Numbered from the stretch's first letter, positions 1-64,000 are shown. The stretch is DNA of 64,000 bases from Ignavibacteria bacterium (GCA_947491315.1 CANLII010000005.1:34552-98551); one strand, 5' to 3'. A program made the numbers and translations. The notes: a model not told the origin generated them from the letters alone.

Positions 1-373
1 TAATGAGTGCTTGAGGAAATTCTTCGGCAACTTCATGTATCATGGGAATTTTGAGTTCAGCCGCCACCGGCAAACAATCCATGATGATATCTGGTGGTAT
101 GGTGATATCCGAGATCGTTGAAACCACTTCATTTAAAAAAGGAATCAAATGTGGTGGCAATACCGGCAAATCAGACATGCTAAAGAGATGTGCATCATCA
201 AATGAGAGATAAATGCTGAAGGGAATCTCTCTGTCTCTTAATCTAATTGCCATTTCTGCGGAATGACGAGATCCGCCAAGCAGGAGAATGGATGTTCTTT
301 TATCTTCCAATGTATAAATCGCCATTGCTTCAATCACTCTATGGGGTAAATCTTTGGGTTCAAGTATGAACAA
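1..373 (-). CDS. Partial CDS, N-terminal ~124 codons only; the gene continues beyond the window start. Conserved hypothetical protein.
   Basis: Open reading frame on the minus strand with no stop codon before position 1. A candidate TTG start lies at 373..371, just after an in-frame TAA. The translation (…ILLLGGSRHSAEMAIRL…IPMIHEVAEEFPQALI…) was done by hand and I do not recognise the family. Confidence 0.3.
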   Translation of the reverse strand, partial: MFILEPKDLPHRVIEAMAIYTLEDKRTSILLLGGSRHSAEMAIRLRDREIPFSIYLSFDDAHLFSMSDLPVLPPHLIPFLNEVVSTISDITIPPDIIMDCLPVAAELKIPMIHEVAEEFPQALI

Positions 374-415
374 AATACGGTAATTTTAAGCGCCTTCCAA
401 AGTGGAGGTCATGCT

Positions 416-1309
416 TTGTTTCTTCAATTGAGTTTCTTCATGAGCACGCTTGCAAAACGCATCATTATGGGTCTGATCGGGATCCCCTTCATGATTTGGA
501 TGGTCATTCTTGGTTCTCCTTATTTTACCGTCTTTTTTGCCATCGTTGCCGTGCTTGCATTAAGAGAATTATATATGCTTCTCTCTGCAAAGGGATTTGC
601 TCCGCATCCAATGATTGGTATGATTACGGGATTTGTGTGGATGCTATTATTAGACTTTGCCGGCGAACATTCAGCATTTCTCTTATTGCTTGTTTTGTCA
701 CTTGCCGGATTATCAACCCTTTCCCTTGAACTTGTCAATTCCTATGAAGAAAAACATGCTTCACCGGCAGGTTCTGTGGTGTCCACTCTTGGTGCTATTA
801 TATATGTGCCTGTGATGCTCTCCAATGTGATTGCTTTGCGAGAATTTGAAGTGCAAGGATATATCGCACCGTATTTCGCACAAATGAGCATGGAGGCTGG
901 TTCAGCATTGGTAATCTTGCTCTTTATCGGTGTTTGGGCAGGTGATACATTTGCCTATTTTGGTGGTATGGCATTTGGGAAAAGACCACTCATGTCACAT
1001 ATCAGTCCGAAAAAAACCATTGAAGGGGCAATCATCGGATTGTTGGGAACAATACTTACAATGATGGCCGGAACATATTTTCTCATGCCGACATTTCCAT
1101 TGTGGCTCATGCTTATTGGCTCAATCTTACTTGGTCTTTTTGCTCCAATCGGAGATTTGGTGGAATCTATGATCAAAAGAGATGCGCATGTGAAAGACAG
1201 TTCGGAGCTTATTCCGGGACATGGTGGAGTATTCGATAGATTTGACAGCATGCTATTTGCTGCACCGATCTTTTATGGGTTTATTAAGATTGTTTCAATG
1301 TGGATGTAA
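416..1309 (+). CDS. cdsA: Phosphatidate cytidylyltransferase (CDP-diglyceride synthase)
   Basis: 297 aa polytopic membrane protein with the CdsA signature region (…GKRPLMSHISPKKTIEGAIIGLLG…GDLVESMIKRD…). Confidence 0.85.
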   Translation: MFLQLSFFMSTLAKRIIMGLIGIPFMIWMVILGSPYFTVFFAIVAVLALRELYMLLSAKGFAPHPMIGMITGFVWMLLLDFAGEHSAFLLLLVLSLAGLSTLSLELVNSYEEKHASPAGSVVSTLGAIIYVPVMLSNVIALREFEVQGYIAPYFAQMSMEAGSALVILLFIGVWAGDTFAYFGGMAFGKRPLMSHISPKKTIEGAIIGLLGTILTMMAGTYFLMPTFPLWLMLIGSILLGLFAPIGDLVESMIKRDAHVKDSSELIPGHGGVFDRFDSMLFAAPIFYGFIKIVSMWM

Positions 1310-2095
1310 TCAACTGCTTGCGCCATTATATCGTTTGAGTGCAAAAGAAAAGAATCTCACTGATACAGTTGCCATGATTATTGTCATAACAACCATAATC
1401 ACGAACATTTCCACGGAAGCAGTATTGAAGAGCATGGAAGAGGGAACGGATGCAATCAAAGAAAGAGGGAAAATCGTGATGAATATTCGGCGCATTGCGG
1501 AATTATAAATGCCATCGGGCCTCATGGCGATTTGATACAATGCATAAAAGATGCTTTGCACTCCAGAGGCATTCACAAAAAAGAAGGACATATTTCCGAC
1601 GATTGTTTCGAGGGAAAACAAAATGATAGAACCACAAATCAGACCCACAAGCCAACCAATCCATTGAAATGCAGAAATCGACTGATCATGCATCAATAAT
1701 CCCATGATGAAAATGATGATGCTTACCCCAACATTCACCATCGATGCTGTATTGATGAATCGGAAATAAATCAAGAATAATGGCGATACGGGTTTTAGAA
1801 GAAAGAAATCTAATTCACCTGTATTTACATGTCTTGGGAAATGCCAGAAATTTGAAGCAACCAGCATCATATTGAAAGAATCAACGATGAATAAGGTCCC
1901 TAAAAACAAATATGCCTCGCTCCTGGAAAGTCCAGCAAATGACGGGGTATACATGAACATCACTTCAAAAAATCCGATTTGAACGGCGCACCAAATAATG
2001 TCAACCATCACTTGAAGGGCAAAATGCAAGCGGAATTCCATATCTCGCGAGAGACAATTTTTGAAGAGTGTGATCCATAGTCGAAAGAGATGCAT
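1310..2095 (-). CDS. Polytopic membrane protein, ABC-2-family permease-like
   Basis: 261 aa with about 6 predicted TM helices and a G-x-LD-x-x-L-x-KP-like motif (NTGELDFFLLKPVSP) as seen in ABC-2 type permeases. No ATPase partner lies adjacent. Confidence 0.4.
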   Translation of the reverse strand: MHLFRLWITLFKNCLSRDMEFRLHFALQVMVDIIWCAVQIGFFEVMFMYTPSFAGLSRSEAYLFLGTLFIVDSFNMMLVASNFWHFPRHVNTGELDFFLLKPVSPLFLIYFRFINTASMVNVGVSIIIFIMGLLMHDQSISAFQWIGWLVGLICGSIILFSLETIVGNMSFFFVNASGVQSIFYALYQIAMRPDGIYNSAMRRIFITIFPLSLIASVPSSMLFNTASVEMFVIMVVMTIIMATVSVRFFSFALKRYNGASS

Positions 2096-2096
2096 G

Positions 2097-2969
2097 TCAG
2101 CGAATGTCCGGAATGAATTCCTTCATGGCCACATACAATTCCCATGTGGCTTTTACATCACGAAGACAATATTCCGATATGATGTCATACTTGCCTGCTG
2201 CATATAATTCACCGACTTTCGAGCCATCCACTCCGGCTTCTTTTGGAGATTGCACGCCAAATGCTTTAGCCACAAAATCAAAATTATATCTTCGAGTTGC
2301 ACCAGATTGCTGAGGATTGAAGAAGCATAATTCATCGAGCAAATCTGTATGTGAATCACGATAATTGAACCTGGTGCCTTGCATGAGATTGAATGGTGGT
2401 TTCACTTTGAGTAGTGCTGATCGAAGCATCACAAATGGGGCGTCAAATCCACGACCATTGAATGTGATCAAATGCGGTGATGGATAGATTGTGAGCAATT
2501 TCCAGAAATTTTCTAGCAATTTTACTTCACTGCAGAGCACCATTTTATGTCCGGATGGCAAATCCTCGGTTTTCATTTCACCTTCAGGCATGGCCGGATC
2601 TGTCATAAATGCACCACTTCTTACTTCCGTCCAGCCATCTTCTGCTTTTTGCATGACTTTTAATCCAAGCGTTATGATTTGGCCAGTTAAGGGCGAAAGT
2701 GCCATTTCATTAATTTTCTTCTCACGCAATTCATCCGTACTTGCCCCGCGGAGAAGATAGTCTTGTCTTGCTTCATCGAAAGAATCAATGGGCATGCCCG
2801 CTGTCTCGATATCATAAACGATATAGGTTTTTCCACTCATGTCTAACTCCTGAAATGATTGGCAAAGATACGCAAAATGATACATCTCATTTCTCGCAAG
2901 TTTGTCCGAAAGGGGTACATTGTATATAAAGTTACAAAACATCGATTCCGTATATTTGCAGTGCAGCAT
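2097..2969 (-). CDS. RNase H-like 3'-5' exonuclease (DnaQ / PolB-exonuclease-like fold)
   Basis: YIVYDIETAGMP matches the DxE Exo-I motif, followed by downstream acidic motifs. There is a 1 nt gap to the downstream permease gene on the same strand. Confidence 0.55.
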   Translation of the reverse strand: MLHCKYTESMFCNFIYNVPLSDKLARNEMYHFAYLCQSFQELDMSGKTYIVYDIETAGMPIDSFDEARQDYLLRGASTDELREKKINEMALSPLTGQIITLGLKVMQKAEDGWTEVRSGAFMTDPAMPEGEMKTEDLPSGHKMVLCSEVKLLENFWKLLTIYPSPHLITFNGRGFDAPFVMLRSALLKVKPPFNLMQGTRFNYRDSHTDLLDELCFFNPQQSGATRRYNFDFVAKAFGVQSPKEAGVDGSKVGELYAAGKYDIISEYCLRDVKATWELYVAMKEFIPDIR

Positions 2970-2986
2970 ATTTCCGGCTTTAATTC

Positions 2987-5182
2987 ATGAGCGCTAGGCA
3001 AAGTCAAAACCGACAATCTCGCGGAGAGGATGATCAGCAAATTTCCATGGAATTTGTCTTCCCTCCAGATAGACTCAAATTCATGTTTGGTTTTTTTCTC
3101 TTTTTATTCTCAATTGCATTGATTCGCATATTCTATGTGCAGGTGATCAAGGCGGGTGAAATCATGGAGGGGAAGAGAAAACAGCATATGGTGCCCGTGA
3201 CTTTGCAAGCACAAAGAGGGGAGATTCTTGATAGAAATGGCAGAGTGATCGTAGCGAATGTAAAGGCAATGACCTATGCAGTTGATATCACAAAAGTTGT
3301 AAACAAAATAGGAATTGCAACCGCACTTTCCCTGGCAATTGGTGAATCCATCGAGTATTGGATGGATAAGATCAATCACGGAGTGAAGGAATTCTCTTAT
3401 TTGGCAAGGGATGTGACGGCCCGACATATCATGCTTGATACAATTCGTGATCCGGGTTTCATCAAGATTCCAACCTATCGCAGAAGTTATGTATTCGGCT
3501 CGGGAGCCGCTCAAATAGTGGGTTTTACGGATCCTGACAAAAAAGGTACTGCCGGCATTGAACTGATGCTAGATTCATTGTTCAGAGGAATCAATGGCAG
3601 AACTTTCATGAGAAGAGATGCTGTAAATAATTTGTATTATTCTCATGAAATTCCGGTACAAGAACCTCGTACGGGAAATGCAGTTCAATTGACTTTGGAC
3701 ATTGAACTTCAGAGAATTGCCGAATATGAATTGGCTGAAGGTGTCAATTCTTCACAAGCGGAAGGTGGAACCGTGATTGCTCTGGAACCTTCAACTGGTG
3801 AGGTGCTCGCGATTGCTTCATGGCCAACATATAATCCGACCAATCCTCAGAATGCCATTTCGGATGCCAAGCGGATTCATGGTATCACCGATATGTATGA
3901 GCCAGGTTCTACCTTTAAACTAGTTACGGCAGGTGCTGCATTGGAAGAGGGTATAATCAATCCTGATTCATGGGTACATGGAATGAATGGCACGCTACGA
4001 GTCGGTGATTATGAAATCAAGGATTCGCATCCAATCGGGAAGGTTCGATTCACGGAGGCATTAGAGCAATCCAGTAATATCGTATTCGCCAAATTATCCG
4101 AAAAGATAGATGATTTCAAGTTTTACAAGTATGCCAGAGATTTTGGATTCGGAATAGTATTGGGTATTGATTTCCCGGGTGAAGCTCCCGGCATTTTGAA
4201 AAGACCGAAACAATTCAGCAAGACAACTAAGAAATTCATGGCTTATGGTTATGAACTGGGTGCCACTGCACTGCAAATGGTCAATGCATTTTCTACTATA
4301 GCCAATGGCGGTGAGATGATGCGACCATTCATGGTAAAGAAAATCATCGGCCCCGATGAGAAAGTGATTTCAGAAACGAAGGTGCAAAGAATCAGATCCG
4401 TGCTTTCAAAAAAGACCGCAAAAACTCTTACATATATGCTCAAGCGCGTTGTTGAATATGGAACCGGTAAAGAGGCGAGAATTACAGGAATGCCAATTGC
4501 CGGTAAAACGGGAACGGCTCAGCAATTGGTGAATGGACAATATTCCAAGCAAGATTATACTGCTTCATTTGTAGGATATTTTCCTGCTGATGCGCCTAAG
4601 GTTGCGATGATAGTTATGCTCCATAAACCCAAATCCTCCATTTATGGCGGTTCTACATCTGCTCCGATTTTCAAAAAAATTGCACAAAAATGGATTACTG
4701 CATCTCGCATTCCGGTTGAAGACATTGAAAGGACTAATGCGGGGGCCAGACAAAGAGTGCAAGACTCAGCAATTGTTCCTGATTTGCGCGGACTCACTTA
4801 TGAACATGCACAAGAGATATTGCAACATATTGGTTTACGCATCAAGGGTGCTGATCATGGAACCATCATTTATCAATCAATTCCGGAAGGAATATGGTTG
4901 GAAAAAGGCAAGAGTATCATAGTAAGCACGCAAGATGCCATACTCAATAGAAAACAATCCAAGACATTCTCATTGAAAGACACAAGTGCAGTCATCAAGA
5001 AAGTACCCGGCAAACCTACCATACTCAAACCCTTGCCTGATGTACGCGGAATGAGCATTCGACGCGCATTGTCGGTTTTGCATGCTTCAGGGTATAAAGC
5101 TCGACTGACAGGAAAGGGGAAAGTGGTCTCACAAATGCGATCAAAAACAAATCCGAAGGAATGTATTCTTCAAGCCCAATGA
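2987..5182 (+). CDS. Class B penicillin-binding protein (peptidoglycan D,D-transpeptidase) with two C-terminal PASTA domains
   Basis: N-terminal TM helix and PBP dimerisation region. Transpeptidase motifs are present: STFK (SxxK), SSN and KTGT. Two about 65 aa PASTA-like repeats lie at the C-terminus (…VPDLRGLTYEHAQEILQHIGL… and …LPDVRGMSIRRALSVLHASGY…). Confidence 0.85.
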   Translation: MSARQSQNRQSRGEDDQQISMEFVFPPDRLKFMFGFFLFLFSIALIRIFYVQVIKAGEIMEGKRKQHMVPVTLQAQRGEILDRNGRVIVANVKAMTYAVDITKVVNKIGIATALSLAIGESIEYWMDKINHGVKEFSYLARDVTARHIMLDTIRDPGFIKIPTYRRSYVFGSGAAQIVGFTDPDKKGTAGIELMLDSLFRGINGRTFMRRDAVNNLYYSHEIPVQEPRTGNAVQLTLDIELQRIAEYELAEGVNSSQAEGGTVIALEPSTGEVLAIASWPTYNPTNPQNAISDAKRIHGITDMYEPGSTFKLVTAGAALEEGIINPDSWVHGMNGTLRVGDYEIKDSHPIGKVRFTEALEQSSNIVFAKLSEKIDDFKFYKYARDFGFGIVLGIDFPGEAPGILKRPKQFSKTTKKFMAYGYELGATALQMVNAFSTIANGGEMMRPFMVKKIIGPDEKVISETKVQRIRSVLSKKTAKTLTYMLKRVVEYGTGKEARITGMPIAGKTGTAQQLVNGQYSKQDYTASFVGYFPADAPKVAMIVMLHKPKSSIYGGSTSAPIFKKIAQKWITASRIPVEDIERTNAGARQRVQDSAIVPDLRGLTYEHAQEILQHIGLRIKGADHGTIIYQSIPEGIWLEKGKSIIVSTQDAILNRKQSKTFSLKDTSAVIKKVPGKPTILKPLPDVRGMSIRRALSVLHASGYKARLTGKGKVVSQMRSKTNPKECILQAQ

Positions 5183-6112
5183 TCAACCGCGGGGATGATA
5201 GGTCTTATGCACCTGTCGAATGAATTCGCGGTCAATATGCGTATAAATTTGCGTGGAGCTTATATCTGAATGACCCAACATTTCTTGCAATGCACGAAGA
5301 TCCGCGCCTCCCTCAAGCAAATGTGTTGCAAAAGAATGCCTGAATGTATGTGGATGCACATGCTTTTTTATACCTGCATCCATCGTGGCTTTGCTGACGA
5401 TATTCCAAACGCTCATTCTTGAGATTCCCGTTCCTCTTTGATTCAAGAAGAGAATGTCATTTGTCGAAACTCTGGATTTCATGAAATGGGGTCTGACTTC
5501 CACTTGATATGTTGCAACCCATTCCAATGCAGAACTTCCAATTGGTACAATTCGTTCTTTGGAACCCTTTCCAAACACACGAATCACTTCTTGCTCCAAA
5601 AGCATGTCTCTTTGTTTGATTCCGCATAATTCAGAAACACGAAGACCACATGCATATAGCAATTCAAGCATGGCTTTATCTCGAATACCTGCTTTTGTTG
5701 TGATGTCGGGTTGCTCCAAAATGGCAAGCATTTCATCAATGGAAAGTGTATCCGGTAAACTTCTTCGCGACTTGGGTAATTCAGCTTTTTCAGTGATATC
5801 AGTGTCGATGACTTTATTAGAAAACAAAAAAGAGAAAAATCCGCGAAGTGAAGACAATGTTCTTGTGCGAGATGATAATGCCAAGCCCAATTCTTCGAGC
5901 ATCAATAGGAAAGAATGAATATGTTGAATTTCAATAAATGCATATTTCTCCATTCCCTGATGAACAATAAAGGTGCTAAATCTCTCGATGTCAAACATAT
6001 ATGCCGAAACAGTATTCTCGCTCACCCCTTTTTCCAGAACGAGAAATCTCTTATATGATTGCATCTCTCTCTTCAGTGAAAGAGGAAGCTGTGCGGATGA
6101 TTCATCCATCAA
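5183..6112 (-). CDS. Tyrosine site-specific recombinase, XerC/XerD family
   Basis: Catalytic C-terminus HPHTFRHSFATHLLEGGADLRALQEMLGHSDISSTQIYTH with conserved R…HxxR…Y. N-terminal SAM-like core-binding domain. Length 309 aa. Confidence 0.8.
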   Translation of the reverse strand: MMDESSAQLPLSLKREMQSYKRFLVLEKGVSENTVSAYMFDIERFSTFIVHQGMEKYAFIEIQHIHSFLLMLEELGLALSSRTRTLSSLRGFFSFLFSNKVIDTDITEKAELPKSRRSLPDTLSIDEMLAILEQPDITTKAGIRDKAMLELLYACGLRVSELCGIKQRDMLLEQEVIRVFGKGSKERIVPIGSSALEWVATYQVEVRPHFMKSRVSTNDILFLNQRGTGISRMSVWNIVSKATMDAGIKKHVHPHTFRHSFATHLLEGGADLRALQEMLGHSDISSTQIYTHIDREFIRQVHKTYHPRG

Positions 6113-6118
6113 TATCTA

Positions 6119-7591
<1,473 letters not shown>

Positions 7592-7749
7592 TTACCGGAT
7601 GGAGTGGAACATCGTGAGCGCGAAGAACTATCGCAACTCTATCCTCTTGTAATTTACGGAATATCCCCTAATTTCGAAGTTTCGGAATGAACGATTCTTG
7701 TGAAATTTTCGTTATCATACAGTTCTTACTTTTCAAATTTGGCAAAAAC

Positions 7750-8199
7750 ATGAATGATATACAGTCTTTGTATCAGCAAATGATACTGGATCACAATAAG
7801 AATCCTCGGAATTTTGGGGGATTGGATGATCCCACTCATTGCGCTGAAGGACATAATCCTCTATGCGGTGATGAAGTCATGATTTTCATGAAAATCAATG
7901 ATGGCATCATTGAAGATATCACCTTCAAAGGTTCGGGATGTGCCATAGCAACTTCCTCTGCCTCTATTATGACTACGGTTTTGAAAGGGAGAACAGTGCA
8001 CGAAGCAGAGGAATTCTTCAAGCAATTTCATGGTATTTTCACAGCTTCAATGGATGAAATTATTGAAACTGATGATCTTGGTAAAATGGCTGTATTCACC
8101 GGCGTCCGAGAATTCCCCGCCCGTGTGAAATGCGCTTCATTGGCTTGGCACACGATGAATAATGCAATGCATGGCCAAACAAATGTCAGCACCGAATAA
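7750..8199 (+). CDS. SufU/IscU-type Fe-S cluster assembly scaffold / sulfur-transfer protein
   Basis: Conserved Cys ligands (…NPLCGDEV…, …GSGCAIATSS…, …KCASLAW…). Start moved to the ATG at 7750 (MNDIQSLYQQ…) rather than the upstream in-frame ATG at 7687. Confidence 0.7.
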   Translation: MNDIQSLYQQMILDHNKNPRNFGGLDDPTHCAEGHNPLCGDEVMIFMKINDGIIEDITFKGSGCAIATSSASIMTTVLKGRTVHEAEEFFKQFHGIFTASMDEIIETDDLGKMAVFTGVREFPARVKCASLAWHTMNNAMHGQTNVSTE

Positions 8200-8224
8200 T
8201 ATAGTATCCACATAATCTCATTAT

Positions 8225-8611
8225 ATGAAACAATTTGTCTCTCTCAAACTTGATGATAATGAAAATCATCAAGAACCAAAACAAGAAGTCATGCCGGATT
8301 CTGATGTTCCCGTTGTGGATCGCATCATTGCGGCAATCAAAACAGTCTATGATCCAGAAATTCCTGTAGATATATTTGCTCTTGGTTTGATCTATTCCGT
8401 TCGTTTCCATGAAGACATAAAAAAGGCGGAAGTGATCATGACTTTGACATCACCTGGATGTTTTGCAGCCGGACTAATACCCGGTCAAGTTGAACAAAAA
8501 GTCTTGGAAGTGCCTGAAGTTCAAACAGTCAATGTGGAACTTACTTTTGATCCACCATGGGATAAATCCATGATGAGCGAAGCCGCAAAATTGGAATTGG
8601 GCTTTTGGTGA
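8225..8611 (+). CDS. DUF59 (MIP18 / SufT / PaaD-like) Fe-S assembly protein
   Basis: …VYDPEIPVDIFALGLIY… is the DUF59 signature, plus a conserved Cys (SPGC). 128 aa. Confidence 0.65.
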   Translation: MKQFVSLKLDDNENHQEPKQEVMPDSDVPVVDRIIAAIKTVYDPEIPVDIFALGLIYSVRFHEDIKKAEVIMTLTSPGCFAAGLIPGQVEQKVLEVPEVQTVNVELTFDPPWDKSMMSEAAKLELGFW

Positions 8612-8650
8612 TGAGTATTTGAATTGACATTATTTACCATTGGAATTTTC

Positions 8651-9694
8651 ATGTTCAGGAATCTTATAGTATCTGCAATCAAAAGATTGACCCCACAGTC
8701 CATTGCCATTTCATTCGCAATCCCTGAGGAGTTGCAGGAGGAATTTGCGTATATATCCGGACAATACATTACCGTGAAGGTCGAAGTATCCGGACAAAAA
8801 GCAAATCGGGCTTATTCCTTATGCTCATCTCCTTTTTCAGGTGAGCCCCTCACCATTGGTGTGAAGCAAACTGAGGGTGGACTGGTTTCTACTTATTTAA
8901 ACAATGATTTGAATATCGGAGATACTCTTCAAATCATGAAGCCGATGGGTAATTTTACATTGAAGGTAAATTCCGATACTTCAAGACATATCGTATTGAT
9001 TGGTGGTGGAAGTGGTATCACGCCGCTTTTGTCAATTGCGAAAAGTGTATTGCTGAAGGAACCTATTTCAACTGTCACTTTACTCTATGGTAATCGTGAT
9101 CAAGCATCCATCATGTTTTCTAGCGAATTGAATGAGCTTCAGTCTCAATATCCTGCTTTGAAAGTGAAGCATGTTCTCGAACATGGACCTGAAGAGTTAA
9201 AAGGAGTGCTCAGCATTGAAATGCTTGAAGAATTACTCAGCCCATTTGTTTCTGATAATCATGCTGAATATTATATCTGTGGTCCCGCACCCGTGATGTC
9301 CAATGCAGAGTCGGTGCTTACGGCACATAATATTCCTTCCGGGCGCATTCATAGAGAATTTTTCACGGCTCCGATATCGGTTGAAGAAGATGTCGAAGCA
9401 CAAGAAGAAGTAATGGAAGAAAAACAGATTTCCGTGAAATTGTATGGTCGCTCCTTTGATATCACTGTCAATCCCGGCGAGACCATATTAGAAGCCGGCA
9501 TCAGACAACAACTTGATCCGCCATATGCATGTCAGATTGCCGCATGCTGTACATGCAGAGCGAAACTTCGTACGGGTAAAGTGCACATGGACAGCAGAGA
9601 AGCATTGACTGATGATGAAATGGAAGAAGGATATATCCTTACTTGTCAGGCACATCCTTTGACCGATGATGTGCTTGTAGATTTTGATGGTTGA
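8651..9694 (+). CDS. Ferredoxin-NAD(P) reductase-type oxidoreductase with C-terminal plant-type [2Fe-2S] ferredoxin domain (PaaE / phthalate dioxygenase reductase-like)
   Basis: FAD-binding RxYS motif (RAYSLCS), NAD-binding GGGSGITP, and a C-terminal C-x4-C-x2-C…C cluster motif (CQIAACCTC…ILTCQA). Start chosen at the internal ATG (MFRNLIVSAIKRL…). Confidence 0.7.
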   Translation: MFRNLIVSAIKRLTPQSIAISFAIPEELQEEFAYISGQYITVKVEVSGQKANRAYSLCSSPFSGEPLTIGVKQTEGGLVSTYLNNDLNIGDTLQIMKPMGNFTLKVNSDTSRHIVLIGGGSGITPLLSIAKSVLLKEPISTVTLLYGNRDQASIMFSSELNELQSQYPALKVKHVLEHGPEELKGVLSIEMLEELLSPFVSDNHAEYYICGPAPVMSNAESVLTAHNIPSGRIHREFFTAPISVEEDVEAQEEVMEEKQISVKLYGRSFDITVNPGETILEAGIRQQLDPPYACQIAACCTCRAKLRTGKVHMDSREALTDDEMEEGYILTCQAHPLTDDVLVDFDG

Positions 9695-9718
9695 TATCTT
9701 CATGTTTGATGAATCCCT

Positions 9719-9752
9719 GAGCATGACTATTTTTGTGTCATGCTCTTTTTTT
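9719..9752 (+). terminator. Rho-independent terminator downstream of the reductase gene
   Basis: Stem GAGCATGAC / GTCATGCTC (9 bp) with loop TATTTTTGT, followed by TTTTTTT. Confidence 0.55.
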
Positions 9753-9774
9753 ATGCAATAAATCTCCCAATGTC

Positions 9775-11553
9775 ATGAATCTTCTACCCTTTCTTACCCT
9801 CTTTCTTTGTTCTCTATCCTTTCTTCATGCTGATGAGAGAGTCAAGAGAATTCAATCGCATGTGCAGTATTTGTCATCAGATTCTCTGGAAGGTAGAGCA
9901 CCGGGAACTAAAGGAAATGTGCTTGCGGCTGAATATATCAAGAAGCAGTTCAAAAACATTGGTTTGCAACCCTATAATCAAGCTGATTATTTCCAAGACT
10001 TTTCAATTGTCACCGATATTCTATTGAATTCTAAGGGCAATGCACTTGTCCTAAATCATGGGAAAAAAGGACATTCGTTCTTATTGCAAAAAGAGTTCAT
10101 CCCGCTTGGCATTAGTGATACGGGAATGGCTCAATGTCCAATTGTCTTTGCGGGATATGGTATTTCTTCACCGTCTGACAATTATGATGATTATGGCGGA
10201 ATTGATGTGAAAAATGCTCTTGTGATTGTCTTGCGAGGCGCTCCGGAACAGGATAGTCCACATGGCAATCTCTCGCAATTCGCTGGTTTGAGAAGCAAGG
10301 CAATGACAGCAAAAGAGAAGGGTGCAAAAGCATTGCTTTGCGTTTCAGGTAGTCAATTTCCGGATTCACTCATGCCATTGCGTTTCGAGCAAGGCGGAAA
10401 AGTGGATGGCATGCTCATACTCAATGCCCTTACTTCTACTATTGAATCGTATTTACCGGAATTGAATGTGACTTCTTTGGAGAATGAGATTAAGTCAAGT
10501 AAAAAGCCCGCAAGTAAAATCTTTGCTGATCACTCCATGAATATTCATATTTCTTTGTCCGAGAAAAAGGTACAAACTTCTAATGTCATCGGATATATTC
10601 CCGGTACTGATCCTTCTAAAAAAAATGAAGTGATAGTTATAGGAGCTCATTTTGATCATTTGGGATGGGGAGGCGAAGGTTCGGGTACATTATCAAGTAT
10701 AAAAGAAAGTGCGATTCATCATGGCGCGGATGATAATGCTTCCGGTACAGCTGGCATAATTGAAATAGCAGATGCAATTGCCAAGAGTCCATTAAAAAGA
10801 CCTCTCATGTTCATTGGATTTACAGCTGAAGAACGAGGGCTGCTCGGCTCTGCACATTTCGTAAAGAATCCCACGATTGGTTTTGATAGCATTGCAATGA
10901 TGATAAATATGGATATGATCGGAAGATTGAAAGATGGCAAATTGAATATTGGTGGTATTGGTACTTCCTCACAATTCAAACCCATTGTGGATTCAATCGG
11001 CAAATTGCATCCTTTGACATTATCCTATACCGAAGATGGTTTTGGTCCGAGTGATCATGCATCCTTTTATGGAAAAGAAAAACCGGTTCTCTTTTTCTTT
11101 ACTGGTTTGCATGGAGATTATCATCGACCAAGTGATACTTGGGAAAAAATCAATTATGATGGCGAAAGCACGATTGTACAAATGGTTATACAAACACTCT
11201 CTGCGATTGATGCAAAGTATCAAAAACCCGATTATATAAAAGTAAAATCAAGCGCCCAGCCCGGACAAGTAATGTCTTTCAAAGTATCTCTCGGCATCAC
11301 ACCTGATTATAGCGATCATCCCAAAGGCATGAGAATTACTGGTGTGAGGGAAGGAGGAGCGGGTGAAAAAGCAGGTCTTATTGCCGATGATATTATTGTC
11401 AAAATGGGCACGACCGTCATAAAAAATGTATATGATTATACTTTTGCCCTTGGCAAATTTAAAGCTGGAGATTCAACAAATATGACTGTATTGCGTGGTC
11501 CTCGTGAGGACAAGGAAGTTGAATTGCAAGTGACTTTTCCGGCGAAGAAGTAA
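9775..11553 (+). CDS. Secreted M28-family zinc aminopeptidase with C-terminal PDZ domain
   Basis: Signal peptide MNLLPFLTLFLCSLSFLHA. M28 metal-binding motifs (…GAHFDHLGWG…, …GADDNASG…, …FTAEERGLLGS…). PDZ-like …ITGVREGGAGEKAGLIADDIIVKMG…. Confidence 0.7.
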   Translation: MNLLPFLTLFLCSLSFLHADERVKRIQSHVQYLSSDSLEGRAPGTKGNVLAAEYIKKQFKNIGLQPYNQADYFQDFSIVTDILLNSKGNALVLNHGKKGHSFLLQKEFIPLGISDTGMAQCPIVFAGYGISSPSDNYDDYGGIDVKNALVIVLRGAPEQDSPHGNLSQFAGLRSKAMTAKEKGAKALLCVSGSQFPDSLMPLRFEQGGKVDGMLILNALTSTIESYLPELNVTSLENEIKSSKKPASKIFADHSMNIHISLSEKKVQTSNVIGYIPGTDPSKKNEVIVIGAHFDHLGWGGEGSGTLSSIKESAIHHGADDNASGTAGIIEIADAIAKSPLKRPLMFIGFTAEERGLLGSAHFVKNPTIGFDSIAMMINMDMIGRLKDGKLNIGGIGTSSQFKPIVDSIGKLHPLTLSYTEDGFGPSDHASFYGKEKPVLFFFTGLHGDYHRPSDTWEKINYDGESTIVQMVIQTLSAIDAKYQKPDYIKVKSSAQPGQVMSFKVSLGITPDYSDHPKGMRITGVREGGAGEKAGLIADDIIVKMGTTVIKNVYDYTFALGKFKAGDSTNMTVLRGPREDKEVELQVTFPAKK

Positions 11554-11560
11554 GGCTTAT

Positions 11561-11914
11561 TCACATCGCATTGATGAGATGTCTGATATTTTGCTCTCCA
11601 TTGAGAAAATCAATGGCAATCAAATCGAATCTACATGGTTTATCGTGGATTTTATTGATATAAAGATATCCTTCGGCAACTCTTTTGATGGATTTGATTT
11701 TCTTTGATGTAATGGAGGACTCAGGAGCCCCAAATGCATGATGGGAACGAGCTTTTACTTCGATGAAAATAAGCATATTCTCATATTCGCAAATGATGTC
11801 AATCTCACCGACTTTACCGAATGTAAAATTTTTCTTTTTGATGCGATATCCCAATTCTTCAATAAATTTCACTGCAGTATCTTCGGCGATACTCCCTGCC
11901 TTGCGCTTATCCAT
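11561..11914 (-). CDS. yraN: YraN-family (UPF0102) putative endonuclease
   Basis: 117 aa with …GEIDIICEYENMLIFIEVKAR…, the PD-(D/E)xK-like YraN signature. Confidence 0.65.
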   Translation of the reverse strand: MDKRKAGSIAEDTAVKFIEELGYRIKKKNFTFGKVGEIDIICEYENMLIFIEVKARSHHAFGAPESSITSKKIKSIKRVAEGYLYINKIHDKPCRFDLIAIDFLNGEQNIRHLINAM

Positions 11915-11941
11915 GATATTCCCCTGATAATGTTCTCAAGT

Positions 11942-13324
11942 TTATATGAGACTTCCTAATAATGTTGCGCTTGAAGCCTTATTGATTTTGACTGAAATGA
12001 TATCACCTATCACATATGGAGTATACTCATTTTGAGGTACAATTGTGATTTTATTGGTATCTGTTCTTCCTTGCCATTCCATTGGATTTTTCTTGCTTGG
12101 TCCTTCTATCAAAATATGTTCAATCTTGCCGATTAACTCTTGATTGATTTCTCGGGCAATTGCATTTTGTTGATTGATGATTTCATTGAGTCTGCGAATT
12201 TTTAATTCATCAGGAATATCATCGCCCATTTTCCAAGCTTTGGTTCTTTCGCGTGGTGAATATTTGAACATATAAGCGCCATCATATCGCACTCTTCGCA
12301 TGAGTTCCATTGTGGCTTCATGATCCTCTTCGGTTTCGGTAGGGAATCCGGTAATGATATCAGTGGAAAGAGCGCAATCTGGCATGAGTTTTTTAATCAT
12401 CTCGATTCGCTCATAATAATGTTCGACAGGATGCGTACGATTCATAAGTGAAAGAATGCGATTGGATCCGGATTGTACAGGAAGGTGGATATACTTACAG
12501 ATATTATCATGCATTGCCATCGTTTCAATCAATTGGTCACTCATGTCCTGAGGATGTGAAGTGGTATAGCGAATACGCATGCTGGGAACTGCTATTGCAC
12601 ATGCATCGAGGAGTTCAGCGAAATTCTTTCCGGAATGTTCATCGCGATAACTATTGACATTCTGACCAAGCAGTGTGATTTCCTTGAACCCTTGATCATA
12701 GAGCGATTTTGCCTCATCAACGATAGATGCGAATGCTCGTGAACGCTCGCGACCCCTCGTGAAGGGAACAATGCAATAGGTGCAGAATTTATCGCAGCCA
12801 CGCATGATGGAAACCCAAGCACTGATGCCCTCAGTTCTGAATGGAAGGATGTCATCATATGTCTCAACGCGACTGAGTTTCACCGCAATTCCTTTTTCTC
12901 CAGAATATGCCCTTGAAATAAGCTCCGGAACTGTTCGATATTCATCAGGCCCCACAACCACATCGACCAATTCTTTTTCAAGAAGAGTTTCACGAAGTCT
13001 TTCAGCCATGCAACCCAGAATACCCACAACTAAATCACGATTGCGTTTTTTGTAATACTTCAAATGATTCAATCTCTCATGAATCTTCTTTTCGGCATTA
13101 TCACGAATGGCGCAAGTGTTTAGCAATATCACATCAGCAGATTCTGGAGTGTCGGTCATCGCATACCCTTGATTATGCATCACTCCACGCACAATTTCGG
13201 TATCATTCACATTCATCTGGCAGCCATATGTTTCAATATATAACTTGCGCTGATGAGCCGTGTGTATTGCTGAACTGATGACTTTTTCAGCTTGTATGTC
13301 TTGAAGTATTGGAAGCTCGAGCAT
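11942..13324 (-). CDS. miaB: tRNA-2-methylthio-N6-dimethylallyladenosine synthase (radical SAM methylthiotransferase)
   Basis: N-terminal MTTase domain (…YIETYGCQMNVNDTE…), radical-SAM CxxxCxxC (CDKFCTYC), and a C-terminal TRAM domain. 460 aa. Confidence 0.8.
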   Translation of the reverse strand: MLELPILQDIQAEKVISSAIHTAHQRKLYIETYGCQMNVNDTEIVRGVMHNQGYAMTDTPESADVILLNTCAIRDNAEKKIHERLNHLKYYKKRNRDLVVGILGCMAERLRETLLEKELVDVVVGPDEYRTVPELISRAYSGEKGIAVKLSRVETYDDILPFRTEGISAWVSIMRGCDKFCTYCIVPFTRGRERSRAFASIVDEAKSLYDQGFKEITLLGQNVNSYRDEHSGKNFAELLDACAIAVPSMRIRYTTSHPQDMSDQLIETMAMHDNICKYIHLPVQSGSNRILSLMNRTHPVEHYYERIEMIKKLMPDCALSTDIITGFPTETEEDHEATMELMRRVRYDGAYMFKYSPRERTKAWKMGDDIPDELKIRRLNEIINQQNAIAREINQELIGKIEHILIEGPSKKNPMEWQGRTDTNKITIVPQNEYTPYVIGDIISVKINKASSATLLGSLI

Positions 13325-13442
13325 TATTGTTCCGATCTAATTGTGTACTGATTGCAAAGATAATAAAATGAAAGCAGTTATATGCGTCAATGAATCCCGC
13401 AAAAGACCCTGAAGAAGCACAGAATCATCATAAACTACCTGC

Positions 13443-13466
13443 TTATCCACAGTGTATAGTGGATAA
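13443..13466. promoter_or_regulatory. Inverted pair of DnaA-box-like 9-mers upstream of dnaB
   Basis: TTATCCACA at 13443..13451 is a perfect consensus DnaA box. AGTGGATAA at 13458..13466 is the reverse complement TTATCCACT. Together they form the palindrome TTATCCACAgtgtatAGTGGATAA, about 90 bp upstream of the dnaB start. Confidence 0.4.
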
Positions 13467-13554
13467 CAAGCGCACTTCTTCACATACTGTGTTCAGCATG
13501 TCGAAAATCATAAATAAACACTACTTTTGCAGTCCAAAACAGAAAGGATTTGTC

Positions 13555-15039
13555 ATGAATTATTTTGATCAAATGCCGGTACCTTCCGGGAAACGCAAGG
13601 ATTCCCGCGAGGGGAATATGAATGTTCCCATGCATTATGATACATTGATCGGCAAGATTCCGCCTCATTCAATGGATGCCGAAATGGCAGTATTGGGTGC
13701 TATGCTTTTGGATAAAGCCGCTATACCAAAAGTCATTGAAATTCTCAAACCGGAAGCATTCTATAAAGAATCTCATCGTATCATGTATGATGCGATGTTA
13801 AAGCTTTTTTCCAAGGCCGTGAATGTGGACATCACCACGCTAGCCGAGGAATTACGCAGACTTGGTGTTTTGGAGCAAATAGGTGGAACATATGCTGTGA
13901 TTGAAGTCACATCGATGGTCCCCACTGCGGCGAATGTTGAGTATTATGCTCGCATCGTTTTGGAGAGATATATTAAGCGCTCTCTCATTTCCGTGGCAGG
14001 TGAAATTCTAGTACATGCCTATGATGAAACTACCGATGCACTAGAGGAAGTGGATGCAGCAGAATCAAAAATCTTTCAAATTGCCGAGCAAAGATTGGGT
14101 AAGAGCTTCATGACCATGAAGGAAATTGCTCATGATACTTTTAATATGCTCATGAAATTTAATGAGCAGGATTCAAAATCAGGAATTACTGGACTTGCTT
14201 CAGGTTTCACGAAACTTGATGATATATTGGGAGGTTTTCAGGATTCGGATTTGATAATCATCGCTGCCAGACCATCCATGGGAAAAACAGCATTTGCATT
14301 GAGCATCGCACGAAATATTGCCGTTGAATTCAAGCAACCTGTTGCATTTTTCTCGATAGAAATGGCCGCAAATCAGCTCATGATACGCCTTTTGAGCGCA
14401 GAGGCGAGAGTGAATGCACATGATATGCGAACGAATCGCATCCAAAAATCAGATATGGCAAAGATTTCTTCATCTATTGATGTTTTGTCTGAATCGCCAT
14501 TATTGATTGATGACAGTGCAACGCTCACGGTGATGGAGATACGCGCGAAATGTAGAAGACTGAAAGCCGAACATGATATCAAAATCATCGTCGTGGATTA
14601 TTTGCAATTTGTTTCTCCTCCAAAAGCTGAGAGTAGAGAAAGAGAAATTTCAGTAATTTCAAGATCACTCAAACAGATAGCGAAAGAATTAAATATACCG
14701 GTGATTGCACTTTCGCAGCTAAATCGGGGTGTTGAAACCCGAGCCGATAAAAGACCGATGCTCTCAGATTTGCGTGAATCTGGGTCCATCGAGCAAGATG
14801 CAGATGTTGTGATGTTCGTTAATAGACCCGAACAATATGGCATTCTTACTTGGGAAGACGGATCCTCCACTGAAGGTACCGCCGAAATTATCATTGCAAA
14901 GCAAAGAAATGGTCCTGTCGGTGATATCCGTTTGGCCTATCTCAAGAGCTTTGCACGGTTTGAAAATTTATCCATTCAATTCGATGAACCTACCGGATTT
15001 ATTGGTTCCGGTACTGCATTGGATGATATTGATTTTTAA
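13555..15039 (+). CDS. dnaB: Replicative DNA helicase
   Basis: N-terminal …PPHSMDAEMAVLGAMLL… matches the DnaB N-domain. Walker A ARPSMGKTAF. C-terminal RecA-like domain (…VDYLQ…, …SQLNRGVE…). Start placed at the ATG at 13555; the ORF is open from 13390. Confidence 0.85.
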   Translation: MNYFDQMPVPSGKRKDSREGNMNVPMHYDTLIGKIPPHSMDAEMAVLGAMLLDKAAIPKVIEILKPEAFYKESHRIMYDAMLKLFSKAVNVDITTLAEELRRLGVLEQIGGTYAVIEVTSMVPTAANVEYYARIVLERYIKRSLISVAGEILVHAYDETTDALEEVDAAESKIFQIAEQRLGKSFMTMKEIAHDTFNMLMKFNEQDSKSGITGLASGFTKLDDILGGFQDSDLIIIAARPSMGKTAFALSIARNIAVEFKQPVAFFSIEMAANQLMIRLLSAEARVNAHDMRTNRIQKSDMAKISSSIDVLSESPLLIDDSATLTVMEIRAKCRRLKAEHDIKIIVVDYLQFVSPPKAESREREISVISRSLKQIAKELNIPVIALSQLNRGVETRADKRPMLSDLRESGSIEQDADVVMFVNRPEQYGILTWEDGSSTEGTAEIIIAKQRNGPVGDIRLAYLKSFARFENLSIQFDEPTGFIGSGTALDDIDF

Positions 15040-15052
15040 TTTTGAGGAACAT

Positions 15053-15259
15053 ATGAAACATCAAGAATTGGCTATTGACGGCATGTCATGCGGACATTGC
15101 GTGAAAGCACTTACAAAAGAATTGACAGCGATCAAAGGCCTGAATGTACAAGAAGTCATCATCGGAAAGGCCATTATAGATTATGATCAGGAATTGGTCT
15201 CCGATGAAGACATTTTGCAAGCGATCGATGAAGCAGGATTTCGATTGGCCATGGGATGA
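15053..15259 (+). CDS. Heavy-metal-associated (HMA) domain copper chaperone, CopZ-like
   Basis: 68 aa with MxCxxC (GMSCGHC) in a ferredoxin-like fold. Starts 11 nt after the dnaB stop. Confidence 0.7.
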   Translation: MKHQELAIDGMSCGHCVKALTKELTAIKGLNVQEVIIGKAIIDYDQELVSDEDILQAIDEAGFRLAMG

Positions 15260-15723
15260 AACGAATTGCGATCATCCTCGCAATCCTGATTTCTTGTCTT
15301 TGTGAAGAGATGAGAGCATCCGATATTCCTGTGCAAGGCATCACAGTCGGCTTGCAAGCCGGTGACAAAGGAAAAGCCATTGAGGCTACTTATAGCTATG
15401 GAAGCTTGGTCTATTGGCCAAAAAGTACAAGTATCAAGGGTCTTGGGACGATTTCAGCGGGAATTGAAACAGGACCTTTGAATGCAGAAAAATTCATCAT
15501 TGCTCCAAAGATCAATTATACCATGAATTGGTTTGTTTCCTTTGGCGCATCAATGCTGTACTATACTGATTTTTCAGGTGGTTCTTTGAGATTCAGACCC
15601 GAAGTGGGGGTGTCGATGCTTGGGATAAGAGTATATCATGGGTGGAATTTCAGTGTGGATAGATATAATCCACTCCCGATGAATTCCTCGTTTTTTGGAA
15701 TGAGTTATTTCGTAAAACTCTGA
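15256..15723 (+). CDS. Small secreted hypothetical protein, outer-membrane beta-barrel-like
   Basis: Signal peptide MKRIAIILAILISC, alternating amphipathic beta-like segments, C-terminal aromatic residue (…YFVKL). Start overlaps the upstream stop in ATGA. Confidence 0.35.
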   Translation: MKRIAIILAILISCLCEEMRASDIPVQGITVGLQAGDKGKAIEATYSYGSLVYWPKSTSIKGLGTISAGIETGPLNAEKFIIAPKINYTMNWFVSFGASMLYYTDFSGGSLRFRPEVGVSMLGIRVYHGWNFSVDRYNPLPMNSSFFGMSYFVKL

Positions 15724-16499
15724 TGCCATGCATCAATAATTGCTTTGACGGCATCCATACCATCGGTCAATGCTGCAGGTCCTGGCTGTAAAATAATGGG
15801 AGATTTAATCTCAAAAAGTTGATTATTACCAATCGCATTGATGCCATCCCAACCCATTCTTGAAGTGATTTTCTCTTTTTTTACCCCTTTCCCGCACCAT
15901 GAGGCCATAATAATGTCGGGATTTCGCTCAATGATGATGTTTGGATCAGATATGATTCTGCTTTTTGCATCCTGAAAAACACGATGTTCAGAGAATATGT
16001 CCACTCCACCGCATAATTCAATGATTTCACTCACCCAAGAAATACCAGATATCAAAGGATCGAACCATTCTTCAAAGTAAATGCGGGGTCTTACAGTCAT
16101 GCGTATTGACTTTTCAGCCATATCCTCAATTCTTCTTTCGAGGAATGATCGGTATTCTTCGGCTTCGATACTTTTGTTGACGATTCTTCCGAGCATGGAG
16201 ACCATCTCCAAAATTCCATCTATCGTTCGGTGATTAAAGCAATGAACTGCAATGCCATGTTGAATCAATTGCGAGCAGATATTTGCTTGAAGATCGCTCC
16301 ATGCCAGAACAAGATCCGGTTTTAGATTCAGGATTTCATTGATATTAGCATCGAGATAGGTTGAAACTTTAGGTTTGGTTTTACGAGCAATTGCCGGACG
16401 CACGGTGAATCCCGAGATGCCGACGATGAGCTCATCGGCACCAATTGCATAGAGAGTTTCAGTTGTTTCTTCGGTAAGACAGATGATTCTCATAATCAC
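15705..16499 (-). CDS. BtuF/FecB-type periplasmic-binding-protein fold (cobalamin / siderophore binding-like), with no signal peptide
   Basis: PBP type III fold signature (…LKPDLVLAWSD…, …PDIIMASWCG…). The N-terminus MIMRIICLTEETTE lacks a leader. Confidence 0.5.
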   Translation of the reverse strand: MIMRIICLTEETTETLYAIGADELIVGISGFTVRPAIARKTKPKVSTYLDANINEILNLKPDLVLAWSDLQANICSQLIQHGIAVHCFNHRTIDGILEMVSMLGRIVNKSIEAEEYRSFLERRIEDMAEKSIRMTVRPRIYFEEWFDPLISGISWVSEIIELCGGVDIFSEHRVFQDAKSRIISDPNIIIERNPDIIMASWCGKGVKKEKITSRMGWDGINAIGNNQLFEIKSPIILQPGPAALTDGMDAVKAIIDAWHQSFTK

Positions 16500-17260
16500 A
16501 AACTCGCTTGTCGGATCCTTTCAAACAATATGACAGATGCGGCGGCCGATGCATTCAGAGATTCCACATTGCCATGCATTGGAATGCGAATCAGTTTAGT
16601 GCATTCTTTGCGGATGGCAGGTCTCATCCCTTTGCCTTCATTTCCAATAACGAGAATAGTGGGAGCGGAGAAGATGCCCATTTCAGTATAATTGAGTTCA
16701 GCAGATTCATCGGTTCCAACAATTTCATAACCAGCAGCTTTGCAATTGCGAAGAGCAACAACCAGTGAGTCTACCTTGGAAACAGGGAGGAATTCCATCG
16801 CTCCAGCGGCAGATTTGAATGTCGCAGGTGTGATTGGAGCTGAATTTTCCATAGGAATGATCATACCCGAGGCACCTGCACATTCAGCAGACCGAGCAAT
16901 TGCACCAACATTATGAGGATCATTGATTTCATCAAGTGCAATGATCAGTGGATTTGCCATCCCAGACAATCCCGCATCAAGAAGATCGAAAAGAATAAGA
17001 TAATCGATCATTGTTGTAAGTGCAATGACGCCTTGTGAAGACCCCCTTTCAAGAGGGATGCGGCGTTCCATTTCATTAAATTTCATTTTATCGGCAATAG
17101 CGCAAGCTACATTTGACTGCCTTGCCTTCATTCGTATTTCCTCAATTGCATCGCCGGCAGCGCCATATTGCACAAAAATCTTCTCGATTTCTCTGCCTGC
17201 ATTGAGTGCTTCGATGACAGAGCGTCTGCCATAGAGATAATGACCAGTTGTATTCTTCAT
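16496..17260 (-). CDS. SpoU/TrmH-family RNA 2'-O-methyltransferase (RlmB-like)
   Basis: 254 aa with the SPOUT motifs …LDEINDPHNVGAIARSAECAGA… and …IPMHGNVESLNASAAASVILFE…. 4 nt overlap with the downstream gene. Confidence 0.75.
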   Translation of the reverse strand: MKNTTGHYLYGRRSVIEALNAGREIEKIFVQYGAAGDAIEEIRMKARQSNVACAIADKMKFNEMERRIPLERGSSQGVIALTTMIDYLILFDLLDAGLSGMANPLIIALDEINDPHNVGAIARSAECAGASGMIIPMENSAPITPATFKSAAGAMEFLPVSKVDSLVVALRNCKAAGYEIVGTDESAELNYTEMGIFSAPTILVIGNEGKGMRPAIRKECTKLIRIPMHGNVESLNASAAASVILFERIRQASL

Positions 17261-17345
17261 TAATTCGCAGAAAACCCGTATTTTTACAAGCCTTTACCTC
17301 CCTATAGGAGGCGTTTGTTTCACCGCACAAAGATACAGTAATTCC

Positions 17346-17684
17346 ATGGATCGTTTAGAAACATTCCCAAATCCAGCTGTCGGAAGACAGTACCGCATCA
17401 AACATGTTTTACATGAGTTCACATCGGTGTGTCCATTGACCGGTCTTCCGGACTTTGCAACCGTGACCATCGACTATGTTCCTGATGCAATTTGTCTTGA
17501 ATTGAAATCGCTCAAATACTATTTCCTTGAATTTAGGAACATGGGTATATTCTATGAAGCGGTAACCAATAAGATCCTCGATGATTTGGTTGAACAATGC
17601 AATCCACTTGAAATGACCATCACAACAGACTGGGGCATAAGAGGTGGAATGTCAAGCGTCATAACCGCTTCTCATAGGAGATAA
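17346..17684 (+). CDS. queF: NADPH-dependent 7-cyano-7-deazaguanine (preQ0) reductase
   Basis: Single-domain QueF. Catalytic Cys (TSVCPLTG) and QueF motif ELKSLKYYF. Confidence 0.85.
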   Translation: MDRLETFPNPAVGRQYRIKHVLHEFTSVCPLTGLPDFATVTIDYVPDAICLELKSLKYYFLEFRNMGIFYEAVTNKILDDLVEQCNPLEMTITTDWGIRGGMSSVITASHRR

Positions 17685-17685
17685 G

Positions 17686-18117
17686 ATGGAATCCCGAATC
17701 GCCAAAGACTTTCATTGGGAGATGGGTCATCGACTTCCTTATCATCAAGGTGGTTGTCAGAATATTCATGGTCATTCATATACCATGCGCGTTGAAATTG
17801 TTGGAACCATTGATCCCGCGACCGGAATGGTGATTGATTATTTCGATCTAAAAGCGCTTGTGCAACCACTGATTGATCGCTTGGATCATTCATTCCTTTT
17901 GGATTCATCGGATACAGTTATGATGGAATTCTTCAAGACTCACCCCATGAAAGTGAATACCGTGGACTTTTATTCCACGGCTGAGAATATCGCTCACTAT
18001 ATGCTTCGTGAGCTTATTCCGGGTTTTGAGATTTTTTCAAATGTTTCCGAATTACTCATTCGTTTGCGTGAAACGGAACATACCTTTGCTGAAGCAGTGC
18101 ACATTTATACCAATTGA
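17686..18117 (+). CDS. queD: 6-carboxy-5,6,7,8-tetrahydropterin synthase (PTPS family)
   Basis: CxxxHGH motif (CQNIHGHSY). 143 aa. Lies immediately after queF. Confidence 0.8.
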   Translation: MESRIAKDFHWEMGHRLPYHQGGCQNIHGHSYTMRVEIVGTIDPATGMVIDYFDLKALVQPLIDRLDHSFLLDSSDTVMMEFFKTHPMKVNTVDFYSTAENIAHYMLRELIPGFEIFSNVSELLIRLRETEHTFAEAVHIYTN

Positions 18118-18137
18118 TCAGATTCAAAGCAGGAAAT

Positions 18138-19592
18138 ATGTCAGTAAGAGTTCGATTTGCGCCATCCCCAACAGGCTTCCTTCATATAGGTGGTTTGAGG
18201 ACAGCATTGTATAATTATTTATTTGCCAGACATCATGGTGGTGCTTGCATTCTCCGCATTGAAGATACAGATCAAACCAGATTTGTTGAAGGTGCAGAAG
18301 AAAATATCATTGACATCTCTCGATGGGCGGGAATGGAATTCGATGAAAGTCCTGAAAAGGGGGGTCCTCATGGTCCATATCGTCAGTCTGAACGCACCAA
18401 ATTGTATAGACAATATGCAGATGAGCTATTGGCTAATGACATGGCATATCGCGCATTCGACACATCCGAGGAATTGGAAGCCATGCGTGAACGACAAAAA
18501 AATGCGGGAATTGCAGCAAAGTATGATCGGACTGTCATGCGCAGTGAATACACCCTCGGACCCGACGAAACAAAGCGATTGCTCGATCAAGGTGCTGATT
18601 GTTGTATAAGATTGAAAGTGCCAGTTTCCGGTGAAATTAGATTCAATGACATCGTTCGCGGTGAAGTGATTGTCAATGCGCGTGATGTCGATGATCAAAT
18701 TCTTCTGAAATCAGATGGTTTTCCAACATATCATCTGGCAAATGTCGTGGATGACCATTTAATGGAAATTTCACATGTGATTCGAGGCGAGGAATGGCTC
18801 CCTTCCACCCCAAAACATGTTCTACTTTATCAGGCATTTGGATGGGACATGCCTACATTTGCACATCTTCCGCTGCTTTTGAATGAGGATAGATCCAAAA
18901 TGAGTAAACGATTTGGGGATGTATTCGCAAAGAGTTTCAGAGAAAAAGGATTCTTTGCCGATGCACTAGTCAATTTCGTGGCATTATTGGGTTGGAATCC
19001 AACTTCCGACAGAGAAATTTTCTCTATGCAGGAATTAATAGATCTATTTACTCTCGAAAAAGTGAATAAGGCAGGTGCGATATTTGACACCAAGAAACTT
19101 GAATGGATGAATGCACAATATCTTCGCAATGCAAATCCAGAATCACTTCTACCTCAATTGCAGGTCATTTTGCATGAGCATGATATCGAGATAAGTGATG
19201 AAAGAGCAAAAGATATTTTGACATTATTGAGAGAGCGCATCACATTCCTCAATGAAATACCAGGATTCGGCGCATATATGTTCTCTGATGATTATGTGAT
19301 TGATGAAGAGTATAAAGCAAAACATTGGACCGCAGAATCAAGCGCAATCATTTCATCACTTCTTCCACTTATGAAAGGTTTGGAAGAGTTCAATCATATA
19401 GCAATCAATGATACAATCGGTGCATTCACCAAAGAAAATGGAATCACCTCCAAATTGTTTATCCATCCTCTGCGAATGATTATTACCGGCAAACCTGTTG
19501 GTGCCGGACTCTATGAAACAATGGAAATGCTCGGCAAGGAAGTGTGCATTCGTAGAATTGAACGCTTCTTATCCGAAGAAGGAACAAGATGA
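18138..19592 (+). CDS. gltX: Glutamate--tRNA ligase
   Basis: HIGH-type motif (…SPTGFLHIGGLRTALYNY…) and KMSKS (KMSKRFG). Start placed at the ATG at 18138; a TTG lies at 18114. Confidence 0.9.
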   Translation: MSVRVRFAPSPTGFLHIGGLRTALYNYLFARHHGGACILRIEDTDQTRFVEGAEENIIDISRWAGMEFDESPEKGGPHGPYRQSERTKLYRQYADELLANDMAYRAFDTSEELEAMRERQKNAGIAAKYDRTVMRSEYTLGPDETKRLLDQGADCCIRLKVPVSGEIRFNDIVRGEVIVNARDVDDQILLKSDGFPTYHLANVVDDHLMEISHVIRGEEWLPSTPKHVLLYQAFGWDMPTFAHLPLLLNEDRSKMSKRFGDVFAKSFREKGFFADALVNFVALLGWNPTSDREIFSMQELIDLFTLEKVNKAGAIFDTKKLEWMNAQYLRNANPESLLPQLQVILHEHDIEISDERAKDILTLLRERITFLNEIPGFGAYMFSDDYVIDEEYKAKHWTAESSAIISSLLPLMKGLEEFNHIAINDTIGAFTKENGITSKLFIHPLRMIITGKPVGAGLYETMEMLGKEVCIRRIERFLSEEGTR

Positions 19593-20044
19593 AAAGCGTT
19601 ATTGTCATGATATTGGTATTATTCCTTCATGGTTGCATGAATACGAAAACCACTTGCATCAATGAAAGAACCATGGGTACGATATTGAGATGGGGTGATG
19701 GTGACATTGCATCCGGATCATTTACCGGATATGAAATCCATGCTGAAGATCTCGGAGTGTTTAATGCGCATCGCACAAATGGTAATGAAGTCATGAATAT
19801 CAAGCGCATTGATTCCGTGAATGTGGATTTCTTTTGTACTACGTTGCAGGATATGATCGGGACATTTACTGCGATACAATCATTATATTCGCCGGGCAAG
19901 TCATATCGTTCGGTGGAGTATATCAATGCTAAAACTAATGTCCATAAAAAGGCGATTTGGAATCCGGAATTCTCAACATTTGGAAGCAAAGAGTTTCGGA
20001 CATTACATGATTCACTGATGCAGAAAGTTCCGGCATCAAAATAA
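19589..20044 (+). CDS. Hypothetical lipoprotein
   Basis: Signal peptide with lipobox (LFLHGC). Start overlaps the gltX stop (ATGA). No recognisable domain. Confidence 0.4.
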   Translation: MKSVIVMILVLFLHGCMNTKTTCINERTMGTILRWGDGDIASGSFTGYEIHAEDLGVFNAHRTNGNEVMNIKRIDSVNVDFFCTTLQDMIGTFTAIQSLYSPGKSYRSVEYINAKTNVHKKAIWNPEFSTFGSKEFRTLHDSLMQKVPASK

Positions 20045-20059
20045 ACATATATATGAAGG

Positions 20060-21544
20060 TTGGATTTAAACAAAGTGGACGGATTGTTACATTTATTCCT
20101 CGCAGGTGCGAGGGGGGATATTCATTTGGCATCTGATATTTCGATTTTCTTGGTGGATGATAATGCCGAGTTTACAGAAACCTTGGCTGATATCATCGGG
20201 GACTTTGGGTGGAAAACGCATTCTTGTGATTCTCCAGAGGGAGCTCTAACGCATTTAGAGAATTATCATCAAAAGTATTCTTTGATGTTGTTGGACATAG
20301 AATTTGTGAATTCACAAATGAACGGTTTGGATGTACTTGCACAATGTAAAAAAAAGTACCCTGCTTTATCTGTCATCATGATTTCAGGGAAAGGTACAAT
20401 TGCCACCGCAGTACAAGCAACCAGAATGGGAGCTGTAAATTTCATCGAAAAGAGTTCCATTTCCACTGATCGACTACGCGATGTTCTTACAAGCACTCTG
20501 GAAAAATACCAGGTTCAAACAGAACATCAAGAACTCTTGAAATTGATACAAAAACAAGGCATTATTGGAAAAAGTGAAGCAGTACTTAAGGTTGCTGATA
20601 AAATTATTCGCTTTGGAAAAACCGATTTAAATGTGCTTGTGACTGGAGAAACTGGGACAGGAAAAAAATTGGTGGCAGAAGCAATTCATGCCGTAAGCAA
20701 AAGAGGACATCATCCCATTGTGACGGTTGATATCCCAAATATCCCAAGAGAATTATTTCAAAGTGAATTGTTTGGTCATGTGCGTGGATCATTTTCAGGC
20801 GCACATGAGAATAAAAAAGGATTATTTCATCAAGCAAATAAGGGCTCGCTCTTTTTGGATGAAATAGGTGATTTACCATTGGAATTACAAGCAAATCTTC
20901 TGCTTCCGATTGAAACGAAAATCATCCGTCGAGTCGGATCTGTTGAACCTGAAGAAGTGGATGTCCGCTTTGTTTCTGCTACAGATCGCGATTTGCTTGG
21001 TGCAATGCGTGAAGGAAAATTTCGTGAGCAATTATATCATCGATTGAGAGAATGCGAAATCACCATTCCTCCATTGAGTGAGAGGAAAGAAGATATTCCA
21101 TTGATTGTTGATCATTATGTGAAAAAACACAATGAAAAAATGGTTGATAATAAATCGTTTTCTCCATCAGCAATCGAATTTTTGCAAGAACACACATGGA
21201 AAGGCAATGTTCGAGAATTGCAAAGTACATTGCGTGTAGTCTTACAAACTGTATCTTCTGATACGATTGAAATCAGAGACATACATTCCGTTGCATCAAC
21301 GAATGATCATGTATATACACAACCAAAAGCAGTAACTGGTAGCGATCAATTTTCAATCACTAGTGATGGTTCATTGAAAGATGATATTGCAAGAGCAGAT
21401 AAAATGAAAATTGTCTCCACATTACAAAAGTGCAATGGAAATGTGAGCAAAGCGGCGGTATTATTGGCAATCTCACGCGAGACATTGCACAATAAAATCC
21501 GTAGGTATGATATTGATGTCAATAAATTCAGATCCGGAAAATGA
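20060..21544 (+). CDS. Sigma-54-dependent transcriptional activator (NtrC-family response regulator: receiver + AAA+ + Fis-type HTH)
   Basis: Receiver domain (…IFLVDDN…LMLLDIEF…). Walker A GETGTGKK. GAFTGA-like loop GSFSGA. C-terminal HTH (…LLAISRETLHNKIRRY…). First codon is TTG in the supplied ORF; a TTG at 20126 is an alternative start. Confidence 0.8.
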   Translation: MDLNKVDGLLHLFLAGARGDIHLASDISIFLVDDNAEFTETLADIIGDFGWKTHSCDSPEGALTHLENYHQKYSLMLLDIEFVNSQMNGLDVLAQCKKKYPALSVIMISGKGTIATAVQATRMGAVNFIEKSSISTDRLRDVLTSTLEKYQVQTEHQELLKLIQKQGIIGKSEAVLKVADKIIRFGKTDLNVLVTGETGTGKKLVAEAIHAVSKRGHHPIVTVDIPNIPRELFQSELFGHVRGSFSGAHENKKGLFHQANKGSLFLDEIGDLPLELQANLLLPIETKIIRRVGSVEPEEVDVRFVSATDRDLLGAMREGKFREQLYHRLRECEITIPPLSERKEDIPLIVDHYVKKHNEKMVDNKSFSPSAIEFLQEHTWKGNVRELQSTLRVVLQTVSSDTIEIRDIHSVASTNDHVYTQPKAVTGSDQFSITSDGSLKDDIARADKMKIVSTLQKCNGNVSKAAVLLAISRETLHNKIRRYDIDVNKFRSGK

Positions 21545-21545
21545 T

Positions 21546-22025
21546 ATGCGATTCAGTACTATATCCTTCTCACTATTCTTGATATTCCTTGTGATGTCAT
21601 GTTCCACTAGTTCCGTGCCAATGAAGGATTTTCCTGAAGCATATAGCATTACTATTGAGAGAACCGCCTGCAGGGGAAATTGTCCTGTATACTCAATGAC
21701 TGTTTATGGCGATGGAACTCTCGAATATGAAGGATTTCTCAATGTTCCCGTGAAAGGGAAGAGGATTGGAAGTATTTCCAAGGATTCCGTCACTTCATTG
21801 CTCAATGCCATTGAAAAAGTGAATGTGAATGAATTGCAGGCAAAATATGTCAAGCAAGGTGTTACCGATATGCCATCAGTATTATTCAAAGTGATTCATA
21901 CCAAAGATGGTGTGATTCGTGGAAAATCTATTGTTGATTATCAAGGTGATGATACTGCTCCGGAGGCATTACGAATGCTGTATAATCAAATGGATGCTTG
22001 GTATTATCTCATCCAATGGCAATAA
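21546..22025 (+). CDS. Hypothetical lipoprotein (Cys-rich …CRGNCPVY… domain)
   Basis: Signal peptide and lipobox (LVMSC). The ATG at 21546 lies 1 nt after the stop of the sigma-54 activator. Confidence 0.4.
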   Translation: MRFSTISFSLFLIFLVMSCSTSSVPMKDFPEAYSITIERTACRGNCPVYSMTVYGDGTLEYEGFLNVPVKGKRIGSISKDSVTSLLNAIEKVNVNELQAKYVKQGVTDMPSVLFKVIHTKDGVIRGKSIVDYQGDDTAPEALRMLYNQMDAWYYLIQWQ

Positions 22026-22050
22026 TTCACTTATATTCTCGAGAATCTCA

Positions 22051-22998
22051 ATGACCGACTGGATCAATCGATACAAAGAATGGAAAAAAGCTCGTGATGC
22101 AAAACGCAAAGAGCCAGAAACTCCGATTGAGCACATTGTTTCATGGTTCAAAACCATGTTCGGTGCGGTGTTTTTCATCATGATAGTCAATGGTTTGTTT
22201 TTTGGATCATTTGTCGTTCCAACCGGTTCGATGGAGAATACAGTTGCCACGGGTGATTTTGTATTTGTAAATCGATTGGTCTATGCACCCTCAACTCCAC
22301 AAATGGTTCCATTCATCAATAAACCACTCCCATTTTTACGCCTACCTGGTTATTCAACACCAAAGGTAGGTGATGTGATAGTGTTTATTTATCCGGGTGA
22401 CAGAGATGATGTGGAGCCAAGAGATTTTACCTATTACTTAAAGCGTTGCGTCGGCATTGCCGGAGATACAATCGAGATTCGTAAAACAATTGTCTATGTT
22501 AATGGGAAGGTATTTGGATTACCAAAAGATGGAAAATTTGATCTTTCCATGGAGGCTCCTTCTGAATATATGGATCAGTGGTTGCAAGCACAAAAGGATC
22601 ACTCATTTCCAATTGGAAATGGGAATACCCGAGATGACTGGGCACCGATGCGCATCCCTAAGAAAGGTGATAGAATTACCATTACAAAGGAAAATGTGAT
22701 ACAGTGGGAAGTGTTTATTCGCCGTGAAAAACATTCCATTGCCATTGATGGTGATGCTATTATGATTGATGGGAAAAAGACATCAACATATATAGTTGAA
22801 AAAGATTATTGCTTTGGATTAGGTGATAATCGCAATAATAGTGAGGACAGTAGATATTGGGGATTCATTCCCATGGAAAGTATCATTGGAACTCCTATGA
22901 TTGTGTATTGGTCATGGGATACGGGTCGTCCAATCTCTGATCTTTTCAAAAAGATCTCATCCATCCGATGGTCACGCATCGGTACGATCATTCGCTGA
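22051..22998 (+). CDS. lepB: Signal peptidase I
   Basis: N-terminal TM helix, catalytic Ser motif GSMENT, and S26 box E (GDNRNNSEDSRYWGFIP). Start placed at the ATG at 22051. Confidence 0.8.
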   Translation: MTDWINRYKEWKKARDAKRKEPETPIEHIVSWFKTMFGAVFFIMIVNGLFFGSFVVPTGSMENTVATGDFVFVNRLVYAPSTPQMVPFINKPLPFLRLPGYSTPKVGDVIVFIYPGDRDDVEPRDFTYYLKRCVGIAGDTIEIRKTIVYVNGKVFGLPKDGKFDLSMEAPSEYMDQWLQAQKDHSFPIGNGNTRDDWAPMRIPKKGDRITITKENVIQWEVFIRREKHSIAIDGDAIMIDGKKTSTYIVEKDYCFGLGDNRNNSEDSRYWGFIPMESIIGTPMIVYWSWDTGRPISDLFKKISSIRWSRIGTIIR

Positions 22999-23008
22999 GT
23001 CATCAATC

Positions 23009-23797
23009 ATGATTGAATTGTTTCGCATAGGATTTCTCCAGATCACATTGATCGATGTGCTGGATATTGGTATCGTGACAATACTGTTCTTTGCATTGTA
23101 TTCCGTATTGCGCGATACCATTGCAGTAAGAATCCTGCTTGGTTTTATTCTCATGTTGATTGTGTCATTTATTACGCAATCACTCAATCTTAAAGCACTG
23201 AATTGGATTCTGCGCGCAATTGCCGATATCTGGCTCATTGCATTCATTATTCTGTTTCAACCTGAAATTCGAAGAGTATTATTGGTCATCACGCGAACAA
23301 AATTATTCCGGGTAATCGTGAAAAAAAATATTTCACAATCTCTGAATGATATTGTTGAGGCTGTGAAGGAATTGTCGGACAGACATGTCGGAGCATTGAT
23401 CGTGTTTCCGAGATCCCAGAATATCAAAATGACCATAGACACAGGCGTTCCGATTCAAGCATTGGTCAGTTCCGAGCTACTGCTTTCAGTATTCAATCCA
23501 AAATCACCTTTGCATGATGGTGCAGTGATCATTGAAAATGACATGATTACTGCTGCGAAATGCGTATTACCCCTCAGCAATATGTCGAGATCTGATTTGG
23601 GTAATCTTGGAACAAGACATCGAGCCGCACTTGGTCTGTCAGAGCAGTCAGATGCTGTGATCGTGATCATTTCTGAAGAAACAGGCTCGATTTCGATTGC
23701 ACGCGAAGGACATCTCACACAACAAATCGGCATCAAGACCTTCCCCGGTTTATTACAAAAATATCTGTCATCAGGCGCTATTTCTGATACAGATTAA
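23009..23797 (+). CDS. cdaA: Diadenylate cyclase CdaA (membrane-anchored DAC domain)
   Basis: Three N-terminal TM helices and DisA_N motifs (…LHDGAVII… and …GTRHRAALGLSEQSDAVIVIISEETGSISIA…). Confidence 0.75.
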   Translation: MIELFRIGFLQITLIDVLDIGIVTILFFALYSVLRDTIAVRILLGFILMLIVSFITQSLNLKALNWILRAIADIWLIAFIILFQPEIRRVLLVITRTKLFRVIVKKNISQSLNDIVEAVKELSDRHVGALIVFPRSQNIKMTIDTGVPIQALVSSELLLSVFNPKSPLHDGAVIIENDMITAAKCVLPLSNMSRSDLGNLGTRHRAALGLSEQSDAVIVIISEETGSISIAREGHLTQQIGIKTFPGLLQKYLSSGAISDTD

Positions 23798-23846
23798 TCA
23801 TCCCCCGAATCTTTGCAGCAAGTTCGGAATTCTTATGTGAATACTC

Positions 23847-24503
23847 ATGAGTCGACATTTTTATACTGAAGCTCGATCAGGCCTCGTGCAGATTTTGAGA
23901 GAACGCGGAATTACAAATGAAGCGGTTTTGCAAGCATTTGGCTCAGTACCTCGAGAACAATTCGTATCGGACCCTTTTAAACAAAGAGCATATGAAGACA
24001 TCGCATTGCCAATAGATAAACATCAAACCATTTCTCAGCCATACACAGTTGCTCGCATGACGGAGTTACTGGAAGTAAAGCCCGGTCATTCAATATTGGA
24101 AATTGGTACAGGATCCGGATATCAAGCAGCGATTCTTGCTGAAATGGGTGTGACGGTCTATACGATTGAGCGACATTTTGAATTGTACAATGCAGCAAGA
24201 TCCATTCTCAAAGAATTATTTCAAGGAACTTCCATTCAATGTAGATTCGGTGATGGTACTATTGGTTGGTCTGAGTATGCACCGTATGATGGCATCATTG
24301 TTACTGCGGGTGCACCGGAAATACCCGATGCTCTTTTAAAACAATTGTCAATCGGAGGACATCTCATCATTCCGGTAGGTAGTGAAAAATCGCAAGTGAT
24401 GCATTGCGTCGTGAGGGAAGATGAGAATAATTATGCCGATTATCCTCTTGAGGATGTTAGTTTTGTCCCACTGATTGGCAAACAAGGTTGGAGTGGAATA
24501 TAA
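23847..24503 (+). CDS. pcm: Protein-L-isoaspartate O-methyltransferase
   Basis: …QTISQPYTVARM… and the SAM-binding LEIGTGSGYQAA motif. 218 aa. Confidence 0.85.
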   Translation: MSRHFYTEARSGLVQILRERGITNEAVLQAFGSVPREQFVSDPFKQRAYEDIALPIDKHQTISQPYTVARMTELLEVKPGHSILEIGTGSGYQAAILAEMGVTVYTIERHFELYNAARSILKELFQGTSIQCRFGDGTIGWSEYAPYDGIIVTAGAPEIPDALLKQLSIGGHLIIPVGSEKSQVMHCVVREDENNYADYPLEDVSFVPLIGKQGWSGI

Positions 24504-24965
24504 ATGAATGAGTCGATGCACATCATACATGCAATCAAAACCGAGCAGGAAAAAGGCAAGAAAATCGTATTCACGAATGGATGCTTTGACATACTGCATC
24601 GTGGTCATGTCACCTACTTGAATCAAGCCAAGGAATTGGGCGATCTCTTGATTATTGGCATAAACTCTGATGAATCCGTTCAGCGATTGAAGGGTCCGGA
24701 ACGCCCCGTGAATATGCTGGAAGACAGAGCATATGTTTTGTCTGCACTCAAATCAGTGGATTATGTTATTCCATTTGAGGAAGACACTCCGCTGAATCTC
24801 ATCAATCAGATCATGCCTGATATTCTGGTGAAAGGTGGTGACTATACCATCGATCGCATCATTGGCGCACAAGAAGTCTTAGCGCATGGAGGAAGAGTGG
24901 AAATTATTCCATTTGTTCCGGGTAAATCCACATCTGCAATCATAGATACCATCAAGACGCTTTGA
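24504..24965 (+). CDS. Cytidylyltransferase-like adenylyltransferase (RfaE/HldE domain II-type: D-glycero-beta-D-manno-heptose-1-phosphate adenylyltransferase-like)
   Basis: …[16 protein letters not shown]… is the (H/T)xGH nucleotidyltransferase motif. 153 aa. Confidence 0.7.
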
Positions 24966-26319
24966 CTCTCAATTCATAAGCATCAATCAATTTCTTGAGT
25001 TCATCTCTGTGCAATTCAGGATCTGCATTCAAAATATTGGGGATCTCAAGCATGGAATCAATGATAAATTCATTCATCTTTCCTCTTTTCAATGCTTCTG
25101 CATAGGGCATATGATTGAATGTCACCATGGAATATGCAGTATGGAATGATTCAGGGAACATATCAGACAAAATTCTCTCCGCTTTTTTTCTACGAAGGAA
25201 TTCAGGATCTGCGACAAGGTCTCGCATTTCAATGAAATTATTCAGTGCAAGTTCGGCAATCGCATCACCATTGGGTTTGCGTGCAATTTCATAATTATGG
25301 AAGAGTTCTGTCCAGTCATCACTTCCATGTGCATCGAGCATTTCCCCAAAAACTCTGCAATCTTCAAATCCTGCATTCATTCCTTGACCAAAAAATGGAA
25401 CGATGGCATGCGCGGAATCACCCATGAGCAATACTTTGTCTTTAAATGCCCAAGGAAATACACGAACTGTCACAAGAGAAGAAGTTGGATTGGCTTTATA
25501 ATCCTCGAGAAGTGTAGGCATCATTGCCATCGCATCAGGAAATTGCTCAGAGAAGAATTGCATGATGTCTGCATCGGATTGCAGTGAAGCAAATGATGGA
25601 TTACCTTCAAATGGGAAGAAAAGTGTGCATGTGAAACTGCCATCCATATTGGGAAGAGCAATCATCATATATTGTTTTCTCGGCCAAATATGAAGAGCAT
25701 TCTTTTCTAATTTGAATGATCCGTCCTCAGCCGGCGGAATATGCAATTCCTTATATCCATGTTCAATATAATATTGCTGATAATTGAAGCGATCTGTCTT
25801 TTGCATCACCTCGCGAACAGCTGAATATGCTCCATCCGTTGCAATGATGGAATCAGCTTCCACCACTATTTCACTGCCATGTTGCATGTCTTCAAAATGC
25901 GCGGTTGCAGTAGGTAAATCCACATGGGTGCATTTATGATTGAATGTGATATGCACATTCTCAAAAGCATCGGCACATTCGATGAGAGCTTTATTAATAC
26001 CGCCTCTGGAAACGGAATTAATTGCCTGGCCATCTTTGCCATAAGCAAGATAACTTTCTGTTCCATCCACTGCATGCATCATTCTACCATGCATTGGAAT
26101 GGCAACCGAGAGAATATCCTCTATGATTCCTGCGGCTTCGAGTCCGCGAAGTCCACGATCGGATAAAGCCACATTGATTGATCTTCCTGCGCCGAGACTA
26201 TTTGCTCGCATGTCCGGTCTGCGCTCAAAGATTGAGATGGAATGTCCTCTTTTGGCTAAATACACAGCCAATAGGCAACCGACTGGACCGCCTCCGATGA
26301 TGGTAATCTTTTTGCACAT
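24952..26319 (-). CDS. FAD-dependent kynurenine 3-monooxygenase-like flavoprotein hydroxylase
   Basis: Dinucleotide-binding N-terminus [22 protein letters not shown], the DG motif, and a GD…G FAD motif (…[18 protein letters not shown]…). About 455 aa, matching the KMO family. Start placed at the internal ATG at 26319. Confidence 0.6.
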
Positions 26320-26457
26320 TGTGATGACCGATGAAAAATGATGGGTGATATTCATTGCAAAACTAACAACTCTGCACAAACATGATTCTCATCAGGAAAT
26401 CAGTGGATAAAAAATGGTATTTTCACCATGCATGTTTCATTAAATCGGTGTAGTATC

Positions 26458-27135
26458 ATGAAATGTACTTTTTACGGACATTCCACTTTTCTTCTGAAAA
26501 CCGAGAGTCATTCGCTTCTATTCGATCCATTTATTTCGCAGAATCCACTTGCAAGTCATATAGATATAGATTCCATCAATCCTGACTATATCTTGATTTC
26601 TCATGCTCATGGTGATCATTGTGCGGATGTAGAGCTTATAGCGAAGAAATCGGGGAGTACAATCATCGCCAATGTTGAGATTGTCAATTATTTTGCAGAT
26701 AAGGGAATCGAAGGATTCGCCATGAATTCCGGTGGATCACATGAATTTCCTTTCGGAAAGTTGACAATGACCCATGCATATCATTCAAGTTCTTTTCCGG
26801 ATGGAACATATGGCGGTAATCCGAATGGATTTGTGATTCATTCCGGTGATACATGCATGTTCTATTCCGGTGATACCGCGCTTACTTCTGATTTCGCATT
26901 ATTGGGTGAGAGATATGCCATCGATCTTGTAATTCTGCCGATTGGAAATGTGTTCACAATGGATTATGTGGATGCTGAAAGAGCTTGCATGATGCTGAAG
27001 GCGAAGAAATGCATGGGCGTGCATTTTGATACTTTTCCGCCAATAAAGATTGATCATGAGATCGTGCAAGCATATATGAATCTGAAAGGACAGGACTTTT
27101 TCTTGCCCAAGATTGGAGAAGAATTCAAACTTTGA
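26458..27135 (+). CDS. UPF0173-family metal-dependent hydrolase (metallo-beta-lactamase fold)
   Basis: MKCTFYGHSTFLL… and HAHGDHC are the HxHxDH motif. About 225 aa. Confidence 0.6.
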   Translation: MKCTFYGHSTFLLKTESHSLLFDPFISQNPLASHIDIDSINPDYILISHAHGDHCADVELIAKKSGSTIIANVEIVNYFADKGIEGFAMNSGGSHEFPFGKLTMTHAYHSSSFPDGTYGGNPNGFVIHSGDTCMFYSGDTALTSDFALLGERYAIDLVILPIGNVFTMDYVDAERACMMLKAKKCMGVHFDTFPPIKIDHEIVQAYMNLKGQDFFLPKIGEEFKL

Positions 27136-28259
27136 TGCGATTCTATTGCACATATTGTCTTTGTATATGTTGTATCATTTCAACAGCAGTAAGTAATGAT
27201 GGCATGGTGCGATGTTCTTCATTTATTGATACAAATGATATTCGGACTGGTCCTGCAGTCAGTACTTGGATACGATATCTGAATTCCTCACCTGATTCCA
27301 TACAAGAGAATCCACTTTGGCCGATGAAAGATAGAAATGATAGATTTTCTTTTGATCCGGCAAGAGTATGGATATTTCAATCAAAAGAATTCATGAATAC
27401 ATTTCCTCCCATGATCATCGGCGCAGAAGAAGTACAGAAAGGGAAAGTCTTGATCAAAACATTGTTTCAAGGAATGGATTCTACCGGATCAAATCTTCCG
27501 ATAGCTGTGTATAGAGTATTGGCAAGGGTAGAGGATGGACAATGGCAACTTGAATCTGTGCTTGAAACCATGACAGAAGATTGGAATACCAAAAGCATCG
27601 GTGGAATGACATTTTATATGTCCCCAAAACACAAATACTCATCCTCTTTGGCTAGAAAGGCCATGCGATTCTGTGATTCACTAACAGCATTATTTGATCT
27701 CGGTGATATTGAAGATACAAGATACTATGTGACAAGTTCCAAAGATGAGCTTGCTTCGATTCTTGGATTCGATTTTTTTGTGTCCACCCCGCAAGGTTTG
27801 ACTTATCCCGAAAAAGATTGGGTATTCACGGCATTGGATACTGAACTACACTCACATGAACTTGTGCATTTGATGTTCAGATCATTCTCCAATACACACC
27901 CTTTCATCTCGGAGGGTTTATCAACATGGCTTGGAGGAAGTTTAGGAGAAAATCTACGTGATTTGAAGAAGCAATTGGCAATTGAATATGTGCGAAGACC
28001 AAATGATTTGTCCATCGAGAAAGTACTTGAGAAAGGTCAAAGAGAATCATTGGCGTATTATACGTTTGGAGCAATGATTTGTAGGCAAGTGTTTCTGCTT
28101 CGTGGTGGATCGGGACTCAAAAAGTTTTTGAATGATTGCGCTGTGGAAACTTCGAAACTTCATGAAATCATTTCTCATCATTTATCAATTCAAATAAATG
28201 AAATTGATCCATTTCTCCGAACTGGATTATTTGATGCGCATACCGTAGGAAGTGATTAA
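27132..28259 (+). CDS. Hypothetical protein with HExxH…E motif (MA-clan peptidase-like)
   Basis: HSHELVHLMF followed by a downstream Glu (…FISEG…). Unusual Cys-rich N-terminus (CTYCLCICC). No clear homology otherwise. Confidence 0.35.
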   Translation: MMRFYCTYCLCICCIISTAVSNDGMVRCSSFIDTNDIRTGPAVSTWIRYLNSSPDSIQENPLWPMKDRNDRFSFDPARVWIFQSKEFMNTFPPMIIGAEEVQKGKVLIKTLFQGMDSTGSNLPIAVYRVLARVEDGQWQLESVLETMTEDWNTKSIGGMTFYMSPKHKYSSSLARKAMRFCDSLTALFDLGDIEDTRYYVTSSKDELASILGFDFFVSTPQGLTYPEKDWVFTALDTELHSHELVHLMFRSFSNTHPFISEGLSTWLGGSLGENLRDLKKQLAIEYVRRPNDLSIEKVLEKGQRESLAYYTFGAMICRQVFLLRGGSGLKKFLNDCAVETSKLHEIISHHLSIQINEIDPFLRTGLFDAHTVGSD

Positions 28260-28788
28260 CATGAAACGATTGATTATCATCTTTTTAATGTGTTCTGCAC
28301 ATCCCGGACTATATGCGCAGGAAGCAAAAGATCACACTCCGAATGGCATTAGACCCACTATTGGTTTCTCATTACCCGAATTGCTGCATATTGGTGCGCA
28401 TTATCAGATGGATGATGTGCAATGTGGACTGAGTATTGGTTCATTTCCCATTGATAATGGAAGCATCATCACCTATTCTGCAGATGTCATTTGGCATATG
28501 TTCGGTGAGAAAAATGAATTACATAATAAACCTTGGTATGGAAAAATCGGCATTACATTCATGCGGGAAGAAACTGAGTTCGAGATCAATACATGGTCTT
28601 ATGCTCATTTGAGATTAGGACATGAATTCGCGCTTTCAAATTTCATAGCTTTGCACATTGATGCAGGACTGATGTTTGCATTGCAACATGATGAAATTGA
28701 GAAAAAACCAAGGAATTCTTGGTTTAATGTTGAATTTAATGTTCCTGTATTGCCAAGCATTGGAATAACAACCGCATATTCATTTTAA
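28252..28788 (+). CDS. Small secreted hypothetical protein, outer-membrane beta-barrel-like
   Basis: Signal peptide (…SAHPGLYAQEA), a C-terminal …TTAYSF ending in Phe, and alternating hydrophobic pattern. Confidence 0.35.
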   Translation: MINMKRLIIIFLMCSAHPGLYAQEAKDHTPNGIRPTIGFSLPELLHIGAHYQMDDVQCGLSIGSFPIDNGSIITYSADVIWHMFGEKNELHNKPWYGKIGITFMREETEFEINTWSYAHLRLGHEFALSNFIALHIDAGLMFALQHDEIEKKPRNSWFNVEFNVPVLPSIGITTAYSF

Positions 28789-29688
28789 GTGATAGACATG
28801 ATGACTTTACCCTTGAAAGGCACGATAACAGCCCTTGTGACACCGATGCACAAGGACGGCTCCATTGATTATACATCTCTCAAAAGACTCATTGATTTTC
28901 AAATTGAAGGGAATATCTCTGCCATAGTTGCTTGCGGTTCCACCGGTGAAAGTGCCACTATGTCATTCACTGAGAAATGCGATGTGATGCGCACTACTGT
29001 TGAATATGTTGCCGGAAGAGTTCCTGTGATTGCAGGCACCGGCTCGAATGATACTGCGGCGGCGATTGCGCTCACAAAGGAAGCAAAAGCGATTGGTGCA
29101 GATGCTGTCCTGCTTGTTTCACCATTTTATAATAAACCAACTCAACGCGGCTTGATTGCACATTTTTCAGCTATTGCCGAAGCATGTGATATTCCGCAAA
29201 TTCTCTATAATGTTCCGGGAAGAACAGCCTCAAATGTCACTGCAGAAACGCAATTACAATTGGCTGAAACATTCTCGCATATCATTGCCACCAAAGAAGC
29301 TTCCGCAGATTTGGAGCAAATGATGGAAATCATCAGGAATCGTCCTGCGCATTTTACTTTGCTTGCGGGTGATGACTCATTGGCACTACCAATCATAGCT
29401 TCCGGCGGACATGGCGTGATATCTGTTTTGTCGAATTATGCTCCTGGACAATTTGGTGCATGTATCAATGCGGCATTATCGGGTGATTTTGAAAAAGCAA
29501 GAGCATTGCATTATCCACTTTTTGATTTGATGCAACTCAATTTTATTGAGACAAATCCAATTCCGGTGAAGGGTATTCTTTCAATGATGGGAATCTGCGA
29601 GGAACATTACCGTCTGCCGATGCAACCTCTGTTGAAAGAGAATAAAGAGAAGCTCAGAGAAGCATTGATTAATGCAGGAATCCTATAA
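28789..29688 (+). CDS. dapA: 4-hydroxy-tetrahydrodipicolinate synthase
   Basis: …GTITALVTPM…, …VACGSTGES…, and Schiff-base Lys region …IIATKEAS…. Confidence 0.85.
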   Translation: MIDMMTLPLKGTITALVTPMHKDGSIDYTSLKRLIDFQIEGNISAIVACGSTGESATMSFTEKCDVMRTTVEYVAGRVPVIAGTGSNDTAAAIALTKEAKAIGADAVLLVSPFYNKPTQRGLIAHFSAIAEACDIPQILYNVPGRTASNVTAETQLQLAETFSHIIATKEASADLEQMMEIIRNRPAHFTLLAGDDSLALPIIASGGHGVISVLSNYAPGQFGACINAALSGDFEKARALHYPLFDLMQLNFIETNPIPVKGILSMMGICEEHYRLPMQPLLKENKEKLREALINAGIL

Positions 29689-29722
29689 AAAAATGGCTCT
29701 CAAAAATATGAGAGCCATTTTG
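29686..29722. terminator. Bidirectional rho-independent terminator between dapA (+) and groEL (-)
   Basis: AAAAAAA, then stem ATGGCTCTC / GAGAGCCAT with loop AAAAATAT, then TTTTG. Confidence 0.5.
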
Positions 29723-29749
29723 CTTGATACAAGATTTGAATCTATCTTA

Positions 29750-31375
29750 TCAATAATCCATACCACCATGACCCATGGCAGGCATTGGTTTTTCTGCTTC
29801 TGGTTTCTCAACGATTGTAGCTTCAGTTGTCAGAAGCAAGCTGGAAACTGATGCTGCATTCTCAAGTGCAACGCGTGATACTTTAGTTGGATCAATCACG
29901 CCTGCTTTGATCAAGTCTTCATATTGCTCAGTGCGAGCATTGAAGCCAAAAGATCCTGTTCCTTCTTTGATGCGATTTGCAATGACGGATGCTTCGAGAC
30001 CAGCATTTGTCACGATTTGGCGAATCGGCTCTTCTACTGCACGACGAATGATTGCAATACCTGTGTCTTGATCATGATTCTCACCATGAAGATTATCAAG
30101 TACGTGCACAGCGCGCAAATAGGCAACTCCACCACCGGGAACGATACCTTCCTCTACAGCAGCGCGTGTTGCATGCAAAGCATCTTCAACGCGAGCTTTC
30201 TTTTCCTTCATCTCAACTTCAGTTGATGCACCGATTTTGAGTACTGCAACACCACCAGAGAGTTTTGCAAGACGCTCTTGCAATTTCTCGCGATCATAAT
30301 CACTTGAGGTTTTTTCAATTTGTGATTTGATTTCATTGATGCGCTTCTTGATATCATCAGAAGAACCAGCACCTTCAACGATTGTGGTATTGTCTTTATC
30401 AATCGTGATTTTCTTTGCTGTTCCAAGATATTCGATTGTTGCTGTATCGAGTTTATATCCTTTTTCTTCGCTGATTACGGTACCACCAGTAAGAATCGCG
30501 ATATCTTCAAGCATTGCTTTTCTGCGATCACCAAAGCCTGGAGCTTTTACAGCTGCTACACGCAAAGTTCCACGAAGTTTGTTCACAACCAATGTTGCAA
30601 GTGCTTCGCCTTCGATGTCTTCAGCAATGATGACAAGTCCGCGACCTGATTGTGCGGTCTTTTCAAGAATAGGAAGAAGATCTTTAATTGCACCGATTTT
30701 CTTGTCATGAATGAGGATAAATGGATTCTCGAGAACTGTCTCCATTGTATCGGCATCAGTTACAAAATATGGTGAAAGATAACCGCGGTCGAATTGCATA
30801 CCTTCAACAACATCCATGGATGTGTCAGTACCTTTTGCTTCTTCAACGGTGATGACGCCGTCTTTACCAACTTTTTCCATTGCATCTGCAATGAGATTAC
30901 CGATTGTTTCATCATTGTTTGCTGAGATGGTACCAACCTGAGCGATTTCTTTTTTGTCGGTGACCTCGCGACTCATATTCTTGAGTTCGGCTACCAATGT
31001 CTTAACCGCAAGATCGATACCGCGCTTGAGGTCCATTGGATTCGCACCAGCTGTCACATTCTTCAAGCCCTCACGAACGATTGCCTGCGCAAGAACGGTT
31101 GCTGTAGTCGTTCCATCACCAGCTACATCGCTAGTTTTGGAAGCAACTTCTTTAACCATTTGTGCACCAAGATTCTCGATAGGATCTTCGAGCTCAATCT
31201 CTTTTGCAACAGTTACACCGTCTTTTGTCACGGTTGGGGAACCAAATTTTTTGTCAATGATCACATTGCGACCCTTTGGGCCAAGTGTCACTTTAACTGC
31301 ATTGGCGAGTTGATCAACGCCACGCTTGAGCGCTGTACGCGCTTCAACATCAAATGTTATGATTTTCGATGCCAT
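29750..31375 (-). CDS. groL: Chaperonin GroEL (Cpn60)
   Basis: 541 aa. …[13 protein letters not shown]…, the …[11 protein letters not shown]… ATP-binding motif, and a C-terminal GGM repeat (…MGHGGMDY). Confidence 0.95.
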
Positions 31376-31413
31376 GAGTATATAACCTCTAGATTAGAAT
31401 TCAATGAAAATGA

Positions 31414-31704
31414 TTATTTAGTCAACACAGCAAAAATATCTGACTCACGCATGATGAGTAGATCCTCGCCATTGACAGAAACCTCTGTTCCTGAGTACTT
31501 GCCATACAAAACAGAATCGCCAACTTTTACTTGCAGTACGCTTACTTTGCCATCATCATTGATTTTTCCAGGGCCTGCAGCGATGATTTCACCCTGCATT
31601 GGCTTTTCTTTTGCCGTATCCGGGATGATGATTCCACCGGATGAAACTTCTTCCGGCTTTGAGGGACGCACGAGAACTCTATCGTGCAAAGGGGTCAAAT
31701 TCAT
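31414..31704 (-). CDS. groS: Co-chaperonin GroES (Cpn10)
   Basis: 96 aa with the canonical mobile loop and …[17 protein letters not shown]…. Lies 38 bp upstream of groEL. Confidence 0.95.
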
Positions 31705-31752
31705 AAGAACCTCTAACTTGTAAAATGTGAATAAAGAAATGTCAAATTAGAA

Positions 31753-31779
31753 TTAGCACTCTGCCTAAGTGAGTGCTAA
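31753..31779. promoter_or_regulatory. CIRCE operator (HrcA binding site) upstream of groES-groEL
   Basis: TTAGCACTC-tgcctaagt-GAGTGCTAA is a perfect 9-N9-9 match to the CIRCE consensus, about 50 to 75 bp upstream of the groES start codon. Confidence 0.85.
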
Positions 31780-31955
31780 TGGCGGGTGTCTGACGATGCG
31801 TTGGCAATAATTATTGCATGCATGTGGATAACTTCTGTAATAATCTTGGGAATTGGACAAATCTGATAATTTTATCCATATACATTATGACTTTTCCACA
31901 TAGCAAATCCTGTCGAATCCTTATCTTCGCGAGCAGCAAAAGATGGAGGAATGCT

Positions 31956-33140
31956 ATGCTTAGAGATGACATACAACATGGATCGCAGGATATGAAAAAG
32001 CCCGATATCGCACAATCTATTGACGCATTATGGGCTCAGATTCGCCTTTATGCCGATTCATATTCTGCTTTGAAGACCGCTCATGGAGAAATGCAACAAC
32101 AATTGTTCAGCGCGGATAAATTAAGGTTAGCCAAAGAGAAAGAACAAGAGAGAGTCTTGCAAGAACAGAAAGTTCTTAGTGACAGAGTAAAGGCATTGGA
32201 ACGCAGTCTGCATCAAAGTGCTGGATTGCAACAAGAATATGATGTATTGAAAACGGAAGTACAGTCTATCAAAAGAAATGCCGCCAAGTATGATGAGGAG
32301 CTTGCAATAAGACAAGGTCAGATTTCTATTCTTGAAGGAAAACTTGCAGATCTGGCAGGAATGGACAATGTAATGAGATCTATGTTATCAGGTCTTCTGA
32401 AGGAATCTCTTGACATGTCGGAGTTTCCTCAAAATGAAGATGATTTGCGAAAAGCATCGGAAGCGATACTGAAATATATGCACGGTTTGCGGAGTGATGC
32501 TCAAGATAGATTGTCTGAAATCGAGGAATTGCGTTCAGAGATGAAGAATGCTTCTGAGTTCAAGCAATCGAAGGATGCAAATATCGAATCACTCCTCACA
32601 GAAATTGAAGATCTGAGATTGGAGAATAAGAATTTGCTCCGGTCTAAGAAGCAAAGTGAAAAAACAGCTGAATCACACATTGAATCCAATAACTCTGATT
32701 TGCATGCTGAAGTGAAAGATTTGAAACTCCAATTGGAGTTAAAGATTTCCGACATTGATCATATAGCAAATAGATTGCATGAAGCGGAAAATCAATTGGA
32801 TGAAGAAAAAGAAAGAAACCGTGATTTGAAAGATCAGATTATTGCAATGAGAGATTTGAATCCGGATGCCGCCGGTAGGCAATCATCGCTTGAGTCTTCT
32901 GTTGAAAAATTGCGACAAGAGCGAAGTGATTTACAATCAGACATTGACAAATTGCGTGCTGAACAAGATGAAAAAGATGATATCATTTCAGCTCTCCGTA
33001 ATGCAAAAGGAGATTTATTCGATGAAGCTGGGTTCACATCTCTCAAAAAAGAGAATTCCACTTTGAAGAAGGAACGCCTATTGATGGCTGAAAAATTTGA
33101 AGAATTGAAACAACGCTTGGATAAAGCGCTGAATGCATAA
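31956..33140 (+). CDS. Coiled-coil hypothetical protein
   Basis: Long heptad-rich E/K/L/Q sequence over about 390 aa. The ORF is open from 31818, but that start would sit almost on top of the groES promoter/CIRCE region, so the ATG at 31956 is preferred. Confidence 0.4.
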   Translation: MLRDDIQHGSQDMKKPDIAQSIDALWAQIRLYADSYSALKTAHGEMQQQLFSADKLRLAKEKEQERVLQEQKVLSDRVKALERSLHQSAGLQQEYDVLKTEVQSIKRNAAKYDEELAIRQGQISILEGKLADLAGMDNVMRSMLSGLLKESLDMSEFPQNEDDLRKASEAILKYMHGLRSDAQDRLSEIEELRSEMKNASEFKQSKDANIESLLTEIEDLRLENKNLLRSKKQSEKTAESHIESNNSDLHAEVKDLKLQLELKISDIDHIANRLHEAENQLDEEKERNRDLKDQIIAMRDLNPDAAGRQSSLESSVEKLRQERSDLQSDIDKLRAEQDEKDDIISALRNAKGDLFDEAGFTSLKKENSTLKKERLLMAEKFEELKQRLDKALNA

Positions 33141-33153
33141 TTAGAAATAAAGG

Positions 33154-34245
33154 ATGAATATGAAAAACACAAGATTCCATTCAATACATAAGCAAAATGG
33201 TGCCAAAATGGTATCATTTGCCGGCTTTGAAATGCCGATTCAATATTCTGCAGGAATCATTGCAGAACATATGAGCGTGCGTAAAAATATCGGCGTTTTT
33301 GATGTATCGCATATGGGTGAAGTGGAAATTCGTGGACCCCAAGCTTTGGATTATGTTCAGAAGATATCAATTAACGATGCGTCAAAACTTGTTATGAACA
33401 AGGCCCAATATTCAGCTATGTGTTATCCCAATGGCGGAATCATAGATGATATGCTTGTCTATCACAGAGGTGATCATTATATGTTGGTAATCAATGGTGC
33501 TTGTGCCGAAAAAGATATAGCATGGATGCATGAACAAGCACAAGGAATGGATATTACCGTGAATGATATAAGCGATGAGTTAAATCTCTTGGCTGTGCAA
33601 GGACCTAAATCACTGGAAGCCCTGCAAACACTTACAGATGTGAATCTTTCGGAAATCCCATATTATGGTTTTGCCGATGGTGAGCTTGCGGGATTGAACA
33701 TGATCATTTCTCGTACGGGATATACAGGTGAACTTGGTTTTGAATTGTATTTCCGAGGTGATGAAACAGTTTGTGAACAGATTTGGAATGCCTTGTTTGA
33801 AGCGGGCGCTTCGCATGGTATTCAACCTGTCGGACTTGGCGCTCGTGATACTTTAAGACTAGAAAAAGGATATTGTTTATATGGTAATGATATCAATCAA
33901 GACACAAATCCTCTCGAGGCAGGACTCGGCTGGATCACAAAACTTGCAAAGGGAAGTTTCAATGGTTCCGAGGCTATTGCCAAGGTAAAAGAGCAAGGTC
34001 CTTCAAGAAAACTGATTGCATTCAAAGTAGTGGCTGAGAAATTCATAGCGCGTCAACATTATCCGATTCATCATGGTGGGAATCCCGTAGGCGAGGTTAC
34101 AAGTGGTAATATTTCTCCGATATTGAATGTCGGCATCGGACTCGGCTATGTTCCTACGGCTCTTGCTGAACCGGGTACTATCATTCAAATCTCGGCAAGA
34201 GGAAAAGAATTTGATGCGGAAGTGGTGAAATTACCGTTCGTATAA
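33154..34245 (+). CDS. gcvT: Glycine cleavage system T protein (aminomethyltransferase)
   Basis: 363 aa. …GVFDVSHMGE…, …SRTGYTGELGFEL…, and C-terminal barrel domain. Confidence 0.85.
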   Translation: MNMKNTRFHSIHKQNGAKMVSFAGFEMPIQYSAGIIAEHMSVRKNIGVFDVSHMGEVEIRGPQALDYVQKISINDASKLVMNKAQYSAMCYPNGGIIDDMLVYHRGDHYMLVINGACAEKDIAWMHEQAQGMDITVNDISDELNLLAVQGPKSLEALQTLTDVNLSEIPYYGFADGELAGLNMIISRTGYTGELGFELYFRGDETVCEQIWNALFEAGASHGIQPVGLGARDTLRLEKGYCLYGNDINQDTNPLEAGLGWITKLAKGSFNGSEAIAKVKEQGPSRKLIAFKVVAEKFIARQHYPIHHGGNPVGEVTSGNISPILNVGIGLGYVPTALAEPGTIIQISARGKEFDAEVVKLPFV

Positions 34246-34260
34246 TCCACAAATGAATAA

Positions 34261-34300
34261 AAAAAAGGCCTCGCCCTCATTATAGAGAGCGAGGCCTTTT
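34261..34300. terminator. Bidirectional rho-independent terminator between gcvT (+) and the T9SS cargo gene (-)
   Basis: AAAAAAA, then stem GGCCTCGC…GCGAGGCC (8 bp, extendable), then TTTT. Confidence 0.6.
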
Positions 34301-34314
34301 AGTTTCAAGTGCAA

Positions 34315-36819
34315 TTAGCGAATGATTGAGAATTGACCATTCATTACGGCATTGTTTTGCATGATTCTGAACATGTATGCACCAACAGCAAGATCATTCA
34401 CAGGGAATATTATGTGATTGCCATTGATACTTACAGGAAATTCTGAAATCATCATTCCGGTATTTGAGAAAATTCTGACTGTTACATCACCTTGCATTGT
34501 GATACCTGAAATAGTGATCTGTGTATTCGCTGGATTTGGATATACATCCTCACCAAGAATCATAGAAGGTTCTTCGACTGACAATGCGCTGCTGCCCATT
34601 GTGATGGAACTGTTCACTATTCTTGCAGTCACATAATCTGTTGAAATAGATCCAAAGGCAGGTTCAAAATCGACCATGTCGGCCATGATGGAAAATGTGC
34701 CTTGGCCCAAATCAAACATGGAATATGTTCCTGCATCATCACTCATTGCATAGTCTGCGATATCATTGTTCTCATCGAGAGCAAATAGGAGAGCGCCACC
34801 AAGTTCTTGTTCTGCAAATGGAGATTCAGCTTTTGTCATCATGCCACGACCTTTGATGATCCCATCAACACGAGCGGCACCACGCTTGCCAAGTAGCGGA
34901 CGAAGACGAATGTCATATACAAGAGTGATCATCACTTCACCAACTTCAATTCTTTTTGCTTCTTTCCATGACATGGCAGCAAAGCCGGTTGATGTATAGA
35001 AGCCGGGAGCATAAGTACGGGTATTTGGAATACCTTGAATGATATACATGCCTGGCTCAATATTTGAGAACAAAGCATTACCATTTGAATCGGTTTCAAT
35101 GGTGATGGCCATTCCTTTTTTAGGTTCTTTGTCTTTTTGAACCGGAATCAATGTCACACGACCTTTAATACCAATACCATTTGTATCTTTCAGAGCAACT
35201 GCAAGACCATTAGTATAGACTGCTTTTTTGAGCAATGTGAAATTGATCACCATAATATCATTCACAGTGAATCGGAGGGCATTATTAGCATTGAGCTTGC
35301 CATCATAATAGACATGTGTATGTGTCTTAGCCAATGCTTCATTTGGAGTTGCCATCGCGATATATGTCATTCCTGCAGGAACTTCAATGCGATAATTACC
35401 TTGTGCATTTGTTTTGACTGCGAATCTCATCCCGCCGTCCTTGCTTCCGCCATTTCTTTCAATGATCATGAATGAAACCATTGAATTGGGAACAGGATTG
35501 CCATCACTGTCCTTTACCATGCCTTCAATCACTTTCATTGCAGGCTTTTCTTTCAGAGTGACCTTAACAGGGATTTCAGTGATTTTATCGCATTCAGCAA
35601 TTACCACTTTGGCATCGCCCATTTCAACTACATTTTCAAACCATTCAGAAACAAAGCCTTCTCCTTCAAATCTGATTTTGTATGAACCAGCACGAACAAA
35701 TACCATCCATTGTCCATTCTTCACTGTTGTTTCGTAAGAAGAAGGACCCAAATTGTCTTTCTCAAGTCTGATGAATTTTACTTTGCCATTCAAGATTGGA
35801 TTACCATTGTCATCCTTGAGCATTCCAACAAACTTGGAGCAAGGAGGAGCCGGTACATTATCGCAATTTTCTTTGACTGTAATTGTCCAAGATTGATAGG
35901 TCACAAGAGTGTCATTACCTTTGATGAACAAAGCCTTGATCTTGACACGCTGTGAACCAACTTCAGTTGGTGTCCATGTCAAGCGACCTGATTTCTCATC
36001 AATTGAAATGCCATCGATTTGTTCGAATAAAGACCACATCACAGTTCCGCCATCAGATGGAACAGTTGCGACTGCTTCATACACATACAGCTTATTGAGA
36101 CATGCAATTTCTTTTGGCTTGGATTTGATTTCAAAGTTTTTCTTTTCTGTACCAACAATGATTTTGAATGTCTTTGCTGCTTGTGATCTTGGGGCTTCGA
36201 GCATCCAAGATGTTACAATTATCTCATAAGTACCAGGAACAGGATTCGCCCATTCAATTTTGCCTTTGTCAGATATGGTCATTCCCGGAGGTGCTTTTTC
36301 AAGCTTATATGCGAAACCGCCTTTATAACTTTCAGGGTATTGAAGTTTGACTTGATAATAATATGATTTCCCTTCGGGAATGTTCTGAATCAATGGATCG
36401 ATTATGATACCAAAAGTATTTGGTTCCTCTCCGCGAATCGTGATTGAAACCTTCTCCGATGGTTCGCTTTGAGCACCTTTGGATCTGGTCACGACATAAA
36501 ACTTATGCGTGCCTGCTGGAAGATCCTTTACAGTGGCAGTAGTTTTCCATGTTTCGATGATTGCTTTGAAATCGGTTGGTACATTTCCTACTATTGATGC
36601 CATGTACACAACATATTGTAATGTAGTGTCATCCGATGGGGCAATCCAGGATAATATAGCAGTGGCGGGTGCGAAACCATTTCCTTCAGGAATGACTCTG
36701 AATTCTTTTGGCTTGCCGGGTGCATTAGCCAAAACGAGCGAAGTCATGGAAAGAAAAAGCATCAGCATGCTCAATAATGAGCGTGAGAATCGTAATGCTT
36801 GGACCATGATGGACCTCAA
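34315..36819 (-). CDS. Large secreted multi-domain cell-surface protein with T9SS C-terminal sorting domain
   Basis: N-terminal signal peptide. Several Ig/FN3-like and carboxypeptidase-regulatory (transthyretin-like) beta-sandwich repeats. The C-terminal about 80 aa (…VYPNPANTQITISGI…GAYMFRIMQNN…GQFSIIR) match a type-A Por/T9SS secretion-system C-terminal domain. Confidence 0.6.
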   Translation of the reverse strand: MRSIMVQALRFSRSLLSMLMLFLSMTSLVLANAPGKPKEFRVIPEGNGFAPATAILSWIAPSDDTTLQYVVYMASIVGNVPTDFKAIIETWKTTATVKDLPAGTHKFYVVTRSKGAQSEPSEKVSITIRGEEPNTFGIIIDPLIQNIPEGKSYYYQVKLQYPESYKGGFAYKLEKAPPGMTISDKGKIEWANPVPGTYEIIVTSWMLEAPRSQAAKTFKIIVGTEKKNFEIKSKPKEIACLNKLYVYEAVATVPSDGGTVMWSLFEQIDGISIDEKSGRLTWTPTEVGSQRVKIKALFIKGNDTLVTYQSWTITVKENCDNVPAPPCSKFVGMLKDDNGNPILNGKVKFIRLEKDNLGPSSYETTVKNGQWMVFVRAGSYKIRFEGEGFVSEWFENVVEMGDAKVVIAECDKITEIPVKVTLKEKPAMKVIEGMVKDSDGNPVPNSMVSFMIIERNGGSKDGGMRFAVKTNAQGNYRIEVPAGMTYIAMATPNEALAKTHTHVYYDGKLNANNALRFTVNDIMVINFTLLKKAVYTNGLAVALKDTNGIGIKGRVTLIPVQKDKEPKKGMAITIETDSNGNALFSNIEPGMYIIQGIPNTRTYAPGFYTSTGFAAMSWKEAKRIEVGEVMITLVYDIRLRPLLGKRGAARVDGIIKGRGMMTKAESPFAEQELGGALLFALDENNDIADYAMSDDAGTYSMFDLGQGTFSIMADMVDFEPAFGSISTDYVTARIVNSSITMGSSALSVEEPSMILGEDVYPNPANTQITISGITMQGDVTVRIFSNTGMMISEFPVSINGNHIIFPVNDLAVGAYMFRIMQNNAVMNGQFSIIR

Positions 36820-36840
36820 AATATAAATGTATAAAAGTGC

Positions 36841-37575
36841 TTAAAAAGAAATTTTCATGATTGATCTTCCGCTCGAATTAGACCGGAATTTTTTGTCAAG
36901 GGATTCAATCTCAACCGCATTCAAAGCAAAACCTGACTCGATGAATACTGTTATAACTGGTTTTCCTTGAGGCATCTGAGTTCTTAATGCATAGACATAG
37001 GTATCGGCATGATTGTAACCGTTGGAATCTTCAAGCAAATCAAATTCTCTCTCAGATCTATGTATTTTGAATCCATTGGTACCATCTTTCTTTTTGGAGA
37101 AGATATAGGTTTTAAGTCTGAATTTCTTCAACATTGCAGCCGTTCTTTGTCTTGGTCCGGGAATATTATCGAAGATTGGAACCTTGATGCTGTCAAATTC
37201 ACATGCAAGAGATATCGGTAAAACTTCTTCATAACGAGAAGAATCACTTACATCGGTGACAATGCTATATTTCACAGTCAATTTGAGTGAGTCTCTAACT
37301 GTGGTATCAATATGTATTCTCTCAAGATTGTACGATCTAAATGAAAATCTACTTTCTTCGGGTGGATCATTTGGTATATATCTCATGGATCTACCACCAC
37401 CGTCTATTGAGAAGCGCATGGTTGACATTGCAACCGGATTTGTTGGCATTGGCACTTCATTCACATTTTGATCGAGATCTATAGGAGATTTACACCCAAT
37501 CAATCCGTAAAAAAGGATGGAAGTCAATATGACAAGATGCTTGATATGATTCGTATAATTGTTCATGTGCATCAT
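36841..37575 (-). CDS. Hypothetical lipoprotein
   Basis: Signal peptide with lipobox (YGLIGC). Its start overlaps the stop of the upstream anti-sigma gene by 4 nt. Confidence 0.4.
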   Translation of the reverse strand: MMHMNNYTNHIKHLVILTSILFYGLIGCKSPIDLDQNVNEVPMPTNPVAMSTMRFSIDGGGRSMRYIPNDPPEESRFSFRSYNLERIHIDTTVRDSLKLTVKYSIVTDVSDSSRYEEVLPISLACEFDSIKVPIFDNIPGPRQRTAAMLKKFRLKTYIFSKKKDGTNGFKIHRSEREFDLLEDSNGYNHADTYVYALRTQMPQGKPVITVFIESGFALNAVEIESLDKKFRSNSSGRSIMKISF

Positions 37576-38819
37576 AAGATTATGGAAATTCCATAGAGTA
37601 AGTCAAGTTTTTGTGAATCAAATGCATTTCCTTGGAATTGGAATTGCATATAGGATTGCTCAAGACCCAATTGCAGTGAGATATTATTGCTGATTGGATA
37701 TGCAATACCCAAGCCCAATCTTCCGAGCACTCCGATTTCGGTACCACCCGCCACTGCTTGAGCATAGAATCTGGAATTACCAAGATTTTCAAATGCTGAG
37801 GTTCTGCCTTGTAAGAATAAACCACCCGTCAGCATTGGTGAATACTGATTGAAGACAAATGGTCTGTCCTCTTTGATTCCATTATAATTCAATACAAATG
37901 GCTCTCTGCCTGCTTCCAAGCCGACTGAAAAATGCTCTCCCAATGACCAAGCAAATGTCACTCTTGAATTGTCAAAAATACCCATCTGTTCGCGAATGCC
38001 CGAATACTCAGGAGATTGTAATGAGGACAAGCCTCGGAATTGCATCCAAAATTGCGGGTATTTGATTGGCTCAACATTTGAAACAGTAGCATTTGGAGCT
38101 GCAATCTGATTTGAAGATTGCTTTTCAATTGTACTAAATTGTTCAGCCTGCTTAGAGTTTTCTAGTGTTTGAGTATTCGTTTCGGATAAGACCTCTTTCG
38201 CGGTATTCTTATTCAATGGGGATTCAGAACCATTCTGATTTTCTATAGTTTGTACAGCAGCGCTTTGATTCACCGAAATGGGTGGCAATATGATCATAGG
38301 AGTGACGCTTGCCATATTTCTCATGCGATCCTTATACACTATTCTAACCGGTGCGGACTGTTGCAATACTATCGTAGGAACATTTGGTGAAATGCCGGTC
38401 GAGATAAGAGGTGCAAAACCACCTATAGAACCTTGTTTTCTCATTAATTGCAATGTTTCATCTTTTTCATTTGATGAGAAAGAATCACCGATTCCATACC
38501 CTCCCGCCAAACCCAAAGCCAAGAATGCTAGAGGCAAAATGGCTTTTTTCCATCCCAATTTGCCTTTTTCAGCAGATTGGGTTGCCATTCCCAATTGTGA
38601 AAATACTGCATCTTTTGCTCCCGGTGGTGGGGTGAATGCTTCTATGTCATGAGGAATTACATTTCGGATCGAGACGAGTTCGCGCATGGCAGAGCGCGAA
38701 TCTTCTGAATTTGATGCGAGTGAATTGAACATAACGCCTTCTTTCTCGATCGGTAATTCACCATCGAGATAGGAAGTGATGAGTTCATCAATATGTTCGG
38801 GTTTTTGTTGCTGTTCCAT
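37572..38819 (-). CDS. Putative anti-sigma factor (single-pass membrane protein)
   Basis: Lies immediately downstream of the ECF sigma gene (19 nt gap). The short cytoplasmic N-terminal domain (…ELITSYLDGELP…) resembles an anti-sigma N-domain, followed by one TM helix (AILPLAFLALGLAGGY) and a large C-terminal extracytoplasmic domain. Confidence 0.5.
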   Translation of the reverse strand: MEQQQKPEHIDELITSYLDGELPIEKEGVMFNSLASNSEDSRSAMRELVSIRNVIPHDIEAFTPPPGAKDAVFSQLGMATQSAEKGKLGWKKAILPLAFLALGLAGGYGIGDSFSSNEKDETLQLMRKQGSIGGFAPLISTGISPNVPTIVLQQSAPVRIVYKDRMRNMASVTPMIILPPISVNQSAAVQTIENQNGSESPLNKNTAKEVLSETNTQTLENSKQAEQFSTIEKQSSNQIAAPNATVSNVEPIKYPQFWMQFRGLSSLQSPEYSGIREQMGIFDNSRVTFAWSLGEHFSVGLEAGREPFVLNYNGIKEDRPFVFNQYSPMLTGGLFLQGRTSAFENLGNSRFYAQAVAGGTEIGVLGRLGLGIAYPISNNISLQLGLEQSYMQFQFQGNAFDSQKLDLLYGISIIL

Positions 38820-38837
38820 GTATTTTATCTGTGTATT

Positions 38838-39419
38838 TCAATGTTTGGAGATATCTGCAATGTATGGAGCAAGTATTTCTCTGATTTTCTGTTTAGCTCT
38901 GTAAATTCTAATTTTAACTGTTGAAAGTGAGCTTTCAGTCATATCTGCGATTTCTTGATAACTCAATCCTTCATACTCTCTCAGTATAAATGCTTCTTTA
39001 TAGTCAAGTGGTAGCGTTTCCATCGCTTGAGTAATCAAAGAGAGTAACTCTATTTTTTCATGAGACATATCAAAGGATGAAGGCATGTGATATTCTTCAA
39101 GAGAAATATGACCTTTATTACTCCTCTGCATATTCAAACAAAGATTCCGAGCAATCCTAAGCAGATAAGCGGGCACATTGGACATTTCCCTTTCTTGTTG
39201 AGCACTATTGAAAAACTTAACAAATGTCTCCTGAAAAGCATCCTGTGCACGGTCATAATCGCCCAATATTCTCCGACAATAAGCAAATATTCGGGGTGAA
39301 TAACGGGCGTATAACTCTGCAAATGCCTTCTCAGAACTTGGTTTCTCTAGTTTGAGTGCGGCATACAGCTCTATATCTGACATCTTCGCCGGATGATTGG
39401 TCATACGCTTTAATAACAT
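38838..39419 (-). CDS. RNA polymerase sigma-70 factor, ECF subfamily
   Basis: 193 aa. Region 2 (…FAELYARYSPRIFAYCRR…) and region 4 HTH (…EGLSYQEIADMTESSLSTVKIRIYRA…). Confidence 0.8.
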   Translation of the reverse strand: MLLKRMTNHPAKMSDIELYAALKLEKPSSEKAFAELYARYSPRIFAYCRRILGDYDRAQDAFQETFVKFFNSAQQEREMSNVPAYLLRIARNLCLNMQRSNKGHISLEEYHMPSSFDMSHEKIELLSLITQAMETLPLDYKEAFILREYEGLSYQEIADMTESSLSTVKIRIYRAKQKIREILAPYIADISKH

Positions 39420-39586
39420 TTTGATACAAATTTAGTTACATTTCCCTCCATACATCCCATGCATTCAAATAGATCCAGTAGTTGGACTTATGATATTTGA
39501 TTCCCTGATGGTTTCCGACTCATCATGCGCTTTGCTATCTTTGAGAAGAACAAAGAGTGTTATATCTATAAAAATGGGACTTATTC

Positions 39587-40327
39587 ATGGATTTTTTGCA
39601 GGTTTTTCTGACTCCTGAGGGGTTATTTAGTTTATTGACCCTCTCACTTTTAGAAATTGCATTGGGTATTGACAATGTGATTTTTGTATCGATTATTATT
39701 AGCAAATTACCGGCTGAACAACATGCCAAAGCCCGAAAAATATGGATTGTAGGTGCCTTGATTTTGCGTATTCTCTTGCTTATGAGCATTTCCTATCTGG
39801 CAGGACTTGTATATCCAATATTCTCCATGATAGGACATGACTTTTCCGGAAGGGATCTCATCATGGTATTCGGTGGATTGTTTCTTTTGGGAAAAAGCAC
39901 GCTTGAAATTCATTCGAAATTGGAAGGTGAACATTCGGAAAATACAAATGGTGTGGCCAAGAGTGCATTCTATATAGTGATTGGACAAATCCTCTTGATT
40001 GATCTTGTATTTTCTCTTGATTCAGTCATTACGGCGATTGGTTTGGCCAATAATATTTCCATTATGGTGGCTTCTATCATCATTGCATTAGCCATAATGT
40101 TGCTTTCTGCAACAGCAATCAGCGAATTTGTGGATAAACACCCCACCCTCAAGATTCTCGCATTGTCATTTCTTCTCATGGTTGGTTTAACATTATTCGT
40201 TGAGGGATTCGGAGTTCATGTTCCCAAAGGATATATCTATTCTGCCATGGCTTTCTCATTGCTTGTGGAGACCTTGAATATCAAACTTAACAAGAAAACA
40301 AAATTTCCACCTGTACATTTGCGATAA
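39587..40327 (+). CDS. TerC-family integral membrane protein
   Basis: 246 aa, about 7 TM helices. Conserved TerC motifs (…LEIALGIDNVIFVS… and …DLVFSLDSVITAIGL…). Confidence 0.75.
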   Translation: MDFLQVFLTPEGLFSLLTLSLLEIALGIDNVIFVSIIISKLPAEQHAKARKIWIVGALILRILLLMSISYLAGLVYPIFSMIGHDFSGRDLIMVFGGLFLLGKSTLEIHSKLEGEHSENTNGVAKSAFYIVIGQILLIDLVFSLDSVITAIGLANNISIMVASIIIALAIMLLSATAISEFVDKHPTLKILALSFLLMVGLTLFVEGFGVHVPKGYIYSAMAFSLLVETLNIKLNKKTKFPPVHLR

Positions 40328-40331
40328 AACA

Positions 40332-41501
40332 ATGTCTAAGAGAACACATTTTCATGCAGATAGAGTTGAGGGAATGGGAATGACCATTTTCTCGGAAATC
40401 ACGCAATTGGCTCAGGAATACAATGCCATCAATCTTGGTCAGGGTTTTCCGGACTTTGATGGTCCACTTGAGATAAAGCGCATAGCAATGGAGTCAATTG
40501 CCTCGGGAAACAATCAATATGCGCCGATGATAGGAGCTCATACTCTGAGAAGGGCGATTGCGAGACATCAGTCGAGATTCTATTTTCATGAAATCGATCC
40601 CGATAGAGAAATAACAGTAACCACCGGTGCTACGGAAGCATTGCTTTCCACATTGCTTGCCTTTATCAACCCCGGCGATGAAGTGATAGTCTTTGAACCA
40701 TGTTATGATTCCTATGTGCCTGTTATTCGCATGGCTGGCGGAATTCCTGTACCGGTCACATTGCATGAGCCACTCTTCAAATTCAATCATCATGAATTGC
40801 GAGAGGCATTTTCGGAGAAGACAAAAGCAATCATCATCAATACACCCCATAATCCAACCGGCACGATGTTTAGTCAATTGGAACTTGGATTCATTGCGGA
40901 TGTATGTCAGGAATTCGATGCGCTTGCAATTATGGATGAAGTATATGAGCATATCGGCTTTGATCCGGCTGGACATATTCAAATGCGATCATTGCCTGAT
41001 ATGAAACATCGTACGATCACCATTTCAAGTTTGGGAAAATCTTTTTCTTTCACCGGTTGGAAAATCGGTTGGGTGATTGCGCCGGAAGAATTACAAATTC
41101 CAATCCGAAATATTCATCAATACACCGTATTTTCAACAGCAACGCCATTTCAAGGAGCCGCCGCAGCCGCTCTTGACTTACCTGATTCCTATTTCCAACA
41201 ACTTGTCAATATGTATCAAGAAAAAAGAGATTTTCTTGCTCATGCACTTTCATCAGCCGGACTATATCCAATAATACCGCAAGGTGCCTATTTCATCATG
41301 GCAGATACTTCGGAATATCCATTCCCAAATATGCGGTCATTTACGAATTGGTTAATCAAGGAAATTGGCATTGCTTGCATTCCTAGCACAGGATTCTATC
41401 TCCGGCCGGAAAGAGCCGGAAATTATGTGAGATTTTGTTTCTGCAAATCCAATCAAGTGTTGGAAACAGCAGCAGAAAGACTGCATACATTGCAGGCATG
41501 A
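40332..41501 (+). CDS. PLP-dependent class I/II aminotransferase (methionine / kynurenine-oxoglutarate aminotransferase-like, YbdL/KAT family)
   Basis: …INLGQGFPDFDGP… is the KAT/YbdL N-terminal signature. The PLP-Lys region (…SSLGKSFSFTGWKIGW…) is present. 389 aa. Confidence 0.75.
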   Translation: MSKRTHFHADRVEGMGMTIFSEITQLAQEYNAINLGQGFPDFDGPLEIKRIAMESIASGNNQYAPMIGAHTLRRAIARHQSRFYFHEIDPDREITVTTGATEALLSTLLAFINPGDEVIVFEPCYDSYVPVIRMAGGIPVPVTLHEPLFKFNHHELREAFSEKTKAIIINTPHNPTGTMFSQLELGFIADVCQEFDALAIMDEVYEHIGFDPAGHIQMRSLPDMKHRTITISSLGKSFSFTGWKIGWVIAPEELQIPIRNIHQYTVFSTATPFQGAAAAALDLPDSYFQQLVNMYQEKRDFLAHALSSAGLYPIIPQGAYFIMADTSEYPFPNMRSFTNWLIKEIGIACIPSTGFYLRPERAGNYVRFCFCKSNQVLETAAERLHTLQA

Positions 41502-41648
41502 ACCATATATAAGGTTCTATCCCATTCAATTGTCAAACATTTACGAAAAAATACACGATAGACATACTCAAATCATCATGTTCGATGGGTTTTTTTAGTA
41601 GTTTTGCAGTCATCACATTTCCAAAACATATTCCATAGGTATTACATC

Positions 41649-41975
41649 ATGTCGCAACCATTGCATATCACCGATGAGAATTTCGAATCTGAAGTTTTGA
41701 ATTCAGATAAACCTGTTCTTGTTGATTTTTGGGCCACATGGTGCGGTCCATGTCGCATGATTGCACCAATCATCGAAGATCTTGCCAAAGATTATGAAGG
41801 AAAGGCGGTCATCGGAAAATTGGATGTTGACAATAATCAACTTGCAGCTGAAAAATTTGGGATTCGTTCCATCCCGACGATTTTGATCTTCAAGGGTGGA
41901 CAATTGGTCGATACAATCATTGGTGCTGTTGGCAAACCGTATATCACAGAGCGCCTTGAAGCCCATGTGAATTGA
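41649..41975 (+). CDS. trxA: Thioredoxin
   Basis: WCGPC active site. 108 aa from the ATG at 41649. Confidence 0.9.
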   Translation: MSQPLHITDENFESEVLNSDKPVLVDFWATWCGPCRMIAPIIEDLAKDYEGKAVIGKLDVDNNQLAAEKFGIRSIPTILIFKGGQLVDTIIGAVGKPYITERLEAHVN

Positions 41976-41986
41976 TTGGAGCATTC

Positions 41987-42280
41987 ATGAGTATACCAGT
42001 TCTTCTCTCCGAGGAAGCAATTCGCAATCACTTGGAATTGCTGCCTTTATGGGAATCAGATGGCAAAAAAATCATGAGAACATGTATTCTTCATGACTTT
42101 GTTTCAGCTATTGGTTTCATCAATGCAATTGCGATTCATGCCGAGGCAATGGATCATCATCCTGAAATACGATTATATGGCTGGAATAAATTAGATATAT
42201 CAATCAGCACACATGACAAAGGCGGTCTTACTCTGCTTGACATGGACCTTGCTTCAAAGATTGATGCGATTACTTTTTGA
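41987..42280 (+). CDS. Pterin-4a-carbinolamine dehydratase (PCD/DCoH)
   Basis: …AMDHHPEI… is the [EDKH]-x-H-H-P signature. About 97 aa. Confidence 0.8.
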   Translation: MSIPVLLSEEAIRNHLELLPLWESDGKKIMRTCILHDFVSAIGFINAIAIHAEAMDHHPEIRLYGWNKLDISISTHDKGGLTLLDMDLASKIDAITF

Positions 42281-43642
<1,362 letters not shown>

Positions 43643-43675
43643 TTGAATGCAATGATTCACCACATTTGAAGCGGA

Positions 43676-45082
43676 TTGGATATGAGTATTGTCTTTGGAA
43701 CTGATGGATGGCGCGGAATTATCGCGCGTGATTTCACCTATGACAATCTTGCGTTAGTTGCCACGGCAACAGCCATTTATATAAAGCGAGTCGGCGATAA
43801 AAACCCATCTGCCGTGATTGGTTATGATACAAGATTCATGTCAAAAGAATTTGCGGAGGAAACAGCTCGAGTCTTCGCCGCTCATGGAATCACTGTACAT
43901 ATCACACAAGATATTTCTTCCACTCCTCAAGTATCTTTTCATACAAAACAAAAAGGTTCTGTTCTCGGTATTGTGATCACGGCAAGTCATAATCCACCGA
44001 TTTATAGTGGATATAAAGTGAAAGGTAGATTCGGTGGTCCTGCTTATCCGGAAGAAATTGCGGAGATTGAAAAGGAATTGGAAAAGTTGGGAAATAAAAT
44101 CCCTAAAGATCCTGCCAAATCACTTGATGAATATATTTTGGAAAGAATGATCAGACCTTTTGATGCACAAGAATCATATCTACGGTATATCAGAAAGAAA
44201 ATCGACTTGGAATTGATCAATGATTCAGGCTATACTGTTCTTCTCGATGCAATGTATGGTGCAGGACAGAATATTCTTCCAAAGGTCTTGAATAATGTCA
44301 CTGAATTACATGCAGAAGTCAATCCTACATTCGGTGAAGTAAAACATCCCGAGCCTATTCCGCATAATCTTCATGAATTCTTAGATATCATGAAAACGGG
44401 GAAATATGATATTGGCATTGCTACAGATGGAGATGCTGACAGACTTGGTGCGGCCGATAATGAAGGAAATTTTGTGGATTCACAAAAGATGTTCATTCTC
44501 CTGCTAAAGTATATGTGGGAAGTAAAGAAAAAGCGCGGAGCAGTTGTTAAGACTGTTTCTGTAACCTCCATGATTGAAAAGTATTGCGCAAAGCATTCAA
44601 TTCCTATACATGAAACCCCTGTTGGTTTTAAATATGTTGCCAAACTCATGAATGAGGAGAAAATCATAGTTGGTGGGGAAGAATCTGGCGGAATTGGCAC
44701 GATACTTCACATTCCTGAACGAGATGGTATCTTCAATGCTCTTCTCTTGATTGAAATGATGGCGACTCGCAAAAAGACCTTGCGTGAACTATGCGATGAA
44801 TTGGATGAAGAGTTTGGTCCTCATAAATATATGCGCAAAGATGTGCGTGTAACGCCCCAACAGAAGAAAGCAATTTTGGCAGTCTGTGCCAAAGGTCCCG
44901 CAAAAATTGGAAGATTCCCGGTCATTGGATCTAATACAAAAGATGGCTATAAATTTTTCATTGAAAATGGCTGGCTTTTGATTCGGGCATCAGGTACTGA
45001 ACCTCTCATTAGATTTTATGCTGAAGCTGAATCCATGGGGAAAGTAAATGAATTATTGGAAGAAGGCATTAAATTAAGCTGA
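43676..45082 (+). CDS. Alpha-D-phosphohexomutase family enzyme (phosphoglucomutase / phosphomannomutase-like)
   Basis: …FGTDGWRG…, phosphoserine loop TASHNPP, and metal-binding loop DGDADR. Confidence 0.75.
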   Translation: MDMSIVFGTDGWRGIIARDFTYDNLALVATATAIYIKRVGDKNPSAVIGYDTRFMSKEFAEETARVFAAHGITVHITQDISSTPQVSFHTKQKGSVLGIVITASHNPPIYSGYKVKGRFGGPAYPEEIAEIEKELEKLGNKIPKDPAKSLDEYILERMIRPFDAQESYLRYIRKKIDLELINDSGYTVLLDAMYGAGQNILPKVLNNVTELHAEVNPTFGEVKHPEPIPHNLHEFLDIMKTGKYDIGIATDGDADRLGAADNEGNFVDSQKMFILLLKYMWEVKKKRGAVVKTVSVTSMIEKYCAKHSIPIHETPVGFKYVAKLMNEEKIIVGGEESGGIGTILHIPERDGIFNALLLIEMMATRKKTLRELCDELDEEFGPHKYMRKDVRVTPQQKKAILAVCAKGPAKIGRFPVIGSNTKDGYKFFIENGWLLIRASGTEPLIRFYAEAESMGKVNELLEEGIKLS

Positions 45083-45101
45083 AGTAGTAGGATATTCCAA
45101 T

Positions 45102-45827
45102 ATGAAAAAACAGAAAACCGATCTTGAACGATATCTTGTGCAACAACAAGGAATCTTGGGGTCGGTTTTGTTTATTGATGCACAAAATGTGAATCAAAAT
45201 CAGACACCCTCAATAGATATAAAAAAACAGGTTGATATGAGTGTTAATCCCGCATGGCAATCAACAGATTCTCTTCCGATTTTGCATGATCATATTCATA
45301 CATGTATGGAATGTCGCTTGGGAGATACTCGAAATTCATTTGTTTTCGGTTCAGGAAATCCCAATGCCGATATATTGATCATCGGTGAAGCACCGGGTGC
45401 TGATGAAGATGCGCAAGGACTTCCATTTGTTGGTGCGGCCGGAAAACTCCTCACGAAGATTCTTGAAGCAATTGATCTATCAAGAGATGAAGTGTATATT
45501 GCCAATATCATCAAATGTCGTCCACCCGAAAACAGAAGACCCGAGAAAGATGAAATCGCGCAATGCGAACCCTATTTACAAAAGCAAATTGAACTCATAA
45601 AACCCGCATTCATTTTGGCACTAGGACTCACAGCCGTCAATACTCTTTTCAAGAAGACTCATCAAATGCAAGATATCAGAGGAAAAGTGATGAATTATCA
45701 CGGCGTATCTCTTCTTGCCACCTATCATCCTGCCGCTTTGCTTCGCAATCCCAATTGGAAAAAACCCGCCTGGGAAGATGTGCAATTATTGCGCTCAATG
45801 TATGATGAATGGAAGAAAGATCAGTGA
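45102..45827 (+). CDS. Uracil-DNA glycosylase, family 4 (Fe-S-containing type)
   Basis: …GEAPGADEDAQGLPFVGAAG… is family-4 motif A. Cys ligands (CMEC…, …IIKCRPP…, …CEPYL…). The last 59 codons are duplicated about 2.3 kb downstream (see the repeat features). Confidence 0.8.
   Translation: MKKQKTDLERYLVQQQGILGSVLFIDAQNVNQNQTPSIDIKKQVDMSVNPAWQSTDSLPILHDHIHTCMECRLGDTRNSFVFGSGNPNADILIIGEAPGADEDAQGLPFVGAAGKLLTKILEAIDLSRDEVYIANIIKCRPPENRRPEKDEIAQCEPYLQKQIELIKPAFILALGLTAVNTLFKKTHQMQDIRGKVMNYHGVSLLATYHPAALLRNPNWKKPAWEDVQLLRSMYDEWKKDQ
45639..45815. repeat. Left copy of a ~177 bp direct repeat (3' end of the UDG gene)
   Basis: Matches 48105..48281 with 4 mismatches, all within a 15 bp block (left positions 45657..45671). 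The 144 bp interval 45672..45815 (= 48138..48281) is identical (aligned by eye). Similarity continues upstream of the repeat with decaying identity. Confidence 0.8.
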
Positions 45828-45958
45828 AATCACAATGTTGAACACAAATCAAAAAGCCGATAAAGTGAATCAATCCAGTACATGAAATTTGAAAATATAG
45901 ATAGGTTTTCATTAGACAACATGTATCATCAATCAATTGCAATTATTGATATCATATC

Positions 45959-48019
45959 ATGAATGATCTTATTCTTGAAGCAGAAGTTACTTTTACAAAG
46001 TACATTAGAACATATCAGTATCAGGTAGCAGAAGAGTTTATAATTTCTTTTGTCCAATCAGTTGACTGGAAAGATTATGAGGTAAATGTATTCTGTACAT
46101 TTTTGCTCTATCAATATGAAGCATGTTATAAGCAGTCATATTATAGCAAATCATCTCATGTTGCAGAAAAATTAGAACATTTGTTGCAAGAGAATGAACA
46201 ATCGATTTCAGAAGTGAATATTGGAAAAATTCACTTGGCGATTGCACAAACTCAAATGATTTCAATGAATGTTGAAGGTGCTGAACTATCAGTCAATAAA
46301 GCACTTGAAAAGTTTAAGAATGAGTCTGATTTGGTCTACAGAGCAAGTGTGCTCTATACAAAGGGTTCTGTATATAAGATTAAAGGGGAATATCTACAAG
46401 CTCTTTCGGTATATTCAGATGCATTACATGAGTTGAATGGAAGTACTGAGTTTACATTGATGGCTAATGGACATGTTTTCATCGGCATGTTGAATTTTGA
46501 TCAGTCTCTTTTTGATAAAGCCTTCTCAATGTATGTAAAAGCACTTTCATTGTATGAAAAGGAGGGTAATCTCTATGGTAAGTCTGCCGTACTCATAAAT
46601 CTTGGGAATATCTATAGAAGATTATCAGATAATCAAAAGGCATTGGAGTATTATCAACAAAGTTTAGAGCTCAATCAGCAGTTGGATCGAAAAAGTGGAA
46701 TTGCTAATGTCTATGCAAGTATGGGAAATATATATTTTCATTTGGATGACTTTGAAAAAGCAGCACTCTATTACCGAAATTCCATTGAAATGTATGAAGT
46801 GCTTGGAAATAAATCAGCCCTTTACTCAATCTATAATAATGTGGGCTCGACATATTTGATGAATAAACAATATGATGAAGCCATAGAGTATTATAATAAG
46901 GCTTTTGAGCGCTATAGAAATACGGGTAATTATACTGAAGAATTATCCTATTATGTTAACCTGGGGCAATTGTATCTCAAACAAGAGAATTATTCTTTAG
47001 CCAAGGAGTATAATGAAAGAGGATTGCAGCTCAGTAAGGAAAAGGGTGATCAGGAAAGATTGCATGAATTCCTAAGCTCGCTTGGTATTATCTACTTTCA
47101 TGAATCAGTGTCGGATGCTGAAACAGCAACTTCTATTTCATTTGTGGAACAAGCATATGCATATACTGTGCAAGCCAAAATGAAATTTGAGCAAGCTACG
47201 CATGCTAACAGATTATCTGATATGTATTCAAAGATGAAAGATTGGGAATCCGCATTTACTTATCATAAAATATTTCATGATCTTGAAGCGGAGATTCATA
47301 GTTCAGATATCCGAAAGCATGCAGAAATCATGGAGCATAATCGGAAAATATTAGAGGCTGAACAACATCAACAAAGTGAATTATCAGCATTGCGAGAACA
47401 TTCCAGATTGTTGCATGACATTCTACCTTCAACTATTGCAGAGAGAATAATTTCAGGAGAAAAGACAATTGCTGAAGAAACTGCATCTGTTAGTATTTTC
47501 TTTTCTGACATCGTTGGATTTACTTCAATAGCTGAATCAATTTCACCATCTGCATTGGTTCAAAATCTCAATAAATTATTTTCTATAATTGATAATCTAG
47601 CAGATAAGCACGGTATTGAGAAGATAAAGACAATAGGTGACTCATATATGGCCGTTTGTGGTATACCTGAATATAAGCATGATCACGCGATTCGCATGGC
47701 AGAGTTTGCCAAAGAAGTCATGGGATTATCAGAATCTTTCAATTTTGAAGATAGAGCCATTGAGTTAAGAATAGGTATCCACTCAGGACCCGCAGTTGCA
47801 GGAGTGATTGGACTAAATAGATATGCGTACGATTTATGGGGTGATTCTGTAAATATTGCGAGCAGAATGGAGAGTACCGGAATGCCTGGAAAAATTCAAG
47901 TAAGTGAATCTTTCGTATTAGAATTATCAAATCAATCTAAGGGTAGATTTATTACTTCTTATAGAGGGGAAACAGAAATGAAGGGCAAAGGAACCCTGAA
48001 GACCTATACTCTTTTGTAA
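45959..48019 (+). CDS. TPR-repeat sensor fused to class III adenylate cyclase catalytic domain
   Basis: N-terminal region of about 430 aa with tandem TPR-like repeats (…GNIYRRLSDNQKALEYYQQSLEL…). C-terminal CHD with metal-binding Asp residues (FSDIVGFT, IGDSYM) and adenine-specifying Lys/Asp (…EKIKTIGDSYMAV…, …YDLWGDSVNIASRMES…). Confidence 0.8.
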   Translation: MNDLILEAEVTFTKYIRTYQYQVAEEFIISFVQSVDWKDYEVNVFCTFLLYQYEACYKQSYYSKSSHVAEKLEHLLQENEQSISEVNIGKIHLAIAQTQMISMNVEGAELSVNKALEKFKNESDLVYRASVLYTKGSVYKIKGEYLQALSVYSDALHELNGSTEFTLMANGHVFIGMLNFDQSLFDKAFSMYVKALSLYEKEGNLYGKSAVLINLGNIYRRLSDNQKALEYYQQSLELNQQLDRKSGIANVYASMGNIYFHLDDFEKAALYYRNSIEMYEVLGNKSALYSIYNNVGSTYLMNKQYDEAIEYYNKAFERYRNTGNYTEELSYYVNLGQLYLKQENYSLAKEYNERGLQLSKEKGDQERLHEFLSSLGIIYFHESVSDAETATSISFVEQAYAYTVQAKMKFEQATHANRLSDMYSKMKDWESAFTYHKIFHDLEAEIHSSDIRKHAEIMEHNRKILEAEQHQQSELSALREHSRLLHDILPSTIAERIISGEKTIAEETASVSIFFSDIVGFTSIAESISPSALVQNLNKLFSIIDNLADKHGIEKIKTIGDSYMAVCGIPEYKHDHAIRMAEFAKEVMGLSESFNFEDRAIELRIGIHSGPAVAGVIGLNRYAYDLWGDSVNIASRMESTGMPGKIQVSESFVLELSNQSKGRFITSYRGETEMKGKGTLKTYTLL

Positions 48020-48084
48020 GAGGTCATGTGTAATCTCTCTCGATTTTAGTAACTCTTAAAAATAACGAAAGTGAGTAAATGACC

Positions 48085-48305
48085 AACTTAGACTCGTGGC
48101 CATGAATACTCTTTTCAAGAAGAATTATCTAATGTAAGATATCAGAGGAAAAGTGATGAATTATCACGGCGTATCTCTTCTTGCCACCTATCATCCTGCC
48201 GCTTTGCTTCGCAATCCCAATTGGAAAAAACCCGCCTGGGAAGATGTGCAATTATTGCGCTCAATGTATGATGAATGGAAGATTAGGACAATCAAGAAAT
48301 TATGA
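48085..48305 (+). pseudogene. Decayed 3' fragment of a uracil-DNA glycosylase gene (UDG paralog or alternate allele remnant)
   Basis: Reading in the UDG frame gives …RLVAMNTLFKKNYLM*DIRGKVMNYHG…DEWKIRTIKKL*. It is homologous to UDG codons about 168 to 241 but carries an in-frame TAA where UDG has CAA. There is no N-terminal region and no start context. Confidence 0.6.
48105..48281. repeat. Right copy of the ~177 bp direct repeat
   Basis: Near-identical to 45639..45815. The sequence immediately 3' differs between copies (AAAGATCAGTGA at the left, ATTAGGACAATCAAGAAATTATGA at the right). Confidence 0.8.
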
Positions 48306-48362
48306 GAGCATTTATTAATCAATATGCAGATAGGTTTGGGATAATAATGATTGTTGATTGAA

Positions 48363-49277
48363 TCATTCCAGTAGTTGCTTTCGGTCCAACTTTGTATCGT
48401 AGAGATTATGAATCAAGAGTATGGAAAGCCCAAATAAGACTGATCCAATAATGAGGACATTACTCAGAATCCCGTCTATTGAAAATGAAAGCTTCAGTAG
48501 AATCGTAGAAATAACAAATCCAGAGTTTCGGACAATGACATGAAATTTGTCAGTAAAGTACAAAGACATCAAAAGCAATAGTGCATCTACTATGATCAGA
48601 GCGGTAAAAAACTCATCAAAGAAAATATTATTCAGCTCCACAAATACTTCCATTTTTTGTGAATACGCATTCATTGCATTCATAGTCCAATTGAAAAATG
48701 CAACAAAAGCCAGTATAAACATAGTTGGTACGAGAATCTTGGCTAAAATCAACTTCAGCCGAATAAACGAATGTAAATTAGGATCAAGCATAGTATCTGG
48801 TTTACTGTGACTGGATTTTGAGTATGCATGGGAATTTTTGTAGAAAAGGAAGATCAGAAGCAATAATATGAGTGTTGTGACAATGTCATAAGTGAACTGT
48901 AAATCACCCTTTGAATGAAACCAATCACTCATAAAATCAAGAGAGGCTATGTCCTTGAAAATGCGTCGAATGACGATTAAAGTTATGATTTCAAATTGTT
49001 TGCCAATATAGATGGTGATTGAATGAGGGATATAGAAGATCAGTAAATACACTTCATAGACCAATATGAAAGAGAAGGGTGTATAAATGGCCGCGATAGG
49101 ATTCAATAAAAAGGATGACTTAACACTTATAAAGCCAAAAAATGCGAAAATAATGAGAGCTAAATGAATAAAAAAGCAGCAAATAGCGATAGTGAGCGAA
49201 AGCTTTTCAATCTTTACTCTCGTTTCATATGAGAGCAACATAGTTGAGTAATTCAATATACTCGCGAGAGGTTTCAT
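48363..49277 (-). CDS. Polytopic membrane protein of unknown function
   Basis: 304 aa with about 8 hydrophobic helices. Very AT-rich. No recognisable motif. Convergent with the adenylate cyclase gene. Confidence 0.4.
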   Translation of the reverse strand: MKPLASILNYSTMLLSYETRVKIEKLSLTIAICCFFIHLALIIFAFFGFISVKSSFLLNPIAAIYTPFSFILVYEVYLLIFYIPHSITIYIGKQFEIITLIVIRRIFKDIASLDFMSDWFHSKGDLQFTYDIVTTLILLLLIFLFYKNSHAYSKSSHSKPDTMLDPNLHSFIRLKLILAKILVPTMFILAFVAFFNWTMNAMNAYSQKMEVFVELNNIFFDEFFTALIIVDALLLLMSLYFTDKFHVIVRNSGFVISTILLKLSFSIDGILSNVLIIGSVLFGLSILLIHNLYDTKLDRKQLLE

Positions 49278-49349
49278 GATGTTCTCATATTAGTGTTGTA
49301 AATCAGAACGGGAAAGTTGTACAAAACATACTAATAAATAACAAACAAC

Positions 49350-49388
49350 AAAAAAAAACCCAAAAGGATAAGATACCTTTTGGGTTTT
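49350..49388 (-). terminator. Rho-independent terminator downstream of tRNA-Leu (minus strand)
   Basis: Stem CCCAAAAGG / CCTTTTGGG with a 9 nt loop. On the minus strand it is followed by a T-run (the plus-strand A9 at 49350..49358). Confidence 0.55.
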
Positions 49389-49396
49389 ATAATGCG

Positions 49397-49480
49397 TGCA
49401 GGAGGTGGGACTCGAACCCACACGGATTTATAGTCCACTGGATTTTGAGTCCAGCGCGTCTGCCATTTCGCCACTCCTGC
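49397..49480 (-). tRNA. tRNA-Leu (anticodon CAA)
   Basis: Folded by hand on the minus strand: acceptor GCAGGAG/CTCCTGC plus discriminator A; 3 bp D-stem; anticodon stem CTGGA/TCCAG with loop CTCAAAA (anticodon CAA); long variable arm of 17 nt (type II tRNA); T-arm GTGGG-TTCGAGT-CCCAC. CCA is not encoded. Confidence 0.85.
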
Positions 49481-49536
49481 GAGTGGGAAGTCAAAAATAA
49501 GAAATTTGCTCATATTCCCAAGCATGAAGATTATAC

Positions 49537-52473
49537 TTATCTATTGATTAGTATTGGATAATGACCAAGTATGCTTCCATTGCTTAATACCATGAGGGAA
49601 TATGCGCCAGAGTGAAGATTCCTCACATCCAGAAATAGGTAAAATTCTCTTTGTTCGGCAGAGTAAGACCTTATATCGATTTCATTACCCATGATATCAA
49701 ACAATCTCCATTCCAATTCTTTTGCTTCTGGAATTGTGATGGTGATAAATTCTTTGGCCGGAAGAGGAAAAACGGATGTACCGACAGGACGTTCTTCGGA
49801 AATATCAGTGCTTCGTCCAATGCTGATATCATCGATCCACCAACCATCTGCTTGGAAGGATGCTCCTGAGAAGAATCGCAATCGGAATAATGTGGTGTCT
49901 GATTGAGGCGTGAATAGAATTTGTTCAGGTTTCCAATCATCAGCATTGGTGATGCTGTCTTGCCATGGAGCGAACATTGTGGAATTGTATCTGCCAATGA
50001 CCGACCAACTATCTCCCCAATTCTGTGAAAGTTCAACCACAGCGGAATCCGTTGGATCCACAAGTGCGGCATGCATGAATCGCATGGCATGCTCTGTTTG
50101 GGGTAGCGTTTTCACTGGCATCAGGATAAAGGTGTCTCTCGCATTTCTCACATATTGTCCGGTGGGTGATTCAGTCAATGCATTTGCGCCACTGAAAGCA
50201 AAAACAGAACTCGTGGAAAATCTGCCAGAAGTATAATATGCGCGAAGTGGATCTGCATCGAAGTGTTCGGAATAAGATGATTCAATCTTGCCACCAAAGA
50301 CCAAACGTCTTGGCGTTCTTGCACTTTCATATTTGGACTGGTCGGTAAGACTCAATGAATATTCATACCAGCCTTCAATTGGCAAGGTATCATTGAATGC
50401 TTTGATCGAACCGGTATCCGTAATTGTAATTGGGTATTCTCTGATCTTGCTTCCATCTCTGAATACTGTTAATGTATTCGGATTGATGAATGGAGTGATG
50501 GAATCTGCTCTGAAGCTCGGAATGCGGATTGACAATGATACAATATTCAAATCACCGATTGTTTTTGCAGAGATGAGATTCGGCATTTGAGGAAGTTTGG
50601 CGCCTCCTGCCGTTGCCTTTACCTCGCGGATTGCACTTGTATCAATGCCAGCAACTACGCGAATGCCATAGGTATATGTTTTGAATGCGGTTACAGTGAC
50701 ATCATTAAATGTTTCCAAATCACCTGCCACTTCAGTAAGAAATGCATTGTTTCTATAGAGCACATACTTGATCGGTGCATCTAATGGCTGATCAAATACT
50801 CTTGCTTTTGGGGCTTTCCAGAATAATCGAATAGAAGTTGTATCAGTGGAAGAAGGTCTTGCAGTGAATGGATATGCCGGTTGAGGAATGCGCGTATTCA
50901 CGATTGCTGTATATGCATCATTATCAATTTTGGTCGTTCCTGCATTACGCATGTCTACCCATGATGGATAAATGATGCCATCATACATTGCGCAACCGCT
51001 ATAATCACCGGCAAAGACATTATTCCGAAAAGGATTATTTCGCAAATCGCTCTGTGCCTCTGAAGCCCTGCGATCCATCCATGTATCACCACCGTCTCTT
51101 GAATAACTCACATAACAATTCGTGATGATATTATTCGGATCATCTCGAGAATCAAGATACATGATGCCCAAATCTCCATTCGTGGGATCAATTGCAATCC
51201 AATGCCAAAATTGATCATTGGTTTCGGTTGAATGTACCATGATTGGTTTTGACCAAGATTCGCCTTTATCAGTGGAGCGAGAAAAATAGACATTCGGAAT
51301 GCTATCGGCAGACCATGACAGATAGAGCCAGCCTCTTCGCGGACCATTCGTCAAATCGCATGTCATTGAAGGATATGCCTCAGCTCTCACTCCTCCCTTA
51401 ACCGTATGTCGCACGCCCTCATCCAATACTTTTACTTTTCCGAATGAACGATATGTTTGAATCAAACGAGGTGAAGTGAAAGTAGTACCACCATCCATGG
51501 ATTTAGCGAAACCTATGCTGGATTTTGGACCAAAATTCCATACTGTATACACTTCGCCTTCGGGACCAGTTACTGTCAATGGGAAACTCTGACCAAATGT
51601 GGTATCTTCTGAAATTCCCGGAACTCGATCGCTCACGGGAACGGGCATAGACCAAGTACTTCCTTTGTCTGTTGAATATACATTTACGATTTGAGTGGAT
51701 GAATCACGATTGATCACGCGCTTCCAAGGAATATATAGTCTGTCCACATAAGGAGAAGTCGGTGAATTATCAGCCCAGATATAATATTTGTCTTCAAAAG
51801 TTGAATCAGGAGTTTGCTCTCCCAAGTGCTGAATAACGGGAATGTGTTTTGCCCATGTCACTCCACCATCGGTTGTTCTCGCAAAGAATACACCATTTTC
51901 CGGTGATGCTTTGCTTCTGTCTCCAAATGCACCATAGACCAAATAACCCGTTCCATCGCGACTAAAAGCTACTGATGGATCATTGCTTGAAGTGGTCATT
52001 TTGGGTGGTTTTCCAAGATTAATATTCTTCCATGTTCTGCCACCATCCATCGAATAATACACCCAAGCCGATGAACTTGCGCGGTAGTCAACAGCAGATC
52101 CAATAAGATTCATTGGATTTTTGGGATTCACCGCTATCGAAGATTCATTCTGCACAGGTAATTGATCTGTTTCAGCGGTGATCATGTTTACATCATCAAA
52201 GAAACTAGGATTGGTGAGTGAATTCGTAATCATCGGAATCATTGGCGTGAGAGGAATTTCTCTGCCGATATCAGGTGTCGGATGTGCTGATTCCATATAT
52301 CTTCGAAGAGCATCTCCCGCCTTTTTTACTTCAATCAATAGATCGCTCTGTGCCTGAAGTTCAAATGGAAGTATCGTGAAACAGAAAATTGAGAATAGGA
52401 GTGTATGCAAGTATTTCATGATCATAAATGTATTGTTTAACTGATTATGTAAAACTATGTTTTTCAGACTCAT
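49537..52473 (-). CDS. BNR/Asp-box repeat (sialidase / sortilin-like beta-propeller) secreted protein with T9SS C-terminal sorting domain
   Basis: Signal peptide. At least 6 S-x-D-x-G-x-T-W Asp-box repeats (YSMDGGRTW, TTDGGVTW, STDKGSTW, KSMDGGTTF, RSTDKGESW, YSRDGGDTW). The C-terminal about 80 aa resemble a Por secretion C-terminal domain. 978 aa. Confidence 0.6.
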   Translation of the reverse strand: MSLKNIVLHNQLNNTFMIMKYLHTLLFSIFCFTILPFELQAQSDLLIEVKKAGDALRRYMESAHPTPDIGREIPLTPMIPMITNSLTNPSFFDDVNMITAETDQLPVQNESSIAVNPKNPMNLIGSAVDYRASSSAWVYYSMDGGRTWKNINLGKPPKMTTSSNDPSVAFSRDGTGYLVYGAFGDRSKASPENGVFFARTTDGGVTWAKHIPVIQHLGEQTPDSTFEDKYYIWADNSPTSPYVDRLYIPWKRVINRDSSTQIVNVYSTDKGSTWSMPVPVSDRVPGISEDTTFGQSFPLTVTGPEGEVYTVWNFGPKSSIGFAKSMDGGTTFTSPRLIQTYRSFGKVKVLDEGVRHTVKGGVRAEAYPSMTCDLTNGPRRGWLYLSWSADSIPNVYFSRSTDKGESWSKPIMVHSTETNDQFWHWIAIDPTNGDLGIMYLDSRDDPNNIITNCYVSYSRDGGDTWMDRRASEAQSDLRNNPFRNNVFAGDYSGCAMYDGIIYPSWVDMRNAGTTKIDNDAYTAIVNTRIPQPAYPFTARPSSTDTTSIRLFWKAPKARVFDQPLDAPIKYVLYRNNAFLTEVAGDLETFNDVTVTAFKTYTYGIRVVAGIDTSAIREVKATAGGAKLPQMPNLISAKTIGDLNIVSLSIRIPSFRADSITPFINPNTLTVFRDGSKIREYPITITDTGSIKAFNDTLPIEGWYEYSLSLTDQSKYESARTPRRLVFGGKIESSYSEHFDADPLRAYYTSGRFSTSSVFAFSGANALTESPTGQYVRNARDTFILMPVKTLPQTEHAMRFMHAALVDPTDSAVVELSQNWGDSWSVIGRYNSTMFAPWQDSITNADDWKPEQILFTPQSDTTLFRLRFFSGASFQADGWWIDDISIGRSTDISEERPVGTSVFPLPAKEFITITIPEAKELEWRLFDIMGNEIDIRSYSAEQREFYLFLDVRNLHSGAYSLMVLSNGSILGHYPILINR

Positions 52474-52526
52474 GCAAAAGCACGAAATTTATGGGAATAT
52501 ACACATAATCAACATGGAAAACCATC

Positions 52527-53426
52527 ATGCGTACACTAGGAAAATCAAGTAATTTTTTGGCAATTGAAAGTGCTTATTCGAATCTTGAGAAATCTTCCGT
52601 GGCTATTGTATCAGCTCCATATGAGCATACCGTGAGTTATGGCGGTGGAGCGGGTAAAGGACCCAAAGCAATTCTAGATGCAAGTGCTTATGTGGAATTC
52701 TATGATGATGAATTCAATCGCGAACTTTGTTTTGATATTGGTATTGCCACCATGAAACCCATTGCATTTGGAACATCTGTTCATGAAAAAGCATTGAACA
52801 TTATCGAAAAACAAGTGGAAGAACTTTTGGAGAAAGGAAAATTTGTGGTCACTTTGGGTGGCGAACATACAATATCAACTGCGCCAATTAAAGCCCATTT
52901 CAAGAATTATCCTAAGATGTCCGTGCTTCATTTTGATGCGCATTCCGATTTACGCGATACATATGAAGGAACTCCATATTCACATGCATGCTTTATGTCC
53001 AGAGTTTGTGAATTCATGAAACCCAAATCCATCACTCAAGTCGGTATTCGTGCTCAATGCAAAGAAGAAGCGGAATTCATCAAGAAAAAAGGCGTGAACA
53101 CATTCTATGCTTCAGCCATCAGAAGAGGTCTGCACGGAAAGAGGTGGCAAAAATCGGTGATTGATTCTTTGTCCAAAGATGTGTATGTCACATTCGATGT
53201 CGATTATTTCGATCCATCGATCATGCCTTCCACCGGGACGCCCGAACCGGATGGTTTTTTGTACTCTGAAACACTTGATGTTTTTCGTGAATTGATCAAA
53301 TCAGGAAGAAGGATTGTAGGATTTGACATCGTTGAGCTTGCCCCCGAGAAAAAAGTAAATCATCCGGATTTGACCACAGCGAGATTGCTGTATAAAATGC
53401 TGAACTATGCATTTGCCAAAAAGTAG
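52527..53426 (+). CDS. speB: Agmatinase (ureohydrolase / arginase family)
   Basis: Mn-binding motifs (…HFDAHSDLRD…, …DVDYFDPS…, …SGGEH…). 299 aa. Confidence 0.8.
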   Translation: MRTLGKSSNFLAIESAYSNLEKSSVAIVSAPYEHTVSYGGGAGKGPKAILDASAYVEFYDDEFNRELCFDIGIATMKPIAFGTSVHEKALNIIEKQVEELLEKGKFVVTLGGEHTISTAPIKAHFKNYPKMSVLHFDAHSDLRDTYEGTPYSHACFMSRVCEFMKPKSITQVGIRAQCKEEAEFIKKKGVNTFYASAIRRGLHGKRWQKSVIDSLSKDVYVTFDVDYFDPSIMPSTGTPEPDGFLYSETLDVFRELIKSGRRIVGFDIVELAPEKKVNHPDLTTARLLYKMLNYAFAKK

Positions 53427-54158
53427 TTAAGTTGTTTTTTTGAGTTCGAGTATTTGACCGTCGAATTCAGCATAAGTGGCAGGGAAGGAAAGCCAATGTC
53501 CGAGATTGACATATACACCATTGCCGAATGAAGTGACTTCGGCTTTGTGTTTATGTCCCATGATAACAAAATCAAACTGTTCATTCTGAATCTTCTTTTC
53601 GGCAAATTCGCGCAATCCATCACCGATTGATTGCTCTCCATATTCTTTGGCATCGGTATGCATTCTGCTTCCTCGAGAAGCCCATGTGGCTATGCGAATA
53701 CCGATATCGGGATGAATCCAACGGAAAAGTGTCTTGCTGATCGGACTTCGTAGAATTTTTTTGAGAATAAGATATCCGGTATCATTATACGCTTTGCCAT
53801 CTCCATGCGCGAGATAGAAACGCTTACCGGAAATATCGCAAGTGATATCATCTTCAAATACAGTAATACCGAACTCTTCCTTGAAAAAAGAGACATGTCC
53901 GAAATCATGATTACCCATCAGATAGGTCACGGATTTCCCTTGAATTGTCCAATGTTTCAATTCCGCTAATGTTCTGTAAAACTGCTTCGGAATCACTGTT
54001 GAATATTCGAACCAAAAATCAAAGAGATCCCCAATGATAAAGAGAGATTCGCAGTCATTCTCAATGGATCGAAGAAATGCTATGAAAGCTGTTTCGCGCT
54101 CCATTTGCTGTTCTGCTGAACCTAAACCAAGATGTATGTCTGAAATGAAATAGATCAT
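53427..54158 (-). CDS. Calcineurin-like metallophosphoesterase, LpxH-type UDP-2,3-diacylglucosamine diphosphatase-like
   Basis: MIYFISDIHLG… and …GDLFDFW… are metallophosphoesterase motifs I/II, and …GNHD… is motif III. 243 aa. Confidence 0.65.
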   Translation of the reverse strand: MIYFISDIHLGLGSAEQQMERETAFIAFLRSIENDCESLFIIGDLFDFWFEYSTVIPKQFYRTLAELKHWTIQGKSVTYLMGNHDFGHVSFFKEEFGITVFEDDITCDISGKRFYLAHGDGKAYNDTGYLILKKILRSPISKTLFRWIHPDIGIRIATWASRGSRMHTDAKEYGEQSIGDGLREFAEKKIQNEQFDFVIMGHKHKAEVTSFGNGVYVNLGHWLSFPATYAEFDGQILELKKTT

Positions 54159-54184
54159 TCTATCATCAAGAAATCGGAAGATAT

Positions 54185-55450
54185 ATGCATATTCAAACCA
54201 TGAAACTACGAATTAAATGGGAATACTTCATCGCTGTCTTTCTGTGCTCGGTATTCATTATTGAAGCTCAAGATCGTAAATGTGGGGGAGAAATGCTGCT
54301 TGATGGATCGGAACCATTGATTTCGATAGGACTAGATACAACAGGTCATTGGTGGTCGATAACATCACCTTTTTCCAGAAGATATGCAGTGACAATTGAT
54401 GGAAAAAAAGGAATGGATGTGGATTCATTGAAAGCGCCAATATTCTCTCCGGATGGTCAATATTTTGCATATCCAATGCAGAAAAATGGCATTTGGTCAA
54501 TCATGACTAATGATACAATTATTCCACTTGGAGCCGGCATTCCGGGGTATATTGGTTTTTCGAGATATGGCATTCTGGCTTATACCGTGATTGATGGTCA
54601 AAGCGAAACATTATATATACTTCGAGAAGAAGGCATTTTTTCACAAGTACTCATACATCGCATTGGTGACATAGCATTGAGTTTTGATGGTAATCAATGG
54701 GCATATCGTTCTCGTAGAGCTGGTGGAATTGCACTCATAGTGAATGATGAAGAAATCGGCAGATTTGAGGAATGCTTGATGGCAGGATTCATGCTCGATA
54801 ATTCTTTTGTATATGCCAGTAAACAGGGAGACTTATGGCGAGTAAACAAGAATGATGAAGAAATGCTTACAGCACAATTTCTGAGATTCCTTCAAGTGAA
54901 TCAATCAGGTAGTTTTTTCGCATGCGCTTATGGAAATGGGACAAGGGTAACCGGATTTTTGTATTCAAATGAATTCATAAAGCCACTCGAAACACAATCA
55001 TATGATCGCATTGATGATCTTGTTCTTCACCCTTTTGAACCAATGATGGGTTTGACAGCATTCAAAGCTGGGATGAATATCATTGTGATGAATACGGCGG
55101 AATATGATGCGGGAATCAATGTTGGACCGATTAGATTCACGCATGATGGACAGGAAGTCTATCTCTGCGGGGATTCACAGCAAGATCCATTCATTATCGT
55201 GAATGGTCAAAAATTTATGCAGAAAAATGCATTGGACATCAATAGATTCTATGCGATGTCGCCCAAAAGTGGAACATTCGCATATGCCACTTCATCTGCG
55301 ATGATCATGCAGAGAATGAGTGATGGATTTACTTTTGCTGGAATGATGGCGGACTATGTCACAGCTCCAATATTCAATCATAGAACAGATGCATATGAAT
55401 CACTGGGAGTGGTCAATAATCGATTATTTCTGATGTATTGCAAACCATAA
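54185..55450 (+). CDS. Secreted hypothetical protein with TolB/PD40-like beta-propeller repeats
   Basis: Signal peptide. Recurring …SPDGQYFAY / SFDGNQWAY / THDGQEVY / SPKSGTFAY blades. Confidence 0.4.
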   Translation: MHIQTMKLRIKWEYFIAVFLCSVFIIEAQDRKCGGEMLLDGSEPLISIGLDTTGHWWSITSPFSRRYAVTIDGKKGMDVDSLKAPIFSPDGQYFAYPMQKNGIWSIMTNDTIIPLGAGIPGYIGFSRYGILAYTVIDGQSETLYILREEGIFSQVLIHRIGDIALSFDGNQWAYRSRRAGGIALIVNDEEIGRFEECLMAGFMLDNSFVYASKQGDLWRVNKNDEEMLTAQFLRFLQVNQSGSFFACAYGNGTRVTGFLYSNEFIKPLETQSYDRIDDLVLHPFEPMMGLTAFKAGMNIIVMNTAEYDAGINVGPIRFTHDGQEVYLCGDSQQDPFIIVNGQKFMQKNALDINRFYAMSPKSGTFAYATSSAMIMQRMSDGFTFAGMMADYVTAPIFNHRTDAYESLGVVNNRLFLMYCKP

Positions 55451-55474
55451 AAAAAGGCCCCGAAATTCGGGGCC
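55448..55474 (-). terminator. Rho-independent terminator (minus-strand sense) downstream of the lipoprotein gene
   Basis: Stem GGCCCCG / CGGGGCC with loop AAATT. A T-run follows on the minus strand (plus-strand A8 at 55448..55455). Confidence 0.55.
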
Positions 55475-55478
55475 TGCA

Positions 55479-56039
55479 TCAATTCATTCGATTTTCTTTG
55501 AAATTTTCCGTTTCCGGATCCAGGATTAGTTTCTTTAGGAGATCCATGATTTCTTTGTCGAGAATGCCATTTGAATTCCAGAAGTGAACTTCATTTGTCA
55601 CGCCTTCTTCATATCCGGAAATGCCGCATACAAGGGAAACTTGTGTTAAATCCTCTGCCAATTCACGAACCTTGAATTCATATTTCGCTCTACCTGCCAT
55701 CCAAGTGCCACCACGAATGACGGGAAGTCGACCATATCTCTCGAGCACTATAAAGGTTGTGTCTGCACCACCTGCGAATACTCTGAAGTCTGAACGGATG
55801 AATCCTCGATAGAGTCCTGTTTTTTCATCCATCTTTGGATCGCGTGTTGAAGGATCTGAAAAAGTACCTAATTCATAGAATGATTTTTTGATGCCCTTCC
55901 ACACAGTTCTGATCGATGCTTTCAAAGTGTCTTGAGTTGTGATTTGTGGTAGATCTTCCTCGAATTGTGCATGAAGCGTGGTAACATTCAGCATGCAGGA
56001 AGCGCATGTCATGATGAGAGCTATGAGAATATGTTTCAT
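55479..56039 (-). CDS. Hypothetical lipoprotein
   Basis: Signal peptide with lipobox (MTCASC). 186 aa. Lies downstream of smc on the same strand. Confidence 0.4.
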   Translation of the reverse strand: MKHILIALIMTCASCMLNVTTLHAQFEEDLPQITTQDTLKASIRTVWKGIKKSFYELGTFSDPSTRDPKMDEKTGLYRGFIRSDFRVFAGGADTTFIVLERYGRLPVIRGGTWMAGRAKYEFKVRELAEDLTQVSLVCGISGYEEGVTNEVHFWNSNGILDKEIMDLLKKLILDPETENFKENRMN

Positions 56040-56066
56040 GTCATTGCAAAGATTTGTGGATAAAGA

Positions 56067-59000
56067 TCAAGAACCGGTTAAACGCACAGAAACAACTTTG
56101 GATACACCTTCTTCTTCTTGGGTGACGCCATAGAGCGTATCAGCGGCTTCCATGGTTTTCTTATTATGGGTGATCATCAGGAATTGGGTCTTTTCACTGA
56201 AATTCTTGATGAGGTGCAAATAACGATCGATATTCGCATCGTCGAGAGGTGCATCAACCTCGTCCAAAATACAAAATGGACTTGGTTTGACAAGATAGAT
56301 CGCAAAGAGTAATGCAATCGCAGTGAGTGTTTTTTCACCTGCAGAAAGTAATTCTATGGATTGTGGCCTTTTTCCCGGTGGCTTGGCGGTAATCTCAATG
56401 GAACATTCCAGTGAATCGCCTTCGCCGAGATGAATTTCTGCTTCTCCGCGACCGCTAAATAATGTGGCAAAGAGATCTTTGAAATGTCCTCTAATCTGCT
56501 CAAATGTATCATTGAAGCGCTGTTGAGCGGTTTGATTGATTTCATCCATAGTGGCCTGTAATGACTCTTCTGCTTGGGATAAATCGGCAAGCTGACTCTT
56601 CAGGAATTCCAGGCGCTCATGTTCTTTTTCATATTCTTCCAATGCAAGGAAATTGACATTCCCAAGATGTTGCAGTCGATTGGACAATTTTCTCGCTTTC
56701 TCTTTTTCGATCAATTCAACAAAATCTTGGGGTAATGTCCATGATTCGGGAAGATTGGAAAAATCAATAGAGGGATACTGTTCTTCAATTTTCTCGAGAA
56801 TACGCTTGAATTCAATTTGAGCATGTTGAAGACTCAGCTCTGTGGCATGTACTTGTTCGGTGATTGCATGTTCCAGAGTGCGAATCTCGCCTTCGAAATT
56901 GCGTACTTGTTGTCTTTTTTCCTTGAAATCACGGGCTTTATCTTGTCTTTGAGAAATAGCTTCTTGCAAACTTTTTACGCGTTCTTCTTCTTCCACCAAA
57001 TCAGATGCAACAGCATTCATTGCAGATTCGAGTATCATTTGTTCATTGCCTGCTCTTTCCTGTTCATCTTTGAGATACTGCAATTGCTCGGTTTTCTGAG
57101 AAATGATCTCTTCCAATCGACGAATCTCTGAAGCCGCCGATCTTTCCTCGCCTCGCTTTTGCACAAGTGTAATTTCGGATTGCCTGAATGCATTTTCAGA
57201 ATTGATCAATTGAGTATCTGTCTCTTGAATGCGCATCAAAATTGATTTTTTGAGTTCATCAGCTTCAAAGCGTTTTGAATTAACATCATCCATTGCTTCA
57301 TTCAAACTTGTATTACTGCCTTTGAATTCAGTCAATTCGGAATGAAGATTGCGCAATGTATCATCTTGCTTTTCTCTCGCAGATTCAAGCGCTTCTTTGC
57401 GATATCGCAACTTGGATAATTCTTGCTCGAACAGATTACGATCAAATTCAGCTTTGCGAACCTGTTCTGTCAACTTCTTGATATCGATGGCATCATGATT
57501 TGCTTTTGTGGAAGAAATTTCAGCATTCAATGCTTCAATATCTTTTATCAAAGCATCCAATGATTTTTGTTGCTTGGCGATTTGTTCTCTTCTACCAATC
57601 CTCTTTCCTTCTGAAGAGGAAATAGAACCACCGCGAATGATTCCTTCCGCGCCATAGATTTCACCACGAAGCGTGATGCATGTGCAATCGGGATTGCTTT
57701 TTCTGACAATATTTGCAGTATCTACAGATTCAACAATCAGAGTCTTGCCGAGAAGTATTCTGAGTGAATGTCGTATTGTATCATCAACAGATACAATTTC
57801 ACTTGCCCAACCAATAATTCCTGATACTTGTGGCTGTTTGCCTGGTGCAGAACTAGCTGGAATGAATTCTCTACACAGAAAAGATGCTTTGCCTTTGGAT
57901 GCTTTTTCTAATTCTTCGCAGCCTTGCATTGCTTCTTTCATGGTGTCGACCACAAAATAACCGCCGGCATCACCGAGCGCAGCTTCAATCGCGATTCCGA
58001 TGGCTTCATCAGCATTGATGATTTCTGCTAAAGTAATTTTACCTGATGCAGGAATCCATGTCTTTGATGATGACAAATACACCGAACTTTCATTGGTTTC
58101 AACAAGATTGGAAAGGAATTCGATGGAAGCCGTCAAGCGACCTTTCTCATTTTGTTTTTCGGCGCTCGTCTCACGCAATGAGCCAATGCGTGACTGCAAT
58201 TCAGCAATATGTTCTTGTGCATCTTGCAAAGTGACTTCAGTTTCTCTCAATGCACTCGCAAATTGCTCCTGATCTTTGGTTTTTATAATAATCTCTTGAA
58301 TGACTATTTCAAGTGATTGCTTGGTACCAGAGATTTCACCTTCGGTTTCTGCAATGCGTCTTTCGAGTCCGGCTATGCGCTCGGAAGCTCTGTCTGAAGC
58401 AGATCTTCTTTCGGCAATGGTCTTGTCAAGAATTGCCAATATCTCATCATATTGTTTTGCTTCGCCACGAAGCTCTTGAGCTTTATTTCGAACATCTTCT
58501 CTTGCTTCGCGGTAATTCTTTACTTCTGTTTCAAGCGCATCACATTGAGCGTATAATTCAGCAACTCTTTCCTTTGATCTCTCGAGTGCATTCATTGCTT
58601 CGCTTCTGGTATGATCAGCTTCATTGGCCTGATCCATAGCACGCACAATTGCTTCACTGAATGCTTTGATTCTTTCAATGCTCACAGCTTTCTGTTGTGA
58701 CATCGCAGCCAAATGCTTACTTGAATCATTCAACTGATTCTGTAATTCACGCATTTCGGCTTCGAATTGTTCTGCTTCAGCTTCCAGTGCTATGCGCGCT
58801 TGTTCTGCATCATGCAATTCTTTTTCCAGATTGGTTTTGCGTTCAATCAATGGAATGAGTTCTGCTTTTTTTGCAACAAGTAAAGTATCAATCTTCACAT
58901 AATCATGATGCAAAATCCATGCTTCGGTTTGTCGTAATTCATCAGTGATTTCACCATGCAGCTTGGCCTTTTCAGCTTGACGTTGTAATGTATACACTGT

Positions 59001-59600
59001 CTTTTGCACTTCACGCATGATATCCTGCACGCGCTCCACATCAGCTTTGATAGATTCAATTCTGCGTCTAGTTTCTTTTCTGCGGGCTTTATATTTCGTA
59101 ACACCGGCAGCTTCTTCGAAGAGATGTCTTCGGTCATCAGTTCTATCACTCAATATTTTTTCAATCATCTTGAGCTCAATGACGGAATATGCATCCGCAC
59201 CCATTCCAGTGTCCATGAAGAGATCAATGATATCTCGCAGACGACATTGCGTTTTGTTCAAGAAATACTGACTTTCTCCATTGCGATAGAGTCTTCGAGT
59301 GAGTGTCACTTCGGTGTATTCTGTTGGGAGAATATTACGATTATTTTGAATGGTGAGGGAAACTTCTGCAAGGCCCACAGGACGACGCGTTCTTGTTCCA
59401 TTGAAAATCACATTTTCCATTGCATCAGATCGTAGCACGGATGTTTTTTGTTCCCCGAGAGCCCATCTGATAGCATCCACGATATTTGTTTTTCCGCAAC
59501 CATTGGGACCAACAATGGCGGATAGTCCGCCCTCAAAACTAAGTGAGGTTTTTTGAGCGAATGATTTAAAACCAATTATATCGACAGAAGATAGATACAT
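56067..59600 (-). CDS. smc: Chromosome segregation protein SMC
   Basis: 1177 aa. N-terminal Walker A (GPNGCGKTNI), long coiled coils, central hinge, C-terminal signature and Walker B (…LSAGEKTLTAIALLFAIY…ILDEVDAPLD…). Confidence 0.9.
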   Translation of the reverse strand: MYLSSVDIIGFKSFAQKTSLSFEGGLSAIVGPNGCGKTNIVDAIRWALGEQKTSVLRSDAMENVIFNGTRTRRPVGLAEVSLTIQNNRNILPTEYTEVTLTRRLYRNGESQYFLNKTQCRLRDIIDLFMDTGMGADAYSVIELKMIEKILSDRTDDRRHLFEEAAGVTKYKARRKETRRRIESIKADVERVQDIMREVQKTVYTLQRQAEKAKLHGEITDELRQTEAWILHHDYVKIDTLLVAKKAELIPLIERKTNLEKELHDAEQARIALEAEAEQFEAEMRELQNQLNDSSKHLAAMSQQKAVSIERIKAFSEAIVRAMDQANEADHTRSEAMNALERSKERVAELYAQCDALETEVKNYREAREDVRNKAQELRGEAKQYDEILAILDKTIAERRSASDRASERIAGLERRIAETEGEISGTKQSLEIVIQEIIIKTKDQEQFASALRETEVTLQDAQEHIAELQSRIGSLRETSAEKQNEKGRLTASIEFLSNLVETNESSVYLSSSKTWIPASGKITLAEIINADEAIGIAIEAALGDAGGYFVVDTMKEAMQGCEELEKASKGKASFLCREFIPASSAPGKQPQVSGIIGWASEIVSVDDTIRHSLRILLGKTLIVESVDTANIVRKSNPDCTCITLRGEIYGAEGIIRGGSISSSEGKRIGRREQIAKQQKSLDALIKDIEALNAEISSTKANHDAIDIKKLTEQVRKAEFDRNLFEQELSKLRYRKEALESAREKQDDTLRNLHSELTEFKGSNTSLNEAMDDVNSKRFEADELKKSILMRIQETDTQLINSENAFRQSEITLVQKRGEERSAASEIRRLEEIISQKTEQLQYLKDEQERAGNEQMILESAMNAVASDLVEEEERVKSLQEAISQRQDKARDFKEKRQQVRNFEGEIRTLEHAITEQVHATELSLQHAQIEFKRILEKIEEQYPSIDFSNLPESWTLPQDFVELIEKEKARKLSNRLQHLGNVNFLALEEYEKEHERLEFLKSQLADLSQAEESLQATMDEINQTAQQRFNDTFEQIRGHFKDLFATLFSGRGEAEIHLGEGDSLECSIEITAKPPGKRPQSIELLSAGEKTLTAIALLFAIYLVKPSPFCILDEVDAPLDDANIDRYLHLIKNFSEKTQFLMITHNKKTMEAADTLYGVTQEEEGVSKVVSVRLTGS

Positions 59601-59775
59601 GTTGATTCACGTATGTGAAATGGAATCTGGGGACTCATACAATGCCTTGCAAAAATACGAAGTGTACATGTTTTGCCCTGCCTTGCGTTTTCCACATGTC
59701 CACATTGAAGAAAAAGGCATAACTTTGTGAAAATCATCGATTTATCCACAGCTTCTCCCCCAATTTTCCAAATCT

Positions 59776-61155
59776 ATGTCAAGAATTGGCGCTCATAAAC
59801 GAACCTTGAATCATTTGATTGTCCAGATCATGTGGATAATTTCGGTTATTGTCGCAATGGCTGAAACTCGTGAACCCATCAATTTGCATCATGCAGATGT
59901 TTTATCCGGTTCAGAAAGTCCGACTGGTCCAATCAGACAGTGTCGTGGGAATGTGCATCTCTCTCAAGGCAATGTCTCAGTGAAATGTGATTATGCACTC
60001 TGGAACATCAATAGTAATTCCATTGAAATGTCGGGAAATGTGATCATCCAGCAGGGAACGATGACTTTATCTATGCCTTCGGGTTCCTATGATGGGGGAT
60101 CTAAATTAGCCAAGGGAAGAGGTGGAGTGAAAGTCATTGATCGAGGAAGAACGGTAAAAGCACTATATGGTGACTATTCAACGAAGTCATATCTCGCCAG
60201 ATTTTTTGGAAATGTTTCTGTTGAAGATGATTCCACATTGATCTATGCAGATTCAGCGCATTATGAAAGATCGACAAGACGAAGTCTCGCATTTGGAAGA
60301 GTTGTGGTGTTAAGCAAGAATAATCCCGCCATCATAGAAGGTATATTCGCTGAAAGCATTCCGAATGAGGAAATGACAAGAATTACCGGAAGGCCAATAT
60401 TGTTTTTGATTGATAGCACGAAGAACAATGATACGATACTCATTGAAAGAAAACAGGAATCAGAAAAAAAATCAAAGAAGAAAGTTCAAACTCAGGATTC
60501 TCTGTTCATTAAGCAATCATTTGCTTATGATACAATGACTGTGACCGCTGATACTCTTGAGACTTCATCATCGAGAGGGAATATGTATGAGGCAAAACAG
60601 AATGTTGAAATCATTCGATCTGGAATGTCGGGAATATGTACTTCTGCATTGTTCAAACCCGATAATGATACGCTGAGATTGGAAGGAAAGCCGATGATAT
60701 GGTTTGATTCCACGATGATGACTGCGGATTCGATGTATATTCTCATGAAGAAGAGATCGCTTATTAAAATTGACGCATCTGGTTCGGCATTTACATTGAC
60801 AAAAGATGATACTCTTCGTCCACAAAGAGCTCAGCAATTGAGTGGAAAGCATATTACCATCAATGTTAAACAAGACACGATTTTCAATATCGTTTCGGAA
60901 GTCCAAGCAAAGAGTTTGTATTTCTTACTCAGTGAAAAAGGGATTCCTGAAGGGGCAGCCAAAAATTCATGTGATACAATTGTCGTGAGATTTGAAGCGG
61001 GTGAACCCGAATCCATTATTTGGATTGGTGGCGTTCAGGGAGAAGTGTATCCCGAACATGTAATTGAGAGCAGGGAGGTGTCATTCGATTTACCAGGCAG
61101 ACCCGAAGAGCGAAAAAAACCAATCAGAAGAACCAGGCAATATCCTCATCATTGA
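59776..61155 (+). CDS. Hypothetical envelope protein with OstA/LptA-like beta-jellyroll repeats
   Basis: N-terminal hydrophobic anchor. Repeated …GNVHLSQGNVSVKCDYALW…MSGNVIIQQGTMTLS… segments resemble OstA-like N-domain repeats. Confidence 0.4.
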   Translation: MSRIGAHKRTLNHLIVQIMWIISVIVAMAETREPINLHHADVLSGSESPTGPIRQCRGNVHLSQGNVSVKCDYALWNINSNSIEMSGNVIIQQGTMTLSMPSGSYDGGSKLAKGRGGVKVIDRGRTVKALYGDYSTKSYLARFFGNVSVEDDSTLIYADSAHYERSTRRSLAFGRVVVLSKNNPAIIEGIFAESIPNEEMTRITGRPILFLIDSTKNNDTILIERKQESEKKSKKKVQTQDSLFIKQSFAYDTMTVTADTLETSSSRGNMYEAKQNVEIIRSGMSGICTSALFKPDNDTLRLEGKPMIWFDSTMMTADSMYILMKKRSLIKIDASGSAFTLTKDDTLRPQRAQQLSGKHITINVKQDTIFNIVSEVQAKSLYFLLSEKGIPEGAAKNSCDTIVVRFEAGEPESIIWIGGVQGEVYPEHVIESREVSFDLPGRPEERKKPIRRTRQYPHH

Positions 61156-62004
61156 TCAAGAAAGTACATCAATATCCAGCGAGATGTCCATTGCCGAGGC
61201 AGAATGTGTGATGGCCCCAACCGAGATGAAATCAACGCCTGTCATTGCATAATTTCTGATTGTTGCTAGCGTGATATTACCTGAAGACTCTGTTTCCATT
61301 GCACGATTCACAAGTTCCACGCCGGCTTTGGTTTGCTCAACAGTGAAATTATCGAACAAAATTCTTTTCACATTTCCATATTCAAGTATTTCGATGACAT
61401 CTTGCAGTGAATCTGCTTCCACTTCAATGGGAATATCATCAGGAATATATTCTTTGCAAATGCGAATTGCGTCTTTTATTCCACCTGCAGCTGCAATATG
61501 ATTGTCTTTGATCATCGCCATGTCATATAAGCCCATGCGATGATTATTTCCACCGCCCATTCTCACTGCATATTTATCGAGTTCTCTCCAGCCTGGGATG
61601 GTTTTTCGTGTATCCAGAATTCTTGCCCCGGTTCCTTCAATTGCATGTACATATTTTGCAGTAAGAGTTGCAACGCCACTCATTCTTTGCATGAAATTGA
61701 GAGCTGTTCTTTCTCCTGAGAGTAAATCGCGAGCTTCTCCATCGATTTCCGCGAGAATCATTCCAGGTGCCATGATATCACCATCTTGCATATGTTTCAC
61801 CCATGAAATGCGATTGTCGCTGACGATTTGAAACACCATTCCTGCAACAGAAAGTCCACAGGCAATGCCATGTTGTTTGGCAATGAATGTGCCATGAGAC
61901 CATGCGCCGATTTCTGGAAAAATACTTTCCGTAGTCACATCGCCCGTTCTGATGTCTTCATTCAATGCAATTTGTATGAGTCGGATGATTTCTGAATTAT
62001 GCAC
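61156..62004 (-). CDS. nadC: Nicotinate-nucleotide pyrophosphorylase (quinolinate phosphoribosyltransferase)
   Basis: 282 aa. …LDTRKTIPGWR…, …GGGNNHRMGLYD…, and the …MLDNF… QPRTase motifs. Confidence 0.85.
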   Translation of the reverse strand: MHNSEIIRLIQIALNEDIRTGDVTTESIFPEIGAWSHGTFIAKQHGIACGLSVAGMVFQIVSDNRISWVKHMQDGDIMAPGMILAEIDGEARDLLSGERTALNFMQRMSGVATLTAKYVHAIEGTGARILDTRKTIPGWRELDKYAVRMGGGNNHRMGLYDMAMIKDNHIAAAGGIKDAIRICKEYIPDDIPIEVEADSLQDVIEILEYGNVKRILFDNFTVEQTKAGVELVNRAMETESSGNITLATIRNYAMTGVDFISVGAITHSASAMDISLDIDVLS

Positions 62005-62023
62005 GATGCTATTGAGATGGTGA

Positions 62024-63469
62024 TCAAGATTTCTTTTTCATGAATGCATAGAGAGGAATGCCTGTCAGCACAAGTAATACGCCGGGAATTGTTGTATCGG
62101 GTTTGAAGAATAATAAGTCCAAAATGATTGCGCTGGCAAATGCGATATACAAAGCGGGTAAAATGGGATATCCAAATGCTTTATATGGTCTTTCGGCATC
62201 GGGTCTTTTCTTGCGCAGAATAAAGATTCCATAAATGGTGAGAATATAGAAAATCAAAACGGCTGTAACCACATAATCCAATAATGCGCCATAGGTGCCG
62301 GAAAGACATAAGAGTGAAGCCCATATAGCTTGTATGATAAGGGCTATACCGGGAACGCCATTCCCATTGAGATTTCCTGCTTTGGCAAAAAAGAGTCCAT
62401 CCTTGGCCATTGCAAAATATGCGCGAGATCCGGAGAGTATGATGCCATTATTGCAACCAAAGGTTGAAATCATGATGAGTGCTGCCATGATAGAGGCTCC
62501 GCCTGCACCAAAGATGATTTCCGCTGCTGCAGCTCCAACTCTGTCACTCACGGCAAATTGCATTCCACGGGCCATCACATCGCTTCCTTCGGGAAATCCT
62601 ATGACGGGGAGAACATGCATATAGGCGACATTGGCCAGGATATAGAGCAAAGTGACAATACCTGTTCCAATTGCAAGACTAAGTGGAATATTTTTAGCTG
62701 GTTCACGCACTTCGCCGGCCGTGAATGTGATATTATTCCATGCATCGCTAGAAAAGATTGAACCAACCATTGCTGTACCGAACATTGCAATGAGCATTGC
62801 ACCGCCGAGATCCATGACCGTTCCATCCGGTTTGATTTGCTCTGCATCCCAAAATGTGGTTAGGTTTTGAGTCCATGTTGCATGATCACTTCCAAAGAAT
62901 AAGCCCAAACCAATGAGAATGATGAGAGCTGCTGTCTTGGAAAATGTAAATATATTCTGAATGATTTTTCCTTCTCGCACACCACGAAGATTGATCCAAG
63001 TCAATATCCAGATACTGATGATTGCAAGAATTTGCGCGCCTGAAATCGTGAACGAACCAATGGTCAGAAGAATGTTTTTCTCACTCACAAAAGGAATGAA
63101 CACTCCCGTATATTTTGCAAATGCAACCGCGACTGCTGCAATTGTTCCGGTTTGTATGACGGCAAATAATGTCCAACCATAGAGAAAAGCGATGAATGGA
63201 TTATATGCTTCACGCAAATACACATATTGTCCACCTGCTTTTGGCATCATGCCCGCGAGTTCACCATAACTCAAGGCCGCAATCAGGGTAAATATGCCAG
63301 TCAAAGCCCAAACGAGCAATACCCATCCACCACCACCGATTGTGCGGGAAATATCGGCACTGACAATAAAAATACCTGAACCGATCATGGATCCGATGAC
63401 AAGCATCGTGGAGTCGAAGAGACCGAGATCGCGTTTAAATGTTTGTTCTTGATTCATGAACTTACCCAA
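62024..63469 (-). CDS. Amino acid permease (APC superfamily)
   Basis: 481 aa, 12 TM helices. …GSGIFIVSADI… is the APC signature region. Confidence 0.8.
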   Translation of the reverse strand: MGKFMNQEQTFKRDLGLFDSTMLVIGSMIGSGIFIVSADISRTIGGGGWVLLVWALTGIFTLIAALSYGELAGMMPKAGGQYVYLREAYNPFIAFLYGWTLFAVIQTGTIAAVAVAFAKYTGVFIPFVSEKNILLTIGSFTISGAQILAIISIWILTWINLRGVREGKIIQNIFTFSKTAALIILIGLGLFFGSDHATWTQNLTTFWDAEQIKPDGTVMDLGGAMLIAMFGTAMVGSIFSSDAWNNITFTAGEVREPAKNIPLSLAIGTGIVTLLYILANVAYMHVLPVIGFPEGSDVMARGMQFAVSDRVGAAAAEIIFGAGGASIMAALIMISTFGCNNGIILSGSRAYFAMAKDGLFFAKAGNLNGNGVPGIALIIQAIWASLLCLSGTYGALLDYVVTAVLIFYILTIYGIFILRKKRPDAERPYKAFGYPILPALYIAFASAIILDLLFFKPDTTIPGVLLVLTGIPLYAFMKKKS

Positions 63470-63516
63470 AAAAGATTGAGGCGAAAATAGGCATCAAAGT
63501 GGAGAATATGCAAAGA

Positions 63517-63542
63517 CAAAAAAAAGACCGCTTTTGGCGGTC
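63517..63542 (-). terminator. Rho-independent terminator downstream of the SDR gene (minus strand)
   Basis: Stem GACCGC / GCGGTC with loop; on the minus strand a T-run follows (plus-strand A-run at 63517..63525). Confidence 0.5.
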
Positions 63543-63554
63543 AAATGATGCTGA

Positions 63555-64000
63555 TCATGCTTGCTCTTCGGGTGTCCACCAGGTGAGATCGATTGAGTCT
63601 TCTCCACCATCCACGCCGAGAATCGTACCATTGATCCAATCACATTCCGGCTTGACGAGAAGTGAAATTACATTCGCTATATCTTCGGGTTGTGTGAGGC
63701 GATGATAAGGATTACGCATATATGCATTTTTCATGATGGTAGCGCTGCCCGGAATTTTATCTAATGCGGGAGTATATGTCACACCTGCACGAATTGAATT
63801 TGCGGTGATTCCATGAGGAGCAAGTTCAAGAGCCATTTGTCGTATATATGATTCCATCGCGGATTTTGCTGCTGCGACAGCTCCATACATCGGTAAAACG
63901 CGTTGACTTCCCGCTGAAGTTAAGCCAATGATGCGAGAACCTTTGGAAAACAGACCTGATGCCATAACTGCTTGTGACCAATAAACAATGCTATTTGCCA
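63555..64000 (-). CDS. Short-chain dehydrogenase/reductase, enoyl-ACP reductase (FabI/FabL)-like; C-terminal portion only, with the 5' end beyond the window
   Basis: …MYGAVAAAKSAMESYIRQMALELAPHGITANSIRAGV… carries the Y-x3-K (enoyl reductase-type) catalytic motif. The ORF is open to the window end. Confidence 0.55.
   Translation of the reverse strand, partial: ANSIVYWSQAVMASGLFSKGSRIIGLTSAGSQRVLPMYGAVAAAKSAMESYIRQMALELAPHGITANSIRAGVTYTPALDKIPGSATIMKNAYMRNPYHRLTQPEDIANVISLLVKPECDWINGTILGVDGGEDSIDLTWWTPEEQA

Follow-up and report, generated by a model that had tools for sequence, protein, structure and literature searches.

We analysed a window of 64,000 nucleotides from an Ignavibacteria bacterium, and describe here a small locus that lies between a gene for a uracil-DNA glycosylase (UDG) and a tRNA-Leu gene. 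The intact UDG gene (45102-45827, + strand, 241 aa) matches PF03167 (E = 1.7e-40, 138.8 bits) and TIGR00758 (204.9 bits against a curated cut-off of 125.3), which places it in family 4. Its product ends in ...EWKKDQ*, a C-terminus of the KK[DS]Q type common to all 32 relatives inspected, and its sequence was invariant in 20 of 20 population sequences. The last 11 nt of the gene and the spacer that follows (45817-45958, +) lead to a gene for a 686-aa protein (45959-48019, +) in which a TPR-repeat sensor is fused to a class III adenylate/guanylate cyclase; the profile match (PF00211, positions 3-181 of 183, E = 2.6e-60; multiple TPR families also matched) confirms a full-length domain of this class in the predicted protein. 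Seven base pairs after the cyclase stop (48020-48026, +) and a 59-bp junction filler (48027-48085), found only in this species' version of the locus, separate the cyclase gene from a second copy of the UDG 3′ end (48086-48282, +), which runs into a tail reading IRTIKKL* (48283-48305, +). On the opposite strand follow a gene for a multi-pass membrane protein of 304 aa (48363-49277, −) with no match in Pfam or NCBIfam, a spacer (49278-49395, −) in which a terminator scan placed a hairpin at 49355-49388 by the tRNA 3′ end, the tRNA-Leu(CAA) gene (49396-49480, −, ARAGORN), and a segment (49481-49796, −) that holds the 3′ end of a BNR/T9SS-sorted protein gene (49537-52473).

The direct repeat around the cyclase gene

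A repeat search of the window showed that the functional 3′ end of UDG (45620-45816) has a second copy at 48086-48282 (197 nt, 94% identity, offset 2466). Compared base by base, the two copies share a perfect core of 147 nt (45670-45816 = 48136-48282), which occurs exactly twice in the window and has a sharp right edge directly after 45816/48282. To the left of the core there are four mismatches (45658, 45660, 45664, and 45669) and then seven more within 45623-45638, beyond which similarity is gone. Mismatch density between the copies climbs leftwards (0/147, 4/31, 7/19), and the difference between core (0/147) and left part (11/50) is non-random (Fisher, P = 1e-7). The repeat reported in the preliminary description of this DNA is thus real and a few bases wider than given there (perfect core 147 nt against 144 nt), and the topology, B-O-P′ ... 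P-O-B′, is as it had been drawn. The readings in the UDG frame also hold: the right copy reads ...RLVAMNTLFKKNYLM, with an in-frame TAA at 48135-48137, and then ...MYDEWKIRTIKKL, against ...GLTAVNTLFKKTHQMQ...MYDEWKKDQ* in the left copy. The unit that is present or absent in the population (45817-48282, +; 2,466 bp) comprises the UDG tail, the cyclase gene, the filler, and one repeat copy, its register being arbitrary within the core.

Metagenome assemblies can mis-join at repeats, and the preliminary description had named an artefact of this kind, a collapsed or chimeric contig, as something that would undo its interpretation. The probability that the second copy arose in this way is negligible: the two-copy structure is found in at least 11 independently assembled scaffolds from two studies (99.5-99.96% identity), copy-specific variants lie within 50 nt of unique flanks, and a Logan contig breaks off inside both repeat copies, which is the behaviour expected of a true repeat.

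The low GC content noted earlier for the insert is borne out (cyclase 34.7% vs. window 40.7%), but it does not serve as a sign of foreign origin, since it is intrinsic to the gene. In relatives that carry the cyclase without the repeat, its GC content is 31.6-37.7%, and composition is therefore silent on a recent foreign origin. We discarded it as evidence, the cyclase and membrane genes being equally AT-rich where each is the sole resident.

Alternative contents of the locus in related lineages

Close relatives were found by a homologous-protein search and then through the contigs encoding those proteins. A UDG scan of genome and metagenome contigs listed only matches of at most 71% identity, without synteny; a common motif, EAPGADED, was abundant among these listed matches. 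In this Kapaibacteria clade, what lies between the UDG 3′ end and the 3′ side of tRNA-Leu varies, and the locus has alternative contents. In at least five lineages (L093-L095, L098/L099, L182/L183, L184, and L185/L186; UDG amino acid identity 82-94%), the order is UDG-cyclase-tRNA, the UDG 3′ end is present once, and both the repeat and the membrane gene are lacking (a-type); cyclase orthologues stand in the same position in L093, L098, L182/L183, L184, and L185. In L100 and L195-L197 the order is UDG-membrane gene-tRNA-Leu (b-type), the membrane gene directly following UDG (88% nucleotide identity to the window in L100, 85% in L195). A further arrangement (d-type) has a set of uncharacterised small ORFs between UDG and tRNA-Leu. 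The membrane gene was absent from all a-type and d-type relatives compared, and the nearest relatives (91-93% identity) are all a-type or d-type, as are most deeper ones. The a-type has its own terminator and the b-type a different one. At its right end the locus is anchored by the conserved tRNA-Leu(CAA), which is 98% identical in all lineages. A stretch of 14 nt shared exactly by the interior of tRNA-Leu and the membrane gene was set aside as an att candidate, as it leaves out the tRNA 3′ end and its chance expectation is about 0.1. Apparent insertions of 17 and 42 bp in the cyclase genes of L082/L086 proved to be N-run scaffold gaps, not biology.

The window (c-type) is a hybrid of these arrangements: a-type on the left up to 48026, then the 59-bp filler, then b-type from about 48086, inside UDG. 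The a-type collinearity of the insert begins within UDG and ends 7 bp beyond the stop codon of the cyclase gene (GAGGTCA; relatives have GATGTCA/TAGGTCA). The segment 45817-45958 was alignable only to a-type L182/L183 (91-96%); against L183 there are four mismatches in 45830-45863 and a near-identical tract from there on, with 98.8% identity over 45864-47899 vs. 92-93% in the flanks. The filler had no match in any of the relatives' loci compared, and its similarity to UDG was no better than that of shuffles. On the b-type side, the window aligns with L100 over 43538-45820 and again over 48114-52167, so that the right copy lies exactly where a b-type chromosome has the 3′ end of its UDG gene. 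In b-type relatives the UDG 3′ end runs collinear with the fragment, whose tail is similar to that of the UDG in b-type L101 (AAGAATAAGGTACAAT vs. AAGATTAGGACAAT); the terminator spacer matches that of b-type L100, not the a-type hairpin (AAAAAACCGATAC...GTATCGGTTTTTT). The left copy is the carrier of the normal UDG tail, since all relatives end in EWKK...

The right-hand part (49481-49796) of a haplotype block sets the window apart from a-type and d-type relatives: there it is 85-87% identical to L093, L182, and L096, among which identity is 94-100%. After about 49796 the background level (92-93%) returns. To L098 the window is 84% identical over 49396-49796, which is ordinary background. Judged from these alignments, the locus is a recombination hotspot, as indicated by a cyclase allele much closer to L183 than its flanks are, by the mosaic UDG sequence, and by a tRNA-BNR block shared among otherwise 85%-identical lineages.

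Decay, conversion, and probable loss at the repeat

The left part of the right copy (48086-48135) carries private substitutions (G>R, T>V, V>M, H>Y, Q>L, and Q>stop) at residues that are invariant among the UDG orthologues inspected, which points to pseudogene decay and not to a functional foreign allele. This part is nearest to near-clade UDGs (11-13 mismatches in 50), vs. 20 mismatches in 50 to the UDG of b-type L100/L195. The T/N codon at 45658 was tried as a marker of polarity and dropped, being a single site at which both readings are equally parsimonious.

Across 12 two-copy sequences the left copy was unchanged, vs. three haplotypes of the right copy, in which identity begins at 45670, 45639, or 45625. 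We thus found mosaic identity, polymorphic tract ends, and an unchanged donor copy, and an invariant left copy together with graded right haplotypes and a leftward rise in mismatches is the pattern of recurrent one-way gene conversion. The right copy is a decayed pseudogene whose 3′ part, the perfect core at 48136-48282 included, has been repeatedly overwritten by gene conversion from UDG, with three tract lengths in the population. Intrachromosomal conversion between a gene and a pseudogene fragment belongs to the concerted evolution of bacterial repeats. The locus resembles such pairs in its perfect block beside a strongly diverged block, in its polymorphic tract ends, and in the one-way direction from selected copy to pseudogene; it differs in that three tract classes segregate in one natural population.

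The same species also has a UDG that ends in ...EWKIRTIKKL, the tail found after the right copy, and is followed by the membrane gene, lacking exactly 2,466 bp. At least 24 contigs encode this UDG, in each case the exact 245-aa protein. In at least eight scaffolds (L187-L194) it precedes the membrane gene within the same flanks; these scaffolds join ...45816 to 48283..., with flanks 99.5-99.7% identical and no N runs, and all come from one assembly pipeline, in which an assembler skipping the loop would give the same join. The predicted empty site therefore exists both in these scaffolds and in other lineages (L100/L195). No SNP among 148 informative flanking sites was diagnostic between empty-site and two-copy scaffolds, and the population looks freely recombined. 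Unless the loop was skipped, the empty sites are probably secondary, repeat-mediated losses of the 2,466-bp unit.

Origin of the hybrid locus

We consider it probable that the repeat is the scar of ordinary recombination that joined two alternative versions of the locus, with no mobile element needed. The hybrid structure implies that the "cargo" is a piece of a relative's chromosome, which comes close to the last of three options in the preliminary description, recombination with a relative's allele. A stretch of chromosome from an a-type relative, starting within UDG and reaching 7 bp beyond the cyclase stop, would have been joined to a b-type chromosome by general recombination, with one exchange within UDG homology and the other join illegitimate. 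This could have occurred either by Campbell-like single-crossover integration of a circularised fragment or by homology-facilitated illegitimate recombination (HFIR), and a site-specific recombinase would not be required. The joining event would duplicate ~197 nt at the end of UDG; the copy displaced by it would turn into a pseudogene and decay, its 3′ 147-192 nt being repeatedly overwritten by conversion from the functional UDG; and the two copies would serve as substrates for RecA-type deletion, by which the cyclase is lost and UDG gains the tail KIRTIKKL. We infer both the recombination mechanism and the old age of the event. The insert is collinear with a relative's chromosome and has one homologous and one non-homologous junction; the illegitimate joint carries the 59-bp filler, which is long for HFIR joints.

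As to polarity, a b-type resident receiving an a-type fragment is slightly favoured, because the unconverted part of the fragment is near-clade-like and the tRNA-BNR block is at background distance from L098. The opposite course is possible but doubtful: an a-type lineage would have imported a b-type block (~48086-49796: UDG 3′ part, membrane gene, spacer, tRNA-Leu, and BNR 3′ end) by HFIR, with a homologous crossover near 49796 and an illegitimate joint just past the cyclase, and the empty-site forms would then necessarily be later deletions. With nearest relatives all a- or d-type and most deeper ones too, one additive import is most parsimonious, and parsimony of arrangements on an approximate tree favours an a-type resident. 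The window is also unusually divergent from its nearest relatives in 49396-49796 and returns to background thereafter, like a donor tract, and its membrane gene is closer to L100 (88%) than the flanks are (78-82%). However, the unconverted fragment does not resemble L100/L195, although an older conversion could mask this, and given the ordinary distance to L098 it is L093, L096, and L182 that look like acquirers of an L098-like block.

Integrase-mediated islands and prophages may carry the 3′ end of their target gene and so leave attL/attR footprints, and the 3′ side of tRNA genes, which this locus adjoins, is a classic island hotspot. The preliminary description had offered explanations of this kind, namely a degraded integrative element or one mobilised in trans. 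On such a site-specific reading, a small circular cassette with the cyclase and its own copy of the UDG 3′ end would have entered an attB in the UDG 3′ end by way of a tyrosine or serine recombinase encoded elsewhere, the repeats would be attL and attR, and the empty-site scaffolds would be excisants or naive sites. The likeness extends to the topology, to direct repeats of the UDG 3′ end flanking a single insert, to a restored target gene with a displaced 3′ fragment, and to an exact empty site in the same population, subject to the loop-skip caveat on its scaffolds. We nevertheless regard such an element as improbable. Nothing but the cyclase lies between the repeats, no integrase Pfam match was found within ±10 kb, and the only tyrosine recombinase, indeed the sole recombinase, in the window is a housekeeping XerD equivalog (5183-6112), 40 kb away. 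With an identical spacer on its UDG side and the same 7 bp after its stop, the cyclase neighbours UDG without a repeat in at least five related lineages, an arrangement that the preliminary description itself had said would argue against integration; in those lineages the cyclase is not bounded by repeats as an autonomous unit would be, and relatives carry the insert as native chromosomal sequence. Strains differ in where identity begins on the left, a pattern that suits conversion or homologous exchange and is unexpected for a fixed recombinase core, although later conversion could overlay one. Identity over 147-192 nt is far beyond what such a core needs and ample for RecA. It is quite improbable, too, that the repeats form a maintained on/off device, their identity kept by conversion while the cyclase cassette is popped out and regained, or that they belong to a new integrase-less UDG-3′-end cassette; if the on/off device were true, there would be heritable presence/absence switching of a cAMP-signalling sensor in the population. 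A purely local rearrangement would involve no DNA from another lineage: a genome already in possession of cyclase and membrane genes would have duplicated its UDG 3′ end in tandem. This reading would agree with an unconverted fragment closest to the window's own UDG type and with a composition that marks neither gene as foreign. It is very improbable, however, as no relative examined has both genes without the repeat, the two halves match different natural arrangements (including different terminators by the tRNA), and the b-type tail after the fragment, collinear with L100/L101, would be left unaccounted for.

The processes that make up the preferred reading, a scar of recombination between alternative alleles, are all of already known kinds, and none is new in kind. 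HFIR (de Vries and Wackernagel 2002; Prudhomme et al. 2002; Meier and Wackernagel 2003, as cited in PMC5361080) and the circularisation and single-crossover integration of linear DNA (Amarir-Bouhram et al. 2011, PMC3240628) are alike in having one junction in homology, here UDG, and the other illegitimate (here cyclase stop + 7/filler/UDG codon ~173), and in that the DNA gained is ordinary chromosome from a relative; when a circularised fragment integrates by a single crossover, the result is exactly this, the homologous segment in direct duplicate on both sides of the insert. Here the mechanism is read from sequence alone in an organism known only from metagenomes, and the 59-bp filler exceeds the microhomology joints usually described for HFIR. 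In Rhs/T6SS effector-immunity loci, which show C-terminal displacement and orphan modules (Jackson et al. 2009; Kirchberger et al. 2017, PMC5361080), an incoming allele on a conserved upstream anchor likewise pushes the resident 3′ end and the downstream gene back, giving an additive array with an orphaned 3′ remnant. Our locus is anchored on a DNA-repair gene, its cassettes hold a gene for cAMP signalling and one for a membrane protein instead of toxin/immunity pairs, and only one displacement is observed. Flexible genomic islands by tRNA genes whose contents are replaced or extended by recombination in conserved flanks, as described for Alteromonas and Methylophilaceae (e.g. PMC3698932, PMC10872708), share with it a strain- and lineage-variable interval between conserved genes, one of them a tRNA, with alternative contents at one position and alleles that are closer across lineages than the backbone. 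Set against such islands, our locus is very small (one or two genes), and the hybrid retains a duplicated anchor fragment that documents the event.

Two alternative alleles would thus have merged additively, leaving behind a duplicated gene end that mimics attL/attR exactly, which calls for caution in island and prophage predictors that read direct repeats of a gene's 3′ end as integrase-mediated insertion. One data set appears to capture both pseudogene decay and recurrent one-way conversion, with three tract lengths segregating. In this uncultured freshwater Kapaibacteria population, the locus may be a natural example of how a small variable locus by a tRNA gene diversifies without mobile-element machinery, and the probable repeat-mediated loss of a cAMP-signalling gene would at the same time rewrite the C-terminus of a DNA-repair enzyme.

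Repetition of the UDG 3′ end

The gene calls of the preliminary description were confirmed, namely a family-4 uracil-DNA glycosylase (UDG; 45102-45827, + strand; PF03167, with a TIGR00758 score exceeding the cut-off), a 686-aa TPR and class III cyclase protein (45959-48019, +; PF00211), a multi-pass, family-less membrane protein of 304 aa (48363-49277, −), and tRNA-Leu(CAA) (49396-49480, −). The direct repeat of the UDG 3′ end that it reported was also recovered: a repeat search of the window aligned the left copy (45620-45816) with the right copy (48086-48282) over 197 nt at 94% identity and an offset of 2466, and an in-register comparison of both copies gave unbroken identity for 147 nt (45670-45816 = 48136-48282). 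This core occurs exactly twice within the 64-kb window. Mismatches are found at 45658, 45660, 45664, and 45669, with seven more within 45623-45638; no relatedness extends further left, and the copies diverge sharply right of 45816/48282. In the UDG frame, the left copy reads ...GLTAVNTLFKKTHQMQDIRG...MYDEWKKDQ before its stop, and the right copy reads ...RLVAMNTLFKKNYLM, an in-frame stop, then DIRGKVMNYHG...MYDEWKIRTIKKL and a final stop.

Among this UDG and the proteins P0001-P0065 (named 'DNA polymerase' by JGI), the first ~60 residues, a linker, are hypervariable, and the C-terminal ~170 residues are nearly invariant across lineages with genomes just ~80% identical. The 304-aa membrane protein falls outside the curated families; its homologues at ~55% identity number in the thousands in Bacteroidota (Flavobacteriia, Saprospiria), and its close clusters within this clade are only three.

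An assembly artefact as the source of the repeat was ruled out: the two-copy structure is present in 11 further scaffolds of the same species, assembled independently in two studies (identity 99.5-99.96%), and a Logan contig (L092) covers 45787-48165 only, so that its termini lie within both repeat copies. N-run scaffold gaps within the cyclase in two samples (L082 at ~11483, L086 at ~12255) may be due to reduced or mixed coverage in places where cyclase-bearing and cyclase-free strains coexist.

Contents of the UDG-to-tRNA-Leu interval

By the source names of related sequences, the organism is one of the uncultured Kapaibacteria/Ignavibacteria-like bacteria. UDG homologues of 94, 90, 88, and 82% amino acid identity were each traced back to their contigs. 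The order around the locus is conserved (sigma factor, TerC, aminotransferase, thioredoxin, pterin-4a dehydratase, enolase, PGM, UDG ... BNR/T9SS protein, arginase), and despite this synteny the contents of the interval from UDG to tRNA-Leu differ between relatives. Type (a) has UDG, cyclase, a 45-nt terminator hairpin, and tRNA-Leu (L093-095, L098/099, L182/183, L184); type (b) has UDG, the convergent membrane gene, and tRNA-Leu (L100, L195-197, and probably L101); type (d) has UDG, four small family-less ORFs, and tRNA-Leu (L096/097); and type (c), with the cyclase, the membrane gene, and a second UDG fragment, is confined to the window's species. The four ORFs of type (d) (232, 154, 52, and 54 aa) hold the cyclase position (L096 9774-11473, and L097) and have no match in Pfam or NCBIfam. 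L185/186 share the UDG-cyclase arrangement of type (a) with a different downstream region: tRNA-Leu and the BNR gene are absent (L185 10438-14670, and L186), and the cyclase is followed by a MazG-like gene, an SLFN-g3-helicase/nSTAND3-like gene, and Fib_succ_major proteins, possibly a defence-like insertion.

The UDG 3′ end is single in all a-, b-, and d-type loci examined. The preliminary description had taken the repeat for the att-like footprint of an integrated element, a reading that is not supported: a-type relatives carry the cyclase at the same place without any repeat, the cyclase 'cargo' and its upstream spacer are ordinary chromosomal sequence in relatives, and no recombinase lies nearby. 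No integrase, transposase, or phage gene was found among the Pfam-annotated genes within 10 kb on either side of the locus. When the other ORFs of at least 120 aa in the window were screened, a single tyrosine recombinase was returned; this XerD equivalog (354 bits vs. a cut-off of 329.6) is encoded at 5183-6112 (−), with a PBP gene and IMPDH as its neighbors, and looks housekeeping. The low GC content of the cyclase (34.7%) is equalled in a-type lineages (31.6-37.7%), and that of the membrane gene (34.3%) in L195 (31.0%). The interiors of the membrane gene (48810-48823) and tRNA-Leu (49437-49450) share an exact direct match of 14 nt, which leaves out the 3′ end of the tRNA and is probably due to chance.

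Judged from alignments with these relatives, the window locus is an a-type left half joined to a b-type right half. Homology to a-type relatives extends from UDG, its final 11 nt included, across the spacer and through the cyclase; it ends at 48026, 7 bp past the cyclase stop (GAGGTCA vs. GATGTCA/TAGGTCA), and returns only from the tRNA onward. Against the b-type L100, the window forms two collinear blocks (43538-45820 and 48114-52167), so that everything from the right copy and its tail, through the membrane gene and the spacer, to the tRNA-proximal hairpin is placed exactly as in a b-type chromosome. The tail of the right copy (AAGATTAGGACAAT...) is similar to the UDG tail of b-type L101 (AAGAATAAGGTACAAT...). 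The UDG C terminus is EWKK.. in all 32 orthologues inspected, so the left copy holds the ordinary one. The 59 bp between the halves (48027-48085) match neither UDG nor any fetched locus. The b-type half begins within UDG, near codon 173, which accounts for the doubled UDG 3′ end.

Two routes to this hybrid were weighed. A b-type resident may have taken up an a-type fragment (the UDG 3′ part, spacer, cyclase, and 7 bp more), which would either have circularized and integrated through a single crossover within UDG homology or have entered by homology-facilitated illegitimate recombination (HFIR). Alternatively, an a-type resident may have imported a b-type block, from the UDG 3′ part to the BNR 3′ end, through HFIR and a homologous crossover near 49796. 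Parsimony of arrangement favors import of the b-type block. Uptake of the a-type fragment is favored by the unconverted part of the UDG fragment, which is nearest to near-clade UDGs (11-13 mismatches/50) and far from L100/L195 (20/50), and by the tRNA-BNR block of the window, which lies at ordinary background distance from L098; we lean slightly to this uptake. Both routes are general recombination between alternative alleles. The preliminary description had offered recombination with a relative's allele as an alternative, and the two halves, each collinear with relatives, bear this out; its B-O-P′...P-O-B′ topology is likewise correct. HFIR has precedents in Acinetobacter, Streptococcus, and Pseudomonas, as cited in PMC5361080. 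Rhs/T6SS loci provide one for displaced 3′ gene ends (PMC5361080), and E. coli provides one for circularization with a single crossover (PMC3240628).

Mosaic alleles and probable conversion of the repeat

Within the cyclase, 45864-47899 differs from L183 (of the L182/L183 lineage) at 25 positions (98.8% identity), against 5-10 differences per 100 nt in the flanks (gene identity, 92-93%). At both ends of the a-type segment (45817-45863 and 47900-48026), divergence is at background level, which indicates a putative later homologous allele exchange at 45864-47899, nested within the older a-type segment. The flanks of L093 are equally close to the window, yet its cyclase is only ~70% identical; this points to a probable recent swap of a signalling-gene allele between lineages. 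The window UDG is itself a mosaic, with an L093-like N-terminal linker and an L182/L096-like remainder. At 49396-49796 (tRNA-Leu and the 3′ end of the BNR/T9SS gene), the a-/d-type lineages L093, L096, and L182 are mutually 94-100% identical, L098 is 92-96% identical to them (vs. ~85% elsewhere), and the window shares 85-87% identity with them; it seems that a haplotype block has moved between lineages here. By these patchworks of similarity, the locus is a recombination hotspot.

The left copy is invariant in 12/12 two-copy sequences, and the right copy occurs as three haplotypes: type A (seven sequences, the window's among them) with all 11 differences, type B (L084, L085, L088) with only those left of 45639, and type C (L081, L090) with just two, at 45623-45624, and identity over 192 nt. 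These haplotypes cannot be assembler chimeras, we infer, because their new junctions need k-mers missing from the type-A genome (longest common stretch there, 19 nt). Mismatch density climbs leftward across the repeat (0/147, 4/31, 7/19; 0/147 vs. 11/50, P = 1e-7), the pattern expected if gene conversion recurs in one direction, from the selected UDG to the fragment. Conversion tracts would stop on the right where homology ends and would vary in leftward reach. Where the fragment is unconverted, its private changes (G>R, T>V, V>M, H>Y, Q>L, Q>stop) alter residues invariant in orthologues down to 67% identity, so the fragment is a decaying pseudogene. Because the unconverted part has diverged by ~22%, and present species diversity is ~0.4%, the duplication would be far older than that diversity, implying an age near the split from the 91-93% relatives. 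The four-substitution cluster that creates the fragment's TAA lies in AGAATTATCTAAT (48110-48133), whose likeness to AGAATTATCAAAT near the cyclase 3′ end (47909-47932) is probably coincidence.

The empty site

The preliminary description predicted an empty site. We looked up the exact sequence of the expected product of recombination between the copies (window UDG residues 1-236 followed by IRTIKKL), and this UDG245 was found as P0242 on at least 24 contigs. The count that gives 17 contigs for it gives 78 for UDG241, the protein of the two-copy form, which is thus the commoner. Eight scaffolds (L187-L194), from other samples of the same project, carry PGM, UDG245, the membrane gene, tRNA, and BNR; they are 99.5-99.7% identical to the window, are shorter by exactly 2,466 bp, and are free of N runs around the junction.

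The empty scaffolds may have arisen by the assembler skipping the loop. However, N-run gaps elsewhere in them suggest that read pairs were used, and we would expect a pair-aware assembler to connect UDG with the membrane gene only where pairs support it. Persistence of an ancestral allele is also possible. No flanking SNPs separating empty from two-copy scaffolds were found, so the empty sites are best read as recent, possibly recurrent deletions produced by exchange between the copies within a population that recombines freely. The locus is a fresh example of already known processes, and its main use is as a well-documented case that mimics an integration footprint.
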